Below, piece after piece: positions 1-64,000 of a stretch of DNA of 64,000 nt. The stretch lies in the NCBI GenBank assembly GCA_963700285.1, contig CAVOXA010000014.1:768001-832000 (forward strand). Direction: 5' to 3'. The notes beneath the pieces were generated by a model. That model was not told the origin of the DNA. It searched no databases and worked only from the letters and a program-made list of their open reading frames with translations. Both the position numbers and the translations under genes were made by a program. The stretch comes from an uncultured Chloroflexia bacterium. GTDB lineage: Bacteria; Chloroflexota; Anaerolineae; JAAYZQ01. Each line of letters begins with the position of its first letter. Positions within the stretch are counted from its first letter, which is position 1.

Positions 1-75
1 CACCCGCGATACATCCAGGAGCCGGTAGAAGAGCTGCCGGGTATGGCCCTCATCGGCGGGGTGGGAGAAGAATGA
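1..75 (+). CDS. 3' end of an upstream CDS (partial; possibly replicative helicase by context)
   Basis: Frame 1 reads HPRYIQEPVEELPGMALIGGVGEE*; its TGA overlaps the ATG of the next gene (ATGA). Product is a guess from neighbours only. Confidence 0.3.
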   Translation, partial: HPRYIQEPVEELPGMALIGGVGEE

Positions 76-776
76 AAGGCTTTGCCGGATTTCCGGCCGG
101 AAAACAACCCTATACGCCCTTGCCCAACCTTTTTTTCGCCGAGCTACTGCCCAATATCGACCATCTGGGAGAGCTGAAGGTAACGTTGCACGTCTTTTGG
201 CTCATGCACCAGCAGAAAGGAGACCGGCGCTGCATTAGCGGAGGAGAGTTGGCCACCGACCAGCGCCTGCTTGGCGGGCTTGCCTCACCGCTGCTTTCCG
301 CCAGGGAGGCCCTGCGCGATGCCCTTGAGCGGGCTGTGGCCCGCCGCACGCTGCTGCGCGTCACCACCGGCGAAGAACCAGGCAGGCAGGACTGGTATTT
401 TGTCAACACTGAAAGCGGCCGCCGGGCCGTGGACGATCTGCTTGCCGGAAGGTGGACACCCACCGAAGCGTCCCAACACGTACATTTGCAGGCTCAGCGC
501 CCCAATATCTTTGTGCTCTACGAACAAAATATTGGGGCGCTGACTCCCATCATGGCTGAAGAACTGATGGAGGCAGAGAATGCCTACCCGGCAGAGTGGA
601 TCGAGGATGCTTTTCGTGAGGCCGTGAAATCGAACGTGCGAAAGTGGCGCTATGTGGAGGGCATCCTCAAAGCTTGGGCAACCGAGGGAAAAGGCAATGA
701 AACGTCTCGAAGAACTGATGAGAGAGACCGGCGCCGATTCATCGAAGGCGAATATGCCGACTATATCGAGCACTAG
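72..776 (+). CDS. DnaD-domain replication protein
   Basis: N-terminal 'TPLPNLFF..ELKVTLH' HTH-like region; C-terminal 'IFVLYEQNIGALTP...EAV..N.RKWRYVEGILKAW' DnaD/DnaB_2 signature. Confidence 0.85.
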   Translation: MKGFAGFPAGKQPYTPLPNLFFAELLPNIDHLGELKVTLHVFWLMHQQKGDRRCISGGELATDQRLLGGLASPLLSAREALRDALERAVARRTLLRVTTGEEPGRQDWYFVNTESGRRAVDDLLAGRWTPTEASQHVHLQAQRPNIFVLYEQNIGALTPIMAEELMEAENAYPAEWIEDAFREAVKSNVRKWRYVEGILKAWATEGKGNETSRRTDERDRRRFIEGEYADYIEH

Positions 777-2139
777 CCCAGAGCCAGTTCTGAAGGACGA
801 CGGGCAGGGCAGCGCCGAATGCCCCCTGTGCGGCGGACTGGGCTATGTGCGCGAGGACGTACCCGTTGGCCACCCCAACTTTGGCCGGCTGTTTCCCTGC
901 CACTGCAAGTTGGCTGAGGTCGAGGGCCTTCGGCAGCAACAGTTGCGCGATCTGAGCAACCTCCACCACTTGAGCACTATGACTTTTGATACCTTTGTGC
1001 CCGAGGGTTTCGGTCTGGCTCCAAACCTGGCAGCCAATCTGCATCACGCCTTTGACGAAGCTCAGCGGTTCGCCAACAACCCCGATGGCTGGCTCACCTT
1101 CTTTGGCGGCTACGGCTGTGGCAAGACCCATCTGGCAGCGGCCATCGCCAACCAGGTCATAGAGCATGGCCAGCCGGTTCTGTTTGTCGTCGTACCCGAC
1201 CTGCTCGATCACTTGCGGGCCACCTTTGGGCCGGCGAGCCCCATCGGCTTTGACGAACGTTTCGCCCAGGTCCGGGATGCGCTGCTGCTGATCCTCGATG
1301 ACCTCGGCACCCAGAGCAGCACCGCCTGGGCGCAGGAAAAGCTCTTCCAGATCCTTAACCATCGCTACAATGCCCGCCTACCTACCGTCGTCACCTCTAA
1401 TTCCACGCCCGAGGAGATTGACCTGCGCTTGCGCTCTCGTCTGGTCGACCCGGGGCTGGCCACTTTCGTGACGATGCTGGCGCCTGATTTTCGGCGCAGC
1501 GGCGTGGCCCAGGACCAGTCGGACCTTTCCAGCCTATCGTTGATGGAGGACATGACCTTCGAAAGATTTGATCTTCGCAAAGACGAGCTTCCCCCCGATG
1601 AGCGGGCCAATCTCCAGCGGGCGTTTGAATTATGTCGAGATTATGCCAATCAGCCAGATGGCTGGCTGGTTCTCACGGGTGAGTATGGATGTGGCAAGAC
1701 CCATTTGGCCGCTTCTATCGCCAACGTCCGTGCCGCGGCGGGCCTGCCGGCCCTCTTTGTCGTCGTGCCCGATCTCTTGGATCACCTGAGGGCGACGTTC
1801 AGCCCCCACAGCGACGCGCGCTTTGACAAGCGATTTCACGAGGTGCGTACTTCTCCATTCCTGGTGCTCGACGATCTTGGGACTGAGAGCGCCAGCCCAT
1901 GGGCCCAGGAAAAGCTATATCAGCTTTTCAACCATCGCTACAACGCCCGGCTGCCTACCGTCATCACCATGGCTCAACCCGTAGATGCTGTGGACGCCCG
2001 TCTCCGCACCCGCATGCTGGATGTAGCGCGTTGTACCGTCTTTGGCATCATTGCACCCAGCTATCGGGGCAGCCTGCAGCGCCGGGCCCAGCGCGACAAC
2101 AAGCGCCGCAGCACAGCCCGCGGCCAGCATACCCGGTAG
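697..2139 (+). CDS. DnaC/IstB-like helicase-loader ATPase with Zn-finger and two tandem AAA+ domains
   Basis: CPLCGG..CHC; Walker A GGYGCGKT and GEYGCGKT; Walker B LILDDLG and LVLDDLG. Start 697 has an upstream GAGG; 754 is an alternative. Confidence 0.85.
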   Translation: MKRLEELMRETGADSSKANMPTISSTSPEPVLKDDGQGSAECPLCGGLGYVREDVPVGHPNFGRLFPCHCKLAEVEGLRQQQLRDLSNLHHLSTMTFDTFVPEGFGLAPNLAANLHHAFDEAQRFANNPDGWLTFFGGYGCGKTHLAAAIANQVIEHGQPVLFVVVPDLLDHLRATFGPASPIGFDERFAQVRDALLLILDDLGTQSSTAWAQEKLFQILNHRYNARLPTVVTSNSTPEEIDLRLRSRLVDPGLATFVTMLAPDFRRSGVAQDQSDLSSLSLMEDMTFERFDLRKDELPPDERANLQRAFELCRDYANQPDGWLVLTGEYGCGKTHLAASIANVRAAAGLPALFVVVPDLLDHLRATFSPHSDARFDKRFHEVRTSPFLVLDDLGTESASPWAQEKLYQLFNHRYNARLPTVITMAQPVDAVDARLRTRMLDVARCTVFGIIAPSYRGSLQRRAQRDNKRRSTARGQHTR

Positions 2140-2161
2140 TTCTCAAAACTCTGGAGCCTTT

Positions 2162-4459
2162 GTGACTCACCGCCCACGACGTACCTGGCTGTCGGAAGCG
2201 ATCATCATCGCGGCATTGGTACTCTTGCCGTTGCTCTTCTGGTGGCGGCTGTGGGCGCTCGAGCCGGCCGACCGGGCCGTCATTCCCCCAGGTGATTTCA
2301 CCGACCAGTACTACCCCCTCCAGCTTTTCGCAGCCAGGGAGCTTGCTGCCGGCCGTCTGCCAGCCTGGGACCCATTCATCAACGCCGGGCAACCTGGTCT
2401 GGCCGATATTCAGACTGGATTCTACTACCCACTCAACCTGGTACCGAACTCGATCCTCGCCTTGCTGGGCTTGGAGTTCAGCATCGAGTTTCTTACGGCA
2501 CAGGTCATCCTCCATTTTTCGCTGGCGAGCCTGTTCACATATCTCTTTGTGCGCCATCTGGCCCGGAGGGCTGGGGCGCGGATCCCGGCGGCCAGGTTCG
2601 CCGGCGCGGTCTCGGCACTGACCTTCACCTACGGAGGCTACCTGACTACCTTCCCCGTCCAGCAACTCACCATCCTGGAAGCAGCGATCTGGCTGCCTCT
2701 GATACTACTCTTTCTGGATAGGGCCTTCCTTCACACCAGGCGCCTTCCCGAGATCACCTGCGCCGGATTGGCCTTGGCCTGTGCCTTGCTCGCCGGACAC
2801 CCCCAGACAGCGATGTATATCGTCTATGCAGTCCTCGCCTATGGCCTATTTCTGACCTGGTCTGTACGCCACGCGGAGCACAGGACACCAAAGACCAGAT
2901 CCGTGGAGCGCTCAGCTCTGGGCCAGAGACTCCTCGTCGTTTTTCTCCTGTTGGTTCTTGGCGTCGTACTGGCGGCGGTCCAGCTCGTGCCGACATTGGG
3001 GTTCATTGCCCGTTCCACACGGGCAGGCCTGGAATATGAGGCTGTGGCCTGGGGCTTTCCCCTGGCCGAAATGACACATCTGCTTTATCCCGGATACTTT
3101 GGCGGTTCACCCCAGTATCTCGGTATCCTGCCGATGATTCTGGCGGTAGCGGCGCTGTTTGTCGTACGTGCGCAGCGGGAGGTGATCTTTTGGCTTGGCC
3201 TTGGCGCCCTGGCCCTGCTTCTGGCCTTGGGAGGCAACACATTCCTGTACAGCGTGACCTACCTTCTCGCACCCGGCTTTGGCGCAGTCCGCAACCAGGA
3301 AAGGGTCATTTTCCTCTTTGCCTTTGCCGCCAGTGTCCTCGCCGGCTACGGAGCACTGACGCTGGTGCAACCCTTGCCCCGTCAAAAGCGTAAGGGATTC
3401 TGCCGGTTCACGCGAGGTCTGGTTTGGCTCTTTGTTGCCTTTCTCGCACTAACAGTCCTGTTCTATTTTGGCTATTTGCAGGGTCTGCAGAACGGCGTAG
3501 AGATCAACCTATTCGAGGGACTGCTTCGCCATCACATCCTGCTTCTCCTGATTCTAGGCGGTTCAGCCCTACTCTTTACCCTGCGGCGCACAGGCCGCAT
3601 CCGGCGTAAATGGCTGATAGTCCTGGCTCTGGGGTTAGTCTGGTTGAACCTATTTACGATCAACTGGCGATTCAATCTAGCCGATCCGACCGCGAGTACC
3701 CCCTACCCTGAAACAGGGATCACCGCCTACCTCAAGGAGGAGCCAGGTACTTTTCGGATTTCGAGCGCGGGGTTGCTGCCCGGAGGGGCCAGCGCTGGCA
3801 TCGTCTACGAGCTGGAAGACATTACTGGCAATACGCCTCTGAGCCTGAATGCCTTTCAGCAATTTGAAGAAAGGGTCGAGAGTTGGCGTCGCTGGCAACT
3901 GCTCAACGTACACTATGTACTGTCCCGAAAGGCACTGGATGGGCCGGGGCTAGAGCGCGTGTACGGCGAGGGCGGGATCAGAGTCTACCGAATTGGCGAT
4001 CCATTGCCCCGTGCCTGGGTAGTATACGAAACAGTTCTGGGGGATGACGATCAAGCCATCGAACTGATCAATTCAGAGGGCTTTGATCCAAAGAGTATTG
4101 CGATTCTGCTGCCCGAGGACGAGGAGTTGATGCTCTCTGCTGGCGGTAGTTCGGGTACGGCAGCCGAGGTGGTCCACGCTGAGCCGGGCAAACTCAGCCT
4201 CAAAGTGTCATCGAGTGATGCGGGAGTATTGGTTGTAAGCCAGCCCTTCTATCCTGGCTGGCAAGCCAGCGTAGATGGTGAAGCCGTGACCATACATCGC
4301 GTGGATGCTATGTTGCAGGGAATTCCGCTCAAAGCAGGCCCCCACCAGGTTGAGCTTTGGTACCGCATATCACCCCTTCCGGCTATCCTGACTCTCGCTG
4401 TTCTGGTTGTCTGTGTCGCGATTCTGGTACTCATGATGCGCCGCACCCAACAGACCTGA
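2162..4459 (+). CDS. YfhO-family multi-pass membrane protein (putative GT-C glycosyltransferase)
   Basis: 'GD...QYYP','PAWDP..NAGQP.LAD.Q.G.YYPLN','LLAGHPQ', C-terminal 'YPGWQA.VDG'; GTG start after GGAG. Confidence 0.8.
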   Translation: MTHRPRRTWLSEAIIIAALVLLPLLFWWRLWALEPADRAVIPPGDFTDQYYPLQLFAARELAAGRLPAWDPFINAGQPGLADIQTGFYYPLNLVPNSILALLGLEFSIEFLTAQVILHFSLASLFTYLFVRHLARRAGARIPAARFAGAVSALTFTYGGYLTTFPVQQLTILEAAIWLPLILLFLDRAFLHTRRLPEITCAGLALACALLAGHPQTAMYIVYAVLAYGLFLTWSVRHAEHRTPKTRSVERSALGQRLLVVFLLLVLGVVLAAVQLVPTLGFIARSTRAGLEYEAVAWGFPLAEMTHLLYPGYFGGSPQYLGILPMILAVAALFVVRAQREVIFWLGLGALALLLALGGNTFLYSVTYLLAPGFGAVRNQERVIFLFAFAASVLAGYGALTLVQPLPRQKRKGFCRFTRGLVWLFVAFLALTVLFYFGYLQGLQNGVEINLFEGLLRHHILLLLILGGSALLFTLRRTGRIRRKWLIVLALGLVWLNLFTINWRFNLADPTASTPYPETGITAYLKEEPGTFRISSAGLLPGGASAGIVYELEDITGNTPLSLNAFQQFEERVESWRRWQLLNVHYVLSRKALDGPGLERVYGEGGIRVYRIGDPLPRAWVVYETVLGDDDQAIELINSEGFDPKSIAILLPEDEELMLSAGGSSGTAAEVVHAEPGKLSLKVSSSDAGVLVVSQPFYPGWQASVDGEAVTIHRVDAMLQGIPLKAGPHQVELWYRISPLPAILTLAVLVVCVAILVLMMRRTQQT

Positions 4460-4719
4460 GCCCGGTCGCTTACACATGGAGCACCACTCCGCAGTGTCCA
4501 GGGAAGCGAATCTCCCGGGAGATCAAGTTTCAATGACCGCTGCCCCCTGCCGACGAACTTTGCTCATGACCAAGAGCCTGTACGCAGCAAAGGTCCGGGC
4601 TTGATTCGCCCCCTGAGCAGGCGCCAGTCTCGGACGTACAGGACACCCAACCTTTTGCCAAGCCTACTCTTTGTAGCTACAATGGGCAACATTCGCCAGC
4701 ACAATACACAGGAAAGCCT

Positions 4720-5973
4720 ATGAACGACAACAAGACCGGCATATTCACGGTCTTGAAGAATCGTGATTTTTTGGCTCTATGGCTGAGCCAGCTCATCTCC
4801 AAGATTGGCGACAACTTTGCCATTGTCGCAGCCTTGGTACTCATCAACGACCTGGCCCAGCGGACGGGCTTAGCCGTGGTTGTCATCGCTGCGGCAATGA
4901 CCATCCCCCAACTCTTTGCATTGGTCAGTGGCGTCTTCTTGGACCGTTTCAGCCGCAAGGCAGTGATGGTCGCCAGCGATCTGCTGCGAGCGGCCGTCAT
5001 TCTTCTGGTCCTATTGGTACACGAACCAAGCCAGCTCTACATCCTCTACCTGTCTGCCTTCGTTGTCATGGGTTTGAGCGCGGTCTATGTTCCGGCACGA
5101 AATGCGTCCATACCCAACTTGGTACCCGACGATCAACTGCTGACGGCCAACGCCCTGATCCAGGCCACGGAACTGGTATCGCTCATCGCCGGCGCCTCAC
5201 TGGCAACGCTGGTAATCAGTCTGACCTCTACCTACACGGCCTTTGTGGTGGACTCGTTCACATTCGCCCTTTCTGCCGTGTTCCTGATGGCGGCGCACAT
5301 TCCACAGGGCCAGTCCTCCGTGGCATCTGCCGGAGCAGGTGGGGAATTCCGCACTTTTTGGGATGGCTTTACGGACGGCGTGCGTTACATTGCCAGCAAC
5401 AAGCCCCTACTGCAGCTCATGGGCATTACGACCGTGGCCACCCTGGGCCTCAGTGCTACCGTTCTCCTTGCGGCCGCGTATTTCGAGCAGTTGCTGGGGA
5501 TATCGGCAGAGTATATTGGCCTCCTGCAGGCCACGGAGGGAATCGGGATGGCGTTGGGCGCCGTGCTGATCAGCGCCTATGCTTCATGGGCTCGCTCCCG
5601 GCAGATCGTCAGTGTTGCTATGATGATCTTGGGCTGCACTATCCTGCTATTCGCCGTGGCTCCGGCCTACTGGCTGGTGCTCATCGGGGCACTTGTCGTG
5701 GGGCTGTGTGTCGTATCGGCGCGGACCACCCTGGCCGCGATGACACAGGCGCTGGTACCCGATTCGCAACGCGGCCGGGTCGAGGGGGCGATGGTCACCG
5801 TAATCGGCATTGGAACAATGGGCGCCCTCATGATGGCAGGCATTCTGGGCGATATGGTTGGTCCCACCAGCGTTTTCGTCTTTACGGGCATCGTCGTGCT
5901 ACTGGCCGGCGTAGCTTCTGTCTTTTCCCTGCGCGAGGCAGAACAGCGTCTCATCAATGGGGGAAATGGCTAG
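4720..5973 (+). CDS. MFS transporter (MefA/EntS-like H+ antiporter type)
   Basis: About 12 hydrophobic segments; motif A 'GVFLDRFSRK'; 'NRDFLALWLSQLIS.IGD'. Confidence 0.85.
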   Translation: MNDNKTGIFTVLKNRDFLALWLSQLISKIGDNFAIVAALVLINDLAQRTGLAVVVIAAAMTIPQLFALVSGVFLDRFSRKAVMVASDLLRAAVILLVLLVHEPSQLYILYLSAFVVMGLSAVYVPARNASIPNLVPDDQLLTANALIQATELVSLIAGASLATLVISLTSTYTAFVVDSFTFALSAVFLMAAHIPQGQSSVASAGAGGEFRTFWDGFTDGVRYIASNKPLLQLMGITTVATLGLSATVLLAAAYFEQLLGISAEYIGLLQATEGIGMALGAVLISAYASWARSRQIVSVAMMILGCTILLFAVAPAYWLVLIGALVVGLCVVSARTTLAAMTQALVPDSQRGRVEGAMVTVIGIGTMGALMMAGILGDMVGPTSVFVFTGIVVLLAGVASVFSLREAEQRLINGGNG

Positions 5974-6215
5974 CCTTCACCGCCAGCTGACAAACGACAG
6001 ACTAGGGCAGATGCGAGCCAGTATCGCATGCACACCGAGGCTCCCATCCAGCGCCAAGGTCAGGTACCACGGTCGAAGCTGAAAGAGGCCGAACGAGGCC
6101 CCATAAACATGCAGGACGGCCATCTGGTTGCCTGCGCTGCGGGCACACAGTCGGACAGTCCGGGCGCGTCCAACAGAACCAAGGTCCATCGGGTAGGAGA
6201 GGAACGAGGCTGGCG

Positions 6216-6947
6216 ATGAACGCCAAGAACAGGCGCTATGACGCCGTGCTGTTCGACCTGGGGTATACGCTCATCTACTTTGAGCCACCTCAGGAAGCTA
6301 TCGTCCAAGCAGCCCTGCAGGCCATTGGGGCAGAACGGTCTATTGAACAGATCGCTGCCGCGGCGGAACTGGTCTGGGGCGACTATTACCGTGACGCTCA
6401 AACGGCCACCTTCCCAGCCAGCGAGGAGTATGACCGCCGGACCCAGGCCAGCCTCGAAGGGGCACTTTTGGCCAGCCTCGGCGTGGAGGGCGATGCGGAT
6501 GCCCTGCAAGCCTACACGGATGCCATCGAAGCACAGTTCGACCGCCCCGGTGTGATCCGTCCCTATCCCGAGGCAGTCGAGGTCCTTGCCGCCTTACAGG
6601 AGCAGGCCTACCGGCTGGGCATCGTCTCCAATTGGAGCTGGAACCTCAGAGACCGGGTCGCCCAAGCAGGGCTGGATCGGTTCTTCGAGTTGATCTGGGC
6701 CTCAGCCTATGCCGGCTGCAACAAGCCCCATCCCGGGATCTTTGACCAGGCGCTGGCCCGCATGGAAATCCCTGCCCATCGCGCTCTGTATGTGGGCGAT
6801 AGCTACCGGCATGATGTTGTCGGCGCCAGGCACGCGGGCCTGGACGTGGTGCTGTTGGATCGAGAAGGCACCGCTAGGATCCAAGACTGTCCGATAATCC
6901 GCGATCTTGGGGGTGTCCTGGCAATGCTGGAGAAGCATCTCACCTGA
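6216..6947 (+). CDS. HAD-superfamily hydrolase (subfamily IA)
   Basis: Motifs FDLGYTL, IVSNW, KPHPGIF, YVGDS..HD. Confidence 0.9.
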   Translation: MNAKNRRYDAVLFDLGYTLIYFEPPQEAIVQAALQAIGAERSIEQIAAAAELVWGDYYRDAQTATFPASEEYDRRTQASLEGALLASLGVEGDADALQAYTDAIEAQFDRPGVIRPYPEAVEVLAALQEQAYRLGIVSNWSWNLRDRVAQAGLDRFFELIWASAYAGCNKPHPGIFDQALARMEIPAHRALYVGDSYRHDVVGARHAGLDVVLLDREGTARIQDCPIIRDLGGVLAMLEKHLT

Positions 6948-6996
6948 CCGCCTCCCAGGGCCACGGTAAGGCACCCAAACTAGGAGCAACGGCTAT

Positions 6997-7025
6997 TTGA
7001 CTTGCGGCTCCTTTTGGACTATAAT
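6997..7025 (+). promoter_or_regulatory. sigma70-type promoter of tRNA-Gly
   Basis: TTGACT-N17-TATAAT. Confidence 0.85.
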
Positions 7026-7037
7026 TCCGATAGCCTT

Positions 7038-7109
7038 GCGGGTGTGACGCAGTGGTAGCGTATCTGCTTCCCAAGCAGACTGTCAGGGGTTCGAATCCCC
7101 TCACCCGCT
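7038..7109 (+). tRNA. tRNA-Gly (CCC)
   Basis: Acceptor GCGGGTG/CACCCGC; anticodon arm TCTGC-TTCCCAA-GCAGA; T loop GGTTCGAATCC; CCA not encoded. Confidence 0.95.
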
Positions 7110-7120
7110 CTGATGGATAG

Positions 7121-7148
7121 GGGCTCCCTGAGACGGGAGCCCTTTTCT
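7121..7148 (+). terminator. Intrinsic terminator after tRNA-Gly
   Basis: GGGCTCCC-tgagac-GGGAGCCC followed by TTTTCT. Confidence 0.8.
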
Positions 7149-7315
7149 GTCGAGTTCTGACCGGGTCAATTGCTGTCTTTGAAAAGATGTACAGAGAGCA
7201 CAGATGGGAGAAAGCCTATTGGCCATCGTGTCCTTGCACGTCTGAGCCTTGGCCCAACAGTCCTACTCTTCACTCTTGGTAGCGGCAAACTGCGATCGTG
7301 GCAACAACAATCTTC

Positions 7316-7344
7316 TTGACTCCCCCTCGAGACCGTGTTACAAT
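7316..7344 (+). promoter_or_regulatory. sigma70-type promoter of Crp/Fnr gene (near-leaderless)
   Basis: TTGACT-N17-TACAAT, 9 nt before the ATG at 7354. Confidence 0.65.
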
Positions 7345-7353
7345 CCCTGCATC

Positions 7354-8043
7354 ATGAACGATGCTGACCTGCTGGCCACGAGCGCTCTGTTCTCCCCATT
7401 GTCTGACGAGGAACGCTGGCAAGTGGGAAAGCGTTTCGCGCGGCACAGCTATGATAGAGACAGCTATCTCTTCTTTGAAGGCGATCCTGCCGAGTGGCTT
7501 GTCTACGTCATCGAGGGCCGGGTCAAGATGATCAAACACTCTGAAAGCGGGCGCGAGACCATCTTGGCCGCCTTCGGTCCGGGCCAGATTGTCGGTGAGG
7601 TAGGCGTGCTCGTGGGCGACACCTATCCAGCTACGGCCCAGGCCCTGGAGCCGACGGTTACCCTCAACCTTCGCCGCGCAGAGTATGTTGATTTGATTCG
7701 CAACCATCCTGACCTGGCCTGGGCGCTGATCGCCGAGTTGGGCCGCCGGCTGCAACGCGCCCACGAGACGATTCGGAGCCTGGCCGTGGAAAAGGTACAG
7801 AGGCGGGTGGCCCGCGTACTGTTGCGCATGGCCTCCGCCTCAGGGGAGCGCCTGGAAGGCGGCGCCGTGCGGATCACCGCTCCCCTCAGCCGCCAGGACA
7901 TTGCCGACATGGCCGGAACCGTCCTCGAGACAGCGATCCGCACCCTGAGCAAATTTCAGAAACAGGGCTTGATCGAGACCACACAGGGCCGGATCATCCT
8001 CCTCAAACCGCACCAACTGGTGGCCATTGCCGAGGAGCTGTGA
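7354..8043 (+). CDS. Crp/Fnr-family transcriptional regulator
   Basis: cNMP-binding fold ('EGD','G.VK','GPG..VGE'); HTH 'LSRQDIADMAGTVLETAIRTLS'. Confidence 0.92.
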   Translation: MNDADLLATSALFSPLSDEERWQVGKRFARHSYDRDSYLFFEGDPAEWLVYVIEGRVKMIKHSESGRETILAAFGPGQIVGEVGVLVGDTYPATAQALEPTVTLNLRRAEYVDLIRNHPDLAWALIAELGRRLQRAHETIRSLAVEKVQRRVARVLLRMASASGERLEGGAVRITAPLSRQDIADMAGTVLETAIRTLSKFQKQGLIETTQGRIILLKPHQLVAIAEEL

Positions 8044-8181
8044 ATGCGAGAGTGCGCCGATGTACTCTTTTCTCTCGCGGTGGTCCATCTGTAGAGGGTG
8101 GCCGGCTTCTTCTTCGTCAGTCAGGAGCTACGATGCAGAACTCCTGGGCGCAACTGCTCCCCCTGCTTTCGCCGGGTACTT

Positions 8182-8811
8182 TTACAATTCCGTGATTTTG
8201 CGCACAGGTTGTCTGAGGATGGTTTTGAGCTTCTCAGGCGCTACCTTGCGCGGGTCGCTCAGATAGATCTCGTGATGCTTGCCCTGCATCTCGTAGCCGT
8301 TTTTGGGAATGAACTCGGCGTGCATCCTGTGCAGTACCGGCCCTTCGTCCTCGTAGGAGCCGATGTGCAGGATCTGAGCCGCGAGGCCTTCGTGATACGT
8401 CTCCAGCCGGAGTTTGGGTAGAGCACGCAGCTTTTTCTGTTTTCCCACCAACTCGGCTACATCAGCCACCATCTGGACCACGATCCAATCGGGCTGCATG
8501 ATCATCATGGTCCAGTCCCAGGCACTCTTGTCGCGCTGGTTGGCAAAGGTCTCCATGTCCTCCGCCCACCACAGGCCCTCCAATGGTGGAACAACATAGT
8601 CTCTATCCATCTCTTTCTTGCTCATGAACTTGAGCTTGTAGGCCACAGCGTACAAGGCCTCCAGGGCATCCTGGTATTCCTGCGCGGTATTGGGGTCGCC
8701 GTGGCCGTCAACCATGAGAAAATGCAGCGGCGGCACCTCAACCACAGAGAAGGCTCTGGCTGAAGGCCGGTACAAGTACTGAAACTCCACCTTCAAGTCA
8801 ACCTTGGACAT
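8182..8811 (-). CDS. GyrI-like small-molecule-binding domain protein
   Basis: 'FLMVDGHGDPN','PPLEGLWW','W.WT.MI.QPD','LHIGSY..E','HHEIYLSDPR'. Confidence 0.85.
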   Translation of the reverse strand: MSKVDLKVEFQYLYRPSARAFSVVEVPPLHFLMVDGHGDPNTAQEYQDALEALYAVAYKLKFMSKKEMDRDYVVPPLEGLWWAEDMETFANQRDKSAWDWTMMIMQPDWIVVQMVADVAELVGKQKKLRALPKLRLETYHEGLAAQILHIGSYEDEGPVLHRMHAEFIPKNGYEMQGKHHEIYLSDPRKVAPEKLKTILRQPVRKITEL

Positions 8812-9022
8812 CTTGGACCTCCATTTCGCTGAGAAAGCCCGTGACCCACGATGGCTCAGCCTCGATCATCGTGCAGAGATCATCTGCTCCGTGCCCGGCC
8901 GGAATGGATAGTGAGCATCATCGAAAGCATCAAGAACATGCAGATATCCTGAGCGTAGTTCGTCTCTGTTGGCCAATGCACCACCCAAGCAGATCACTGA
9001 GATAGACCCGCAACAGGCACAT

Positions 9023-9892
9023 TCAGGCACTCACCCAACTCGCAGTATATTCTGTCAGATCATCCGGTTTGGTGATGGCAGGTTCATCGACTTGCCATCT
9101 ACCGGTCAGGCCCAGTTCCCCAGCGGTCAGCTCAAAATGGCTCATGGCAATGCCCATGTCGATGCGCTGCATGTCGGCAATTCGAACGAACCGTGAGAGC
9201 CCTCCCTCACCGTAACCTGCCGTCCGCTGCAGGTAAAAGTGCCAGGCCGCGCCATCCCGGATGATGCGCCAGGGTTGCCGGTTGGAAGCTGAGGGGGCCA
9301 GCCGGACCATCTCCAGCGGGGTTGCATACGCTCCCGCCTCTTCGGCCGATAAGGATACACCGAACTCTGCGCCAAAGAACAGCCTGTCCCATGCCAGGCG
9401 AGCGTTGGAGCCCGCACCCCGTCGGATCATCCCATCCAATCTACGTGGCTTCTCGGCGATGTAGCCCAACGAGACAACAGCCGGCACCGACTCGCCGTCG
9501 CTGATTTTGATCTTTTTGGCGAATCGACTCTTGTTGAAAGTACCTCCCAGCCAGCAGGTTCCGAGGTCCAGATCGGTGGCGCGTAAGATGATGCATTCCA
9601 TACGATAGCCAAAGTCCTCAAGATCATGAGCGCCACCAGCAACGGCGCCAATGATGAAACCGGTGGCTCCGCGGATGAAACCGTAGGTACCCAGGCCCCG
9701 CAAGGCTTCGCGATCCTCTTCTGTCGCAGCAGCCAGCTCGAACCGTGGTCGCGTGCCGAAAGGTCCAGGGCCTCGAGAGGCAACAAGTTCCTCGAGTTTC
9801 AGCCGGAGATCCTGTTCGATGGGCTGCTCGCGGTAGCTTCTGCAGGAGAAGCGGTTCCTGACTAGATCGCTAATGGGCTGGTTGTACGCCAT
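9023..9892 (-). CDS. Nitroreductase-family protein
   Basis: 'R.SCRSY','LGTCWLGG','LAPSASNRQPW','DMGIAM.HF'. Confidence 0.85.
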   Translation of the reverse strand: MAYNQPISDLVRNRFSCRSYREQPIEQDLRLKLEELVASRGPGPFGTRPRFELAAATEEDREALRGLGTYGFIRGATGFIIGAVAGGAHDLEDFGYRMECIILRATDLDLGTCWLGGTFNKSRFAKKIKISDGESVPAVVSLGYIAEKPRRLDGMIRRGAGSNARLAWDRLFFGAEFGVSLSAEEAGAYATPLEMVRLAPSASNRQPWRIIRDGAAWHFYLQRTAGYGEGGLSRFVRIADMQRIDMGIAMSHFELTAGELGLTGRWQVDEPAITKPDDLTEYTASWVSA

Positions 9893-10231
9893 AAAAGTCC
9901 TCTCTTCTCGGCGATGATCTCGACGAGCTGCCTACGCAGCGCCTGGTACTGCCCAAAGACGGCGTAATCGGCTTCCGTGAGGCTGTGCACGCGCTCGACC
10001 TCTATACCGGCTGGCGGAAGCCAGAAGCGTAGGGTATGAGGGCATTGTACCATCATTTTCTTGACCTGGGCAAGCGAACGAGCATCAGCCAACCAACAGA
10101 AGGCCGATCCAGATGCTGGCAAGGTGGAAACAAAGGTCCGCCAGCACCGATTGCTCAGCGCTGGCGGGGCCCTGTATCCGACCATCCTGCCCCGCTTTGG
10201 CATGGGCCAAGGCGTATCGTATCGAGCAACC

Positions 10232-10879
10232 CTAGTCGAGCAGGAAAGGCTTCATGGGCGCCCACTCGTCCTTCCAGACAACGGGTACAAGCTGCTGTAT
10301 GACCTCGGGCGGCATGACCGCCATAAAGTAGGCGCGGTCGTCTCCCTCGAGATTGTACAGCACAAAGGGCACTGCCAGCGGCGCAGGTTGTGAGTGCACT
10401 GCACTGTGGGCTGCCGCCTTTTGGGCCATGTCGATGGTCTCGGGCACGGTCATGATCTCCGCCGCAACCTCAGGGCTGATGATGGTCTCTTCCACCTGGG
10501 TGTGGGGGTGCCAAAGGTCGGACAGTTTGGTCAAAGCATGGTCCAGGTCTGCCAAGGAACCAGCCTCGCGGGAGGCTGCTATCTCGGCCAGGTAACCGAG
10601 CATCAGTTGATGCTGGGCCATCAGGCTGTCAAAGTCAGCATTGGGCAGGCGATCCCGAAGATAGGGAAAAAAGAGATCGTCCTCGGTCATATGATGGCCG
10701 TGGGTGATGGCCTCGAGGCCCTGGCAGTACTTCCAAAAGCCATCGCGGGTGGTATCGTCGGGGAACCCGCTGGCAGCAAAGGCCCGGCAGTTCTCCTGCG
10801 CCACGGTCAGGCCGCGGGTGACGACACGATGGATGCGTCGCAGATCAATGCCAATGTTGGGCTTGGGTTTTTCGGACAT
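10232..10879 (-). CDS. Hemerythrin-domain protein
   Basis: 'IH','HH.TED..FFP','QH','H.QVEE' hemerythrin-like pattern. Confidence 0.75.
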   Translation of the reverse strand: MSEKPKPNIGIDLRRIHRVVTRGLTVAQENCRAFAASGFPDDTTRDGFWKYCQGLEAITHGHHMTEDDLFFPYLRDRLPNADFDSLMAQHQLMLGYLAEIAASREAGSLADLDHALTKLSDLWHPHTQVEETIISPEVAAEIMTVPETIDMAQKAAAHSAVHSQPAPLAVPFVLYNLEGDDRAYFMAVMPPEVIQQLVPVVWKDEWAPMKPFLLD

Positions 10880-10971
10880 GATTGACTCTTCTCGTTGCTG
10901 TTTATTGGATGCAATTGGCCAAAGACTGGTAGAACAGCGGGCGGGCGGCGCTGCTAGCACCTTATTATCTA

Positions 10972-11000
10972 ATTATAGCATTACAATCATAGCAAGTCAA
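10972..11000 (-). promoter_or_regulatory. sigma70-type promoter upstream of hemerythrin gene
   Basis: Minus strand TTGACT-N17-TATAAT in an AT-rich patch. Confidence 0.75.
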
Positions 11001-11012
11001 GTGTCCCTTCAC

Positions 11013-11921
11013 TCATGGCTGGAACTTCTCGAGGGTCTTGATCGCACTTTCTACGGAGCGGAGGTCTCTGGGATCTAGTTCTGGGCTGGCAGCCCACCGT
11101 TGGTACCTGGGCAGCAAGGGATAGAACTCGGGCAGCAGTTTCTTGGCCATGCTGCGGACCGCGTCACACAGCACCCAGGTGACAGCCGGGTCGTCGGGAG
11201 GGACATGACCGGCCAGGAATTGCCGCGTGGAAACAAGTTCCCCCCGCGCGGCGAGGCGGATGGCGAAACTGACAGCCCGCTTGACCTCCATCTCCTGGTC
11301 CAGCAGTAGGCGTCCGGCCAGCTCCAGGCAGCGGCCGGTATAGGCCGGGTGCTTCATGGGCAAGCGAGCCGCGACGGTAATGCCAGCCCGGCGCACCCAC
11401 TTGTTCTCGTCGACGAGCCAGGGATCGATAGCTCCGAGCCAGCCATCCGGATCCTTGCGAACGATGGGCTCCAGGCCGTTCATGGCCAGTTGATCCGCGT
11501 CTTCCCAGGTCAAACAGGTACGACACAACTCCATCAATTCCGGAATGACCGTGTCAGGCGCGGCCAATTCCATCATGCCCAGGGGATGGACGGCTACGAC
11601 GCGGCCTTCGCGGCCGTAGCTGTCCCACAAGAGGCAGGTCAGGGGCATCAGTTCGTCCACGCCCTTGCGCGCAGGCCCTTTGGCGTGGCTCAGTGCATGC
11701 TTGCCGATGGCCAGGCCGACAGCCTTGAGGACCGGAACCGGGATGCCGACCGTCTCCTGTTGGGCGCGTTGTTCGGCCTTGATGACCTCAATGCTCTTGG
11801 GCTCAAATTGCAGCCAGAGCTCGCGCAGGCGACTAGCAGTAAGGTCTGGCTCTGCTGGATCATAGCCTTCCAGAATATCGCCAACTTGCAGCGCTATCTC
11901 GCCTCTCGTCTGGCGGTCCAT
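11013..11921 (-). CDS. AlkD-like HEAT-repeat (DNA alkylation repair family) protein
   Basis: 'GIPVPVLK','TWEDAD.LA','W..DENKWVRRA','VKRAVSFAIR'. Confidence 0.7.
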   Translation of the reverse strand: MDRQTRGEIALQVGDILEGYDPAEPDLTASRLRELWLQFEPKSIEVIKAEQRAQQETVGIPVPVLKAVGLAIGKHALSHAKGPARKGVDELMPLTCLLWDSYGREGRVVAVHPLGMMELAAPDTVIPELMELCRTCLTWEDADQLAMNGLEPIVRKDPDGWLGAIDPWLVDENKWVRRAGITVAARLPMKHPAYTGRCLELAGRLLLDQEMEVKRAVSFAIRLAARGELVSTRQFLAGHVPPDDPAVTWVLCDAVRSMAKKLLPEFYPLLPRYQRWAASPELDPRDLRSVESAIKTLEKFQP

Positions 11922-12002
11922 CCGAACCCTCCCTCTTGTACTCCCGCGACGTGCCAGGAATCTGAGAGCGTCTGCCCCGTCCGTCCTCGGGCAGGCCTGG
12001 GG

Positions 12003-12809
12003 TCAGTCCTGCGAACCAAAGGGGTCCTGCCCTGTGGCCCGGGCGCGCTGCTCGTCCGAGAGATAGGTCAGAGCTTTGCGCAGGATCAGCGCTCGGTGGC
12101 GGCGCTGGCCAGGCACGACGTCCTGAGCCAGCCAGGTCGTGACTTGCTCCGGATAGTACCTGCCCAGCGTCTTGAGCCCCCAACCCACACCCTTGACGGC
12201 CATCATGTCCCATTCCTCAAACATGGGCTCCAGTAGATCCAGCAACGCTCGGGCCTCAGGCGCCTTCTCAGAGGCTCCCAGGGATCGCTTGGCCCAGAAA
12301 TGCACGGCAACGCCCACTGCCCGGCGCACCCAGGGATTGGCGTCCTGGCGCCAGGGCGCAAGCTGCTCCAGGGCTGCTTGGAAGTGGGCCACCAGTGCCT
12401 CACCCGCCACGCCCTCACCGAGAATGTCGGCGGCATACCAGACATCGGCGGCGATGATGGCGCGGCGGCAACGAGAGAAGGCGCCTGGAAGATCGCGTTC
12501 CAACTGTCCCTTCAGGGCGCTGGCGATGATGACCCAGCCACCTTCGGTCCTGTCTACCACGATGCGCACGAGAAAGAGGTCCACTGCCAGGATCGGGCCA
12601 GCGCCAATGGGCTCGCCGATGCGCCGGAGCATGACAAAGGGAGTACGCTCGGCCAGGACTGGGGACAGGAGCTGGTAAGCCTGTTCACTCTGGCCGGCCT
12701 CAACAAGGGCTGAGACACGCTCGCCCAATTCCCTAGCCTCCCGAGATTTCAGGGCCGACCCCTTTCTATAGTTGAGGGCCTTGACGCGGTCCCCTGCTCC
12801 ATTCTTCAT
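12003..12809 (-). CDS. AlkD-like HEAT-repeat (DNA alkylation repair family) protein
   Basis: 'WYAADILG','D.NPWVRRA','VKGVGWGLKTLG'. Confidence 0.75.
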   Translation of the reverse strand: MKNGAGDRVKALNYRKGSALKSREARELGERVSALVEAGQSEQAYQLLSPVLAERTPFVMLRRIGEPIGAGPILAVDLFLVRIVVDRTEGGWVIIASALKGQLERDLPGAFSRCRRAIIAADVWYAADILGEGVAGEALVAHFQAALEQLAPWRQDANPWVRRAVGVAVHFWAKRSLGASEKAPEARALLDLLEPMFEEWDMMAVKGVGWGLKTLGRYYPEQVTTWLAQDVVPGQRRHRALILRKALTYLSDEQRARATGQDPFGSQD

Positions 12810-12950
12810 TTTACCGGGACAGTTTTCTCCGTCAAGGTTCCTTCAAGATTCAGAGCTACAGCGAGCCGGTTGAGCCAGGCCTGGTTCAGGGCCATAGAGC
12901 AGAGTAGGCAACAACAACGAGGCCAGCTTGGTTAGGCCAAACACCTGTCC

Positions 12951-14579
12951 CTAGAGCCAGGGCTCGTCCAACGAATCAGAATCGTGTAGACTGGCAAACT
13001 CGTTGGCCGTCGCATCCTCACGAAAGTGTGCGCCCCGGGACTGGCGGTTGTGCCAGGCGGCGCGAGTGACAACCCAGGCCGTCTGGGCAATATTGCGCAG
13101 GCCGATCAGGTCGTCACTCAGCCGGGACGCTCGATAGAAATGGTCTATCTCCTCCCAGATGTGGTTCAGGTCGCGCAGGGCGCGGCCCAGCCGGCGAGTA
13201 CTGCGCGCCAGACCCACATAGAGCCACATGATGTTCTGGATCGTGCGCCGGTCACGGTAGACCAGCACCGGATCGGCCAGGGCACTGTCGCGCACGTCCT
13301 CCCAAGCGGGTACGTCGTCCTCAGTCGCGCGATGCACAGGTTCGCTAGAAGCAATGTCCTGCCCGGCCCGGTCGCCCCACAGCAGTCCCTCCAGCAGCGA
13401 GGTGCTGGCCAGGCGATTGGCCCCATGGACGCCCGTACAACTCACTTCACCGACAGCATACAGCCCATCAATGGTTGTACGCCCCCAGCCATCTACCAGC
13501 ACACCCCCACAGGCATAGTGAGCCGCAGGCACAACGGGGATCGGCTCAGAAGTTATGTCTAATCCTACCTCAAGACAGGCCGTATAGATCGTCGGGAAGC
13601 GCTCGCGGATATGGCCGGCTCCCATATGGCTGGCGAGGTCGAGCAGCACGTGTGGATAGCCATGGGAGATCATCTCGTGATGGATGGATCGGGCCACAAT
13701 GTCGCGCGGAGCGAGGTCTCCCCAGCGCGGTGCATAGCGGTCCATAAAGTGCCGTCCATCTGGCGTAAAGAGCTTGGCCCCTTCGCCGCGTACGGCCTCG
13801 GAGATCAAGAAATTCTCAGCGCCGGGGACCGCCAGCGTCGTAGGGTGAAACTGGATGAACTCGGCGTTGACGACCCGGGCACCCGCGCGGTAGGCCATGG
13901 CCAACCCATCGCCCCGGGCACCCGGAGGATTGGTCGTGTGGCGGTAGATGCGGCCCAGTCCTCCTGTAGCCAGCACCGTAGCCCCGGAAAGGACACGGTG
14001 GACAACACCGGTATCCTGGTCCAGGACGTAGGCCCCGTGGCAGGTGATGGGCTGGTAGATGGCCAGTGGGTCGCGGGCGTGGTGGGAGGAAGTGATGAGA
14101 TCCACCGCCGTGCGGCCCGTACCCAGGCTGACGTTCGAGGCTTGTTGCAGCCTGGCCACCAGGGCCTCTTCGATGGCGCGGCCGGTGGCATCACCGACGT
14201 GCAGGATGCGCGGGACCGAGTGGCCCCCCTCACGAGTGAGCGAGAGCATGCCCCTGTCGTCCAGATCGAACTGGATCGCGGCCTCGTCGATGAGCAGGGT
14301 TCTGACCAGTTCAGGGCCTTCCTCCGCAATGAGGCGAACCGCTGCTGGCAAGCTGAGTCCGGCGCCAGCGTTCAGGATGTCCTGGGCCAGCAGGTCGGGA
14401 GAATCATCGGTGCCCCGGGCGACGATACCACCCTGTGCATAACGCGTATTGGATTCTTGCGCGCTAGCCGCGCGGGTGATAAGCAGGATCTGGCGCTGGC
14501 GGTCCTTGGCCAGGCGGAGGGCTGCCGCCGCCCCGGCTATGCCTGAGCCGATGACAAGTACGTCGGTTTCGATGGGCAT
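12951..14579 (-). CDS. nadB: L-aspartate oxidase
   Basis: GSGIAG, AQGGI, EGGHS..RILH, FIQFHPT, LISEAVRGEG, HGANRLASTSLLE. Confidence 0.97.
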   Translation of the reverse strand: MPIETDVLVIGSGIAGAAAALRLAKDRQRQILLITRAASAQESNTRYAQGGIVARGTDDSPDLLAQDILNAGAGLSLPAAVRLIAEEGPELVRTLLIDEAAIQFDLDDRGMLSLTREGGHSVPRILHVGDATGRAIEEALVARLQQASNVSLGTGRTAVDLITSSHHARDPLAIYQPITCHGAYVLDQDTGVVHRVLSGATVLATGGLGRIYRHTTNPPGARGDGLAMAYRAGARVVNAEFIQFHPTTLAVPGAENFLISEAVRGEGAKLFTPDGRHFMDRYAPRWGDLAPRDIVARSIHHEMISHGYPHVLLDLASHMGAGHIRERFPTIYTACLEVGLDITSEPIPVVPAAHYACGGVLVDGWGRTTIDGLYAVGEVSCTGVHGANRLASTSLLEGLLWGDRAGQDIASSEPVHRATEDDVPAWEDVRDSALADPVLVYRDRRTIQNIMWLYVGLARSTRRLGRALRDLNHIWEEIDHFYRASRLSDDLIGLRNIAQTAWVVTRAAWHNRQSRGAHFREDATANEFASLHDSDSLDEPWL

Positions 14580-14601
14580 TGTACGCTTCTTTCAGGTGTT
14601 A

Positions 14602-14643
14602 TACGTGCTGCGTGTTTCGTGTTGCGTGTGTCGTGTTGCGTCA
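14602..14643 (+). repeat. Heptamer tandem repeat (TnCGTGT)x6
   Basis: tacgtgc tgcgtgt ttcgtgt tgcgtgt gtcgtgt tgcgtca. Confidence 0.85.
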
Positions 14644-14774
14644 CCACGGCGCCGGGCCGGGTGCAGGTCATTGCGTTCCCCCCGCTCGCAACCGGTCCGT
14701 GACAGATTGCATGGACCTGAAACAGCCGGAAGCCAAGTTCTGCTGTGTGAAAGGTCGCCAGGCCGGAAACTCGA

Positions 14775-16685
14775 TCAGACAGCAAGCATGTTTTCCAGGG
14801 CAATGCGCGCCCAGCGTGCGGTCTCGGTGTCGACGGTCACCTCATGGGTCACCTCGCCATCCACCAGTGCCCCCAACAGTTGCGCCAGGTTCTGGGGTGT
14901 AATCTGGCTCATGGTGCGGCAGAAAGGCGCAGTCTCGGCCAGAGAGATGATCTGCTGGTCGGGGTGCTCCTGCTGCAGCCTGTAGACCAGGCGCGATTCC
15001 GTACCGATGGCCCACCGGGTTCCCGCTGGGGCCGCTGCAACCTGGTCGATGATGTAGGCCGTGGACCCTACCCGGTCGGCCAGATCAACGACCTCCATCC
15101 TGCATTCGGGGTGGACAGCGACCAGGATGCTGGGATAGCGCTGGCGCAAAGCGAGCACATGCTCGGCACGAAAGCGAGCGTGGACATTGCAGGCGCCCGG
15201 CCAGAGGACTACCCGGGCTCCGCGCAGGGCGTCAGCATCGGGTGGCAGATAGGAGTCCCAGACCAGTAGTTCGTCCAAGGGGATGCCCATGCTTCTAGCT
15301 GTGTTCCGTCCCAGATGCTGATCGGGAAAGAAAAAGACACGGGGTCGTTGCGCCAGCGCCCAGCGAAGAACCCTTTCCGCGTTGCCCGAGGTGCAGACGA
15401 TGCCGCCATGCTGGCCGCAGAATGCCTTCAACTCAGCAGAAGAGTTTACGTAGGTGACAGGCGTGAACTCGGCTTCGGCGTCTCCAAAGATAGCATCGAG
15501 CTGGCTCCAGGCCGTCTCGACCGCCGCTGGTGTGGCGGTATCGGCCAGGTAGCAGCCGGCCGTGGGCTCAGGGATCAGAACGCGCTGACCAGGCTTGGCC
15601 AGGATCGCGGCGGTTTCGGCCATGAAATGGACACCGCAGAAGACAATGAACTCGGCATCAGCCTGCGCGGCATCGCGGGAGAGCTTGAGGGAGTCGCCCC
15701 GCAGATCAGCAAAGGCAATCACTTCATCACGCTGGTAGTGATGTCCCAGAATCGCCAGGCGGTCCCCCAGCTTTGACTTGTACTCGGCCAAAAGTACGGC
15801 CGGATCGGCTACTACCGGTTGCTGCTTAGGGGTAGAAACCTTCATACTGATGTCGAGGGCCTGCACCGAATGGGTCAGCGCCCCGACCGAGATATAAGCA
15901 ACGCCCGTGGACGCGATCTCAGCAGCCCGCTCTTCTAGGACCCCGCCAGAAGCTTCCAGGGGTACCCGCGCGCCAGCCATGGCCACGGCCTGGCGCATTT
16001 CTGCCAGCGTCATGTTGTCCAGCATGATCCGGTCGATGGCCGGCTGGATGGCCAGGGCTTCCTCCAGTTCAGTCAGATTCCTGACCTCGACCTCGATGGG
16101 CAGCTTGGGATAACCCGCTCGGGCGCGCTCGACGGCCAGCCGGATGCTGCCTGCTGCATCGACATGGTTGTCCTTGATCAGGATCATGTCATAGAGCGAC
16201 GTGCGATGATTGGCGCCGCCCCCCATGCGGACACTATACTTGTCCAGTAAGCGGTAGCCTGGCAGGGTCTTGCGGGTATCCAAAATGATGGCACCGGTAC
16301 AGGCGACTGCATCCACAAAGCGCCGGGTAAGGGTGGCGATACCCGACATCCGCTGCAAAAAGTTCAGGGCGGTGCGCTCCGCCGCCAAGAGCCCGCGACC
16401 AAGCCCATGAACCTCGGCTACCAGCTCCCCGGCCACGAGCTCCTGCCCGTCGGCCACGTGGGCGACAAACTCGATGCCAGGGTCGAGGCGCCGGTACACC
16501 GCTTCGGCCACCGGCAGGCCGGCAAGGATGCCGGCGGACTTGGCGACAATGCGACCGTGCAAGATGGCATCGGGCAGCAAGGTCGATTCACTGGTTGCGT
16601 CACCCGGGCCAATGTCCTCGGCCACGGCCAGATCTATCAGCGGCTTGGCTGCACGTACGAGCGTATCTACGTCTGTTTGAGTCAA
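14775..16685 (-). CDS. nadC-nadA: Fused quinolinate phosphoribosyltransferase (NadC) - quinolinate synthase (NadA)
   Basis: N-half ERTALNFLQRMSGIAT, DTRKT, IKDNH, EASGG; C-half LGHHYQ, GDSL, FCGVHFMAE, three Fe-S Cys (GCYLA, ACNVH, FCRTM); TTG start 9 nt after AGGAGG. Confidence 0.93.
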   Translation of the reverse strand: MTQTDVDTLVRAAKPLIDLAVAEDIGPGDATSESTLLPDAILHGRIVAKSAGILAGLPVAEAVYRRLDPGIEFVAHVADGQELVAGELVAEVHGLGRGLLAAERTALNFLQRMSGIATLTRRFVDAVACTGAIILDTRKTLPGYRLLDKYSVRMGGGANHRTSLYDMILIKDNHVDAAGSIRLAVERARAGYPKLPIEVEVRNLTELEEALAIQPAIDRIMLDNMTLAEMRQAVAMAGARVPLEASGGVLEERAAEIASTGVAYISVGALTHSVQALDISMKVSTPKQQPVVADPAVLLAEYKSKLGDRLAILGHHYQRDEVIAFADLRGDSLKLSRDAAQADAEFIVFCGVHFMAETAAILAKPGQRVLIPEPTAGCYLADTATPAAVETAWSQLDAIFGDAEAEFTPVTYVNSSAELKAFCGQHGGIVCTSGNAERVLRWALAQRPRVFFFPDQHLGRNTARSMGIPLDELLVWDSYLPPDADALRGARVVLWPGACNVHARFRAEHVLALRQRYPSILVAVHPECRMEVVDLADRVGSTAYIIDQVAAAPAGTRWAIGTESRLVYRLQQEHPDQQIISLAETAPFCRTMSQITPQNLAQLLGALVDGEVTHEVTVDTETARWARIALENMLAV

Positions 16686-17044
16686 TGGTTCATCCCTCCT
16701 CTGGGCAAGAACAGGTGGGCACGACGATCTACAGGCCAGCATCATCAAGAGATCAAGCCCTCCCGGGTGGCGGCTGGTCGCTCCGCACCGGCACCAACCC
16801 TCAACAAGTTCAATAGACAGCAACCAGGGTACGTTCTGCGTGCCCTTCGACTGCCAAGTATACCACCAAGGTTGGGCAGACACCAAGTTGGGTTGCCCAA
16901 TGGACTTGAGCCGAGATGAAAGATGGTCCCCTCCCCCTCGAGCCAGGGGAAGGGGACAGGGGGTGGGTGTCGTAGCCAGGCGGGGACATCCGTGAAACAG
17001 ATGAGGACTGTGGGCCTAACTCCTTTTGATGATCACGCGATGAA

Positions 17045-17728
17045 CTACGCGAGGCTCTCAAAGCCAGCCTGGCCTGAATTTAGTTCCTCCATCTCTCCAG
17101 TGACACAAAAGACCACACGCTCACACACATTGATGACGCGATCAGCTGTGCGCTCGAGGTTGTGAGCAGCCCAAAGGAGGTAGTTGGATTGTTCAATTGT
17201 GCTGGCATCCTGCAAGATGTAGGACAGCAGTTCGTGAAAAACTTGGTTGTAGAGATCGTCCACTTCATCATCCATAGCGGGGATTGCACGGGCTCGCTCC
17301 ACGTCGCGCTGTACAAAGGCATCCAGCGCACTGCGCAGCATATAGCGCGCCTTTTCCGCCATGACGGGCAGGTCAATGAGCGGCTTGATCAGGGGCTCTT
17401 CTCCGATCATCAGATTGATGCGGGCAATCCCCTTGGCATAATCACCGATACGCTCCAGTTCACTGATGATCTCTAACATGGCGGCCAGAAAGCGCATGTC
17501 CCCTGCCATCGGCTGCTGGGTAGCGATGAGGGTCAGGATGTCAGACTCAATCGCGAAGCGCATCCTATTGATAGCACGATCGTGGTTAATGATCCGCTGC
17601 GACTCAACAAAGTCCCTCTTTTTGAGGGTTTCCACTGATTGAATTAGAACCTCCTCGACCAAACTGCCCATGGCCAGAAGCTCGTCTTGCAAGCGCTGTA
17701 ATTCCTGATCGAATACCCGACGCACCAT
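17045..17728 (-). CDS. phoU: Phosphate signalling complex protein PhoU
   Basis: QQPMAGDMR, ELERIGDYA, DDEVD, LERTADR..N.CE. Confidence 0.96.
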   Translation of the reverse strand: MVRRVFDQELQRLQDELLAMGSLVEEVLIQSVETLKKRDFVESQRIINHDRAINRMRFAIESDILTLIATQQPMAGDMRFLAAMLEIISELERIGDYAKGIARINLMIGEEPLIKPLIDLPVMAEKARYMLRSALDAFVQRDVERARAIPAMDDEVDDLYNQVFHELLSYILQDASTIEQSNYLLWAAHNLERTADRVINVCERVVFCVTGEMEELNSGQAGFESLA

Positions 17729-17737
17729 CCAATCCTC

Positions 17738-18463
17738 CTAGAGAACTTTCGCAGACAGCTTTTGGGGAACCGTGTGGGGCCCCTGCTCTGCAGGCAGGGG
17801 CTGACTCTCCGGCATGCTTCCCAACACCGAGAAGATCACCCAGTCGCAGATGCCAACCACTCTTTCCGCCGCACGTTTGAGATTGTAGGCCGCCCGCGAT
17901 ATGTATACAGCCTGATTCACAGCCCGGGGTCGACTCTCCATGACCCCAAGCAACTCCTGGTAGACCTGTTCGTACCGAGCATCTACCTTCTGGGTGTCAG
18001 CCAGGAGGATGCGAACAGCGTGCACATCGTGCTGCGCAAAAGCCTCCAGCGCACCGCTCACCAGCGCCTGGACACCTGCGCCCAAGCGGTGAATTTGGGC
18101 TACCGGCTTGCGCAGATGGTATTGCACAGCGAGGCCATTGGCCCTGGCTACCCTTTGGCCGTGTTCTGCAATCCGCTCCAACTCCGAGGCAATCTCGATC
18201 ATGGCCACAGCACGGCGGAGTGCAACACCCAGCGGGCGCTGCTCGGCAATGAACTGAAGGCAACCCATCTCGACGGCAAGCCGCTTCTGATGGATCTGCC
18301 TCTCGGTATCGCCCAACCACTCCAAGCCATCCAGATTGCAACACTGGAGTTGGTCCACGGACATGAGCAACAGGCTCTCAACCAGGCTGCCTAAGGCCAG
18401 TACCTCGTCCTGAAGATGCTGCAGATCCGAACCCAATTCTTGTAAGGACACAGTTGACCTCAT
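17738..18463 (-). CDS. Second, divergent PhoU-domain protein
   Basis: ELERIAEH, LKRAAER..GICDWV; several acidic motif residues replaced. Confidence 0.8.
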   Translation of the reverse strand: MRSTVSLQELGSDLQHLQDEVLALGSLVESLLLMSVDQLQCCNLDGLEWLGDTERQIHQKRLAVEMGCLQFIAEQRPLGVALRRAVAMIEIASELERIAEHGQRVARANGLAVQYHLRKPVAQIHRLGAGVQALVSGALEAFAQHDVHAVRILLADTQKVDARYEQVYQELLGVMESRPRAVNQAVYISRAAYNLKRAAERVVGICDWVIFSVLGSMPESQPLPAEQGPHTVPQKLSAKVL

Positions 18464-18544
18464 CCGAAAGCTGCAGCATAGTCTCCGAGCCTCTCCTCAC
18501 CCCGTTCCCTTCCCCCACCAGTACTGGAGGAAGGGAATCGAGGA

Positions 18545-18964
18545 TCACAAAAGAGGAGGAAGGATGACGGATAACTGGCTGCGGACTTCATCGCGCACTC
18601 GCCGGAAAAGCGACAGGCGCTCAGACTCACTGCCTGTCGCTTTGGCCGGATCATCAAAGCCTATGTGCAGCCTGTGCCCGCGCCCCAGCCAGACCGGACA
18701 GTTCTCAGCCGCGTCGTCGCAGACGGTCACCACCAGATCCAGATCCCTGTCTCGGAACTCCTCCGCGGATTTGGATCTTTGGCCCGAGATATCTATATCT
18801 AGCTCGGCCATGACTCGGACCGCGAGAGGGTGTACGTAGCCGGCTGGGTCGGTACCAGCGGAATAGGCCAACCATTCCTGAGCAAAGTCATGATTGACCA
18901 GGCCTTCCGCCATCTGGCTGCGGCACGAGTTGCCAGTGCAGAGGAAAAGGACTTGCTTCTTCAT
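18545..18964 (-). CDS. arsC: Arsenate reductase, LMW-PTP (thioredoxin) type
   Basis: CTGNSCRSQMAEG, TVCD..ENCP, FDDP. Confidence 0.9.
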   Translation of the reverse strand: MKKQVLFLCTGNSCRSQMAEGLVNHDFAQEWLAYSAGTDPAGYVHPLAVRVMAELDIDISGQRSKSAEEFRDRDLDLVVTVCDDAAENCPVWLGRGHRLHIGFDDPAKATGSESERLSLFRRVRDEVRSQLSVILPPLL

Positions 18965-19082
18965 GCCCTGCTCATCCCCTCTGAGCCTGTCCCCTTCGAT
19001 TTGCAACGAATGACGCAAGATGAAAAACGAGCGAGCCATGAACAGGGCGTTGCGTGATGCAAGAGCGGTCGTCTATTTCGCA

Positions 19083-19898
19083 TCAGCCAAAGCGTCCTGT
19101 GATATAGTCTTCCGTCCGCTGATCCTTGGGGTTGGTAAACAGCGACTTGGTTGGGCCGTATTCCACGAGGTAGCCAGCGCGGTCGTCATCCATATTGAAA
19201 AATGCGGTATAGTCTGACACACGCGCGGCCTGCTGCATGTTGTGGGTAACGACGATGATGGTATAGTTCTTGGCCAGTTCGCGCATCAGATCCTCAATTT
19301 TTAGGGTCGCAATGGGATCCAGGGCCGAGGCCGGCTCATCCATCAGAATGATCTCTGGGCGCACAGCGATGGTCCGGGCAATGCACAGGCGCTGTTGCTG
19401 CCCGCCAGACAGCGAATATCCGCTCTCATCAAGTTTGTCCTTCACCTCATCCCAGAGTGCCGCCTGTCGCAAGGATTTCTCGACAAGTTCGGCCATATTA
19501 CCCTTGAAGCCATTGATCTTTGCCCCCCAGGACACGTTTTCGCTGATGGTCTTGGGAAAAGGGTTGGGTTTCTGAAACACCATGCCCACGTGGCGCCGGA
19601 CTTCTACAGCATCTATGCCATCGGCATAGATGTTCTGCCCGTGAAAGAGCACTTCTCCCTTGGCATGCGCTGTGGGCACCAGCTCATTCATGCGGTTGAA
19701 GGAACGCAGCATCGTACTCTTGCCGCAACCGGAAGGGCCGATGATGGCCGTGATCTTGCGCGGCTCGATCTTCAGATTGACATCCTTGATCGCCCGAAAG
19801 TCGCCATAGTAGACCTGGAGATTGCGCGCTTCAACGGCATACTTGCCGTTGGATGATAGATACGTAGGAGCAGGAGTCAGGTTGCTCATGTCAGTCAT
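19083..19898 (-). CDS. pstB: Phosphate ABC transporter ATPase
   Basis: [44 protein letters not shown]. Confidence 0.98.
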
Positions 19899-22045
19899 GT
19901 AATCCTCCTCTTCTGTGCCCGGTTGCGTAGGAGCACGGCGGCAGCATTCAGGGCCAGGAGTAGGGTCAAGAGCACGAGGATGGCTGCTGCCGCGATGTTC
20001 CGGAACTCATCCTGTGGACGCGACGTCCACTGGTAGATTTGGATGGGAAGCGTCGTAAACTTGGAGAACGGGCTATTGGGGTCGACGGTGATAAAAGTCG
20101 AGGCGCCGACCACGACCAGGGGTGCGGTCTCACCGATGGCGCGGGAAACCGCCAAGATGGTGCCCGTCAGGATACCCGGAAGCGAGCCGGGCAGGACGTG
20201 GTGCCAGATTGTCTGCCATTTGGTCGCTCCCAGGCCATAACTGGCCTGGCGCAGGGAATTGGGCACAGCCCGGATGGCCTCCTGGCCGTTGATGATGATC
20301 AATGGCAGGATCAATAGCGCCAGGGTCAGGCCGGCCGATATGATGGTCCGCCCATTGGCCGTAGTGGGATCGGTCAAACCCAGGAGTGTTCCGCTGGTCA
20401 GAGGTTCAAGAGCACGGACAAAGATGGCCAAGCCCAGCATGCCGTAGATGATGGAGGGCACACCGGCCAGGTTGTTGATATTGGTCCGGATTAAGCCATT
20501 GAGCCAGTTGTCTGCGGCGTACTCTTCCAGGTAGATGGCTGCGCCAACCCCCAGCGGAAAGGCTACACACACCGTAATGAGGATCGTAAACAGGGAACCA
20601 AGGATGGCCGTCCGCACGCCCGCTCGCTCCGGCTCGGGTGATTGGGGCGTGATCAGAAACTTGGGGTTGATCCAGGACACAAACTCGACATCTGCATCTG
20701 GATACTTGGCAGCGGCCTCGGCCAAGACCTCCGACCGCCTGAAAACGGAATCAAAGAGCGACCACGTCTGCTCGATCTTGGGTTCAACGACTCGCTCCAG
20801 AACCAAAGCATGCACATCCTCATGGGTACGCTCCACAAAAGGCATCTCGCTCTCATAACGCCGGAAGAGACCTTTGGACACGTTGGCCTGGAGAATGCCG
20901 ACCAGCGTCCCTTTGGGCAGATCCTGTAGGTTCTGATCCAGCACGGATTCGACGAAAAAGTCCAGGGTCCCGCTATCAGCCCCCGGAATGTAGCGTACGA
21001 TGGGCTCATGAGGCCAGTCCGGATCGACATCTGACCAATAACCAGCCTCTGCAAAGATCTGCTGTAGCTGCCCAGAGGTCGCCTCAGTCAAGAATCCGTT
21101 CTCCTGGCTGACGACAACGGCTAGGGCATCGGTTCCGACCCGGAACTCTGCTGGCTCTCGCTTCCCCTTGCGGCACAGCTCAACCTCTATGCGCTTGATG
21201 CGCCTGCTGGCGTTCGAGATCTCTGTGTCGCGGTCCACGCAGAATCGCCGGAAACCAGCGCTGCTGCCGATGCTCTCTACAGAGATCTCTCCCGAATAGC
21301 CATCGTTCTGGAACCTCTGAACCATACGCGCAGAGAGCGGAGCGACGGTAGAGCTTCCGACCGTTGTCATGTCACCCGCTACCGACTCGGGGCGCACAAC
21401 TGGCAGTTCACCAGCAACCGGCAGGCCCATCGCCTCCAGCCAGGCCGCTTTGGATTCGCGGAGCGCCTCGTCGCTGAGAGGGAAATAGCCGACAACCTCA
21501 ATCTCCTCATCAACGTGAGTCAGGTAGTAGTTAAGAAAGGCAGCGACATGGGGGAATTCCTGCATCAAGCCGGCCGTCGAGTAGAGGAACAGCGGCCGCG
21601 ATAGCCCATAGTCGCCAGAGTCCACCGTATCTGCGGTCGGAGCAACACCATCGACCGCAAGGGATCGTAGCTCTCCGGCATGGCTCTGATAGTAGGCATA
21701 GCCAAAGAAACCAATGGCATTGGGATTATCTGCGATCTTTTGCGCAAGCTCTTCATCGTCCTCGCTGTGCACCGTGTTGGGCAGCGAGAGCACGCGCTCC
21801 TTCTGCGCAGTCGCCGCCAGAGCCCCAGGGTCCATGCTGTTCTGACCAGCCACATAGCCAAAGGCGCCATTGATGATGTTGAGCAGCAGCGCCGTAAGCG
21901 CAATGATGCCAATTATTGTGGATACCTGTAGCACAAGCTGCCACGCTTTCGCTGTACGGTAGCGACCGGGGAGGTTGTCCCCAAAGTCATCGCCCTTGCT
22001 GGGGAAATCTATCTCCCGCGCCCCCGCCTTTCGTCGACGAGCCAT
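19895..22045 (-). CDS. pstA: Phosphate ABC permease PstA with inserted, circularly permuted PstS domain
   Basis: C-terminal PstA core ([28 protein letters not shown]); aa ~81-372 align to the PstS C-half followed by the N-half. Confidence 0.93.
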
Positions 22046-23238
22046 TACTCGTATACCTCCCGGAAGCGCCGCACAATGCGCTGGCTGATGATGTTGAGGG
22101 ACAGAGTGATAAAGAACAGGACGAGTCCGATAGCAAAGATGCTGTTATAGTCGATGGAATCGTAGCTGATATCGCCGCCGCTGATGCGCACGATATGGCC
22201 TGTCATGGTTTCCGCTGAATCAAAGGGGTTCAGCGTAAAGTTTGGCCCCGCACCAGCAGCGATGGCGACAATCATCGTCTCGCCGATGGCGCGCGAGATA
22301 GAAACGATAAAGGCGGCCGTGATCCCCGACAGAGCCGCAGGGAGCACCACTTTGATCGCTGTCTCCCAGCGTGTAGCGCCCATGCCGTAGGCCGCCTCCC
22401 GGAGGGATCGCGGTACTGCGCTCAAAGCGTCCTCGCTCATGGAACTCACAAGAGGCAAGATCAGAATGCCGATCACGATGCCAGCGGAAGCCGTATTGTA
22501 GATCTGGACGGTCTCAACGCCGAAAATGGTGCGCAACAAAGGCGTCATGAAGGTAAGAGCAAAATAGCCATAGACGACTGTCGGAATCCCAGCCAGTACC
22601 TCCAGCACTGGCTTCAGGATGCCCCGCGCCCGGGGTGATGCGTACTCGCTCAGATAGATGGCTGCGCTCAGGCCAAGAGGGAGGGCGACGACCATGGCCG
22701 CAAGGCTGGTCATGAGCGTGGCGGTGACTAGGGGCCAGATCCCGAAATGTCCAATCTGGGGATTCCACTTGGTACCGGTCGCAAACTCAACCAGCGAGAC
22801 CTTGTTGGCCACGAACACCTCGCTGCCGATCTTGTGGGGAACAGCCTCTGTTCCGTTCACGGCGCGCTCGACTGTGTACAGGGCGGCATCTACATCGAGG
22901 ATGAGCATCTCTTCCTCGCTGATGCGGACGACGTCGTCCACTTCCAGGCTGGCGCCACCTGTACTCAGTTTCAGTATGGACTGGCTATAGCCAACAGGCG
23001 CCTCGATCTGCTTGTTCGTCTGCTCCCAAGAAACCTCGGTAAAGAAACTGAGCGACTCCTTGGCCAAAAAGTACACGATCCCAATGGTGGTAAAGATGGA
23101 CAAGACAGCGCATGCGAACAGAAGGGTCTGTATGACGCTTTCCCCGATGCGGGGGCGTTTCCGCAAGGCTAGCTTCAGGTCAGCGTCTGACATATCTATG
23201 ATGGTACTGCTTTGCCCCACCGCCATCTCTTTCTGCAT
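22045..23238 (-). CDS. pstC: Phosphate ABC permease PstC with extracellular insert
   Basis: [29 protein letters not shown]; extra ~78 aa after TM1. Confidence 0.95.
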
Positions 23239-23305
23239 CTACTCCCTCCCGTGACAACGCGGCAGGATACGGGGATACCTGTACCCTACCGCCTGATAGA
23301 TATGG

Positions 23306-23340
23306 TGGCCGGGGAGGGAGGCGTTCTCCCTCCCCGGCCA
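23306..23340. other. Strong pstS-pstC intergenic hairpin
   Basis: TGGCCGGGGAGGGAG-gcgtt-CTCCCTCCCCGGCCA, perfect 15-bp stem without U-tract. Confidence 0.75.
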
Positions 23341-23390
23341 TGGGCCATGCTCGTGAGGAGGCCCAACGGGTAGAAGCTATTTCCAGAAAG

Positions 23391-25399
23391 CTACTGGCCT
23401 ACGGCACCCAGCCAGGACTGCTTTGCAGCTTCCAGGCCCTCAGGGCTGGCCGGGAAGTAGCCCACATCCGTGATCTCTTCGTTCACATAGGTCAGGTAGA
23501 AGTTGATAAAGTCAGCCACCTGTGGCTTCTCTACCATGATGCTGGCCGTCGAGTAGATGAACAGCGGCCGGGCCAACGGATACTCGCCCTTGTCTACCGA
23601 CTCGGCGTTGGGCTCCACACCCTCGATCGACAGAATTTTGAGCACATCCTGGTTCTCGTCATAGTAGGCGTAGCCAAAGAAGCCAATGGCGTACGGGCTG
23701 CCCAGGATGCCTTGCACCAGCACGTTGTCATCCTCGCTCAACTGCGTGTTCGACGCCTCCAGGATCGGCTCCTCGTTCTCCTCAAAAACCTCTTCGACAA
23801 AGAAGTCAAAGGTTCCGCTGTCCGTACCAGGAATGAACCGCTGGATCGGCTCCCCAGGCCACTCCGGATTCACGTCCGACCACGTTTCCGCCGTCGAAAA
23901 GATCAGCGCCAGCTCCTCAAGCTCGCCCCAGTCCACAAAGTCGTTGTCCTGGCTAACCACTACTGCCAGAGCATCCGTGCCTACACGGAACTCGATCGGC
24001 TCGCGCCCTATCGCCTGGCACGACTCCACCTCCGAGTCTTTGATCGGCCGGCTGGCGTTGGAGATGTCCGTCTCCCCTTCCACGCAGAACCGCTCAAACC
24101 CAGCCCCGCTTCCGATGCTGTCGATGGTGATATTGTCCGCGTAGCCCTCGTCCTGGAACCGCGCTGCCATTGCCTCCGACAACGGGAACACCGTCGAACT
24201 GCCGGCCGTCACGATGTCGCCCGCTCACTTCCAACGGATTCACCTCAGGCAGCATTGTGCCTTCGGCTGCTGCGGGTTGCTCCGGCGGCGCTGGCGCTGC
24301 CACACTCAGAGCATCCATCCACGCCTGCTTGGCGGCGTTTAGGGCATCGGGGTTGGACGGGAAGTAGCCGACGCCCGTGATCTCTTCGTTGACGTAGGTC
24401 AGGTAGAAGTTGATAAAGGATCGGCCACCTGTGGCTTCTCTGCCATGATGCTGGCCGTCGAGTAGATGAACAGCGGCCGGGCCAGCGGGTACTCGCCTGC
24501 GTCCACCGACTCTGCGCGTGGGCTCTACACCCTCGATCGTCCAGGATGGTCGAGCGCATCCTCGTTCTCGTCATAGTAGGCGTAGCCAAAGAAGCCAATG
24601 GCGTACGGGCTGCCCAGGATGCCTTGCACCAGCACGTTGTCATCCTCGCTCAACTGCGTGTTCGACGCCTCCAGGATCGGCTCCTCGTTCTCCTCAAAAA
24701 CCTCTTCGACAAAGAAGTCAAAGGTTCCGCTGTCCGTACCAGGAATGAACCGCTGGATCGGCTCCCCAGGCCACTCCGGATTCACGTCCGACCACTTCTC
24801 CGCCGTCGAAAAGATCAGCGCCAGCTCCTCAAGCTCGCCCCATCCACAAAGTCGTTGTCCTGGCTAACCACTACTGCCAAAGCATCCGTCCCTACACGGA
24901 ACTCGATGGGCTCCCGCCCTATCGCCTGGCACGACTCCACCTCCGAGTCTTTGATCGGCCGGCTGGCGTTGGAGATGTCCGTCTCCCCTTCCACGCAGAA
25001 CCGCTCAAACCCAGCCCCGCTTCCGATGCTGTCGATGGTGATATTGTCCGCGTAGCCCTCGTCCTGGAACCGCGCTGCCATTGCCTCCGACAACGGGAAC
25101 ACCGTCGAACTGCCGGCCGTCACGATGTCGCCGCTCACTTCCAACGGATTCACCTCAGGAAGGGCCAAGACCGTTACTTCCTTGACCACTTCCACTTCCT
25201 TGACGACCTCTTTCTCTACTTCTTGGGTGACGACAACCACCACTTCTTGAGTGACGACGACTTCGACTTGCTTCTCGACTTCCTGAGTGACGACGACCTC
25301 AACGGTCTCCTTCACCACCCCAGGTGCTGGGGTCGAGCCGCATGCTGCTAGGAACAGGACCACGAGCAGCAATCCGATGACCCAAAAACTCCGACGCAT
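23391..25399 (-). CDS. pstS: Phosphate-binding lipoprotein PstS with two near-identical tandem domains (several frameshifts, probably errors)
   Basis: Lipobox LAAC; VVVTQEVEK linker; GSSTV/SIGSGAG/SGTFDFF/GYAYY motifs each occur twice; frame breaks near 24840, 24540-24420 and 24220. Confidence 0.88.
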
Positions 25400-25472
25400 G
25401 TTGTCTCCTCCATTGAAACAGATGGTATTGTGGCAAACCTTGGCTCACCAAGAAAAAAGATACCACCTCACG

Positions 25473-25533
25473 ATTAACATTTAATCAAAACTAGGTAAAG
25501 AAGGGGTTAATGCCTTGTTAACGATTTGTTAAC
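25473..25533 (-). promoter_or_regulatory. Pho-box-like array upstream of pstS
   Basis: attaa/atcaa/gtaaa/gttaa/gttaa/gttaa at exact 11-bp spacing (25473, 25484, 25495, 25506, 25517, 25528). Confidence 0.75.
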
Positions 25534-25674
25534 AACTGGTGCCAAGCTGGGCACCATTCTCCGGCACAGGTGCTACTTACAGGGGTGACTGGATTGAGCA
25601 ATGTCGGCCAGCAGGGTACCAGGGGAATGGCCATAATCGAGCAGGACCCGCGAATAGCCTGGGCTCTGGCCAGC

Positions 25675-25729
25675 CTTAACCGATTGTTAACCGGAGGCTA
25701 ACCAAAGCTTAATGCGGGGCGTGTATACT
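25675..25729 (+). promoter_or_regulatory. Pho-box-like array plus -10 element upstream of CBM48-like gene
   Basis: TTAAC(25676), TTAAC(25687), CTAAC(25698), TTAAT(25709), then TATACT at 25724. Confidence 0.7.
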
Positions 25730-25835
25730 CATTTGAGTTGATCACAGAGGATGCTATCTTGGAGCGGGGTGCAGAGGGTGAAGCTTCTACCACCGGTTGC
25801 ACCACGTCTACAGCGAGGACCATCACAGGAGAGAG

Positions 25836-26150
25836 ATGATTCGCAAGAGGCCAACAAAAGATGAGAAGAAGGTAATCGTCGAGTTTGAGGTACCCGGCTC
25901 AGTCTGGGCTGAGCGCATCAACTTGGTCGGTGATTTCAACGATTGGGACCGTGAGAGCCTGCCCTTTGTGCGCAGTCGTGATGAGAACTGGCACGTCGAG
26001 CTGGAATTAGAAAAGGGATCTGAGTATCGTTTCCGCTATCTGGTCGATGGGGACAACTGGAACTACGACTGGCACGCCGACAAACATCTACCAGGAACGG
26101 ACGGCGCCTGCGATGCAATCGTGGTGGCCAGGGTCGGACCGGCATCCTAA
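25836..26150 (+). CDS. Stand-alone CBM48-like (isoamylase early-set) domain protein
   Basis: 'LVGDFNDW','YRFRYLVDG..W..D..AD'; AGGAG RBS. Confidence 0.85.
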   Translation: MIRKRPTKDEKKVIVEFEVPGSVWAERINLVGDFNDWDRESLPFVRSRDENWHVELELEKGSEYRFRYLVDGDNWNYDWHADKHLPGTDGACDAIVVARVGPAS

Positions 26151-26181
26151 AGCGTCGCCTGTCTCATCCTCCAAGGCACAC

Positions 26182-27946
26182 CTACTCCACTGACAGAAGG
26201 GCGAACGAAAAAGTACTCCCCTCCCCTTCAACACTCTCCGCCCATATCCGGCCGCCATGGCCCTGCACAATGTGCTTGGCAATGGCCAATCCCAGGCCTG
26301 TGCCCCCCCCGCTGCGCGCCCTGTCCGCCTTGTAGAACCGCTCAAAGATCCGGGGCAGGTCGTCAGCCGGAATCCCCACACCGGTATCCTGTACTGAGAA
26401 CACGATCTCATCGGCGCTCTGGTCTGCTGAGATGACCACCCTACCCCCTGGCGGCGTGAACTTGACCGCGTTGTGGACCAGGTTCGTGACCACCATCTGT
26501 ATTCGGTCTGCGTCGGCAAGGACCAGTGGCAACGGCCTGGTTAAGAAGATGGTGAACTCTATGCCTGCCCGCTCGGCTTGCGGGCGCAGCCTGTCGGCTG
26601 GTGGTACAATCACCTCGGCGGCCGGCGTGGGCTCCAGGTGTAGAGGGGCTTGCCCCGACTCGACACGCGAGAGTTCCAACAACTCCTGCACCATCTGCGT
26701 CAAGGTGTCCACCTCGCTGTCCATGCGCTTGAGGAAGCGCTTGGCCGCGGGCGGATCCTTGATCGCCCCCCCACTTAGCGTATCCACCAGGGCTTTCAGC
26801 CCGGAGAGGGGCGTGCGCAGCTCGTGGGAGATGTTGCTGATGAAATCGCGGCGCACCGTCTCCAGGCGACGGATTCTGGTGAGATCCTGGAGAATAATCA
26901 GATAGCCTTGCGCGCCCACTTCTCGAAAAGGGGTAACGATCGCCTGCAGGAAGAGGTCATGGTGGCTGATATCAACGGTTTCGACCTGCTCGTCACCCGA
27001 CTCGCGGCATCGCTTCCACAGTTCGATAAGTTGGTGATGCGGGGCAGCCTGGGCGAAGGTACGCCCTACCGCTTGCGCCTCGCTTGTACCCAGGATCCGG
27101 GCTGTGGCCGCATTGATGAGCTCCACCCGGCCATGCTCATCAGTAATCAGTACCCCGTCCGCCATGTGGTCGAGCATGGCAGCCAGGCGAGCCCGCTCCT
27201 CGGCCAGGTTCGTCACTTGAACCCGAAGCTGGTCGGCCATATGGTTGAAAGCCTGGGTGAGCTGGCCAATCTCGTCGCGCGAGGTGGAGACAAGACGGGC
27301 ATCGAGATCCCCTTCCGCCATCCGTTCTGCGACCAGGGTAAGACGCCGTATTGGCCGCGCCATGCGCTCGGCGATGACCAAGGCCATGAGGGCAGCCAGA
27401 AGAGCCGTGACCAGGCCCGCGGTAACAATGTTCTGGCGGAGAAGACCGACATTGGCCTCGATCTCTCCCAAAGGCAGCGAAACACGGACGATGCCGAGCA
27501 CTTGCTCTCCATCTGGTGCAGTTGCTGCATAGGCGACGTACATCATGTCATAGCCGACAGTCTTGCTGAACCGAGTGCTACCAGCATGTCCTGTGTTCAG
27601 CGCACCCTCAACTTCTGGCCGGTTCAGATGGTTGTCCATTTGGGTCCGGTCGGCCTCAGAGTCACCCAGCACGACACCATCGGGGCTGATGATGGTGATT
27701 CTAGCCTCCAGCAGAGCTGGACCAGTGCTTGGCCAGCGCGTCCAGCGCGTCAGCAGGCTCGCCGCTGTCCAGTAGCGGCGCAACACTGTCGGCCAGCAAC
27801 CGGGCATCGGCCAGCAACTGGGCATCCAGATCAGCCAGCCGTGCCTGCTGGACCTGGTTCGATACATACAGGGTTAGCCCCAGAGTCGCCACCAGGATGA
27901 GGACCACATAAGGCACTGCGATACGCCAACGGAGGCCATGGAACAT
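26182..27946 (-). CDS. phoR: PhoR-like sensor histidine kinase (HAMP-PAS-HisKA-HATPase); one frameshift near 27720
   Basis: N-terminus MFHGLRWRIAVPY in a second frame; NHLNRPE, SHELRTPL, NAVKF, DTGVGI, GGTGLGL. Confidence 0.88.
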
Positions 27947-27952
27947 CTTTCG

Positions 27953-28693
27953 CTATCCCTCAAAGCAGTAGCCCACCCCGCGCACGGTGACGATCCGGTT
28001 CGGGTTGGCCGGATCAGCCTCGATCTTTTCCCGCAGCCAGCGGACGTGGACGTCAACCGTACGACTGCCACCGCCAAAATCCCAGCCCCACACCCGGTCC
28101 AGGATCAGATCGCGTGTGAGGGCAATGCCCTTGTTCCGGGCAAGGTACAAAAGAAGGTCGTATTCCTTGGGCTTCAGCCGCAACGGCTCGTCGTCACGCA
28201 GGACCTCATGGCGGTCCAGGTCGATGACCAGGTCATCAAAGGCCAACTGCTCGGTTTCGGGCTTGGCATCTTCAACCGTCAACTCCTCGCGAATGAGTCG
28301 CACCCGGCGCAACAGGGCCTTGACCCTGACCAGAAACTCATGCATGCTAAAAGGCTTGGTCAGATAATCATCGGCTCCCATCTCCAGGCCCACCACCCGG
28401 TCCACCTCGCCCGCCCGAGCGGTGAGCATCAGAATGGGCACGATCGTCTCCCGTCGCAGGATGCGACAGACCTCAAGGCCATCCAGGCCGGGGAGCATGA
28501 TGTCGAGCACGATCAGATCTGGCTGTGCCTCGCGAGCAACCTCCAGAGCAGTCAGACCATCGTTTGAGGTCAGGATCTCGTATCCCTTAGCGGCCAGGTT
28601 GTACTCCAGGGCCTCTAGCAGGGTCAGGTCATCCTCGACGACCAGGATCCGATTCTTCGCGCTGTGCTGCTTCTGTTTCTTTATCTTGCCCAC
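27953..28693 (-). CDS. phoP: OmpR/PhoB-family response regulator
   Basis: [35 protein letters not shown]; GTG start inferred. Confidence 0.9.
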
Positions 28694-28914
28694 GGCTCCA
28701 GCTCCCGATTCTTCTCCGGACAGACGATAGGATCGCCTCGAGGTCCAACCAAAATGAGGTGCTGCACACAAGCACGATCCGGGCTGGACCTGGCTGGCTT
28801 GAAAGGCCCCGATCGCGCACCATGCAACAGCAGTGTATACCAATCTGCCCAATTTGCCAAGAAAGGGTCCTGGACCTGCACCCTCGCTCCAAGTCCAGTC
28901 TCATTGAAGACAGC

Positions 28915-28964
28915 TTGACACGCCCCCCACAACGCGCTATAATACCCCTATCAAACGTTTGGTA
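28915..28964 (+). promoter_or_regulatory. sigma70 promoter with downstream palindromic operator (likely TetR autoregulation)
   Basis: TTGACA-N17-TATAAT followed by TATCAAACGTTTGGTA (28949-28964). Confidence 0.75.
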
Positions 28965-28984
28965 GATCGAAAAAGGTCGAGGGC

Positions 28985-29572
28985 ATGACCCAGCACAAGG
29001 CATCCAGGCAGGACCAGCTCCTCGAGACGGCCACGCGCCTCTTCCGGGAGAAGGGCTACCACCACACCTCCATGCAGGACATGGCGGATGCCTTGGGCAT
29101 GCAAAAGGGCAGCCTGTACTACTATATCGAGGGCAAGCAGGACCTGCTGCGCCAATTGCTGGAACACGCCACATCCCTCCTGGCGGCCGGCATTGACGAT
29201 ATCTATGCCAGCGACCTACCGCCTGCCGAAAAGCTGCGCTGGGCGCTGGAAAAACACGCCGCGGCCATCATGGACCACCGGGACCTGGTCTCTGTCTACC
29301 TGCACGAATACCGCAACCTGCCCCCAGAACAACTGGAGCAAGCGCTGATCGTGCGCAAGCACTATGAGCAGGTACTGATGCACATCGTAATAGATGGCGC
29401 CACCGCCGGCGACTTTCGACCGGTGGACGCCAGGATAGCGGTCTTTGGCCTGCTGGGCATGCTCAACTGGACGCAGGAGTGGTTTTCGCCCGAGGGCCAG
29501 TTCACAGCCCAGGAAATTGCGCGCACACTGGCGGACTTGGCGCTGGGGGGACTGATGGCTCGCGGGACATAA
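28985..29572 (+). CDS. TetR-family regulator (KstR2/FadR-like)
   Basis: HTH 'LFREKGYHHTSMQDMADALGMQKGSLYYY'; 'GMLNW..EWF.P.G'. Confidence 0.9.
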   Translation: MTQHKASRQDQLLETATRLFREKGYHHTSMQDMADALGMQKGSLYYYIEGKQDLLRQLLEHATSLLAAGIDDIYASDLPPAEKLRWALEKHAAAIMDHRDLVSVYLHEYRNLPPEQLEQALIVRKHYEQVLMHIVIDGATAGDFRPVDARIAVFGLLGMLNWTQEWFSPEGQFTAQEIARTLADLALGGLMARGT

Positions 29573-29648
29573 AGCGGTATTCGGAAACCGTAAGTCGAAA
29601 GCTAGCACGGCGAGTATCACGGGTTCCTGCTGAGGAGGAGGTCGGGAA

Positions 29649-30569
29649 ATGCCAACAGTTGATCTTGAGGATCGTGGGACTGTCGCCTACTCCTGGACCG
29701 GGAACGGGCCGGAAACCCTTGTCCTGGTCAACGGTTCAGTCTTCAACTACCACCAATGGGACAAGCAGGCGCTGCCCATTCTGCAGCGGGAACTGGGCGG
29801 CCGCTGCCGCTTTCTCCAGTACGACTATATCGGCATCGGCGGGTCCTCGGCCAAGACCGCCCCCTTTCGAATGCTTGACCTGGCTGACGAGCTGCACGAC
29901 CTGCTGGATGCGCTTTCCGTCGATGGTGTTCACCTGCTGGGCATCAGCAAAGGCAGCCTGGTTGGCCAAGCTTTCCTGATCCGCCACCCCGACCGGGTCC
30001 AAAGTTTCTGCGGACTGGGCAACCCCAACCTGCTCTCCAAAGACTCGGCGCAGGTTTTTGACACCTTTCAGGGGCGCCTCGACGCGCTAGAGACGCTGAA
30101 GGAAACGTGGCCGCAGCGGATCAGCCGTGACAACTATGCCCGCATCTTTAACCAGATCTATGTGCCCTCCCTGTTCGACAAGCCCTACACCACCCTGTCC
30201 CTCGCAGAGCGGCTGCGCGCGCTGCTGGTACGGCGCATGATATACCCCGCCCTGGAGGGGACCTACGTCCAGACGATGGTAGATCTTTTTGATTATTATG
30301 TGAACTATGCCTCGGAGGAAGCACTGGCCTTTGCCCAGGGGCTGCCGCAGGTACGCGGCATCCCGATCCTTCTGCTCAATGGCACCGCCGACACGACGAC
30401 GCCTCTGTACATGTCGAGAGAACTGGCCCAACTGCTGCCCGAGGCTGAACTGGTCGAATTTGAGGGAGTGACCCACATGGGACCGATGATGCTGAAAAAA
30501 GAGGCCAAGCCGGTCTTTGACCGGTACCTCGCCTTTATGCAGCCCGAGGGTATGACGCGCAGCACTTGA
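29649..30569 (+). CDS. Alpha/beta-fold hydrolase
   Basis: Nucleophile elbow GISKG; 'G..D..TP'; 'GVTH'. Confidence 0.8.
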   Translation: MPTVDLEDRGTVAYSWTGNGPETLVLVNGSVFNYHQWDKQALPILQRELGGRCRFLQYDYIGIGGSSAKTAPFRMLDLADELHDLLDALSVDGVHLLGISKGSLVGQAFLIRHPDRVQSFCGLGNPNLLSKDSAQVFDTFQGRLDALETLKETWPQRISRDNYARIFNQIYVPSLFDKPYTTLSLAERLRALLVRRMIYPALEGTYVQTMVDLFDYYVNYASEEALAFAQGLPQVRGIPILLLNGTADTTTPLYMSRELAQLLPEAELVEFEGVTHMGPMMLKKEAKPVFDRYLAFMQPEGMTRST

Positions 30570-30631
30570 AACCACCACCAGTGGAACAGCCGGCCGGACC
30601 GGTAATGGGGACACAAGCAAGGAGGAAAAAC

Positions 30632-32347
30632 ATGGAGAAACCCTGGCTAAAGCACTACGACGAAGGGATACCAACCACCATCGATTACCCCCGCATCCCG
30701 CTGGACCGGCTCCTGGCGGATTCGGCCGCCAAGCATCCCAACCAGACCGCCACCATCTTTGGCGCCATGGTGGGCTCGCGTCTGATGGATGCCAAGCTGA
30801 CCTACAGGCAACTGGACAATGCCGTGAACCGCTTCGCCGTCGGCCTGCAGGAACTGGGTGTCGCCCAGGGCGACCGGGTGGCCATCATGCTGCCCAACTG
30901 CCCGCAGTTCATCATCGCCGCCTATGCCACCTGGCGCATCGGCGGCGTCGTCGTGTGCTGCAACCCACTCTACGTGGACCGGGAGATCGAGCATTTGATC
31001 CAGGACTCGGGCGCGGAGACCTTTGTGATCATGAGCCAGTTCTACGACCGCATCAAGAGCATCCGGGGCAACACCGGCCTAAAGCGGGTAGTGGTGACCA
31101 ACATCAAAGAGTATTTCCCCGGCTTGCTCAAGTTCCTCTTCTCGCTGGCCAAAGAAAAGAAAGAGGGCCACAAGGTCGACATCTCCGCCGACGCTGGACA
31201 CCCACTGGTTCCAGGCTATCCTGGAAGGGGCGTCGGCCGGCGCCGGACCGGCGGCCGGTGGAGATCGATCCCGACGAGGTCGCGACCCTGATCTACACCG
31301 GCGGTACCACCGGCGGCCCCAAGGGCGCCCAGCTCAGTCACTACAACCTGGTCTCCAACGCCGTCGCGCTGAACATCTGGGTCAAGAGCCGGGAAGCGCA
31401 GGACATCCTGCTGGCCGTCATGCCCTACTTTCACAGCTACGGCCTGACCGTGGGCATGAACGTCTGCATCGCCAACGCCATCACCATGGTCCAGATCCCC
31501 AACCCGCGCGACATGAGGCACGTCCTCAAGTCCATTGAGACCCACCGGGTGACCTACTATCCCGGCGTGCCGACCATGTTCGTCGGTCTTCTCAACTTTC
31601 CGGACAGGGACCAATACGATCTGATCGTCGCTGCGCTTCGCGGTTAGCGCCGCCGCGCCGCTGGCCCCCGAGACACAGCAGCAGTTCCAGACCGTCACCG
31701 GTGGCCTCCTGCTCGAAGCCTACGGTCTGACGGAAACCAGCCCCTGCGCCACCATAGACCCCGTCGACCGGCCCGCCGACAATTCCCTGGGCGTGCCGCT
31801 GCCCGACACCGATGTCAAGATTGTGGATGTGGAAACCGGCGACGAGGAGCTGGAACCGGGCGCCATCGGCGAGATCATCATCAAAGGCCCGCAGGTCATG
31901 AAGGGCTATTGGAACCTGCCCACCGAAACCGCCAACGCCCTGCGGGTGGGGCCCGACGGCCAGCCAGGCTGGTTCTACAGCGGCGACATTGGCTACATGG
32001 ACGACGATGGCTACTTTCACATGGCCGACCGCAAGAAGGACATGATCATCGCCGGCGGCTTTAACATCTACCCCGCTGACGTCGAGGCGGTACTCTTTGA
32101 GCACCCCAAAGTTAAAGAAGCAGCGGTCATCGGCGTGCCCGACGCCTACCGCGGCGAGACGGTCAAGGCCTACATCGTGCTCAAGGAGGGCGAGACAGCC
32201 ACGGCAAAAGAGATCATCGCCTTCTGCAAAGAGCGCATGGCCGCCTACCGAGTACCCCAAATCATCGAGTTCCGCGACGACCTGCCCAAGTCCATGATCG
32301 GCAAGGTCCTGCGCCGGGAGTTGAGGGAGGAAGAACAGCAGAAGTGA
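30632..32347 (+). CDS. Long-chain fatty-acid--CoA ligase (frameshifts near 31200-31260 and 31625)
   Basis: YTGGTTGGPKG, YGLTE, SGDIG..D.DGYF..DRKKD, LPKS..GK spread across frames. Confidence 0.85.
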
Positions 32348-32406
32348 TGCGTGGTACATGTTGCGTGTTTCGTGACCCACGTACCACGCAACACGAACCA
32401 CGTTTC
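32348..32406. repeat. Inverted pair of heptamer arrays (hairpin-forming)
   Basis: tgcgtgg tacatgt tgcgtgt ttcgtga / ccacgta ccacgca acacgaa ccacgtt. Confidence 0.8.
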
Positions 32407-32410
32407 ACCC

Positions 32411-32452
32411 TTGACATCCTGGCGTCCATGATGTATAATGCGATGTATATCG
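32411..32452 (+). promoter_or_regulatory. TA promoter with putative antitoxin operator
   Basis: TTGACA-N17-TATAAT; GATGTATA repeated; CGATGTATATCG near-palindrome. Confidence 0.7.
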
Positions 32453-32473
32453 GCAATACTGGAGATGGGTATC

Positions 32474-32770
32474 ATGGCACAGATGGTCCGCAAACAGGTG
32501 TATATTGAGCCCCGGCAGGACGCCATCGTCAAGCAGCTGGCCCGCAAACGAGGCGTGACTGAGGCCGAGATCATCCGGCAGGCCATAGACCGGGAGGCAA
32601 AGGTTCCTGCTGCGGTCACAGGACAACCAGATACAGAGGCGTGGGAGGAGGCACGCGCCTTCATCCACGCCCTCATCGCCCAGGGGCCCGTTCGCGGCGG
32701 CAGACGATGGAGCCGGGACGAGCTCCATGAGGAGAGGCTGAGTCGCTATGGCCGCAACCGCAATTCTTGA
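32474..32770 (+). CDS. Antitoxin (RHH/CopG-like)
   Basis: 'MVRKQVYI..Q...VK.LA...GVTEAEIIRQAI'; C-terminal 'WSRDELHE'; overlaps PIN gene. Confidence 0.8.
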   Translation: MAQMVRKQVYIEPRQDAIVKQLARKRGVTEAEIIRQAIDREAKVPAAVTGQPDTEAWEEARAFIHALIAQGPVRGGRRWSRDELHEERLSRYGRNRNS

Positions 32771-33203
32771 CACCAACGTACTCATCTACGCCTACGATCG
32801 CTCCGAGCCGGTAAAACAACTGCAAGCCCTCCAGGTTCTGGACCGAGCTCAAAGCTCGGGTGGCGGCGCCCTGACGACGCAGGTCCTGGGCGAGTTCTTT
32901 ACGACGGCGACCCGGAAATTGAGCACTTCGCTTCCCAGCAAGGATGCCGCCCGCCAGGTAGAATTAATGGCCAGGGTATGGCCCATATTGGACGTGACAG
33001 CCTTCACCGTCCTTGAGGCCCTACGCGGCACACTCACCTACCAGATGTCCTACTGGGACGCCCAGATCTGGGCTTCAGCCCGTCTCAACCAGATTCCCAT
33101 CATCCTCAGCGAAGACTTTGACACCGTGAACATCCTCGAAGGCGTGCGTTTTGTGAACCCTTTCGCCGACGACTTTGACCTGGACGCCTGGCTGCCCATA
33201 TAG
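32748..33203 (+). CDS. PIN-domain (VapC-like) toxin
   Basis: LDTNVLIY, QVLGEF, SYWDAQI, LSEDF, NPF. Confidence 0.92.
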   Translation: MAATAILDTNVLIYAYDRSEPVKQLQALQVLDRAQSSGGGALTTQVLGEFFTTATRKLSTSLPSKDAARQVELMARVWPILDVTAFTVLEALRGTLTYQMSYWDAQIWASARLNQIPIILSEDFDTVNILEGVRFVNPFADDFDLDAWLPI

Positions 33204-33250
33204 CGTGCCACCAATCCTTTCCCTGGAGTGAAACGGTGAAGCCAATCTCT

Positions 33251-33308
33251 ACACAACACGCACACGTCCTGAGCCAAGGCGAAGGAACACGCACCACGCT
33301 CCACGCTC
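33251..33308 (+). repeat. Heptamer repeats with nested REP-like element GTCCTGAGCnnnGGCGAAGGA (33266-33286)
   Basis: acacgca/ccacgct units flanking gtcctgagccaaggcgaagga. Confidence 0.7.
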
Positions 33309-33330
33309 CATCCCAACCGAAAGGAGCCCC

Positions 33331-34821
33331 TTGACCAAGGACTATGACGCCATCGTCATCGGTGCCGGCCTGGGCGGCCTGGCCGCGGCCACGACGCTGG
33401 CCCACAATGGACTGTCCGTCCTCCTCCTGGAGCGACACAACGTACCTGGCGGCTATGCCACGAGCTCTGTCCGCGGCCGCTACGAGTTCGAGGTCGCCCT
33501 GCACGAGCTATCGGGCACCGCCCCCCCCGGAGACCGGGGCAACGTCTACCGCGTCCTGGAATACCTGGGGGTGGCCGACAAAGTCAAGTTCCTGCACGTG
33601 CCCGAGCTGTACCGGGCCGTCTTTCTGGAGCCATCGGACGGCCAGTCCGCCGGCTGCAGCCTGGACGTCACCCTGCCTGCGGGCCGCGAGGCATTCGAGG
33701 CCAAGCTCGTCGAAACCTTTCCCCACGAGGTGCACGGTATCCGGCGCTTCCTGCAGCGCGTCTTTGACTTTGGCCGCGACCACGCCCGCTTCCTGAGGCA
33801 GCGGCGCCAGGTCCACCCGGCGACCATCCCCCTGCGCTTCCGCCACTTCGTCCGCTACCTGCCAGCCACCTGGGGCAAGGTGCTGGACCGCGACATCCAG
33901 GCCCCCCCCTCCCAGATCTCCTTCGTCTTCTTGGCCAGTACCCTGGCCGCTTACGTCCGCCGCGGCGTGGCCTTTCCCCAGGGCAGGTCCCAGGCCCTGT
34001 CCAACGCCTTCCTGGCCCGCTTTGAGGAGCTAGGTGGCGAGACGCGTCTGAACTGTAGCGTCCGGCAGATCACCACCGAGAACGGCCGCGTCACCGGAGT
34101 CTTCACCGAGCAGGGCGACGAGATCCGGGCCGGTTGGATCGTGTCCAACGCCGACCCTGTCGCCACCGGACGCGACCTCATCGGCCGGGAAAAGATACCC
34201 GGCAGTTTCTTCTCCGATCTCAGGTCCAACAACGTGGCCGCCTCCACGGTCAACGTCTACCTGGGCCTGGCCTGCCCCCATGACGAGTTGGGGCTCACTG
34301 AGCACGAGATCTTTGTCAACAAGGGCTACGATTTTGAGCGGAACTATGCGGGCATGAAGGTCATTGCACCCCCGGAGGCCATCGCCCTCACCTGCTACAG
34401 CGCCGCCTGCCCCAAGATCTCGCCGCCGGGCACCTCCATGGTCGTGCTGACGGCCCTGGCCTACGGTAAGCCCTGGTCCCAGGTGCCGCCCCACGAGTAC
34501 GTAGACACCAAGAACCACATCGCAGGGTCCATGATAGACCTGGCTGAAACCATCGCTCCCGGTCTGCGCCATCACGCCGACGTGGTCGAGGTCTCTACGC
34601 CGCTGACCAACATGCGCTACACTGGCGCGATGGGCGGCAGCATCTATGGCTTCAGCCAGCCGCCGTGCGACAACATGGTCTGGCGCATGGGCTACAAGGG
34701 GCCGCTGGACGGACTCTATTTCGCCGGCGCCTGGACCCAACCCGGCGGCGGCTTTGAGCCGGCCATAATGTCCGGGATCAGAGCTGGCCGAGCCATTTCT
34801 TACAAGAGCGGGAGAATGTAG
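33331..34821 (+). CDS. Phytoene-desaturase-like FAD oxidoreductase (possible short in-frame deletion near 33900)
   Basis: IGAGLGGL, LLERH..PGGYA, STPLT..RY, GLYFAGAWT.PGGG. Confidence 0.8.
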   Translation: MTKDYDAIVIGAGLGGLAAATTLAHNGLSVLLLERHNVPGGYATSSVRGRYEFEVALHELSGTAPPGDRGNVYRVLEYLGVADKVKFLHVPELYRAVFLEPSDGQSAGCSLDVTLPAGREAFEAKLVETFPHEVHGIRRFLQRVFDFGRDHARFLRQRRQVHPATIPLRFRHFVRYLPATWGKVLDRDIQAPPSQISFVFLASTLAAYVRRGVAFPQGRSQALSNAFLARFEELGGETRLNCSVRQITTENGRVTGVFTEQGDEIRAGWIVSNADPVATGRDLIGREKIPGSFFSDLRSNNVAASTVNVYLGLACPHDELGLTEHEIFVNKGYDFERNYAGMKVIAPPEAIALTCYSAACPKISPPGTSMVVLTALAYGKPWSQVPPHEYVDTKNHIAGSMIDLAETIAPGLRHHADVVEVSTPLTNMRYTGAMGGSIYGFSQPPCDNMVWRMGYKGPLDGLYFAGAWTQPGGGFEPAIMSGIRAGRAISYKSGRM

Positions 34822-34822
34822 C

Positions 34823-35364
34823 ATGGCCGCCATCACCCAAGAACTCCGCTACTGGCTCCAGGACCTTCGCGCCTACCGCCGCGTATCAAGCCGGCGAAGA
34901 GCCCTCCACCGGCCGGGCCAGGGCGTTGACCATGCCGCCCAGGGGCTGGCCGTCCAGGAGATCGTCGCCCGCCTCCATCCCGAGCGAATGAAACTCCGAG
35001 TCATCGACATCATCCAGGCCACGCCCACCACCAAAACCTTCCGCCTGGCCCGCACCGACGGCCCACTGCCGCCCTTCCGCCCCGGCCAGCACGTCAACGT
35101 CTTTGTCGACGTCGACGGCGTCCTCACCAGCCGCCCCTACAGCATTGCCTCGCCGGCGAACCGCTCCTCAATTCGCTGGAGCGTTTTGGAATCGTCGTGC
35201 CTGCCGTTTGCCGCGCCGGTGAATGCAGCGCCTGCCGCACCCGCCTGCTCTCCGGCAGCGTCTTCCAGCCCGCCCACACCGGCCTGCGCGAGTCCGACCG
35301 CCAGCACGGCTATATACACGCCTGCGTCAGCTATCCCTTGGAGGATCTCACCATCCGGATCTGA
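34823..35364 (+). pseudogene. Internally deleted FNR-type oxidoreductase/[2Fe-2S] ferredoxin gene (PaaE/Hcr-like)
   Basis: FAD-binding 'FRPGQH..RPYSIASP' joined out of frame at ~35152 to AGEPLLNSLE...CRAGECSAC...HACVSYPLEDLTIRI*; NAD-binding domain absent. Confidence 0.85.
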
Positions 35365-35403
35365 GACCGATTTGACACCCGTCGTTGCGGACTCTCTTGC
35401 ACC

Positions 35404-35441
35404 CGTCATTGCGAGGAAGCCAAGGGCCGACGAAGCAACCC
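35404..35441 (+). repeat. REP-like element CGTCATTGCGAG...CGAAGCAA
   Basis: cgtcattgcgaggaagccaagggccgacgaagcaacc resembles a widespread intergenic palindrome family. Confidence 0.6.
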
Positions 35442-35495
35442 CCACCTCATCAACAGTGGGCGTCAGCACAAGAGGACGATGAACAGGAGGCACAA

Positions 35496-36644
35496 ATGAA
35501 AATCAAGCCCTTCCACACTGAACGCTATTTCGCCCAACACGAGTTCACCGCACCCCACATCCTCTGCGCCTCCGACTGCGAATCCCTCACCGTGGACGAG
35601 CTTCTCGCCCTCGCCGGCGCAGAACCCGGCGCCCTGGGCGATCAGCACCTGGGCTACACCGAGTCCCAGGGCTCGCCCGCCCTCCGCGCCGAGATCGCCA
35701 AGATGTACGCCGAACTCGATGCCGGCCAGATCCTCGGCCTCGGCGCCCCGGAAGAGGGCATCTTTTGCACCCTGCACGCCCTCCTCGAGCCCGATGACCA
35801 GGTCGTCGTCCTCACCCCCTGCTACGACTCCCTGCTCAACGTCGTCGAGCACCTTGGCTGCCGCATCGCCCGCTGGCCCCTCACAGAAGCGCCCGAACCG
35901 CCCCACGGTCCCGGCGGCTGGCAACTGGATTACCGGACCCTGACCCGGCTCGCCACCCTGCGCACCAAGCTGGTCATCGTCAACTTTCCCCACAACCCCA
36001 CCGGCTACCTGCCCTCCGACGAAGAGTGGCGGACCCTCGTCCGCTGGGTGGAGCGCTCCGGCGCCTGGCTTTTCTCCGACGAGATGTACCGCGGCCTCGA
36101 ATACGAACCCGAACAGCGCCTCACCCCCGCCTGCGACCTCTACGATCGCGCCATCACCCTCAGCGGCCTCTCCAAGACCTACGGCCTGCCCGGCCTGCGC
36201 ACCGGCTGGCTGGCCCTCCAGAACAGCGACCTGCGCGCCCGCGTCGAGGGCTGGAAGGACTATACCACCATCTGCGCCAGCGCCCCCAGCGAGGCCCTGG
36301 CCACGATCGCCCTCCAGGCCGGCGAACAGCTCGCCGAACGAAACCGCGGCATCGTCCTCAACAACCTCTCCCTCGCCCGCCGCTTCTTTGCCCGCCGCAG
36401 CAACGTCTTCCGCTGGAACCCGCCCCGGGCCGGCTCCGTCGCCCTGCCCGGCCTCCGTCAGGACCAGGCCACCGAATTCTGCCAGCGCCTCGTCACCGAA
36501 CAAGGCGTCCTTCTCCTGCCCGGAACCGGCTTCGGCCTCGGCGAGGGCCACGTCCGCTTCGGCTTCGGCCGCCGCAACTTTCCCCAGGCCCTCGAGCAGC
36601 TTGACCTCTACCTCACCCAGCAGCAGGCCCTGCCCGGCATGTAG
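35496..36644 (+). CDS. PLP-dependent aminotransferase class I/II
   Basis: LGYTE..G, NFPHNPTG, FSDEMY, LSKTYGLPGLR.GW; AGGAGG RBS. Confidence 0.9.
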   Translation: MKIKPFHTERYFAQHEFTAPHILCASDCESLTVDELLALAGAEPGALGDQHLGYTESQGSPALRAEIAKMYAELDAGQILGLGAPEEGIFCTLHALLEPDDQVVVLTPCYDSLLNVVEHLGCRIARWPLTEAPEPPHGPGGWQLDYRTLTRLATLRTKLVIVNFPHNPTGYLPSDEEWRTLVRWVERSGAWLFSDEMYRGLEYEPEQRLTPACDLYDRAITLSGLSKTYGLPGLRTGWLALQNSDLRARVEGWKDYTTICASAPSEALATIALQAGEQLAERNRGIVLNNLSLARRFFARRSNVFRWNPPRAGSVALPGLRQDQATEFCQRLVTEQGVLLLPGTGFGLGEGHVRFGFGRRNFPQALEQLDLYLTQQQALPGM

Positions 36645-36653
36645 GTCCTAACC

Positions 36654-36688
36654 AAAAAGGCACGGAGAGCCAAAAGACCCTCCGTGCC
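36654..36688 (-). terminator. Intrinsic terminator between convergent genes
   Basis: AAAAA-GGCACGGAG...CTCCGTGCC; U-tract on minus strand. Confidence 0.6.
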
Positions 36689-36712
36689 ATGGGCGTGAAG
36701 CCACACCCAGTC

Positions 36713-36807
36713 TATCATTCCCGCGCAGGTGGGAATCTATACCACAAACCCCACCAGACCGTCATTCCCGCAATGTCGGCTCCCGAGTGTTGGGGGGCGG
36801 GAATCTA
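36713..36807. repeat. Two ATTCCC...GGGAAT (dRS3-like/REP) palindromes
   Basis: ATTCCC-gcgcaggt-GGGAAT at 36717-36736; ATTCCCGC...GCGGGAAT at 36764-36804. Confidence 0.7.
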
Positions 36808-36812
36808 CACCT

Positions 36813-37283
36813 TTACTCCTTCATAGCCACCGACAAATACAGCCAGTGCGGCGCCAGTTCCAGCGTCCTGTTGGCCCGGTTGTCCGTGGGGATATCCTCC
36901 TCCGACTGGCGGCCGATGGACACCCAAACGACCCGGCTGCCCCATAGCCCGGATGTATCCAAAAAAATGTTGGCCGTGGCACTTTCGCCTCTCCGGACGA
37001 TGGGGATCACCCACCCATCGATGACCTGGTCGCCACGCGCCAGCTCACCGTCCCAGAACTCTACCGCCACGTGGCTGAAACTATCGCCCTGGGCATGGAC
37101 CGTCGCCGTAAGCCGGACCAGCTCGCCGGCGCCGGCGCCTTGGGCTCGAACAATGTCATCCGCAGTGACATACAGCGTCGCTGGCCTGGCCGCTGCCGCC
37201 GCCGGGTCCACCGGCAGCACGGCATAGAAGGACACTATACCCCATAAACTCCAATCCGCGGTACCCTGACCTGGTCCCCCACT
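36813..37283 (-). pseudogene. C-terminal remnant of a secreted protein (CARDB-like domain plus LYLSVAMK tail)
   Basis: 'GELVRLTATVH','VAVEFWDG','E....DN.A'; the frame stays open upstream toward the rpiA stop, with no signal peptide or clear start. Confidence 0.6.
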
Positions 37284-37285
37284 CC

Positions 37286-37969
37286 CTATCTCCCCCTCTC
37301 AATCACCCGGATGCCATCTGCCCCCGCCACCACAAGCTCCGTCGCCATATCCAAAAACAGCCCATGCTCCACGATCCCCGGGCGCTCGGCCAGCGCCCCG
37401 GCCAGCGCATACGCATCCTCAATGCCCTCAGGGAACCAGCAGCGCACCAGGTAATTGCCATTGTCCGTGACGATACGCGAGCCATCCGCCTCGTGCCACA
37501 GCTCCGCCCGGCAGCCCAGCGTCTCCAGCCAGCGCAGGTGGGCCTCCAGCCCAAAGGGCAGGATCTCCACCGGCAGTGCCCCCCGGCCCAGGCGCGCCAC
37601 CACCTTGGACTCGTCGACCACCACTACGAAACGGTCGGCGTGGATCTCGACGATCTTTTCCCGCAGCAGCGCCCGCCCCAGTCCCTTGATGACGTTCAGG
37701 TCCGGGTCCGCTTCGTCCGCCCCATCCACCGCCAGGTCCAGGCGGGCATGGTCGGCCAGGCTCACCAGGGGCACGCCCGCCGCCCGGGCGCGTGCCGCCG
37801 TCCCCTCCGAGGTAGGAATGCCGCAGATGTCCCGCAGCGCCCCGCTCCGCAGTCGCTCCCCCAGCAGGTCCACAAAATACCCGGCCGTAGAACCGGTCCC
37901 CAGCCCCAGGACCATCCCGTCCCGCACATAGTCCAGCGCAAAGCCAGCAGCCTCTCGTTTCAGATTCAT
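37286..37969 (-). CDS. rpiA: Ribose-5-phosphate isomerase A
   Basis: GLGTGST, DGADE, KG.G.ALLREKI, TDNGNY, GIVEHGLF. Confidence 0.97.
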   Translation of the reverse strand: MNLKREAAGFALDYVRDGMVLGLGTGSTAGYFVDLLGERLRSGALRDICGIPTSEGTAARARAAGVPLVSLADHARLDLAVDGADEADPDLNVIKGLGRALLREKIVEIHADRFVVVVDESKVVARLGRGALPVEILPFGLEAHLRWLETLGCRAELWHEADGSRIVTDNGNYLVRCWFPEGIEDAYALAGALAERPGIVEHGLFLDMATELVVAGADGIRVIERGR

Positions 37970-38188
37970 CCCCTGCTCCAAAAAAAGACTCCCAGCAGGC
38001 AATCGCCCGCCGGGAGTCCAGAATTTCACACAATGTACACATAGGTTCGTAGTGCGCGCTTCAGCGCGCCTGGTTTCCCTCTCTGGACGGGCCTCTCTCG
38101 ATGGGCGAAGGTCTGTCTTCAGACCCGCGCTCATGACCGAGCCCACTCGGCGGCGGTCGGGAGACCTTGCCGAACAGGGAGCCAGCCC

Positions 38189-39139
38189 CTACCCCAACGC
38201 CCTCCGCACTTCCTCTATCCGCCCAGCGCTGCCCAGCTTGATGTTCTTGTGGGCGATAAACTTGGCGTATTCCGCCATAAAGATCTTGCCCGGCCCCCGG
38301 AAGTCAAACTTTTCCGGATAGTCGCGGAAATACTCGCGGTGCACGCGCGTCCACACCAGGCGGCCGTCGGTATCGATGTTGACCTTGGTCACACCCAGCG
38401 GCACGGCCTTGGCAAACTCGTCCTCGTCCACACCCTTGGCCGACGGATCCAGCGCCCCGCCCGCCTCGTTGATGCGTACAACCTCTTGGCACGGCACCGA
38501 AGAGGAACCGTGCATCACCAGGGGGAAGCCCGGCAGGCGCCGCTGGATCTCGGCCAGCCGGTCGAAATGCAATCCCTGGCTGCCTGTGAACTTGTAGGCC
38601 CCGTGGCTGGTACCGATGGCTGCCGCCAGGCTATCGCACCCCGACAGGTACACAAACTCGGCTGCTTCGTCGGGATCGGTAAGGCTGGCGTGCTTTTCGT
38701 CGACGGCGATGTCCTCCTCCACACCACCCAGCCGGCCCAGCTCGGCCTCGACGCTGATGCCCACAGCGTGGGCCCGTTCGACTACACGCCGGGTGGTCGC
38801 CACGTTCTCCTCAAAGGGCTCGTGCGAGGCGTCGATCATCACCGAGCTATAGAACCCCGATTCGATGCAATCGTAGGCCGTTTCCTCGTCGCCATGGTCC
38901 AGGTGCACGGCAAAGATGGCCTCCGGAAAGACCTCTTCGGCAGAGCGGATGAGCCCTTCCAGCATCTTGACGCGGGCATAGCTGCGGGCGCCGCGCGAGA
39001 TCTGGATGATAAAGGGCGCCTGGGAATCGAGGCACCCCTGGAACAGGCCGATACATTGCTCCATGTTGTTGATGTTGTAGGCGCCAACGGCGAATTTGCC
39101 ATAGGCGACTTCAAAAAGCTCGGCAGTTGTGACTATCAT
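38189..39139 (-). CDS. fba: Class II fructose-bisphosphate aldolase
   Basis: VHLDHG, SSVMIDAS, VEAELG.L.G.E, IGTSHGAYK, VMHGSSS, KVNIDTD. Confidence 0.96.
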   Translation of the reverse strand: MIVTTAELFEVAYGKFAVGAYNINNMEQCIGLFQGCLDSQAPFIIQISRGARSYARVKMLEGLIRSAEEVFPEAIFAVHLDHGDEETAYDCIESGFYSSVMIDASHEPFEENVATTRRVVERAHAVGISVEAELGRLGGVEEDIAVDEKHASLTDPDEAAEFVYLSGCDSLAAAIGTSHGAYKFTGSQGLHFDRLAEIQRRLPGFPLVMHGSSSVPCQEVVRINEAGGALDPSAKGVDEDEFAKAVPLGVTKVNIDTDGRLVWTRVHREYFRDYPEKFDFRGPGKIFMAEYAKFIAHKNIKLGSAGRIEEVRRALG

Positions 39140-39158
39140 TGTACTCCTCGTTTTCGCG

Positions 39159-39198
39159 AACGTTCCAACGTTTCTACCTTGGAACGCTACAACGTTCT
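39159..39198 (+). repeat. Octamer tandem repeat (AACGTTnn)
   Basis: aacgttcc aacgtttc taccttgg aacgctac aacgttct. Confidence 0.65.
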
Positions 39199-39199
39199 G

Positions 39200-39601
39200 C
39201 TATTTCAGCGTCTGCAGGTAAGCGACTAGGTCACTAAGCTCCTGCGCCGACAGCTCGTTGGCCAGGGCAGCGGGCATCAATCCGGCCGAGAACCCCTCGG
39301 CGATGTGGTCATCGGGCTCCTCGATCGATTTTCGCATATAGTCCTCAGCCGATTGGCCCGAAACGCGCGAGCCGGCATCAGCGCCGATGGTGGCCAGCGA
39401 AGGGCCAACCAGCGTCACCCCAGGCTCTAGGGAGTGGCAAGTAACGCACCCGGGCTGCGTCCCAACCAAGGTTTGGGCAAAGATGGTCTGACCTGCAGCA
39501 GCATCGCCGACAGCGGCACCCTCCTCCGGGGCCGATCCGCCGCCACAAGCAGCCAACGTGAACGCCAATATCAGCAGCAAAAGCAATACCAGTTTTCGCA
39601 T
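39200..39601 (-). CDS. Monoheme c-type cytochrome lipoprotein
   Basis: Lipobox LAAC; CVTCH; GPSL; distal 'MP'. Confidence 0.9.
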   Translation of the reverse strand: MRKLVLLLLLILAFTLAACGGGSAPEEGAAVGDAAAGQTIFAQTLVGTQPGCVTCHSLEPGVTLVGPSLATIGADAGSRVSGQSAEDYMRKSIEEPDDHIAEGFSAGLMPAALANELSAQELSDLVAYLQTLK

Positions 39602-40001
39602 TCGATCCTCCATAGTGTGTGCCGGACGGGTCAGAACGCGATCCATGACTGCGCCCTGCCTTCGCCCCGCTGTGTCAAGGTCTCACGGACGGAAGCCGTT
39701 CGGTGCAATTCCAGATCCATGTTGGAAACTGTACCAAGCAACCTGCAGCCATAGTATAGCACCAAGTCCGTGTGAAAGCAAAAAGTCAGAACCGCAGAAA
39801 CCGGGTATTTCGTGCTGTAAGGCAAGCAAACCACCCGAGACCCGACAACTACGTTCCCGGCTCTCGTCCTCGACGGCTGGGCCGGCCCAAAGGGACGCTC
39901 TTCCACAGCCATCCTCCGAACCAGACTGCCCCCAAACAGCGGCCAGCAGTCTGACGCCTCCGCGCTAGCCCAAGATGGCCCTTTGACCTCCTGCCGGTCC
40001 C

Positions 40002-41918
40002 TCAACCATAGTAGTAGGGCAGGATCACAGTCCACAAGGCGAGGGCATCCAGGGCGACGAGCGCCAGCAGCCCGGCCCAGGCAGCTTCCTTCAGCCAGTG
40101 GCGGGGCACCAGTTCGGCCCACCCAACGCACAAGAGCGTAGCCGTGGGGACAATGACGACTACCGCATACCGCGCCACCGGCCACTGAATGCCAGCGGTA
40201 GCGAATACCGGATGGATCCGCAGCGCCGCCCCCCCCCAGCCCGCCAGGAAGGCAGCGCCCAGGAGAGCCACGACGTGCACTTGCCACAGCTCGCGGTCCC
40301 GACCCCGACTGAGCCACCGCAGCAATTTCAGAGCCGCACCGGCTAGGCCGGCCAGGGTCAGCAGCAGCAGGGGGATAAAACAGAGATCGGGCAGGGCCAG
40401 ATGGTTCCAACCGAACCGCCCCCAGAAGCTTTGCAGCAGCATGAGCAGGTCCGGGCCGTAGACCCAGCCTGTACGCTCCAAATCCCACAGGGAGTGAAGG
40501 ACGTAGGTCACAGAGTAGCGGAACAGCGTCGTGTCGCCGATCCAGGCCCGGAGGCCCGGCCAGGCGCTCTCTGCGGAACCGTTGCGCACGAGGTTATCGA
40601 AGGGTCGCCCGGCCCACGATCCCGATTCGGCTGCGGCGGTGTCGAACTGGGGGGGCAAAGAAGCGGAAAAATCACCCGCGGCCAGCACGAGCCCATCCAA
40701 AAGAACCGCCTGGGAAGCGTCCGTGCTCGCTGGCAGGCGCGCGTGCACCGTAACGCTGGGCGCGTCCGCCGCCATCGTTGCCGTAATGACATGAAAGTGC
40801 CAGTCGCCCGCGGCCTGCACCTGGCGCCAGTGGAACGTCGAGCCGTCGGCCAAGCCCAGTATAACCGGTCCGGCCGGGCCTTCAGCCACCCGCAGCCAGG
40901 TCCCCAGCGTGACGGTCTGGCCCCGCAAGCGCTGGCCAGCCGATGGAGCGAGTTCTTGAAACAACATACGGGGATAGCGATCATCTCCGGCCGACAGGGC
41001 CAGCGCCGAGCGGCCCAGCACGGTGTCGGTGGCCAACCGGTTGGGAGCCGACGGCTCCTCTCGACCCTCCCAGAAAGCCGCCTGCCCGCCCCAGGTGACC
41101 GTCGCGACCAGGAAGACCAGGCTCAGCAGCGCCAGCCCCAGCCAGAACCAACGCCGCTGCCGTGGGACCAAGCCCTTTCTGAGAAGATACCCGCCGCCAA
41201 CTACCAGGAGGACCGCCACGGCCACGATGCTGGCCGTACTCTTGGTGGCGATGCAGGCGCCGGCCAGCAGCAGCACCAATCCGCCCTGCCATAGCAAAGG
41301 CCCACGGCGGATCATGCGCACGCTGGCCCACAACAACAGGGAGACGGCGGCGGCCGCGCCCACGTCGTTGTTGACCGAACTCATCAGATCCACAAATGGG
41401 GGAAGTAGCGCGATCAAGACAGCGACGGCCACGGGCAGCATCTGCCTCCGGGGAAAGACCTCGGTGACCAGGCCAAATGCTGAGGCCACGACAACCAGGC
41501 CGAGCAGAATCGAGCCCAGGCGCGCCAGATAGAGCTGGACGCCGACCCCCTGGTGCCTGGCCAGCCGCTGGGGCAAGGCCAGCAGCGCATAGTAGAGCGG
41601 TGGATGCACCAACTCCGTGATGCCAATGTCAGGAGGTGTGGTAGACCAAAAGTCGATGCTGGGACTGCCGGGATCCGCCCAGAAGCCTGACTCGCGCATC
41701 GAGGCAGCGATCTCCCGCCTCATCTCCAGGTCATAGTCGTCAGCCTGGGGGAGTCTTCCCTGCTCGGCAATCAGGCGGACGTACTCAAAGTGAGTCGGCT
41801 CATCGTAGTGCTGCCAGGGAGGAAAGGCAACCAGGTATAACAGGCCACGCACGAACATCAGTACGAGGACCAGGGCCAAGAACAAAAGCTGCCGCCGTCC
41901 CAAGTGTGGCAGAGGCAT
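40002..41918 (-). CDS. DUF2142/GT-C-like membrane glycosyltransferase with extracellular domain
   Basis: 'PPWQ..DEP.H','HPPLYY','VNND','SFWG.FGW','ARY'. Confidence 0.7.
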   Translation of the reverse strand: MPLPHLGRRQLLFLALVLVLMFVRGLLYLVAFPPWQHYDEPTHFEYVRLIAEQGRLPQADDYDLEMRREIAASMRESGFWADPGSPSIDFWSTTPPDIGITELVHPPLYYALLALPQRLARHQGVGVQLYLARLGSILLGLVVVASAFGLVTEVFPRRQMLPVAVAVLIALLPPFVDLMSSVNNDVGAAAAVSLLLWASVRMIRRGPLLWQGGLVLLLAGACIATKSTASIVAVAVLLVVGGGYLLRKGLVPRQRRWFWLGLALLSLVFLVATVTWGGQAAFWEGREEPSAPNRLATDTVLGRSALALSAGDDRYPRMLFQELAPSAGQRLRGQTVTLGTWLRVAEGPAGPVILGLADGSTFHWRQVQAAGDWHFHVITATMAADAPSVTVHARLPASTDASQAVLLDGLVLAAGDFSASLPPQFDTAAAESGSWAGRPFDNLVRNGSAESAWPGLRAWIGDTTLFRYSVTYVLHSLWDLERTGWVYGPDLLMLLQSFWGRFGWNHLALPDLCFIPLLLLTLAGLAGAALKLLRWLSRGRDRELWQVHVVALLGAAFLAGWGGAALRIHPVFATAGIQWPVARYAVVVIVPTATLLCVGWAELVPRHWLKEAAWAGLLALVALDALALWTVILPYYYG

Positions 41919-42005
41919 GGTTGGCAAGATTCCTATCAGATGCGACGGATCACAGGGGCCTGGCAGGCGGTGGGCGAGCCAACAGAAGATGCCAATTCGC
42001 GCGGG

Positions 42006-43415
42006 CTAGTAGGCACCCCTGCCCCTGAATACCGCGCCCGCAGTGCGCCAGAGGATCTGAATGTCAAGGAGAAGGGAATAGTGCTGGATGTAGAACAGAT
42101 CCTCCTCGCTATGGAGATACATGGGTTGATCGCTGCGGCCGTTGACCTGCCACCAGCCGGTGATCCCCTGGGGCACACCAAAGCGCTGCCACTGCCAGGG
42201 TTCGTATTGCTCCACGAGCCAGGGCAGTTCCGGTCGAGGGCCGACGAGGCTCATCTCTCCTTTGAGCACATTCAGGAGTTGAGGGATCTCGTCCAGGCTC
42301 GTGCGGCGCAACAGCCTGCCGGCACGAGTCACCCGGGGATCGTCAGGTTGCTTGTTCAGGAGCTGCCGCTCCCCTACCTCCTTCGCCATGGCGGTCTCCA
42401 TCTGCTCAGCCCCAGCAACCATCGAGCGAAACTTGTACATCGAAAACAGGCAGCCATTCTCGCCGACTCGCTGCTGCCTGAAAAGAACAGGCCCCGGAGA
42501 GTCCAGGCGGATGGCGATGGCCACCAGGGCCATGAGGGGCAGAGTCAAGACAAAGAGAAAGGTTCCGGCTACAAGATCAAAGGCCCGCTTGACCTGTCGC
42601 TCAAAGGGGTCCAGCGTCGGCTGCCCCAGCGTGATCATGGGTACCCCGGCAAACTCATCCACCTTGGTACGAAAGAGCGTGGTCTTGAAATAATCGGGAA
42701 GAATCCGGACTTGGACGGGCAGATTCTGAAGTTCGGCAATGAGGCGCAAGAGCTGGTCGTAGGCTTGCAAGGGCAGGGCGATGACGACTTCGGCAATCCC
42801 TTGGGCTTGGACGTGGTGGGCCACCTCGTCGACCTTGCCAAGTACTGGATGGCCAGCCACCTCTGTCTGGGGGGCGATCTCGTTGTCCAGGAAACCTACA
42901 GGTTCCAGCCCCGCCCAGCGATAACGCTCGATCATGCGCACGATATCGCGCCCGGCATCGCCAGCTTCCACAACCAACACCCTGCGGCGGGGATAGGCAG
43001 GTTGGTTTCTTTTCCCCATCAGCCAGCGCAGCAGCAGGCGGTAACCAATCAGAAACAAAAGATCCAGCGTGTAGAAAGTAATGATCTGCAGCCGCGAGAC
43101 CTGCCGAAAGGAGAAATAGAGCACGCAGCCAAGGGTCAGGGTAGCCAGCGTCACGGCTACGACCATGAGCTGGGCCTCTTCGAAGGGGCGCAGGGTGCGA
43201 GGCGTGTACACAGATAACAACAGAAAAGCTGTGCTCCAGATCAGCGCCACCAGAGCATAGACGATCGGAGAAAGGCTTGTGTGCTCGGCCGTCAGAGGCA
43301 TGCCAAAGGGCAGCCACGGTCTCAGAACACTTGCCAGGAATAGGGCAAACAGCGTAAGAATGATGTCTGAGGCAAAGCGAACCAGGGCATGGCTGGTTCC
43401 CGGCCGATCGAACAT
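42006..43415 (-). CDS. Polyprenyl-phosphate glycosylphosphotransferase (sugar transferase, WcaJ/WbaP-like)
   Basis: KRAFD, DSPGP, YKFRSM, DPRVT, DE.PQL.NVLKGEMSLVGPRP, GITGWWQV.GR. Confidence 0.93.
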   Translation of the reverse strand: MFDRPGTSHALVRFASDIILTLFALFLASVLRPWLPFGMPLTAEHTSLSPIVYALVALIWSTAFLLLSVYTPRTLRPFEEAQLMVVAVTLATLTLGCVLYFSFRQVSRLQIITFYTLDLLFLIGYRLLLRWLMGKRNQPAYPRRRVLVVEAGDAGRDIVRMIERYRWAGLEPVGFLDNEIAPQTEVAGHPVLGKVDEVAHHVQAQGIAEVVIALPLQAYDQLLRLIAELQNLPVQVRILPDYFKTTLFRTKVDEFAGVPMITLGQPTLDPFERQVKRAFDLVAGTFLFVLTLPLMALVAIAIRLDSPGPVLFRQQRVGENGCLFSMYKFRSMVAGAEQMETAMAKEVGERQLLNKQPDDPRVTRAGRLLRRTSLDEIPQLLNVLKGEMSLVGPRPELPWLVEQYEPWQWQRFGVPQGITGWWQVNGRSDQPMYLHSEEDLFYIQHYSLLLDIQILWRTAGAVFRGRGAY

Positions 43416-43428
43416 GCTACCGATTCCG

Positions 43429-46227
43429 TTACTTTACCACGATGTTTACCAGGCGGCCAGGCACAACAACAACCTTGACAATCTGCTTGCCAGAAACGTG
43501 CCGCTGAGCGCCTTCCGTATCCAAGGCCAGGGTACGGGCCGTATCCTGGTCTACCCCAACCGGCACATCAATCCGATCGCGCACCTTGCCGTTGACCTGC
43601 ACCACCAGGGTGACCATTTCTTCGGCGGCCACGGCCGCGTCCCATTCCGGCCAGGACTGCAGATGGATGGAATAAGGACGGCAGCTGCGCATCCAGAGCT
43701 CCTCGGCGATATGAGGGCAAGCCGGAGCCAGCATCAGGAGCAGGGCTTCCACTGCCTCTTCCCATGCCTCGGTACCATAGATGGGCGTGCCTTTGGCCTT
43801 AAGCATGGCATTGTTCAGCTCCATCAGATTGGCGATGTAGGTATTGAAACTGAAAGCCTCCATATCCTCAGTGCCCTTGCGGATGGCCTGATGGACCTTG
43901 CGGCGCAGGTCGCGGGCGGCCTGCGCCGCGGGTGCGGAATCGCCCTGGTTCCCTGGCTCCAGAACGCAGTCCCACACGCGCGCCAGGAAGCGAACGACTC
44001 CTTCAATGCCCTGTGAATCCCACGGACCGCCCTGGTCCCATCGCCAGCCAAACATCAAGTAGGCGCGCACGGTATCGGCGCCGTAGCGCGCCACCAAGTC
44101 ATCTGGTGAAATGACGTTGCCCCGGCTCTTGGACATCTTTTCGCCATCCTCGCCCAGGATGATTCCCTGGTTGCGGAGCATGGTCATGGGCTCATCAAAA
44201 TCGACGATTCCCAGGTCGCGCATGGCCTTGGTAAAGAACCGGGTGTAGATAAGGTGCATGGTCGCGTGCTCGATGCCGCCCGTGTACACATCCACCGGCG
44301 CCCAGTAGGCAGTTTCGACTGGATCCATAGGCATCGAGTCCGCGTGCGTGGGCTCCCCGTCGCGGTAGTAGGGGCTCAGGTAGGCATACTGATACCACGA
44401 AGAGCACATAAAAGTGTCCATGGTGTCCGTCTCCCGGGTGGCTGGGCCACCGCAACTGGGGCAAGTCGTATTCAGAAACCCTTCATGAAACCTGAGCGGA
44501 CTCTCACCCGTGGGACGGAACTCGGCATCCTCCGGCAGCACTACTGGCAGGTCCTCGTAGGCTACGGGCTGCACCCCACAATCGTCACAGTAGACCATGG
44601 GGATCGGCGCACCCCACATGCGCTGGCGGCTGATCAGCCAATCGTGCAGGCGGTAGTTGACCTTAAAATGGCCTTTGCCTTCGGCATCCAGCCATTCGGT
44701 CACACGCTGCTTGGCAGCATCGCCAGGCGTCCCACTGAACTGGTTGGAGTTTATCATGGTGCCATAGTCGGCATGGAACAGCACATCCCGGTAGAAAGGC
44801 AGGCTCCAGAGCATCTCCATCACTGTGCGATATTTGCTGGCCCTTTGAGCGAGCGATTGGCAACGGGTCATAATCGTCCTGTCGCTCTCCTCAGAGCACA
44901 AGGGCATCACAGCATCTTTGAAGATAAAGGACCAGCACCCCCCGACGACCTCGCTCCAGGCGCCGGGGCGCAGGTATGCCTGCACCAGCGTCGCGTAGCG
45001 AGCAGCCTCATCGGCCGGCATCGTCACGAACAGGCCCTGGTCTGTCTCTTCAAAGGAGAAGCCGGCCCGCTGCAGGGCCTCCCCAAGCCCATCCTCTGCC
45101 TCTCCAGCAGGAACATAACTCTTGGTCACCCTGTCGAGCCGGTCAATCACCGGAATGATGGACAGCCCATACCTGAGGGCAAACTGGAAGTCCCGTTCGT
45201 CATGCGCAGGCACGGCCATGATTGCTCCCGTACCGTAGGACATCATCACATAGTCAGCGATCCAAATGGGGATGCGCGCGCCGTTGACGGGATTGACAGC
45301 GTCAGCGCCGATATAGACGCCGGTCTTGTCCTTCTCGGTACTCAGTCGCTCGATCTCGGTCTGGCGGGTGGCCTGGGCCACATAGGCGTCCACCTCGGCG
45401 CGGCGGTCGGGTGTGGTCAGTCTGTGGACCAAAGGATGTTCGGGGGCCAGGACCATGAAGGTGGCCCCCCACAGGGTATCAGGCCGGGTCGTATAGACCA
45501 CAATGTCGTCGCCCTCTTCAGACTTGAAGGTAACATCGGCGCCCTCACTGCGGCCGATCCAGTTGGTCTGCATGGCCTGAACTCGCTCGGGCCAGTCAAT
45601 GTGGCTAAAATCGAGGAGTTCATCGGCATAGCTGGTGATGCGAAAGAACCACTGCTCCAGATCCTTCTTGATGACCGGGGTATGGCATCGCTCGCAGTGG
45701 CGGTCTTCGCCCCACACCTGCTCCCGGGCCAGGGTCGTATTGCACTGTGGGCAAAAGTCGACGGGTGCAGCGGCCCGATAGGCAATGCCCGCTTCGTAGA
45801 ACTTGAGGAAGAACCACTCGGACCAACGATAGTAGCCAGGCAGGCAAGAGATGGCTTCGCGCTCCCAATCAAACATCGCGCCCATGGTTCTGAGCTGGCG
45901 CTGCATCTTTTCGATGTTGGACATGGTCCAGATATGGGGATGGATACCCCGCTCAATGGCGGCGTTCTCCGCGGGAAGGCCAAAAGCATCAAAACCCATG
46001 GGGAACAGGACGTTGTAGCCCTGCATTCGCATGAAGCGTGCCCGGACATCGGAGGGCGCCATGGCGTACCAGTGGCCAATGTGCAGATCGCCACTCGGGT
46101 AGGGCAACATGGTCATGGCATAGTGCTTGGTCTTGCCTGGATCAATCACGGAGCGGTAGAGGTTGTCAGCCTCCCAGCGCGCTTGCCACTTGGGCTCGAT
46201 CTCGCCGGGTGTGTATTTGTCGGCCAT
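43429..46227 (-). CDS. leuS: Leucine--tRNA ligase
   Basis: PYPSG.LHIGH, TTRPDT, GTGAIMAVPAHD, WLISRQR, KMSKS. Confidence 0.98.
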   Translation of the reverse strand: MADKYTPGEIEPKWQARWEADNLYRSVIDPGKTKHYAMTMLPYPSGDLHIGHWYAMAPSDVRARFMRMQGYNVLFPMGFDAFGLPAENAAIERGIHPHIWTMSNIEKMQRQLRTMGAMFDWEREAISCLPGYYRWSEWFFLKFYEAGIAYRAAAPVDFCPQCNTTLAREQVWGEDRHCERCHTPVIKKDLEQWFFRITSYADELLDFSHIDWPERVQAMQTNWIGRSEGADVTFKSEEGDDIVVYTTRPDTLWGATFMVLAPEHPLVHRLTTPDRRAEVDAYVAQATRQTEIERLSTEKDKTGVYIGADAVNPVNGARIPIWIADYVMMSYGTGAIMAVPAHDERDFQFALRYGLSIIPVIDRLDRVTKSYVPAGEAEDGLGEALQRAGFSFEETDQGLFVTMPADEAARYATLVQAYLRPGAWSEVVGGCWSFIFKDAVMPLCSEESDRTIMTRCQSLAQRASKYRTVMEMLWSLPFYRDVLFHADYGTMINSNQFSGTPGDAAKQRVTEWLDAEGKGHFKVNYRLHDWLISRQRMWGAPIPMVYCDDCGVQPVAYEDLPVVLPEDAEFRPTGESPLRFHEGFLNTTCPSCGGPATRETDTMDTFMCSSWYQYAYLSPYYRDGEPTHADSMPMDPVETAYWAPVDVYTGGIEHATMHLIYTRFFTKAMRDLGIVDFDEPMTMLRNQGIILGEDGEKMSKSRGNVISPDDLVARYGADTVRAYLMFGWRWDQGGPWDSQGIEGVVRFLARVWDCVLEPGNQGDSAPAAQAARDLRRKVHQAIRKGTEDMEAFSFNTYIANLMELNNAMLKAKGTPIYGTEAWEEAVEALLLMLAPACPHIAEELWMRSCRPYSIHLQSWPEWDAAVAAEEMVTLVVQVNGKVRDRIDVPVGVDQDTARTLALDTEGAQRHVSGKQIVKVVVVPGRLVNIVVK

Positions 46228-46380
46228 ACGTTCTCCTGGATTAGGGCCACCGTCTGGGGTTTCGTGGTTGTCAAGCTGTCTCTGGCACGGCTCGCATTAC
46301 ACCCGGTCGGTGAATTGTACAGTCTAGGCCCAGTATACCGCACAACGAGCAGCTAGTCAATTCCAAAAGAAGCATCATGC

Positions 46381-46409
46381 AAAACCCCCTTCGCCAAAGA
46401 CGAAGGGGG
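46381..46409 (-). terminator. Intrinsic terminator after tRNA-Ala pair
   Basis: CCCCCTTCG...CGAAGGGGG with AAAA on + (U-tract on -). Confidence 0.75.
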
Positions 46410-46429
46410 CCGGCAGACACCTTCTCAGT

Positions 46430-46506
<77 letters not shown>

Positions 46507-46537
46507 ACAAAGACTCTATCTAATTGGGAAAGCTGGC

Positions 46538-46613
<76 letters not shown>

Positions 46614-46632
46614 CCGCGCCATTACGTGCCGT

Positions 46633-46661
46633 AGTATAGCCCAGAACGGTCGAGTTGTCAA
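46633..46661 (-). promoter_or_regulatory. sigma70 promoter of tRNA-Ala pair
   Basis: TTGACA-N17-TATACT on minus strand. Confidence 0.85.
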
Positions 46662-46774
46662 AACCGTGTAGAGCCAGGATCCACTCAGAATCTTGCAGAG
46701 CATGGAGGTGAGATTTTGAGTCTCACCGCGCCTGTGGTATGCTTGGGTCACCTCTGGAAGAAGGAGCATCCACG

Positions 46775-47390
46775 ATGAAACTGGATCTGCAACGCCTGGA
46801 AGTTGGGCCCTGGCCTGTCAACTGCTATCTGCTTTGCTGCCCAGCGACAGGTCAGGTGGCCATTGTAGATCCTGGTGCCGATGCGGCCACAATTCTCTCG
46901 GCCGTTGCAAAAGCTCAGGTCTGTTGCATACTCTTGACCCATGGTCACCCGGACCATACCGGCGCCCTCGTTGAGGTCCAGCGGATCACGGGCGCTCCCG
47001 CTGGCATCCATCTGGAGGATGCAGTGGCCTTTGGCCTGGAAGCTGACTTTCCCCTGATGGATGGCATGGAGGTGGAAGTCGGACGCGGACGGGTGACCGT
47101 CGCACACACACCGGGCCATACGCCAGGCAGCGTCTGCCTGCGGCTCAGAGGTCAAGCTGTGGTGGGTGACGCGGTCTTTCCGGGCGGGCCGGGTCACACG
47201 GCAACTACCGGATGCCTTGGCACAGAGTCTGATTTCGTTGGGACGGACGGTTTTTCGTTGGCCCAAGAATACGGAACTGTATCCCGGGCACGGCGGTCCA
47301 ACAACAGTCGGCGCAGAACGCAAGGCCTATCAGCAATTTCTCGTGGCTGACCACCCGCCTGATCTGTGCGGCGATGTAAAATGGCGCTAG
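46775..47390 (+). CDS. MBL-fold metallo-hydrolase (glyoxalase II-like); frameshift near 47207
   Basis: THGHPDH, HTPGHTPG, GD; C-terminal YPGHG lies in the next frame. Confidence 0.8.
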
Positions 47391-47693
47391 CCCTTCGGCC
47401 ACCAAAATGGTATGGCTCTTCAGGTAGCCCATCCTGTGCAGCCTTGCGCCATTGGGTTTGCGGCCAACGATCTTTTATGTTGAATTACGATACGATGGGC
47501 AGACGTCACCTCTCTACAAATCCAGCTGGCCTCGGCCCAACCCTTGTGCAGTTGGACGAAAGCCAGCACACTGAGGATGTCCATGGTACCCTGCTGCACA
47601 GCCCCTGGTGTTGTTGCCGCATCGAACAGGTCCCCCTCACTGGACTGTAGCAAGCTGGGAAGCACAGCAGCAGCTCCACCTGTAGGAGGAGAA

Positions 47694-49862
47694 ATGATCG
47701 GCCAGGTTATTATGGGCAGGTTCAGGATATACGATGAGGTCGGGGCGGGTGGATTCGCGACGGTGTATTTGGGCCGTAACCTGGACACCAACGAAATCGT
47801 GGCGGTCAAGGTTCTTAGCCAGCAACTTACCAGGGACGGCCGTTATGTTGAGCGCTTTCGGCGTGAGGCAATGCTAGCTCAGCACTTGCAGCACCCGAAC
47901 ATCGTGCGTGTCCTGGACTATGGCATGGAAGAAGGCAACCACTTCCTTGTCATGGAGTTCGTCGAGGGGGTGACTCTGGACAAAGTCATCCAGCGAAAGG
48001 GCACACTTTCCGTCACTGAGGCCCGTTCCTATGGTGAACAGACCTGCGCGGCGTTGGATGCTGCCTTTCAGGTCGGAATCATTCACCGCGACATCAAGCC
48101 AGCAAATCTGATGATCACACCTGGTGGCAGAGTCAAGGTCATGGACTTTGGTATTGCTCGTGTAGAATCGATGTCCGACCTGACTCAGACCGGCACCTTT
48201 ATGGGCACACCGCGCTACATCTCGCCCGAAATAGCTCAGGGCTCTCCCGCCGATGTGCGATCTGACCTCTATTCCCTGGGATTGGTCATCTATGAGATGC
48301 TCGTCGGCGCACCTCCGTTTGACGCCGGGAACTCTTGGGCAGTACTGCGCATGCAGCTCGAGAGGGATCTTCCTCCAATACGAAAGATCCGTCCGGACGT
48401 ACCGGCATGGCTGGAAGCGGTCATCCTTCGAGCAGCAGCCAAGGCGCCCGCTGAACGGTACCAGACACCTGCAGAGATGCTGGCCGCGCTGAGAAAGCAA
48501 AACTCAGTTGCAGGCAGCTTGCCAGGGCCAAAATCTGCAGCGCCGCTTGGCGAAACCATCCTTCCAGTCACCACCGCCCCGATCACGCCCAAACGAGAAG
48601 CGTCCAGAGCCCTGGTCAGAGGTCTGGTTGCTGCCGTTGTCCTGCTGACCATTGGGCTGATCGTGCTCTTGCTCTTTGCCCTCAGCGACGACCAGGCCAG
48701 GATCGCACCCGCAACCACGGGCATCACTTTGAGCAACGCCGGCAGCACCATTGCTCTGCCCACGAGTACTGCAATGGTGATCATCGTCACGGCTACGCCA
48801 GGCGCTGTCACAGCCACAAACACCCGGGCTCATACCCCGATCCCTACCCAGGCTGAGTCATCGCCCACTCACACCCCTTTGCCGCCGACCCATACACCGT
48901 TGCCTACGGCTACCACTACGCCTTCAGCCGAGCCCACCGATGTACCGGAGCCAACCGTACCTCCCACTCAAGGTCCAACCAACCCTCCTCAACCAACCGA
49001 TACACCGACAAGTGCGCCCGTACCATCAGCGAAAGGCAGGATTACGTTCAGTGCCAGTGGGGTGCTCCACATCGTTGATGCGGCAACTGGTCAAGACACC
49101 GTCGCACCCATCGCCGGCATGCGCCAGCCCGATCTCAGAGCTGATGGGCAACAGATCATCGCCAATGGTGAGGGAGCAGGTAAAGATAGCCTATGGACCA
49201 TCAACGCCAACACGGGCACCTTTGATCGCGAACAAGTCCCTTTCACGAACGATTTCCACCCCAGCTGGTCACCGGACGGAAGCCGCTTTGCATACGATTC
49301 ACTCCACCACGGATTAGGCAACTTTGAGATGCTATACACCCAGAGCCTCGCAGGTCCGGGAGCCCAACCCGAGGTCAGCCTCGCCCACAACGGGCAGCAA
49401 ATCCGCGGCAGTTCGCCGGTATGGATGCACGACGATTGGATTGCTTTCACGGGTTGCGATTATTGGCCTGGCGGCTCGGGCGGGTCCAAGTGTGGCCTCT
49501 ACCGCATGCCTAGCTGGGGTGGTCAGCCCCTCCCCATTCTCTCTGGCGCCACCAACATGTATGCTACGGACAACCATGGGGACCAATTACTGTACATGAG
49601 CCCGGAGGACGGCAACTGGGAAGTCTACATCGTACTCAACCAGGGTGGGGCTACCCGCAATCTTTCGCAGAGCCCTGGATCGCAGGATGGAGCGGGGACC
49701 TTCTCGCCTGATGGCAAGCTCGTCGCCTTTGTTTCCGACGCAGGCGGGGCCTGGGCCATCTGGGCCGCAAAGCCAGATGGAACCGGGCGGACCAAACTGT
49801 TCGATCTACCCGGCCCGCTGACCACCCCATGGGAGCAGGAAAGGATCTCCTGGGGACCTTGA
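47694..49862 (+). CDS. Membrane Ser/Thr protein kinase with Pro/Thr linker and TolB/PD40-like beta-propeller
   Basis: GAGGFATV, AVK, HRDIKPAN, DFG, GTPRYISPE; TM; PSWSPDG and FSPDGK repeats. Confidence 0.92.
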   Translation: MIGQVIMGRFRIYDEVGAGGFATVYLGRNLDTNEIVAVKVLSQQLTRDGRYVERFRREAMLAQHLQHPNIVRVLDYGMEEGNHFLVMEFVEGVTLDKVIQRKGTLSVTEARSYGEQTCAALDAAFQVGIIHRDIKPANLMITPGGRVKVMDFGIARVESMSDLTQTGTFMGTPRYISPEIAQGSPADVRSDLYSLGLVIYEMLVGAPPFDAGNSWAVLRMQLERDLPPIRKIRPDVPAWLEAVILRAAAKAPAERYQTPAEMLAALRKQNSVAGSLPGPKSAAPLGETILPVTTAPITPKREASRALVRGLVAAVVLLTIGLIVLLLFALSDDQARIAPATTGITLSNAGSTIALPTSTAMVIIVTATPGAVTATNTRAHTPIPTQAESSPTHTPLPPTHTPLPTATTTPSAEPTDVPEPTVPPTQGPTNPPQPTDTPTSAPVPSAKGRITFSASGVLHIVDAATGQDTVAPIAGMRQPDLRADGQQIIANGEGAGKDSLWTINANTGTFDREQVPFTNDFHPSWSPDGSRFAYDSLHHGLGNFEMLYTQSLAGPGAQPEVSLAHNGQQIRGSSPVWMHDDWIAFTGCDYWPGGSGGSKCGLYRMPSWGGQPLPILSGATNMYATDNHGDQLLYMSPEDGNWEVYIVLNQGGATRNLSQSPGSQDGAGTFSPDGKLVAFVSDAGGAWAIWAAKPDGTGRTKLFDLPGPLTTPWEQERISWGP

Positions 49863-49951
49863 GGCCGACGGCAACGCAAAGCCCAACGGAGGAACTGGCC
49901 CAGGACAAGGCGGCTGGGTTCCCATCACAGTTAGAAAGGCACGAGAACCAG

Positions 49952-51403
49952 ATGACGATCACTATCCTTGGACTGGGACCTGGCAACCCTGCAGACCTGA
50001 CCCGGCAAGCGTGGGATCTGCTCTCTGAGGCGGATGAAGTCTACCTGCGAACGGCACGCCATCCTACAGTCGCCCACCTTCCCAGCCATCTTACCCTCCA
50101 CACCTTTGACGAACTGTACGAAACACTGGACAGTTTTGACGCAGTCTATGAAATCATGGCCGAGCGCGTTGTCGCCGCGGGTCGCAGGACGAAGGGGGTC
50201 CTCTACGCTGTGCCCGGCCATCCGCTGGTAGGAGAATCATCGGTCGCTCGTATCTTGCCTGCTGCTCGCAGAGAAGGCCAGGAAGTACGTGTGGTCGATG
50301 GCCTGAGCTTCATTGAGCCGGTCTTACGGCTGCTCGGTATCGATGGTCTTCAGGGCCTACAACTGGCTGATGCCACCGAGGTAGCTGGCGCCCACCACCC
50401 TCCGCTGGACCCCGATCGCCCGGCCTTGATCGGCCAACTTTATGGCCAACGGCTTGCCAGCGAGGTGAAGCTGACTCTGATGAATGCCTACGCTGACGAC
50501 CATCCCATCACCCTGGCGCAAGCAGCCGGCACGCGGGAGCAGGCAATCACAACGATCCCTCTCTATGATCTGGACCGTGGGCAGAGGGTGGATCACTTGA
50601 CCACTCTCTACGTTCCACCGTACCCAAGAGTTAGTGGTTTGCCCGGGTTGCAGGATACGGTCGCCCGGTTGCGCGCTCCTGGCGGCTGCCCCTGGGACCA
50701 GGAGCAGACCCACCAGACTTTGAGATCCAGCCTGTTGGAGGAGAGTTACGAAGTTCTGGCCGCCCTTGACGCCGAGGACCCTGAACCTCTCTGCGAGGAA
50801 CTGGGCGACCTACTGATGCAGATTGTCATGCATGCCCAAATCGCAACCGAGGAAGGCACATTCAAGTTTCCAGATGTGATCGGCCGGATCGACGCCAAGC
50901 TCAAGCGCCGCCACCCCCACGTGTTTGGGGACCTGCAAGTAGAAGAAACATCTGACGTGCTGCGCAACTGGGAGGCCATCAAGGCCAAGGAAAGGGCCGA
51001 AAAGGGTCAGGGTCACCGCTCCCGAATGGAGGGGGTACCGGCAATCCTCCCATCGCTGGCCAGGGCTCAGGCGCTAGGCGACCGTGCTGCCCGAGATGGC
51101 TTTGATTGGCCCGATCTCGATGGTGTTCTTGACAAGGTGAATGAAGAATTGGACGAATTGCGCTCGGCCAACGACGTGGAGGCCCAGACTGCAGAACTTG
51201 GGGATCTGCTATTCTCTCTGGCGAATGCATCTCGCTGGCTTGGCGTGGATGCAGAGAGCGCGCTGCGCGGCGCCTGTGACCGCTTCACCCAGCGGTACGC
51301 TGAGATGGAACGGCAGGCTCGGACTCGCGACACCCACCTGGTTGACTTGTCGTCGGCAGAACAGGAAGCGCTCTGGCAAGAGGCAAAAACGGCAGAACTG
51401 TAA
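49952..51403 (+). CDS. mazG: YabN/MazG nucleoside triphosphate pyrophosphohydrolase with tetrapyrrole-methylase N-domain
   Basis: GLGPG, YAVPGHP; GCPWD.EQT, LEESYE, EELGDLL, RRHPHVFG. Confidence 0.93.
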   Translation: MTITILGLGPGNPADLTRQAWDLLSEADEVYLRTARHPTVAHLPSHLTLHTFDELYETLDSFDAVYEIMAERVVAAGRRTKGVLYAVPGHPLVGESSVARILPAARREGQEVRVVDGLSFIEPVLRLLGIDGLQGLQLADATEVAGAHHPPLDPDRPALIGQLYGQRLASEVKLTLMNAYADDHPITLAQAAGTREQAITTIPLYDLDRGQRVDHLTTLYVPPYPRVSGLPGLQDTVARLRAPGGCPWDQEQTHQTLRSSLLEESYEVLAALDAEDPEPLCEELGDLLMQIVMHAQIATEEGTFKFPDVIGRIDAKLKRRHPHVFGDLQVEETSDVLRNWEAIKAKERAEKGQGHRSRMEGVPAILPSLARAQALGDRAARDGFDWPDLDGVLDKVNEELDELRSANDVEAQTAELGDLLFSLANASRWLGVDAESALRGACDRFTQRYAEMERQARTRDTHLVDLSSAEQEALWQEAKTAEL

Positions 51404-51498
51404 TCGCTGTTTATCACAGCCCAAACCCGGGTAGGGCCGCCACGCCTCCAGGCGACCGCGGCCGGATTTTCTCCGCCCGCGGCCGGTGATGCAGCATT

Positions 51499-51527
51499 TT
51501 GACAAGGGTTTCTTTTCCATGTACAAT
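51499..51527 (+). promoter_or_regulatory. sigma70 promoter of RfaH-like gene
   Basis: TTGACA-N17-TACAAT. Confidence 0.8.
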
Positions 51528-51632
51528 CGCCGATGACTGGCTGAATTCGCCCGCCTCGTGGCAGGGCTCGCCATCTTGGGCCAGCCAGGAAGACAGAAAT
51601 CCATACTGGCGAAAGAACGGGGCCGGATTGGC

Positions 51633-52121
51633 ATGAAGCACTGGTACGCGCTGTACACCAAACCGCACAGAGAATACCAGGTTGAGGGCCTATTGAAGGA
51701 GTCGGGGGTTGAAACCTACCTGCCCACCTTGCAGCGCAGGTTGAAACGACGGGACCGGCCCAACCGCCTCGTCTACTTTCCATGCTATCTCTTTGCCCGC
51801 CTGGATCTTGAGGTTAACCCCCGCTCATCCATCGCCTGGATGCCCGGCGTGCGCTGCATCGTCTCTGCCGGAGAGGCACCGGTCGTGGTAGCCGATGACA
51901 TGATCGATCTGATCAAACAGCGGCTGCAGGAAACCGAGCATGTTGGCTATGGCAGCTTGAACCAAGGTGATGCCGTGCGGATTACGTCCGGGCCGCTGCG
52001 GGATCTGGAGGCCGTGTTTGAGCAGCCGCTGTCAGCAGCGCACCGGGTTCGCATCCTGCTGGACGTGATGGGGCGCATGACCGCAGTGGAAATCGACTAC
52101 GCACAGATCAAAAAAATATGA
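51633..52121 (+). CDS. NusG paralog (RfaH/UpxY-like antiterminator)
   Basis: WYALYTKP..E, FP.YLF, PGV..IV; KOW 'GD.VRI..GPL'. Confidence 0.9.
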   Translation: MKHWYALYTKPHREYQVEGLLKESGVETYLPTLQRRLKRRDRPNRLVYFPCYLFARLDLEVNPRSSIAWMPGVRCIVSAGEAPVVVADDMIDLIKQRLQETEHVGYGSLNQGDAVRITSGPLRDLEAVFEQPLSAAHRVRILLDVMGRMTAVEIDYAQIKKI

Positions 52122-52149
52122 TGGCACAATTCAGAGACGGAGGGATGCG

Positions 52150-53172
52150 TTGAAAGCGTTGATAACCGGCGGCGCCGGGTTCATCGGGAGTAATTTGGTT
52201 CACAGGCTGGTCCGAGAGGGCCATAGAGTCATTGTCTACGATGACCTTTCAAGGAGGGGGACCGACAAGAACGTAGCCTGGCTGCGCGCCGAGCATGGTG
52301 ACCGGTGGACGCTGGTCCAGGCGGACATCCGCGATTTTGAGTCGTTGCGCAGCGCTGCTGCCGATGCCGACGTTATCTACCACCTGGCATCTCAGGTGGC
52401 AGTGACGACCTCGGTACAGGATCCCCGCCACGACTTTCAGGTCAACGCTTTGGGCACTTTTAACGTGCTCGAAGCAGCGCGCCTTTCCAAGCAGAATCCC
52501 ATCGTCCTCTACTCTTCGACGAACAAAGTGTACGGCGGCATGGAGGATGTGGTCGTCGTGGAGGGCGAGACCAGCTATGCCTATCGCGATTATCCGAGGG
52601 GAATACCCGAGACCTACCCCCTGGACTTTCACTCACCCTATGGCTGCTCCAAGGGAGCGGGGGATCAGTACGTACGTGACTATGCCCGCATCTATGGACT
52701 GCGTACGGTGGTATGCCGCCAGAGTTGTATCTACGGGTCGCGGCAGTTCGGCGTCGAGGACCAGGGCTGGGTGGCCTGGTTCCTCATCGCCATCGTGACA
52801 GGCCAGCCGATTACCATCTATGGCGATGGCAAGCAAGTGCGCGACGTCCTTTGGGTAGACGACCTCCTGGAACTCTATCAGGCCGCCGTCGATCGCATCG
52901 ATGTGGCTGCAGGTCAGGTCTACAACGTAGGAGGCGGTCCCGAGAATACTCTGGCGGTGTGGAGCGAACTAGGCCCCGTGCTCAGAACGCTCATGGGGCA
53001 TGATATTGACGTTGGCCACAGTGATTGGCGCCCTGGGGACCAGCGCATATTTGTGGCCGATATCGGCAAAGCCGAGAGGGAGTTGGGCTGGCGTCCCAAG
53101 GTCAGCAAAGAGCAGGGTGTTCGCAGCCTCTATGAGTGGGTGGTGTCCAACAAAGCACTGTTTGATGCTTGA
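52150..53172 (+). CDS. Extended SDR NDP-sugar epimerase (CDP-paratose 2-epimerase-like)
   Basis: TGGAGFIG, HLA.QVAVTTS, SSTNKVYG, YGCSKG, RQSCIYG.RQFG.EDQGW. Confidence 0.88.
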   Translation: MKALITGGAGFIGSNLVHRLVREGHRVIVYDDLSRRGTDKNVAWLRAEHGDRWTLVQADIRDFESLRSAAADADVIYHLASQVAVTTSVQDPRHDFQVNALGTFNVLEAARLSKQNPIVLYSSTNKVYGGMEDVVVVEGETSYAYRDYPRGIPETYPLDFHSPYGCSKGAGDQYVRDYARIYGLRTVVCRQSCIYGSRQFGVEDQGWVAWFLIAIVTGQPITIYGDGKQVRDVLWVDDLLELYQAAVDRIDVAAGQVYNVGGGPENTLAVWSELGPVLRTLMGHDIDVGHSDWRPGDQRIFVADIGKAERELGWRPKVSKEQGVRSLYEWVVSNKALFDA

Positions 53173-53193
53173 CAAGAGATCACAGACTTGGAT

Positions 53194-53231
53194 AGCAACA
53201 GGCTCCCTCAGAAACGGGAGCCTGTTGTTTG
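53194..53231. terminator. Terminator between convergent epimerase and glnS
   Basis: CAACAGGCTCCC-tcagaaac-GGGAGCCTGTTG then TTTG. Confidence 0.75.
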
Positions 53232-53275
53232 TTAGCCGGCCATCAGGAGCCGGACCCCGCAATCGGCACGCCCGT

Positions 53276-55003
53276 TCATCTCCTTCGCTGCTCTTGCCGA
53301 GCCTGCTCGAGCTTGGCCCAAGTATCGCGCAGGGTAATGGTTCGATTGAAAACGAGTTCCTGATCGGACGAATCAGGATCGACACAAAAGTAACCCAACC
53401 GCAAGAACTGGTAGCGGCTTCCCGCTTCTGCGCCGGCCAGACTCTGCTCCACCTTGCACCCAGTTAGAACCTCTAGCGAGTCCGGGTTGACATTGTCCTT
53501 GAAGCTGCCCCCCTCCCCCACCTCGCCTGGATCCGCCGTGGACAAAAGATAGTCGTACAGACGAACCCGAGCTTCCAGTGCATGAGGCGCCGAAACCCAA
53601 TGCAGCGTGCCCCTCACCTTGCGACCATCGGGTGACGCCCCCCCGCGGGACTCGGGGTCGTAGCTGCAGCGCAACTCGACCACCTCACCGGTCCGCTCAT
53701 CCTTGATCACATCGGTACAGGTCACATAGTAGGCATGCTTGAGACGAACCTCGCGACCGGGCGCCAGCCGGAACCAGTTTTTCGGCGGATCCTCGCGAAA
53801 GTCCTCCTGTTCCACGTACAGCACTCGGGAGAAAGGAACGTCCCTGGTGCCCGCGCTATCGTCTTCGGGATTGTTGACAGCCTCAAACTCCTCGACCTGG
53901 CCCTCGGAATAATTCTCGATGACAACGCAAAGCGGGCGCAACACGGCCATCACGCGCGGGGCTCGTTCGTTCAGATCCTGGCGAACGCAGTGCTCAAGCA
54001 GTGCAATATCTACCAAGCTTTCGTTCTTTGCTACACCAATGCGCTTCAGGAAGACTCGGATTGCCTCCGACGTATAGCCCCGGCGTCGCATGCCGGCAAT
54101 AGTCGGCATCCGTGGGTCGTCCCACCCGTAGACATAACCCTCATTCACCAGTTGCAGCAAGTAGCGCTTGCTCAGTATCGTATGGGAAAGATTCAGGCGT
54201 GCAAACTCGATCTGACGAGGATGGAATATGCCCAACTGCTCAATGAACCAGTCATAGAGAGGGCGATGTTCTTCGTAGCCCAGATCGCAGAGGGAATGGG
54301 TAATCCCCTCTATCGAGTCCGACTGCCCATGGGCCCAATCGTACATGGGATAAATGCACCACTCATCCCCCGTGCGGTGATGGCTGGCATGTAAGATACG
54401 GTACATGACCGGGTCGCGAAGGTTCATATTGCCCGATTGCATGTCGATCTTGGCCCGCAGGACGTGAGCGCCATCGGGGAACTCGCCAGCTCGCATGCGC
54501 TGGAAAAGATCAAGATTCTCCTCGACCGTGCGATTGCGATAGGGGCTGTCCTTGCCAGGTACCCCAAAAGCACCGCGGTAGTCCTTGATTTCCTCCGGAC
54601 TCAGGCTATCGACGTACGCCTTCCCATCGCGGACCAACAGCAGAGCCCACTCGTATAGCTGCTCGAAATAGTCCGAGGCATAGTATTCCCGATCATCCCA
54701 GTCATAGCCGAGCCATCTTATGTCGCCCTTGATGGCTTCCACGTACTCGGTCTCTTCCTTGACCGGATTGGTGTCGTCAAATCGCAGGTTGCCCTTTCCC
54801 CCAAAATCCTGTGCTATACCGAAATCGATACTGATCGCCTTGGCGTGGCCGATATGCATATAGCCATTGGGCTCGGGCGGGAAGCGCGTGTGCACGCGAT
54901 CAAACCGTCCCGTCTCAAGGTCCTCGGCAACCGCTTCGCGGATAAAGTCAGAGGGAGTGTCGGGCTCAACTGCCGTCGGGTTCGCGGGCGCCTTCTTGTC
55001 CAT
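53276..55003 (-). CDS. glnS: Glutamine--tRNA ligase
   Basis: [45 protein letters not shown]. Confidence 0.96.
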
Positions 55004-55246
55004 GAGTTCTTCTCCTATACTGCCAGATAACGATTATGATAGCGCATAGTATATCACGACACTGGCCGATGGTCAACCCAAATCCAGGTCCCTAGAAACC
55101 CTCTGGGCAAACCCACAGGTTCTATCGAAAACGGGGCCGGCACGTTACCTGCCAGGCGCCAACTTGCGCTCTCCGTACTCAGGGTCCTGAAACTTGCCTG
55201 GTCCTGAGTGGGTCTGGAGACGCCGCCTCACTGGGAAGCGCGTCAA

Positions 55247-56119
55247 CTACAGCCCGCGGACCGCCTTTACCGCATCCATATAGCGCCGCACTCGATCCAG
55301 GTCTATCGGATTCTCTGCAACGCCATCGACCTTCAAGCTACTGCCAACAATGGCCCCGTCCGCGTACTGCAGAAAGCCAGCGACATTCTCGGCAGTTGTA
55401 CCACTGCCCATCAAAATCGGCCTCGTTGCCAGTTCTTTCGCTCGGCGAACCTTGTCCAGGGGCGGCGCCGAGCCGGTCATCCTACCCGAGACAATCAACG
55501 CATCGGCACGGTAAAACTCGGTCCACTCGATGTGTGTCTCCAGATCCAACCCAGGGAAGGGGATCGAGTGTTTTTTGTCGACGTCAGCAAAGAGCTTCAC
55601 ATGCTCAGCTCCCAGCTCCTTGCGCCGGCGGAGCAGATCCGCAGCACAGCCCTTGTCCAAGCCACCCGTATCCCAAAGCCGTGCGCCGGTAAGGATGCAC
55701 ACACGGATAAAAGCTGCACCAGCCGCCACAGCAATAGCCAGTTCCGCAAAAGCGCCATTGTGGATCACATTGACGCCTACCGGTACAGGCGTCTCGGGCT
55801 GCGCTGCCATTTCAACCACGGCACGGGCAGCTACAGCCTGCGCGGCAGCAGATTCCAGTGGAACACTGGCGCCAGCATAGTAGGGTAGATCCCACATATT
55901 CTCCACGATCAGACCATCGACACCACCCTCCAGTAACGCTTCGGCATCACACCGGGCATGGTCCAAGATGGTACCAATGCCATAGCCCGAGTATCCGGGC
56001 GCCCCAGGAAGAGGCCAAAGGTGAACCATACCAATCACCGGCTTTTGCACACCGAACATACCAGCCAATGAATCCAAACGGATATCATCGAGATGCTGCT
56101 TCCACAATACGTCTGCCAC
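55247..56119 (-). CDS. BtpA/SgcQ-family TIM-barrel protein
   Basis: IGMVHL.PLPG, VEN..D.P, GVNV..N, ADV..KH, DGAIVGS.LK.DG. Confidence 0.88.
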   Translation of the reverse strand: MADVLWKQHLDDIRLDSLAGMFGVQKPVIGMVHLWPLPGAPGYSGYGIGTILDHARCDAEALLEGGVDGLIVENMWDLPYYAGASVPLESAAAQAVAARAVVEMAAQPETPVPVGVNVIHNGAFAELAIAVAAGAAFIRVCILTGARLWDTGGLDKGCAADLLRRRKELGAEHVKLFADVDKKHSIPFPGLDLETHIEWTEFYRADALIVSGRMTGSAPPLDKVRRAKELATRPILMGSGTTAENVAGFLQYADGAIVGSSLKVDGVAENPIDLDRVRRYMDAVKAVRGL

Positions 56120-56257
56120 TTGGATTCCCCCTTTGTTTATGTCCAATTGAATGCGATGCCCTGCCCTATCCTGGACTCCCGCAGAATCTGAATTCCGGCA
56201 TCCCGGGAGCAGTGCCGCCGATCCGAGACCATCCCAAAACAAACGGGAACGGGTCAT

Positions 56258-57259
56258 TCACGCAGTCAATGTCCTGACAAAGCCGATCACCCGGTCGAGG
56301 CTGTCTTGATCTATGCATTCCACTGGGTCAAGACGGGACCGAGTGAGCAACACCAACAAATCGCCAGCCGCTGGGACAGAGCCTCCAGCTCCGACGCGTG
56401 TCGCGGTCAGCGCTCCCATGACGTTGGCCAACAGACCCGCAGCGGGCCAATCCAGAGCCGCCAGGTGGGCCGCCAGCAATCCAGCCGCAAAGCTGTCACC
56501 GGCGCCAGTACTATCCCGGGCCTGGACGCTGAAACCTGGCACATGAAACGTGTTCATGCCGTCAGAGATCAAGCATCCATCCAGGCCAAGCTTCAAGGCC
56601 ACCAAGCGCGCCCCTGCGGCCACCAAGGCTTGAGCACAGTCTTCAGGTGCACTCAGATGGGTCAGCGCCCTGGCTTCGGCCAGGTTCGGCAGGAATATGT
56701 CGATGCCGGGCAGGAGGCTTCGCATCCTTGCCGCCACGGCCGGGTCGCCACCCAGGCCCGGATCAAGAGCCACGATCAAACCATGGCGGTGAGCCAATTC
56801 CAGGGCCAGGAGGGCGGCACTGCGCTGAGGTTCGGCCAGCAGAGCATAGCCCGAGAGATAGAAAAGATGGGCATCCTCAAAGTCATCTGCGGTCAGCAGC
56901 CGAGGATCGGTGAAAGCGTTCGCTCCACGATAGCCAAGGATAGTACGCTCGCCGTCAGGTGTGACCACAATATACATGGAACCAGTCATGACCTGCGGAT
57001 CTCGTTGGAGCCTACCAAGACCAACTCCAGCTTCACGCAGCCAGCGCAGCGCGACGGAAGCCCAAGGGTCAGGGCCAACACGCGCGATCAACAGCGTCTC
57101 GACGCCCAGAACTGAAAGAGCCGTAGAAGTGTTGGCCGCCGCTCCCCCACAATGAAATGCGGTAGCGCTGGCAAAGGCATCCTGGCCCAGGATAGGGAAA
57201 GCGGGATAGTGGGCAATGACATCCACATTGATGTCGCCCAGCGCCACAACTTGGGTCAT
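56258..57259 (-). CDS. PfkB-family carbohydrate kinase
   Basis: GG.AAN, G.D, DGERT, N..EA, DSTGAGDSF. Confidence 0.92.
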   Translation of the reverse strand: MTQVVALGDINVDVIAHYPAFPILGQDAFASATAFHCGGAAANTSTALSVLGVETLLIARVGPDPWASVALRWLREAGVGLGRLQRDPQVMTGSMYIVVTPDGERTILGYRGANAFTDPRLLTADDFEDAHLFYLSGYALLAEPQRSAALLALELAHRHGLIVALDPGLGGDPAVAARMRSLLPGIDIFLPNLAEARALTHLSAPEDCAQALVAAGARLVALKLGLDGCLISDGMNTFHVPGFSVQARDSTGAGDSFAAGLLAAHLAALDWPAAGLLANVMGALTATRVGAGGSVPAAGDLLVLLTRSRLDPVECIDQDSLDRVIGFVRTLTA

Positions 57260-57427
57260 GTCACGCAGCCTTCTGTCGCTCGAAACCAGGCTTCGCATTG
57301 GTTCAGACTGTGCCCAGCAGTTCAGGCAATGCGCGAGCCAGCTCGGTCAGATGGCTTGCCACAGACGACATACTATGCCGATAGAAGGCAGCCTCCCCCG
57401 AGACGGGTCAATGGCAACTACGCGCGC

Positions 57428-57763
57428 CTAGTCTGCAGGCATGAGGCAAGGACGACGCGCATGGAAGCTCAGGTAAGTGAAGGGCCCACCCGCACTTCGC
57501 AGTTTGCGGGCCGTCCCTTTGGGAATATAGAAGAAATCGCCATCGGTCAGGAGGTGCTGTTGGCCATCGACCTGTAAAAAGCCCTCACCCTCCAAGACCA
57601 CACCGGCTACATCGACCTCGGCATTGATATGTAGGGGCACGCCTTCCCCTCCGTCAAACCGTAGACAATTGCAGTCCAGATCCGGGCTTCCCAGCGAGAA
57701 GATAGGCCCATTGTACTCGGGATCCGTATCCGTCTCAAAGAGATTGACGATCTTTGGTTCCAT
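57428..57763 (-). CDS. Cupin-domain protein
   Basis: 'H.N.EVD','VLEGEG...VDG','GDFFYIPKG'. Confidence 0.75.
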   Translation of the reverse strand: MEPKIVNLFETDTDPEYNGPIFSLGSPDLDCNCLRFDGGEGVPLHINAEVDVAGVVLEGEGFLQVDGQQHLLTDGDFFYIPKGTARKLRSAGGPFTYLSFHARRPCLMPAD

Positions 57764-58035
57764 CTCGGCCCTCCAGCTATTGTGCTTCTGAGACGCACCG
57801 TGCAAAAGTGGCATCGGACGCCAGCGTTGAAACTCTCACTCGAGCATGCTGCATTGTACTGCAAAAGCTGGGCCAGAGCAAGTAGACCGCGCATAGGACA
57901 CCGCCTTGCGGTTTTCGACTTGATCTGGTACTATGGGGGCAGGGTGATTGCCGTCCAGAATCACGTCAAATTGCCCCATCGAATCGGTCCCTGCAATCGG
58001 ACTGTTTGCGCTGCATCGAGTGATTGGAGGAAAAC

Positions 58036-58914
58036 ATGATCCAAGAGGTCGCTCCCAAGATATTTGTCGAGACTGAATTCCACGGAGCGAATGTAGGTTT
58101 TGTCGTCACCAGCGAAGGCGTGATCCTCATCGACACGCCGATGTTGCCGGATGACGCCCATCTATGGCAGGAGGAGATCAGACAGCGGACTGACAAGGAG
58201 ATCCGCTACATTATCAACACTGACCACCACCGGGCCCATATCGTCGGCAACCAGTACTTTCCAATGGCGACAGTTATTGCCCATGAATTCGCGTGGAAAA
58301 ACATGCAGAGCTACGGTGATAGCTTCCGCACACGACTGCTGAACCTATACGGCGACCGGATCCCCGAAGCAGCAGAGGAGTGGAAGCAACACCTCGAAAT
58401 CACGTTGCCAGAGATCACATTCACGGACCGAACCATACTGTTCAGCGGGGACAAAGAGATCCAGATGGTCCCGGTAGGCGGTCACACACCCGCAACGACC
58501 GTGATCTATTTCCCCAATGAAAGACTGCTGTTCGCAGGGGATCTGGTAGTCACAGACCGCCCGCCTTTTCTATCTCAGGGGAATACCAAGGAATGGCTAC
58601 AGGCATTGACCTACCTGCGCAAGCTGCAGTACGACATTCTCATCCCAGGTCACGGCGAAGTGACTGGCAAAGAGGCCACGGAGCGCATGTCCGAGTTCTT
58701 GCGCCTGGTTCGACGCAAGGTACGCAGTGCTTACCGCGCTGGCCTAACCAAGGCGGACACTGCGCGGAGTTTGAGATACCTTATCCATCAGTGGCCAATC
58801 CCGCCCTTCGAGAAACCCAAGGCTGATCGCCGCTTCAAGTCATCCCTGAACCGGGTCTGGAATGAGATACGCGCCGAAGCGATGGCCAAGAGCAAGGCCG
58901 GTACCAAAAGGTAG
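58036..58914 (+). CDS. MBL-fold metallo-hydrolase (cyclase-like)
   Basis: IDT, NTDHH.AH, GHT, FAGDL, IPGHG; the HxHxDH motif is degenerate. Confidence 0.85.
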   Translation: MIQEVAPKIFVETEFHGANVGFVVTSEGVILIDTPMLPDDAHLWQEEIRQRTDKEIRYIINTDHHRAHIVGNQYFPMATVIAHEFAWKNMQSYGDSFRTRLLNLYGDRIPEAAEEWKQHLEITLPEITFTDRTILFSGDKEIQMVPVGGHTPATTVIYFPNERLLFAGDLVVTDRPPFLSQGNTKEWLQALTYLRKLQYDILIPGHGEVTGKEATERMSEFLRLVRRKVRSAYRAGLTKADTARSLRYLIHQWPIPPFEKPKADRRFKSSLNRVWNEIRAEAMAKSKAGTKR

Positions 58915-59032
58915 TAGATCCATCGCCAGTCTTGTCAAAACCTTCTGCATGAATCCTGCACATACGGTAGGTACAATCATAGGGCTTGGCCCGTGGAACC
59001 ACGGGGTATTCTCGTTAAGTCTGGTTGGATAG

Positions 59033-60271
59033 ATGGGAACACCAACTTTGGACAGCCGTAGCGAAAGCCGGCAACAGTCACCACGACAATACAGAATTCT
59101 GATGGTCGCCCCCACCTCTTTCTTTTCCGATTACGGCTGCTCGGTACGCATCCTGGAGGAGACACGAGTTCTGCAGAGGCTGGGCCACGATCTGACCGTA
59201 TGCACGTACCGTAACGGGCAGGAGGTACCCGGCCTGTCTGTCCGCCGGACTCCCAGTATCCCATTCCGGCAACACTATGAAGTCGGATCGTCACCCCACA
59301 AGATTCTCTTTGACCTACTCCTATTCTGGACCGTGCTGTTCACTGCCCTGCGCCACCGCCCTGATGTCATCCACGCACATATGCACGAAGGGGCCTTGAT
59401 CGGCCTGATGGTCGGTCGCCTGCTGCATATTCCTCTGGTCTTTGATTTTCAGGGGAGCTTGACCGGTGAGATGCTGGACCACAGGTTCTTGAGTCGAAAC
59501 AGCATCCTCTACCGTCCACTGCGGTGGCTGGAAACAACCGTCGATCACCTGTCACCCATCATCCTCACGAGTTCCCACAACGCCAAGAACGCACTGGTCA
59601 GTGACTTTGGCTGCGTCCCAGAGCAAATATACCCCGTGGCCGACTGTGTGGACCCCGCTATCTTTTTCCCGGCCGAGAAAAGTGAGATGGCCGCTTTGGC
59701 CAAGCGACGGGCGTGCCTGGGAATTCCTGTGGGCCGCAAGATCGTCGTGTACCTGGGACTGCTCGCAGACTATCAGGGTACTGACACCCTGCTCCATGCC
59801 GTGAGCCTACTCTTGCAGCAGCGCGACGACGTACATTTTCTTATCATGGGTTTTCCAGCAGTCGAGCATTATCAAAACATGGCCAGACGACTGGGTGTAG
59901 CCGATCACACCACCTTCACTGGCAAAGTCCCGTATCCACAGGCACGGGACCACTTGGCAGTGGGAGATGTCGCCGTCGCCCCCAAGTTGTCAAAGACTGA
60001 AGGCAGCGGCAAGACTCTCAACTATATGGCCATGGGCCTGCCCACTGTGGCTTTTGATACGCCGGTCAGCCGGGAGTACCTGGCGGATGTGGGATTCTAT
60101 GCGACTCCGGGCGATCCGGGTTCCCTCGCTGAGGCCATGTTGAGAGGCCTATCCGAGGCCCCAGACAGTCGTCGCGGGCAAGTCCTTCGCCAGATGGCCG
60201 TGGAGGACTATTCCTGGGATCGAGCTGTGGAAACCGTCCTGCGAGCCTACAAGTCGGTTTGCCATGGATGA
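59033..60271 (+). CDS. Glycosyltransferase family 4
   Basis: HAH.HEG, YLG.L..YQG, 'EG.GK.LNYMA.GLP.V.FD'. Confidence 0.9.
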   Translation: MGTPTLDSRSESRQQSPRQYRILMVAPTSFFSDYGCSVRILEETRVLQRLGHDLTVCTYRNGQEVPGLSVRRTPSIPFRQHYEVGSSPHKILFDLLLFWTVLFTALRHRPDVIHAHMHEGALIGLMVGRLLHIPLVFDFQGSLTGEMLDHRFLSRNSILYRPLRWLETTVDHLSPIILTSSHNAKNALVSDFGCVPEQIYPVADCVDPAIFFPAEKSEMAALAKRRACLGIPVGRKIVVYLGLLADYQGTDTLLHAVSLLLQQRDDVHFLIMGFPAVEHYQNMARRLGVADHTTFTGKVPYPQARDHLAVGDVAVAPKLSKTEGSGKTLNYMAMGLPTVAFDTPVSREYLADVGFYATPGDPGSLAEAMLRGLSEAPDSRRGQVLRQMAVEDYSWDRAVETVLRAYKSVCHG

Positions 60272-60328
60272 CCAACCGTGATATAATGCGCCGCTTGGTA
60301 GGCATCGCAATGCTGGACATGGAGACGC

Positions 60329-61135
60329 ATGATCCGTCGCGCAAGAGAACTTTATCAGTATCGGGAGTTGCTCAGGAACTTGGTTGTCCGAGATCTGAAG
60401 GTACGCTACAGGAACTCGGTCCTGGGGGTCTTGTGGTCCCTGCTCAACCCTTTGTTGATGACGTTGGTGTTCACCGTCGTCTTTACACTGATGATACCCA
60501 GCAACATCCCAAACTACCCGGTATTCTTTATGTGCGGCTTTCTGCCGTGGACCTTCTTGGCCTCCTCACTGAATGGGGCAACGGGCTCGATCATCAACAA
60601 TTCCAATCTGATCAAAAAAGTGTACTTTCCCAGGGACATCCTGCCACTGGCAGACGTCCTGGCCAACTTGGTTCACTTTTTGGTAGCCCTGTTGGTGCTC
60701 TTTGCCATGGTCTATGCCTTTCAGATGAAGCTGACGCCGGCGGTGCTCATGCTACCGCTCATCATCCTGACGCAATTGATGTTTGTCGCCGGCCTGGCCC
60801 TGTTGCTGTCAACCGCGAATGTCTTCTACCGCGACACCCAGCACATTCTGAGCGTCGTGATCCAGGCTTGGTTCTTTCTGACGCCGGTCTTCTACCCCAT
60901 CACCGTTTTGCCCGAGAGCGCTGAGATTCTGGGGTTCACCCTTAACGTCCAACTCTGGGTCCGGCGTCTGAATCCGATGGCATCGCTGATAGCTTCGTAC
61001 CGCGATGTCATCTATCGCGGTGACTTTACAGGGTTGGATTTTTTCTTGAGAACGTTTGTGACCTGCCTGATCACGATACTGATCGGCTACTATGTATTCT
61101 GCCGCTTCAGCTCCCTATTTGGGGAAGAAGTTTAG
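60329..61135 (+). CDS. Polysaccharide ABC exporter permease (Wzm/TagG)
   Basis: RDLKVRY..S.LG.LW.LLNP, KKVYFP, YRD, TPVFYP, LNP. Confidence 0.93.
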   Translation: MIRRARELYQYRELLRNLVVRDLKVRYRNSVLGVLWSLLNPLLMTLVFTVVFTLMIPSNIPNYPVFFMCGFLPWTFLASSLNGATGSIINNSNLIKKVYFPRDILPLADVLANLVHFLVALLVLFAMVYAFQMKLTPAVLMLPLIILTQLMFVAGLALLLSTANVFYRDTQHILSVVIQAWFFLTPVFYPITVLPESAEILGFTLNVQLWVRRLNPMASLIASYRDVIYRGDFTGLDFFLRTFVTCLITILIGYYVFCRFSSLFGEEV

Positions 61136-61248
61136 GTACTGTCAGCAGGACCGCACGAAAAGCCCTCCCACCTGCAGCCACCACGCAGGCGCGGCAGGAC
61201 TCACGGCGAGTGGCTGCCTGGCAAGCACTGAATATTGAAAGTGGTATC

Positions 61249-62928
61249 ATGCAAAAACCAAAGAAAATCATGATTATCGGCCTGGATGGCGTCCCCTTGG
61301 GCATCATTCAGCGATGGACGGAGGGTGGATACCTGCCTACCCTCCAGCGCTTGATGGACACCGGTACGGTGGGACATCTACACTCTACGGTGCCGCCCAC
61401 ATCCGGGCCATCCTGGTCCTCCTTTGTGACAGGGATGAATCCTGGAAAGACGGGAATCTATGATTTCCTGTACCGCAGGGACGGAACCTACAGCTTTCCT
61501 CCGGTGAATGCTTCACAACGCGGGGGGACCTCGATATGGCGCTATCTAAGCGACGCCGGATACCAGGTAGGTGTACTGAACATCCCCATGTCCTACCCTG
61601 TGGAACAGGTCAATGGATTCATGGTCAGCGGTTGGCTGACACCTTATGCCGCAAAAGACTATATCTACCCGGCTGAGCTGTCCGACGAACTCGAGCAAGA
61701 GATCGGTGAATATCGGATCTATCCGACTGAGACATTCGCTGAAGGCCGGAAGGATGACTTTCTGAAGGCCAGCTATGAGCTGCTGGAAATGCGCACCCGT
61801 ACCGCCTTGTATCTGGCGCAGAATAAACCATGGGACGTGTTCATGACCGTTTTCTTTGACACGGATCGTTTTCTGCACCAGATGTGGCACTACTTGGAAC
61901 CTGAGCATCCTTGGCGAACCGACGGCGAGGACAAGGAACAAGTGGTACGCGAGTACTTTCAGAAGGTTGACGAGAGCATTGGCTGCCTGGTGGATTGTGC
62001 TGATGAGGACACGATGATCATCATCCTGTCGGACCATGGCATGGGGCAAGCCAATAACTTTATTGTTCTGAACAACTGGCTGCTTGAGGTAGGGCTGTTG
62101 CGCCTGAAACGAGATCCTTGGACGCTTTTCAAAGAGTTCATGTTTCGCAACGGCTTCACCCTGCGAAACATCCACCAGATTGCTGACCGGATGGGACTGG
62201 CGCAACAAGCAGAGTATGTTGCCGGGTACTTTGTCGACCATCTGCTCAAGTTGGCATTCCTCTCCTTCCTGGATGTAGACTGGAGCGCATCAAAGGCATA
62301 CTCCTTTGGCCGGCACCTCGGCTCGGTTTATGTGAATCTAAAAGGGCGTGAGCCCCAGGGTATTGTCGAACCGGGGGCAGAATATGAGGCCGTGCGAGAC
62401 GAGATCGAGAGCTTGGCCTACGAGTTCCGGGATCCACTGACCGGGCGCCAACTAATCGGCGAGGTTCTGCGTCGAGAAGACATATACAGCGGACCTTTTG
62501 TGGGACGGGCTCCCGATCTCATCCTGCGGCCAAGGGAGCCATCCGATATCTTTTTCGGTCTGGCTGATTTTGGTCACAGGAATACCGTGGACACTGTATA
62601 TCGCTACTCGGGTATGCATCGGGACTATGGGATGCTCATCATGAATGGGCCGGCCATTCGCCAGGGAAGCGAGATTACGGGCGCTGTCATCCACGACATC
62701 GCGCCGACCATACTGCATACCATGGGCCTGGCCGTGCCGTCAGACATGGATGGCCGGGCATTGGAGGACGCATTCTCCGAAGGCTATATGGAACGGTTTC
62801 CCGTGAAAACAACCTTGGCATCGCCGGGACCACGACCCCAGGATTCTGATGCCACTGGTACTGACTATACCGAAGAGGGTGAGAAAGAGATTATGGAGCG
62901 GCTGGAGGGATTGGGGTACCTGGGATGA
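61249..62928 (+). CDS. Alkaline-phosphatase-superfamily (type I phosphodiesterase/NPP) protein
   Basis: IGLDG, ST.PP.S..SW.SF.TG.NPGK.G, D..H, SDHG, terminal L.GLGY. Confidence 0.88.
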   Translation: MQKPKKIMIIGLDGVPLGIIQRWTEGGYLPTLQRLMDTGTVGHLHSTVPPTSGPSWSSFVTGMNPGKTGIYDFLYRRDGTYSFPPVNASQRGGTSIWRYLSDAGYQVGVLNIPMSYPVEQVNGFMVSGWLTPYAAKDYIYPAELSDELEQEIGEYRIYPTETFAEGRKDDFLKASYELLEMRTRTALYLAQNKPWDVFMTVFFDTDRFLHQMWHYLEPEHPWRTDGEDKEQVVREYFQKVDESIGCLVDCADEDTMIIILSDHGMGQANNFIVLNNWLLEVGLLRLKRDPWTLFKEFMFRNGFTLRNIHQIADRMGLAQQAEYVAGYFVDHLLKLAFLSFLDVDWSASKAYSFGRHLGSVYVNLKGREPQGIVEPGAEYEAVRDEIESLAYEFRDPLTGRQLIGEVLRREDIYSGPFVGRAPDLILRPREPSDIFFGLADFGHRNTVDTVYRYSGMHRDYGMLIMNGPAIRQGSEITGAVIHDIAPTILHTMGLAVPSDMDGRALEDAFSEGYMERFPVKTTLASPGPRPQDSDATGTDYTEEGEKEIMERLEGLGYLG

Positions 62929-64000
62929 AGGTTCTGGTGATCGGCCTCGATGGTGTGACCTTTGATCTACTTGGCCCCTGGATCGATGCCGGGGAATTGC
63001 CCAACTTGCAGCGACTAATGCGGCAGGGGGCCTGGGGCAAACTCCGCTCAACGCTTCCGCCTATCAGTTCGTCATCCTGGAGTTCCTTTGCCACCGGCGT
63101 GAACCCTGGAAAGCATGGCCTGGTGGATTTTGTGTTCCCGGGCGCCGATAGCTACAAAGTATCTATGGTGAATGCCACCAGCAGAAAGACACGAGCACTC
63201 TGGAACTGGTTGAACAAGGGCGGCAAAAAAGTGGGGTTGCTGGGTATTCCAACCACCTACCCCCCCGAGCCTGTAGATGGCTTTATGATCAGCGGATTCC
63301 TTTCCCCTGGGCCAGATAGCGATTGGGCCTATCCACCCGAACTCAAAGAGGAGATTCTGGCCGAGCTGGGAGAGTTCCAGTTGGCGCCCAACGAGCGGTA
63401 TCGGTCTAGCCGGCACCCGGAGCGGTTCTTGGAGGACCTGACCGCAAGCGTAGAGAACCGCACCCAAGCCGCTCTCTATCTCATGCGCAACAAACCCTGG
63501 GATCTTTTTACGGTTGTGTACTGGGATACCGACATGGTCCAGCATGAAACTTGGCGGTTGCTGGATCCTACGCATCCACGCCATGATCCCGATGAGGCAG
63601 CTGCCCACCACGAGCAGATCTTGGACTTTCACCGGAAGGTTGATGCTGACGTGGGTCGCCTGCTGGCCGAGGTGGACTTGGAGACCCTTGTTGTGGTCAT
63701 GTCAGATCACGGATTCGGCCCTGTACATAGCTTCTTTCTGACCAACAATTGGCTGGCAGAACGGGGATACCTTGCATTCAAGCAGGGGGCACTGACAAGG
63801 GCAAAGCGCGCCTTGTTCCACTTGGGCTTCACACCGCTGCAGATGTTCCGGATCGCCAAAACCTTGGGGCTGGGAAGTCTGCGCAAGAAGGTGCGTTTCC
63901 AGCAGAAAGCAGGACTGCTCAACCGCTTGTTCCTGTCATTCGATGATGTAGACTGGTCGCGTACCAAAGCCTTTAGCATCGGCAGCTTTGGCCAGGTGTA
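62925..64000 (+). CDS. Second alkaline-phosphatase-superfamily protein (partial, runs off window)
   Basis: ATGA overlap; MKVLVIGLDGVTFDLL...STLPPISSSSWSSFATGVNPGKHG...SDHGFG; absent from the ORF track because no stop codon is reached. Confidence 0.88.
   Translation, partial: MKVLVIGLDGVTFDLLGPWIDAGELPNLQRLMRQGAWGKLRSTLPPISSSSWSSFATGVNPGKHGLVDFVFPGADSYKVSMVNATSRKTRALWNWLNKGGKKVGLLGIPTTYPPEPVDGFMISGFLSPGPDSDWAYPPELKEEILAELGEFQLAPNERYRSSRHPERFLEDLTASVENRTQAALYLMRNKPWDLFTVVYWDTDMVQHETWRLLDPTHPRHDPDEAAAHHEQILDFHRKVDADVGRLLAEVDLETLVVVMSDHGFGPVHSFFLTNNWLAERGYLAFKQGALTRAKRALFHLGFTPLQMFRIAKTLGLGSLRKKVRFQQKAGLLNRLFLSFDDVDWSRTKAFSIGSFGQV

Follow-up and report, generated by a model that had tools for sequence, protein, structure and literature searches.

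The window analysed here, a stretch of 64,000 nucleotides from an uncultured Chloroflexia bacterium (GCA_963700285.1, CAVOXA010000014.1:768001-832000), contains a phosphate-importer operon. On the minus strand, the genes follow in the order pstS (25399-23391), pstC, pstA, pstB, an ArsC-like gene and two copies of phoU:

26182..28852, minus strand: OmpR-type regulator and HAMP-PAS-HisKA kinase, upstream (Pfam)
25676..25713, plus strand: distal Pho-box-like array, four TTAAC-like sites with 11-bp period, best read on the plus strand toward a divergent CBM48 gene
25495..25532, minus strand: proximal Pho-box-like array, four TTAAC-like sites with 11-bp period, facing pstS
23391..25399, minus strand: pstS (domain 2: TIGR02136, 225 bits, cut-off 207)
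22045..23238, minus strand: pstC, 397 aa (TIGR02138, 259 bits, cut-off 196)
19895..22045, minus strand: pstA, 716 aa, open frame (TIGR00974, 253 bits, cut-off 193)
19083..19898, minus strand: pstB, the ATPase, 271 aa (TIGR00972, 393 bits, cut-off 343)
18545..18964, minus strand: ArsC/LMWPc-like gene between pstB and phoU (PF01451; TIGR02691 below cut-off)
17045..18463, minus strand: two phoU genes, downstream (PF01895)

Within this one operon, the NCBIfam cut-offs for PstSCAB are passed by PstA, PstC, PstB and the second domain of PstS, the pstS gene being frameshifted as assembled. Alignment pairs R635/E639 of PstA with E. coli R220/E224 and R316/E320 of PstC with E. coli R237/E241, and both channel arginines of PstSCAB (E. 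coli PstA R220 and PstC R237) are present. Judged by its sequence, the locus is a member of the PstSCAB importers, and its named homologues come from Anaerolineae, Caldilineaceae and other Chloroflexota. The upstream regulator and kinase are likely phoB and phoR, an identity suggested by their position. Two more pst-like operons lie elsewhere in the genome; no Pit gene (PF01384) was found in the 89%-complete genome, a completeness at which absence is not proven.

The binding protein, its upstream arrays and the PstC loop

The pstS gene encodes a lipobox (Cys20, 25342-25340), a spacer rich in V, E and K, a first domain, a short linker and a second domain:

25135-24310, minus strand: PstS domain 1, frameshifted as assembled
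24224-23406, minus strand: PstS domain 2, TIGR02136 above cut-off

The two domains are identical at 804 of 854 aligned bases (94%), and the frame is broken by indels near 24843, 24550-24520, 24420 and 24222. Contigs from three of the four sequencing runs compared carry one extra base at 24830, and contigs from three of four lack two bases at 24419/24420. At 24830, one of the contigs compared differs from the window by 2 letters in 228 bases and the rest come from relatives; none of the contigs compared for these indels spans the pstS repeat. Among the sequencing runs listed as containing the sequence none was of RNA, and the DNA runs contained small shares of it, which gives no ground for naming a habitat. 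The neighbouring acyl-CoA ligase gene is likewise split. Because compensating indels occur in independent contigs and a neighbouring gene is also split, the frameshift is likely an assembly error, and pstS is likely intact in reality. The two-domain lipoprotein proposed in the sequence-only reading is thus borne out in its layout, a lipobox followed by two domains, but not as a single open reading frame in the assembly, which carries several indels. PstS proteins with two or three domains are common across the phylum, with entries of 645 and 621 aa in Ornatilinea apprima and Phototrophicus methaneseepsis and another, three-domain protein of 940 aa. The tandem copies are recent or homogenised, with an identity of 93% or more in 13 of 15 pairs.

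None of 1000 shuffles produced a four-site Pho-box-like array, and the two in the window are the sole such arrays across the 7.05-Mb assembly. Among 115 relatives, 48 have chains of at least three sites, whereas none of 115 shuffles does. They accompany operons with or without the PstA insertion described below, and most of the examples shown belong to insert-less operons. The window arrays fit the 11-bp unit of Pho boxes (PMC4415409) and are putative regulator sites. The arrays had been singled out as long; they are real and beyond chance, but their length is ordinary for the group.

The outer loop between TM1 and TM2 of PstC is enlarged to 79 residues, against 1-8 in most relatives, by a small module:

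22801..23028, minus strand: beta module in the PstC TM1-TM2 loop, 76 aa

The module is predicted to be all-beta (pLDDT 84.6), in agreement with the extracellular beta-domain ascribed to PstC from the sequence. The profile phrog_1101 (tail protein) matches 25 of 32 members of the module, and comparison with BFVD gave TMq values of up to 0.77; no match was found in the PDB at E<=0.001, and the Atlas offered only leads, all under 0.8. The module is related to modules of phage tail and virion proteins, and a role as a surface spacer or adhesion part is a guess.

A permuted PstS domain inside PstA

The most unusual feature of the operon lies in the loop between TM1 and TM2 of PstA:

20933..21820, minus strand: circularly permuted PstS domain in the PstA TM1-TM2 loop, about residues 76-371
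21781-21431, minus strand: C-half of the insert, preceding a 17-aa linker
21379-20942, minus strand: N-half of the insert, following the 17-aa linker
20639..20929, minus strand: outer-loop scaffold domain of PstA, with query matches in 153 of 401 genomes of the class

The chain runs from TM1 through the PstS C-half, the 17-aa linker, the N-half and the small scaffold to the permease core; the scaffold domain is found in insert-less PstA of the group as well. By sequence and predicted fold, the insert is a complete two-lobed PstS in permuted order, although it scores 184 bits against TIGR02136, in two stretches and under the cut-off of 207. AlphaFold modelled residues 71-410 of PstA with a pLDDT of 86-97 per 10-residue block and made both connectors of the insert short. 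By an alignment of 23% identity (E 0.009), the permutation break corresponds to a point in the C-lobe of mature E. coli PstS, near residues 151-158; therefore, both ends of the insert exit from the C-lobe and the N-lobe forms one continuous piece. PF12849 is present in 120 of the 120 PstA homologues listed (at least 120 exist), of which 119 also carry PF00528, and an assembly chimera is excluded because the two domains occur together so widely. The proposal of a third, permuted PstS tethered inside PstA therefore holds, with an open frame, the C-half ahead of the N-half between TM1 and the permease core, and a confident model. This internal domain is real, conserved and apparently undescribed: no paper describing an internal PstS-permease fusion was found in the open-access literature, in the portions of it that were accessible.

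The distribution of the insert was surveyed in 141 loci, comprising 138 of the 149 listed scaffold matches outside the window, two others and the window itself; eleven listed matches (ten of them mostly near contig ends, one unpublished) and seven further matches outside the listing lie beyond this set. PstA carries a full insert in 31 loci, a half insert in 12 and none in 96, with two uncallable, and the full inserts spread over eight family codes. A second set of 80 named loci, which overlaps this one, has 14 full inserts, all in Chloroflexota, and no insert in its 12 loci from other phyla. A phylum-wide search gave matches in 29 genomes of the same class. The permease-insert junction was found in none of 400 other genomes, the listed matches outside the window starting at query position 16 or later, in a sample that did not re-find the known fused forms. 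None of the longer fused forms searched for (1254-3580 aa) scored, which is weak evidence, and in a plasmid search 14 of the best 15 of 79 rows were annotated as ordinary PstS.

According to the sequence-only reading, the two-domain PstS, the PstA insert and the PstC module form one architecture. The survey, set beforehand as the test of this idea, found the three traits largely independent. All three occur together in 2 of 141 loci, namely the window and one locus from a genome of the same genus; two further loci with insert and beta module stop at contig edges. Of 30 callable full-insert loci, 25 have a plain PstC, and the beta module is present in 17 of 94 insert-less loci. When trait pairs were scored on a 184-row permease tree (FastTree), with frameshifted and truncated loci dropped, insert and beta module changed 0.2 times the same way and 1.0 times in opposite ways over 14 pairs. 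The three parts of the proposed architecture are modules stacked by chance, and the beta module is an independent decoration of PstC. Multi-domain PstS accompanies 10 of 23 callable full inserts, 0 of 11 half inserts and 3 of 87 insert-less loci; the full insert and multi-domain PstS changed 5.8 times in the same direction against 0.1 in the opposite one over 13 independent pairs, with a median p of 0.03 (range 0.008-0.375). The two co-vary weakly, which lends weak support to the suggested multivalent capture.

Among 221 domains, all 40 intact inserts form a single clade with support 1.0. The permease tree requires at least 20 changes in the presence of the insert, and sister loci bear deletion scars; one of them, L213, retains the start of the insert. 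One gain followed by many losses is the simplest reading, on a tree that is unrooted and with recombination possible; a single origin of the insert, from an ancestral tandem pstS, is likely, as is its repeated loss. Today's tandem pstS genes were rejected as its source: the inserts, one clade, are 45-49% identical to the PstS of the same locus, against the near-identity of most tandem copies. Full inserts are under purifying selection: across 19 pairs, the dN/dS of their halves is 0.08-0.37 in every comparison that allowed dS to be measured. By mean tree distance, 1.42 against 0.68, inserts have evolved about twice as fast as free PstS. The half-inserts, 14 of them unique, comprise the C-lobe only and fall in two clades, and the motifs GSST, xASR and SGT are kept in none of the 14.

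Candidate roles of the insert

Conservation was scored at the positions where free PstS is conserved to 90% or more, in 30 loci that have both forms. The inserts keep all eight positions that we take, from known PstS motifs, to be phosphate ligands, each of them in 38-40 of 40 inserts, at a mean pairwise identity among inserts of ~47%. Of the positions equivalent to E. coli docking contacts they keep 1 of 13, against 48 of 105 other positions and 18 of 44 polar or glycine positions (Fisher p 0.042 for the latter comparison, the kin sequences not being independent). Per sequence, inserts retain 2-8 of the 13 positions (4 in the window) and free domains 9-13, and free PstS keeps them equally in loci with and without the insert. 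A glycine invariant in 181 of 181 free domains persists in 7 of 40 inserts. All 30 inserts scored retain the equivalent of K175, the strongest of the contact positions on the C-lobe, and at the S39 equivalent the window insert shares Ser with E. coli. A conserved docking face for PstA and PstC was not found on the insert, as mapped to E. coli through the same 23%-identity alignment (E 0.009), and the docking loss may partly be general relaxation, since inserts evolve faster than free PstS. Other conserved positions are specific to the insert. The idea that the system may transport without free PstS finds no support: all 27 unique full-insert loci that could be called still have pstS (9 were uncallable), and PstS keeps the docking-equivalent residues that the insert has mostly lost.

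In the E. coli structures (PMC12976172), PstS rests with its N-lobe on PstA and with its C-lobe on PstC, and contact residues are named. The same source describes a PstA P1 loop that touches the PstS C-lobe, K167 and P169 facing PstC, and TM1 of one subunit packing on the other, with the C-lobe over PstC; transporter conformation is its proposed Pho signal. The break in the insert falls 10-15 residues from the K167/P169 equivalents.

The reading we prefer, in which we place about as much belief as doubt, is that the insert is an off-gate accessory phosphate binder, whereas PstS stays the carrier; phosphate binding by the insert is predicted. Located beside the gate, the insert would serve as an optional extra catcher of phosphate, and lipoprotein PstS would dock and deliver. 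With both chain ends anchoring it at the C-lobe, the insert could leave its N-lobe free to close on phosphate, and phosphate it releases might be recaptured by nearby PstS. It would add binding sites to each transporter, just as recurrent tandem duplication of pstS does. A half-insert whose dead lobe sat permanently at the docking site on PstC should obstruct PstS. We favour an off-gate binder because docking positions have drifted, ligands are kept, PstS is retained and dead half-inserts are long-lived. The benefit is not obvious, because a high-affinity binder that does not dock would yield only a transient gain. Against this reading, the tether on the C-lobe, the loop contact and the break near K167/P169 fit productive docking.

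A second explanation, possible but doubtful, starts from those features: the insert would be a tethered donor docking on the gate in turn with PstS, in the relay proposed by the sequence-only reading and like GlnPQ or OpuA, with the tether offsetting its weakened docking contacts. The tether leaves the C-lobe and follows TM1, which in E. coli packs on the other subunit, with the C-lobe over PstC (PMC12976172); all eight ligands are retained, as is the K175 equivalent in 30 of 30 inserts; and tethered domains of GlnPQ compete for docking (PMC8025302). However, 12 of 13 docking-equivalent positions drift, among them the glycine of all free domains, pstS remains in every callable locus, half-inserts without binding motifs persist, and the connectors are short in the model, unlike the flexible 19-aa linker of GlnP (PMC8025302). 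The explanation keeps some plausibility because the mapping is weak, drift is fast, the K175 equivalent never varies, and the tether is placed on a lobe and a loop that are in contact in E. coli.

The insert may instead have become an outside phosphate sensor built into the permease, its closure altering PstS access or transporter conformation and so tuning uptake or PhoU/PhoR signalling. Kept ligands, a remodelled docking face, the insert-specific conserved positions, a double tether that is short in the model, and an operon flanked by two phoU genes and a likely phoBR pair are all consistent with such a role, as is the conformational Pho signal proposed in PMC12976172. Yet the insert changes state at least 20 times, and insert-less operons have the same arrays; we judge this explanation distinctly unlikely. 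We likewise consider it unlikely that a binding domain in the permease loop delivers no substrate but serves to sense phosphate outside and to gate the carrier PstS or the PhoU/PhoR signal. If the sensor explanation were true, a receptor would have turned into a regulator carried by the transporter itself, and the full, half and empty forms found in nature could be compared. It is very improbable that the insert is a tolerated passenger of an old recombination, folded since it sits inside an essential protein and now being lost: repeated loss, scars, half-inserts, faster evolution and two further pst-like operons in the genome would suit that account, but ligand residues with no structural role survive in 38-40 of 40 inserts at ~47% identity, yet are gone in half-inserts, and the insert co-varies with multi-domain PstS.

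Relation to known importers

Binding domains covalently joined to the membrane subunit, with several binding sites per transporter, are familiar from GlnPQ and OpuA. In OpuA the binding domain is terminal. Another type I permease, MalF of the maltose importer, has a large folded domain in an outer loop, P2, which has no substrate-binding fold and holds the binding protein. The PstA insert shares the covalent joining but is not a terminal fusion via one flexible linker, and, unlike GlnPQ and OpuA, the window system keeps a separate lipoprotein PstS. GlnP carries its domains in terminal tandem on a flexible linker, and they dock (PMC8025302), whereas the domain in the window is internal, held at both ends and permuted. 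Fused binding proteins are mentioned in the accessible part of PMC8276074, with no internal case there. ESM Atlas clusters from Bacteroidota (641 aa) and Bacillota (655 aa) have PF00528 and PF12849 in one chain, a match on domain content alone.

The system shares with E. coli PstSCAB (9K3S, 9K3X and 9K3Y; PMC12976172) its gene set, permease cores, channel arginines, LSGGQ ATPase, PhoU genes and 11-bp arrays. It differs in a PstA loop with a scaffold and a whole permuted PstS, a PstC loop with a beta module, and a two-domain lipoprotein PstS of the TIGR02136 type. The top Foldseek match of the insert is S. pneumoniae PstS2 (SP_2084, 4H1X; TMt 0.71), which is colinear with it in the permuted order (profile 89-336 to chain 49-263); a permuted PstS therefore already exists as a separate protein. 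B. subtilis OpuAC (3CHG, 2B4L) is also among its fold matches. Unlike the insert, both are separate binding proteins, at 18% and 13% identity.

Fused binding domains of ABC importers have been described as terminal docking donors; an internal, doubly tethered and permuted domain that keeps its ligand site but has shed the face for docking would put the fold to a different use. Full, half and empty PstA in close relatives offer a natural series on extra binding sites, uptake and Pst reporting of outside phosphate, and the insert is a clear natural case in which circular permutation permits both domain insertion and the clean loss of one lobe. Both a permuted PstS (4H1X) and fusions of binding domains were known before; what is apparently new is the internal placement.

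Half-inserts and scaffold variation in PstA

The outer loop between TM1 and TM2 of PstA, which in the window operon houses a circularly permuted PstS domain (the insert), carries only the C-lobe of that domain, ~113 extra residues, at several related pst loci (L158, L173, L176, L178, L187, L196, L199, L201, L206, L212, L217, L218, L067, L071 and L078). These C-lobe-only forms fall into two separate clades, and none of the binding motifs is left in them.

The scaffold, a small outer-loop domain of PstA found with or without the insert, is itself variable. Repetition of a short helical unit enlarges it in L229, L200, L211, L216 and L223, bringing it to several hundred residues in L229. A paired-cysteine insertion of ~30 aa lies within the scaffold of L167, L168, L183, L192, L220, L062 and L083, and is found both with and without the PstS insert. 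PstA of L237 has a long additional insertion within the permease core, past membrane helix 2 or 3.

Insert-less scaffold-type PstA also occurs in Spirochaetia, Acidimicrobiia and one Verrucomicrobia bin (L047, L049, L088, L060, L064, L077, L061, L065, L087, L095, L096 and L099). These sequences are mostly nested among Chloroflexota rows; transfer or binning error is a possible origin.

The TM1–TM2 loop of PstC

The loop that holds a 76-aa beta module in the window PstC is occupied by other, unrelated insertions in L075 (loop of 155 aa) and L022 (loop of 43 aa), and seems tolerant of foreign domains.

Genomic setting of the window operon

Two further pst-like operons are present in the window genome (G000), and no Pit was found in this 89%-complete assembly:
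C5:84324-87472, pst-like operon
C7:81144-84722, pst-like operon

The same-genus genome G001, whose assembly has many frameshifts and 4% contamination, contains two insert-bearing operons, on C13 and C18 (L143 and L230), one with a single and the other with a double PstS.

Within the window, the apparently out-of-frame N-terminus of a kinase (26182-27867) and a split acyl-CoA ligase gene (30566-31647) are signs of indel errors in the assembly. Genes flanking or interspersed with pst include:
12951-16886, minus strand, downstream of phoU: L-aspartate oxidase-like gene and apparent NadC–NadA fusion ORF (703 aa), names we presume from the sequence
18545-18964, minus strand, within the pst-phoU run: ArsC/LMWPc-like gene
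25833-26150, plus strand, divergent from pstS and behind the distal Pho-like array: small CBM48-type protein

The CBM48-type gene is possibly a Pho regulon member, and the ArsC/LMWPc-like product may protect against arsenate entering via Pst.

Follow-up and report, generated by a model that had tools for sequence, protein, structure and literature searches.

The window analysed here, a stretch of 64,000 nucleotides from an uncultured Chloroflexia bacterium, carries on its minus strand a pst operon in the order pstS-pstC-pstA-pstB-arsC-like-phoU-phoU. The first gene, pstS (23391..25399), encodes a lipoprotein-like signal and two PstS domains in normal order, with a Val/Glu/Lys/Thr-rich repeated stalk (25180-25320) between the signal and the first domain. 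The two repeats are 94% identical in DNA, and the first repeat and the junction (24221-24840) contain several frameshifts, across which alone the tandem is readable; since contigs of three sequencing runs carry one extra base at ~24830, the frameshifts are likely consensus or assembly errors. The genes for the partner permease PstC (22045..23238) and the ATPase PstB (19083..19898) flank pstA and score over the cut-offs of TIGR02138 and TIGR00972, respectively. The tail of the operon (17045..19039) consists of an arsenate-reductase-like LMWPc gene and two phoU-like genes, with one PhoU over the profile cut-off and the second PhoU and ArsC under it. PstC has an extracellular insert of ~75 aa at aa ~68-145 (~22800-23035) that is variably present among relatives. 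Upstream of pstS, GTTAAC/TTAAC repeats with 11-base spacing (25500-25535 and 25680-25695) form a candidate regulator box, and a PhoR-like kinase and a PhoB/OmpR-like regulator, both under cut-offs, are encoded at 26182-28693. A promoter and terminator scan gave results at chance level, and no RNA run carrying the locus was found among the sequencing runs listed.

The pstA gene (19895..22045, minus strand) is a single open frame of 716 aa; a database copy (P0001) shows a handful of residue differences, one of them at position 262 (G for S). The first transmembrane helix, ~aa 33-61 (21863..21949), is a hydrophobic stretch inside a model helix spanning residues 25-61, and the membrane domain proper occupies aa 461-716 (19898..20665). 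This domain matches chain A of the E. coli structures 9K3S, 9K3X and 9K3Y and scores 252.9 bits against the NCBIfam profile TIGR00974 over aa 458-711 (cut-off 193.45), which together with the PstC and PstB neighbours, both over cut-off, identifies the protein as PstA. Between TM1 and the membrane domain lie two further segments. The second, aa 373-460 (20666..20929), is a native extracytoplasmic domain of Anaerolineae PstA that is also present in relatives lacking the insertion and gave no match in a Pfam search. It is the host of the first, a 296-aa insert at aa 77-372 (20930..21817) that replaces 4-6 aa of insert-less PstA and is the subject of this work.

Architecture and predicted fold of the inserted domain

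A reading of the letters alone had proposed that the extracellular loop of PstA holds a complete PstS domain with its halves in swapped order, and this order was confirmed. The PstS C-half comes first (aa 83-206, 21428..21799), with SEDD at 94-97, GYAYY at 115-119, RPL at 150-152 and the C-terminal helix; a linker (aa 207-223, 21377..21427) then joins the old C-terminus to the old N-terminal arm; and the N-half follows (aa 224-372, 20930..21376), carrying seven phosphate-ligand equivalents, P354 and the pair C269/C291. A tblastn comparison within the window aligned PstA 85-212 with the C-half of PstS (53% identity) and PstA 214/223-360 with the N-half (~62%), giving the two offset diagonals expected of a permuted domain. 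The last match of the N-half and the first match of the C-half are neighbours in PstS repeat 2, where the two ends are contiguous as claimed, so nothing is missing from the inserted domain. All protein strings quoted in the sequence-only reading were found; its interval of 20930..21805 was right at the lower end but too short at the upper, as the replaced segment extends 12 bases further to 21817. The length of the segment separates the two kinds of PstA cleanly, 17 insert-less proteins having 4-6 residues at the site and 24 fused ones 289-300 (296 in the window's own). Profile searches reflect the swapped halves: PF12849 scores over cut-off on the insert, and TIGR02136 (PstS) matches in two stretches that do not follow the canonical N-to-C order and total 179.9 bits, under the cut-off of 206.6.

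The architecture is shared by all 120 of the best full-length homologues listed (one of them this gene), in which the PstS C-half, the N-half and the PstA membrane domain follow in this order, the PstA N-terminus being visible as well in 118; the proposed search for permuted binding domains joined to permeases thus returned a family. A chimeric assembly of pstS repeats with pstA had to be considered, given that the pstS frameshifts mark the locus as error-prone in assembly. Such an error is vanishingly improbable, since 119 further protein clusters and 22 further genomes of the class share the architecture and the identity between the insert and the local pstS is only 58%. The internal linker is covered by one near-identical public contig, which differs at 4 of 229 bases (X5 record 29); among the matches listed none spans either of the two insertion junctions. 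With the family-wide architecture and the bridged linker, we rejected a chimera and regard the insert as almost certainly a real, complete and conserved permutant.

An AlphaFold2 model of PstA, built with 114 homologues and with the membrane part folded without PstC, has a mean pLDDT of 81.5 and a pTM of 0.69; the membrane part is weaker, while each ten-residue block of aa 61-440 reaches a pLDDT of 84-98. The insert is predicted to form the whole two-lobed fold of a type II binding protein with both hinge strands intact, as anticipated, and all helices and strands of a model of the soluble PstS recur in it in permuted order. Its best structural match is PstS 4H1X (Foldseek E 1e-10; VIA Z 21.8, rmsd 2.2 Å over 230 aligned residues); the two align collinearly because the halves of 4H1X are swapped as well, at another cut. 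OpuAC structures align with the model over 274-283 columns, though weakly (E ~1e-3). The single cut that had been claimed is predicted to fall in the loop between helices 136-146 and 151-154 of lobe II, and the new termini, predicted to be adjacent, both lie on lobe II. At the entry, host and insert share an unbroken helix (aa 73-87), and at the exit the helix 359-368 is joined to the host domain by a short turn; the joints are therefore predicted to contain no flexible tether. With both ends on lobe II and joints of this kind, lobe II would be held and lobe I left free to close.

Phosphate site and docking face

The SAR11 PstS 9JWY is reported to bind phosphate through seven residues, with Pro in place of the usual Arg (PMC12421899). 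Alignment to 9JWY places the ligand equivalents of PstA at S231, S232, T233, S261, S280, G359 and T360, and the Pro at P354, so that the insert has the Ser-Ser-Thr, Ser/Thr, Ser and Gly-Thr of a PstS site; the GSST, SR and SGT motifs and the Cys pair named from the sequence are indeed kept. With Ser and Thr counted alike, all seven ligands are retained in 61 of 63 distinct full inserts and in 24 of the 25 inserts of the first set, and the Cys pair, C269/C291 in the window's PstA, in 63/63. The 63 were gathered by similarity after 12 duplicate loci were dropped, a procedure that favours conserved inserts; decay of the site is seen in the insert of genome G088. In the closest pairs among those listed, dN/dS is ~0.04-0.25 (distant pairs, being saturated, were ignored), which suggests that the insert is under purifying selection. 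Judged by these residues, the insert probably binds phosphate.

The surface by which PstS meets the permease has fared differently. Seventeen E. coli PstS interface residues (PMC12976172) were used, with Ser38, a ligand, and two residues in a poorly aligned loop left out; the Thr44 of the paper is Gln44 in the E. coli K-12 sequence. They were mapped by hhalign (probability 93%, 23% identity), and for 14 of the 17 the matching site shows a conservation of at least 90% among 42 soluble domains of the same operons. In the inserts these 14 sites keep the conserved residue in 41% of cases, versus 71% at 104 other conserved sites and 97% at the ligands (p 0.0003); the difference is also seen for polar and Gly sites (p 0.0016) and in the first set of 25 inserts (p 0.0007), and it weakens to a borderline one for polar sites only (p 0.045; first set, p 0.06), all these statistics treating as independent sites and related sequences that are not. 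The window's insert matches 5 of 15 docking sites and the soluble domains mostly 14-15, on the distant 23%-identity mapping. G262, E266, E273, T255 and E121 are examples of lost conservation. Inserts also evolve faster overall (mean identity 47% versus 71% for soluble domains), the docking-face sites are variable in them without a new conserved surface, and those few sites that are conserved in inserts alone are mostly grouped close to the joints. The loss of most conserved docking-face residues, as read from these alignments, is an addition to the sequence-only reading.

In the membrane-side loops, fused and insert-less PstA have the same top residue at 37/37 conserved sites of the P3 loop and 15/15 of the P2 loop. 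A soluble pstS lies upstream in every one of the 55 other fused loci with upstream DNA (31 with one whole domain in the DNA covered, 20 with two or three, 4 with a cut piece), the other 7 loci starting at contig ends. Since the docking-face residues are mostly lost and the soluble pstS is always retained, the insert is probably not a canonical deliverer of phosphate to the pore.

Distribution, history and other hosts

Among the matches listed, an intact fused pstA occurs in 23 of 401 Anaerolineae-class genomes (including G000), spread over eight families; in three further genomes of the class the fused gene is frameshifted or cut by a contig end. The query matches 205 of the 401 at all, with 257 weaker matches beyond those listed. 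Loci with full inserts include members of Caldilineaceae, Promineifilaceae, Ardenticatenaceae and Anaerolineales. Outside the class, a search of 401 genomes of the phylum at E 1e-60 gave no intact fused PstA; the 12 other matches there span just the range of the tandem-pstS type. In a genome of the same genus (G001; L034, L035) there are two pst operons, both with a fused but frameshifted pstA, one with a single and one with a tandem pstS.

The sequence-only reading had taken the tandem pstS and the fused pstA for donor and product in one operon. In this literal form the proposal was not supported: the window's insert shares 58% identity with the PstS repeats of its operon and 65-68% with the inserts of three other genomes, and in a quick tree of un-permuted sequences 25 inserts split from 56 soluble domains with an SH-aLRT of 100 (a divergent second pstS paralogue, G253, earlier among the inserts on a 2.07 branch, was dropped). 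An AU test did not reject a clade joining the insert and the PstS of the window (p 0.17). On these comparisons the tandem pstS beside it is unlikely to have been the donor itself. The wider idea of permutation by duplication fared partly better, in that tandem pstS genes are common in the phylum and the junction is compatible with it. Against it, the repeats of tandem pstS pair within their own genomes in the tree, so that the tandems seen today either arose after the insertion or have been homogenised. The linker does match the inter-repeat junction, whose motif was found at 89 of 101 tandem junctions, but it is not specific to junctions, being the N-terminal arm of every PstS domain, including that before repeat 1; it is kept in 13 of 63 inserts.

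Distances among inserts follow those among their host PstA proteins (Mantel r 0.78, p 0.001, 62 loci). In a quick PstA tree of 104 rows the window's group nests among insert-less sequences, and the full state requires 15 changes, at least 10 of them forced by starred branches. On these trees the inserts appear to be one old lineage, and a single gain in Anaerolineae followed by many losses is the simplest reading; re-acquisition by allele exchange among close relatives may have contributed. Sister PstA proteins have no insert, a stub of 9-22 aa (in G365 still with SEDD) or lobe II only. The last form occupies five rows and needs three changes on the tree, and two more cases were found separately. 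Its inserts (115-132 aa where measured) are joined hinge to hinge, have lost the ligands and had at least three origins; examples are L077 (G162), L074 (G057), L072 (G099), L143, L152, L167 (G382), L168 (G376) and P0370. By this sequence comparison the insert is dispensable: in sister sequences it is absent, reduced to lobe II or decayed at its site.

A 6-aa segment of insert-less PstA (for example L006 and L065), with the consensus LAVDGVP when the preceding residue is included, resembles insert residues 129-135 (21638-21661); a likeness at 5-6 of the 7 positions occurs in 18 of 63 real inserts versus 44 of 3150 shuffles, and it may be a remnant or a β-turn coincidence. P0360 and L158:215-2434 are PstA proteins with further P2-loop insertions of 115-125 aa and with Cys-containing insertions in the native outer domain.

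Permuted PstS domains also occur in other hosts, among the best 150 of 376 representatives (50% identity) at E 1e-30. P0376 and the fragment P0429 are PstC proteins whose outer domain holds a PstS with intact ligands, its cut lying in lobe I at about residue 30. One of the 401 genomes (G311, L158:2335-4587) has such a gene with a normal pstS upstream, and the form was not seen in five f30/f42 loci, in two of which pstC is covered by DNA. The PstC insertion is an independent event. The insert of P0359, a divergent PstC-like permease, has the same cut as that of PstA, falls with soluble PstS and retains 12 of the 15 docking sites; this single sequence probably reflects a separate, more recent insertion and is the strongest candidate for a tethered receptor acting alone. 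A same-cut permuted PstS with a decayed ligand site lies in the extracellular region of P0407, a 1115-aa dCache/HAMP/GAF membrane protein. About 13 N-terminally membrane-anchored proteins (P0379, P0400, P0418, P0434, P0448, P0453, P0456, P0460, P0474, P0475, P0485, P0490, P0395, P0425) consist of a Pro/Thr linker, a same-cut permuted PstS, a further linker and a C-terminal domain with a faint OpuAC match (E 0.001 in one). Ligands are decayed in many members of this group, as in P0407, and one cluster is named Caldilineaceae. Free single-domain PstS with the same cut was not found among the 120 best matches of 162-518 aa, which comprise 76 normal single domains, 43 tandem pieces and 1 fused fragment; an atlas search returned PBP_like_2 clusters only. 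P0378 (361 aa), considered as a free permuted PstS, was rejected, as it looks rather like a fragment of the anchored group.

Role of the insert and comparison with known systems

The data presented above lead us to propose, with a probability of a little under one half, that the insert acts at the transporter's mouth as an accessory phosphate trap fixed in place, docking and delivery remaining the task of the lipoprotein PstS. The first outer loop of PstA would hold a permuted PstS paralogue, predicted to be an intact two-lobed binder, whose lobe II is rigidly held and whose lobe I closes on phosphate. Next to the docking site it would catch and hold phosphate, including phosphate escaping during hand-over; it would not dock in the canonical manner, and delivery would be left to the separate lipoprotein. 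As to its origin, the middle of a tandem pstS (C-half, linker, N-half) may have been copied into pstA in one old Anaerolineae event, after which the insert would have been inherited with pstA and repeatedly lost or trimmed. We infer its binding, its position relative to the pore and its physiological effect. An accessory trap would be in keeping with a lineage in which PstS domains are also multiplied in tandem; if passive, it would not necessarily increase the steady-state flux.

Alternatively, the insert may itself deliver phosphate to the pore as a tethered second receptor alternating with soluble PstS, in the manner of the domains fused in OpuA or GlnPQ, its link to PstA replacing the docking contacts. 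The ligand site is intact, 12 of the 15 docking sites are retained in P0359, probably a separate insertion of younger date, and a covalent link could relax a docking face still in use. In E. coli the interface between PstS and the permease is sparse, PstS gives no ATPase stimulation, TM1 of PstA packs on PstC, and PstS has its C-lobe over PstC (PMC12976172), which would make a lobe II anchored just after TM1 plausibly placed. Yet the docking-face residues are variable without a new conserved set, the membrane loops are unchanged, soluble pstS has been lost in no fused locus, and the model lacks a flexible linker where GlnP has linkers of 19 and 14 aa (PMC8025302), so that delivery by the insert is possible but doubtful. 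The retained ligand site and the apparent loss of the docking face would also suit an extracellular sensor or gate, in which closure of lobe I alters access of PstS or TM1 and tunes transport or PhoU/PhoR signalling. The rigid helical joint adjoins TM1 in the model, two phoU-like genes and the PhoB/PhoR-like pair (under cut-offs) flank the operon, and the same-cut module recurs in the extracellular Cache region of P0407. Both attachments are on one lobe, however, and closure would not directly pull them apart; the site of P0407 is decayed, Pho genes are ordinary neighbours of pst operons, and no change of a membrane-loop residue accompanies the insert. We hold this function to be distinctly unlikely.

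A broader version of the sensor idea is that permuted PstS is a natural plug-in module: tandem pstS genes would keep producing permutants with adjacent ends, so that loops of Pst permeases have received one at least three times (in PstA and in PstC, with two cut sites) and the Cache sensor and the anchored proteins have reused it; the PstA copy would then sense extracellular phosphate through a rigid coupling and gate the docking of PstS or Pho signalling. As a whole we consider this unlikely. Finally, phosphate binding may be irrelevant and the insert a tolerated relic or a structural clamp, by analogy with the grip of the MalF P2 loop on its receptor. Forms with lobe II only, which arose at least three times (five sequences and two more), frequent short remnants and full losses, and the decayed site of G088 would all be at home in such a scheme, but the retention of seven ligands in 61 of 63 full inserts at ~47% mean identity and the low dN/dS make it improbable.

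Should the accessory trap be borne out, a ligand-competent permuted receptor within a loop, with a selected site and a decayed docking face, would represent a new role for binding domains in importers, and a means of studying how PstSCAB links external phosphate with transport and Pho signalling. Domain insertion by permutation is also represented here by an unusually complete natural series, which includes tandem precursors, full inserts, remnants that are short or reduced to one lobe, alleles without an insert and independent repetitions of the event at a second cut site. Phosphate biosensor design could draw directly on the two natural cut sites. The parts, fused receptors and permuted binding proteins, are known; their arrangement here, a receptor inserted in a permease loop, was not found described in the open full-text literature searched.

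The nearest known system is E. coli PstSCAB (9K3S, 9K3X, 9K3Y), with the same pstS-pstC-pstA-pstB-phoU operon, matching membrane domains and a P1 loop between TM1 and TM2 that faces the receptor (PMC12976172). That loop is short in E. coli, whereas here it holds an 88-aa native domain and the 296-aa permuted PstS, adding a second putative phosphate site, and a third with the tandem lipoprotein. The SAR11-type PstS 9JWY, of the TIGR02136 subfamily, shares the seven ligand positions and the Pro with the insert but is a free protein in normal order, with measured binding (PMC12421899). As to the permutation, PstS2 of Streptococcus pneumoniae (4H1X, SP_2084) has its halves swapped as in the insert, the PstS profile positions 2-117 falling on chain residues 157-264 and 153-270 on 41-154. 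It is, however, a free protein, ~20% identical, and to judge from the profile ranges is cut ~25-30 residues earlier, before the PG..SGT strand; it is an independent permutation, by which permuted PstS is already precedented as a structure, though no paper naming 4H1X together with PstS was found in the open full-text literature. OpuAC (2B4L), ProX (1R9L) and ModA are natural permutants of the type II binding fold (PMC2395249), but they belong to another family with other ligands, and none is described there as inserted in a permease loop. OpuA and GlnPQ of Lactococcus lactis, as described in the papers cited, have a bilobed binding domain in the chain of a membrane subunit, as PstA does here, but these are homodimeric importers in which the receptors are fused terminally, end to end, through flexible linkers, and deliver the substrate (PMC2861598, PMC8025302). 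The insert of PstA, in contrast, lies within the loop between TM1 and TM2, is anchored at both ends through joints that are ordered in the model, belongs to one subunit of a heterodimer that retains its free receptor, and has an apparently decayed docking face.
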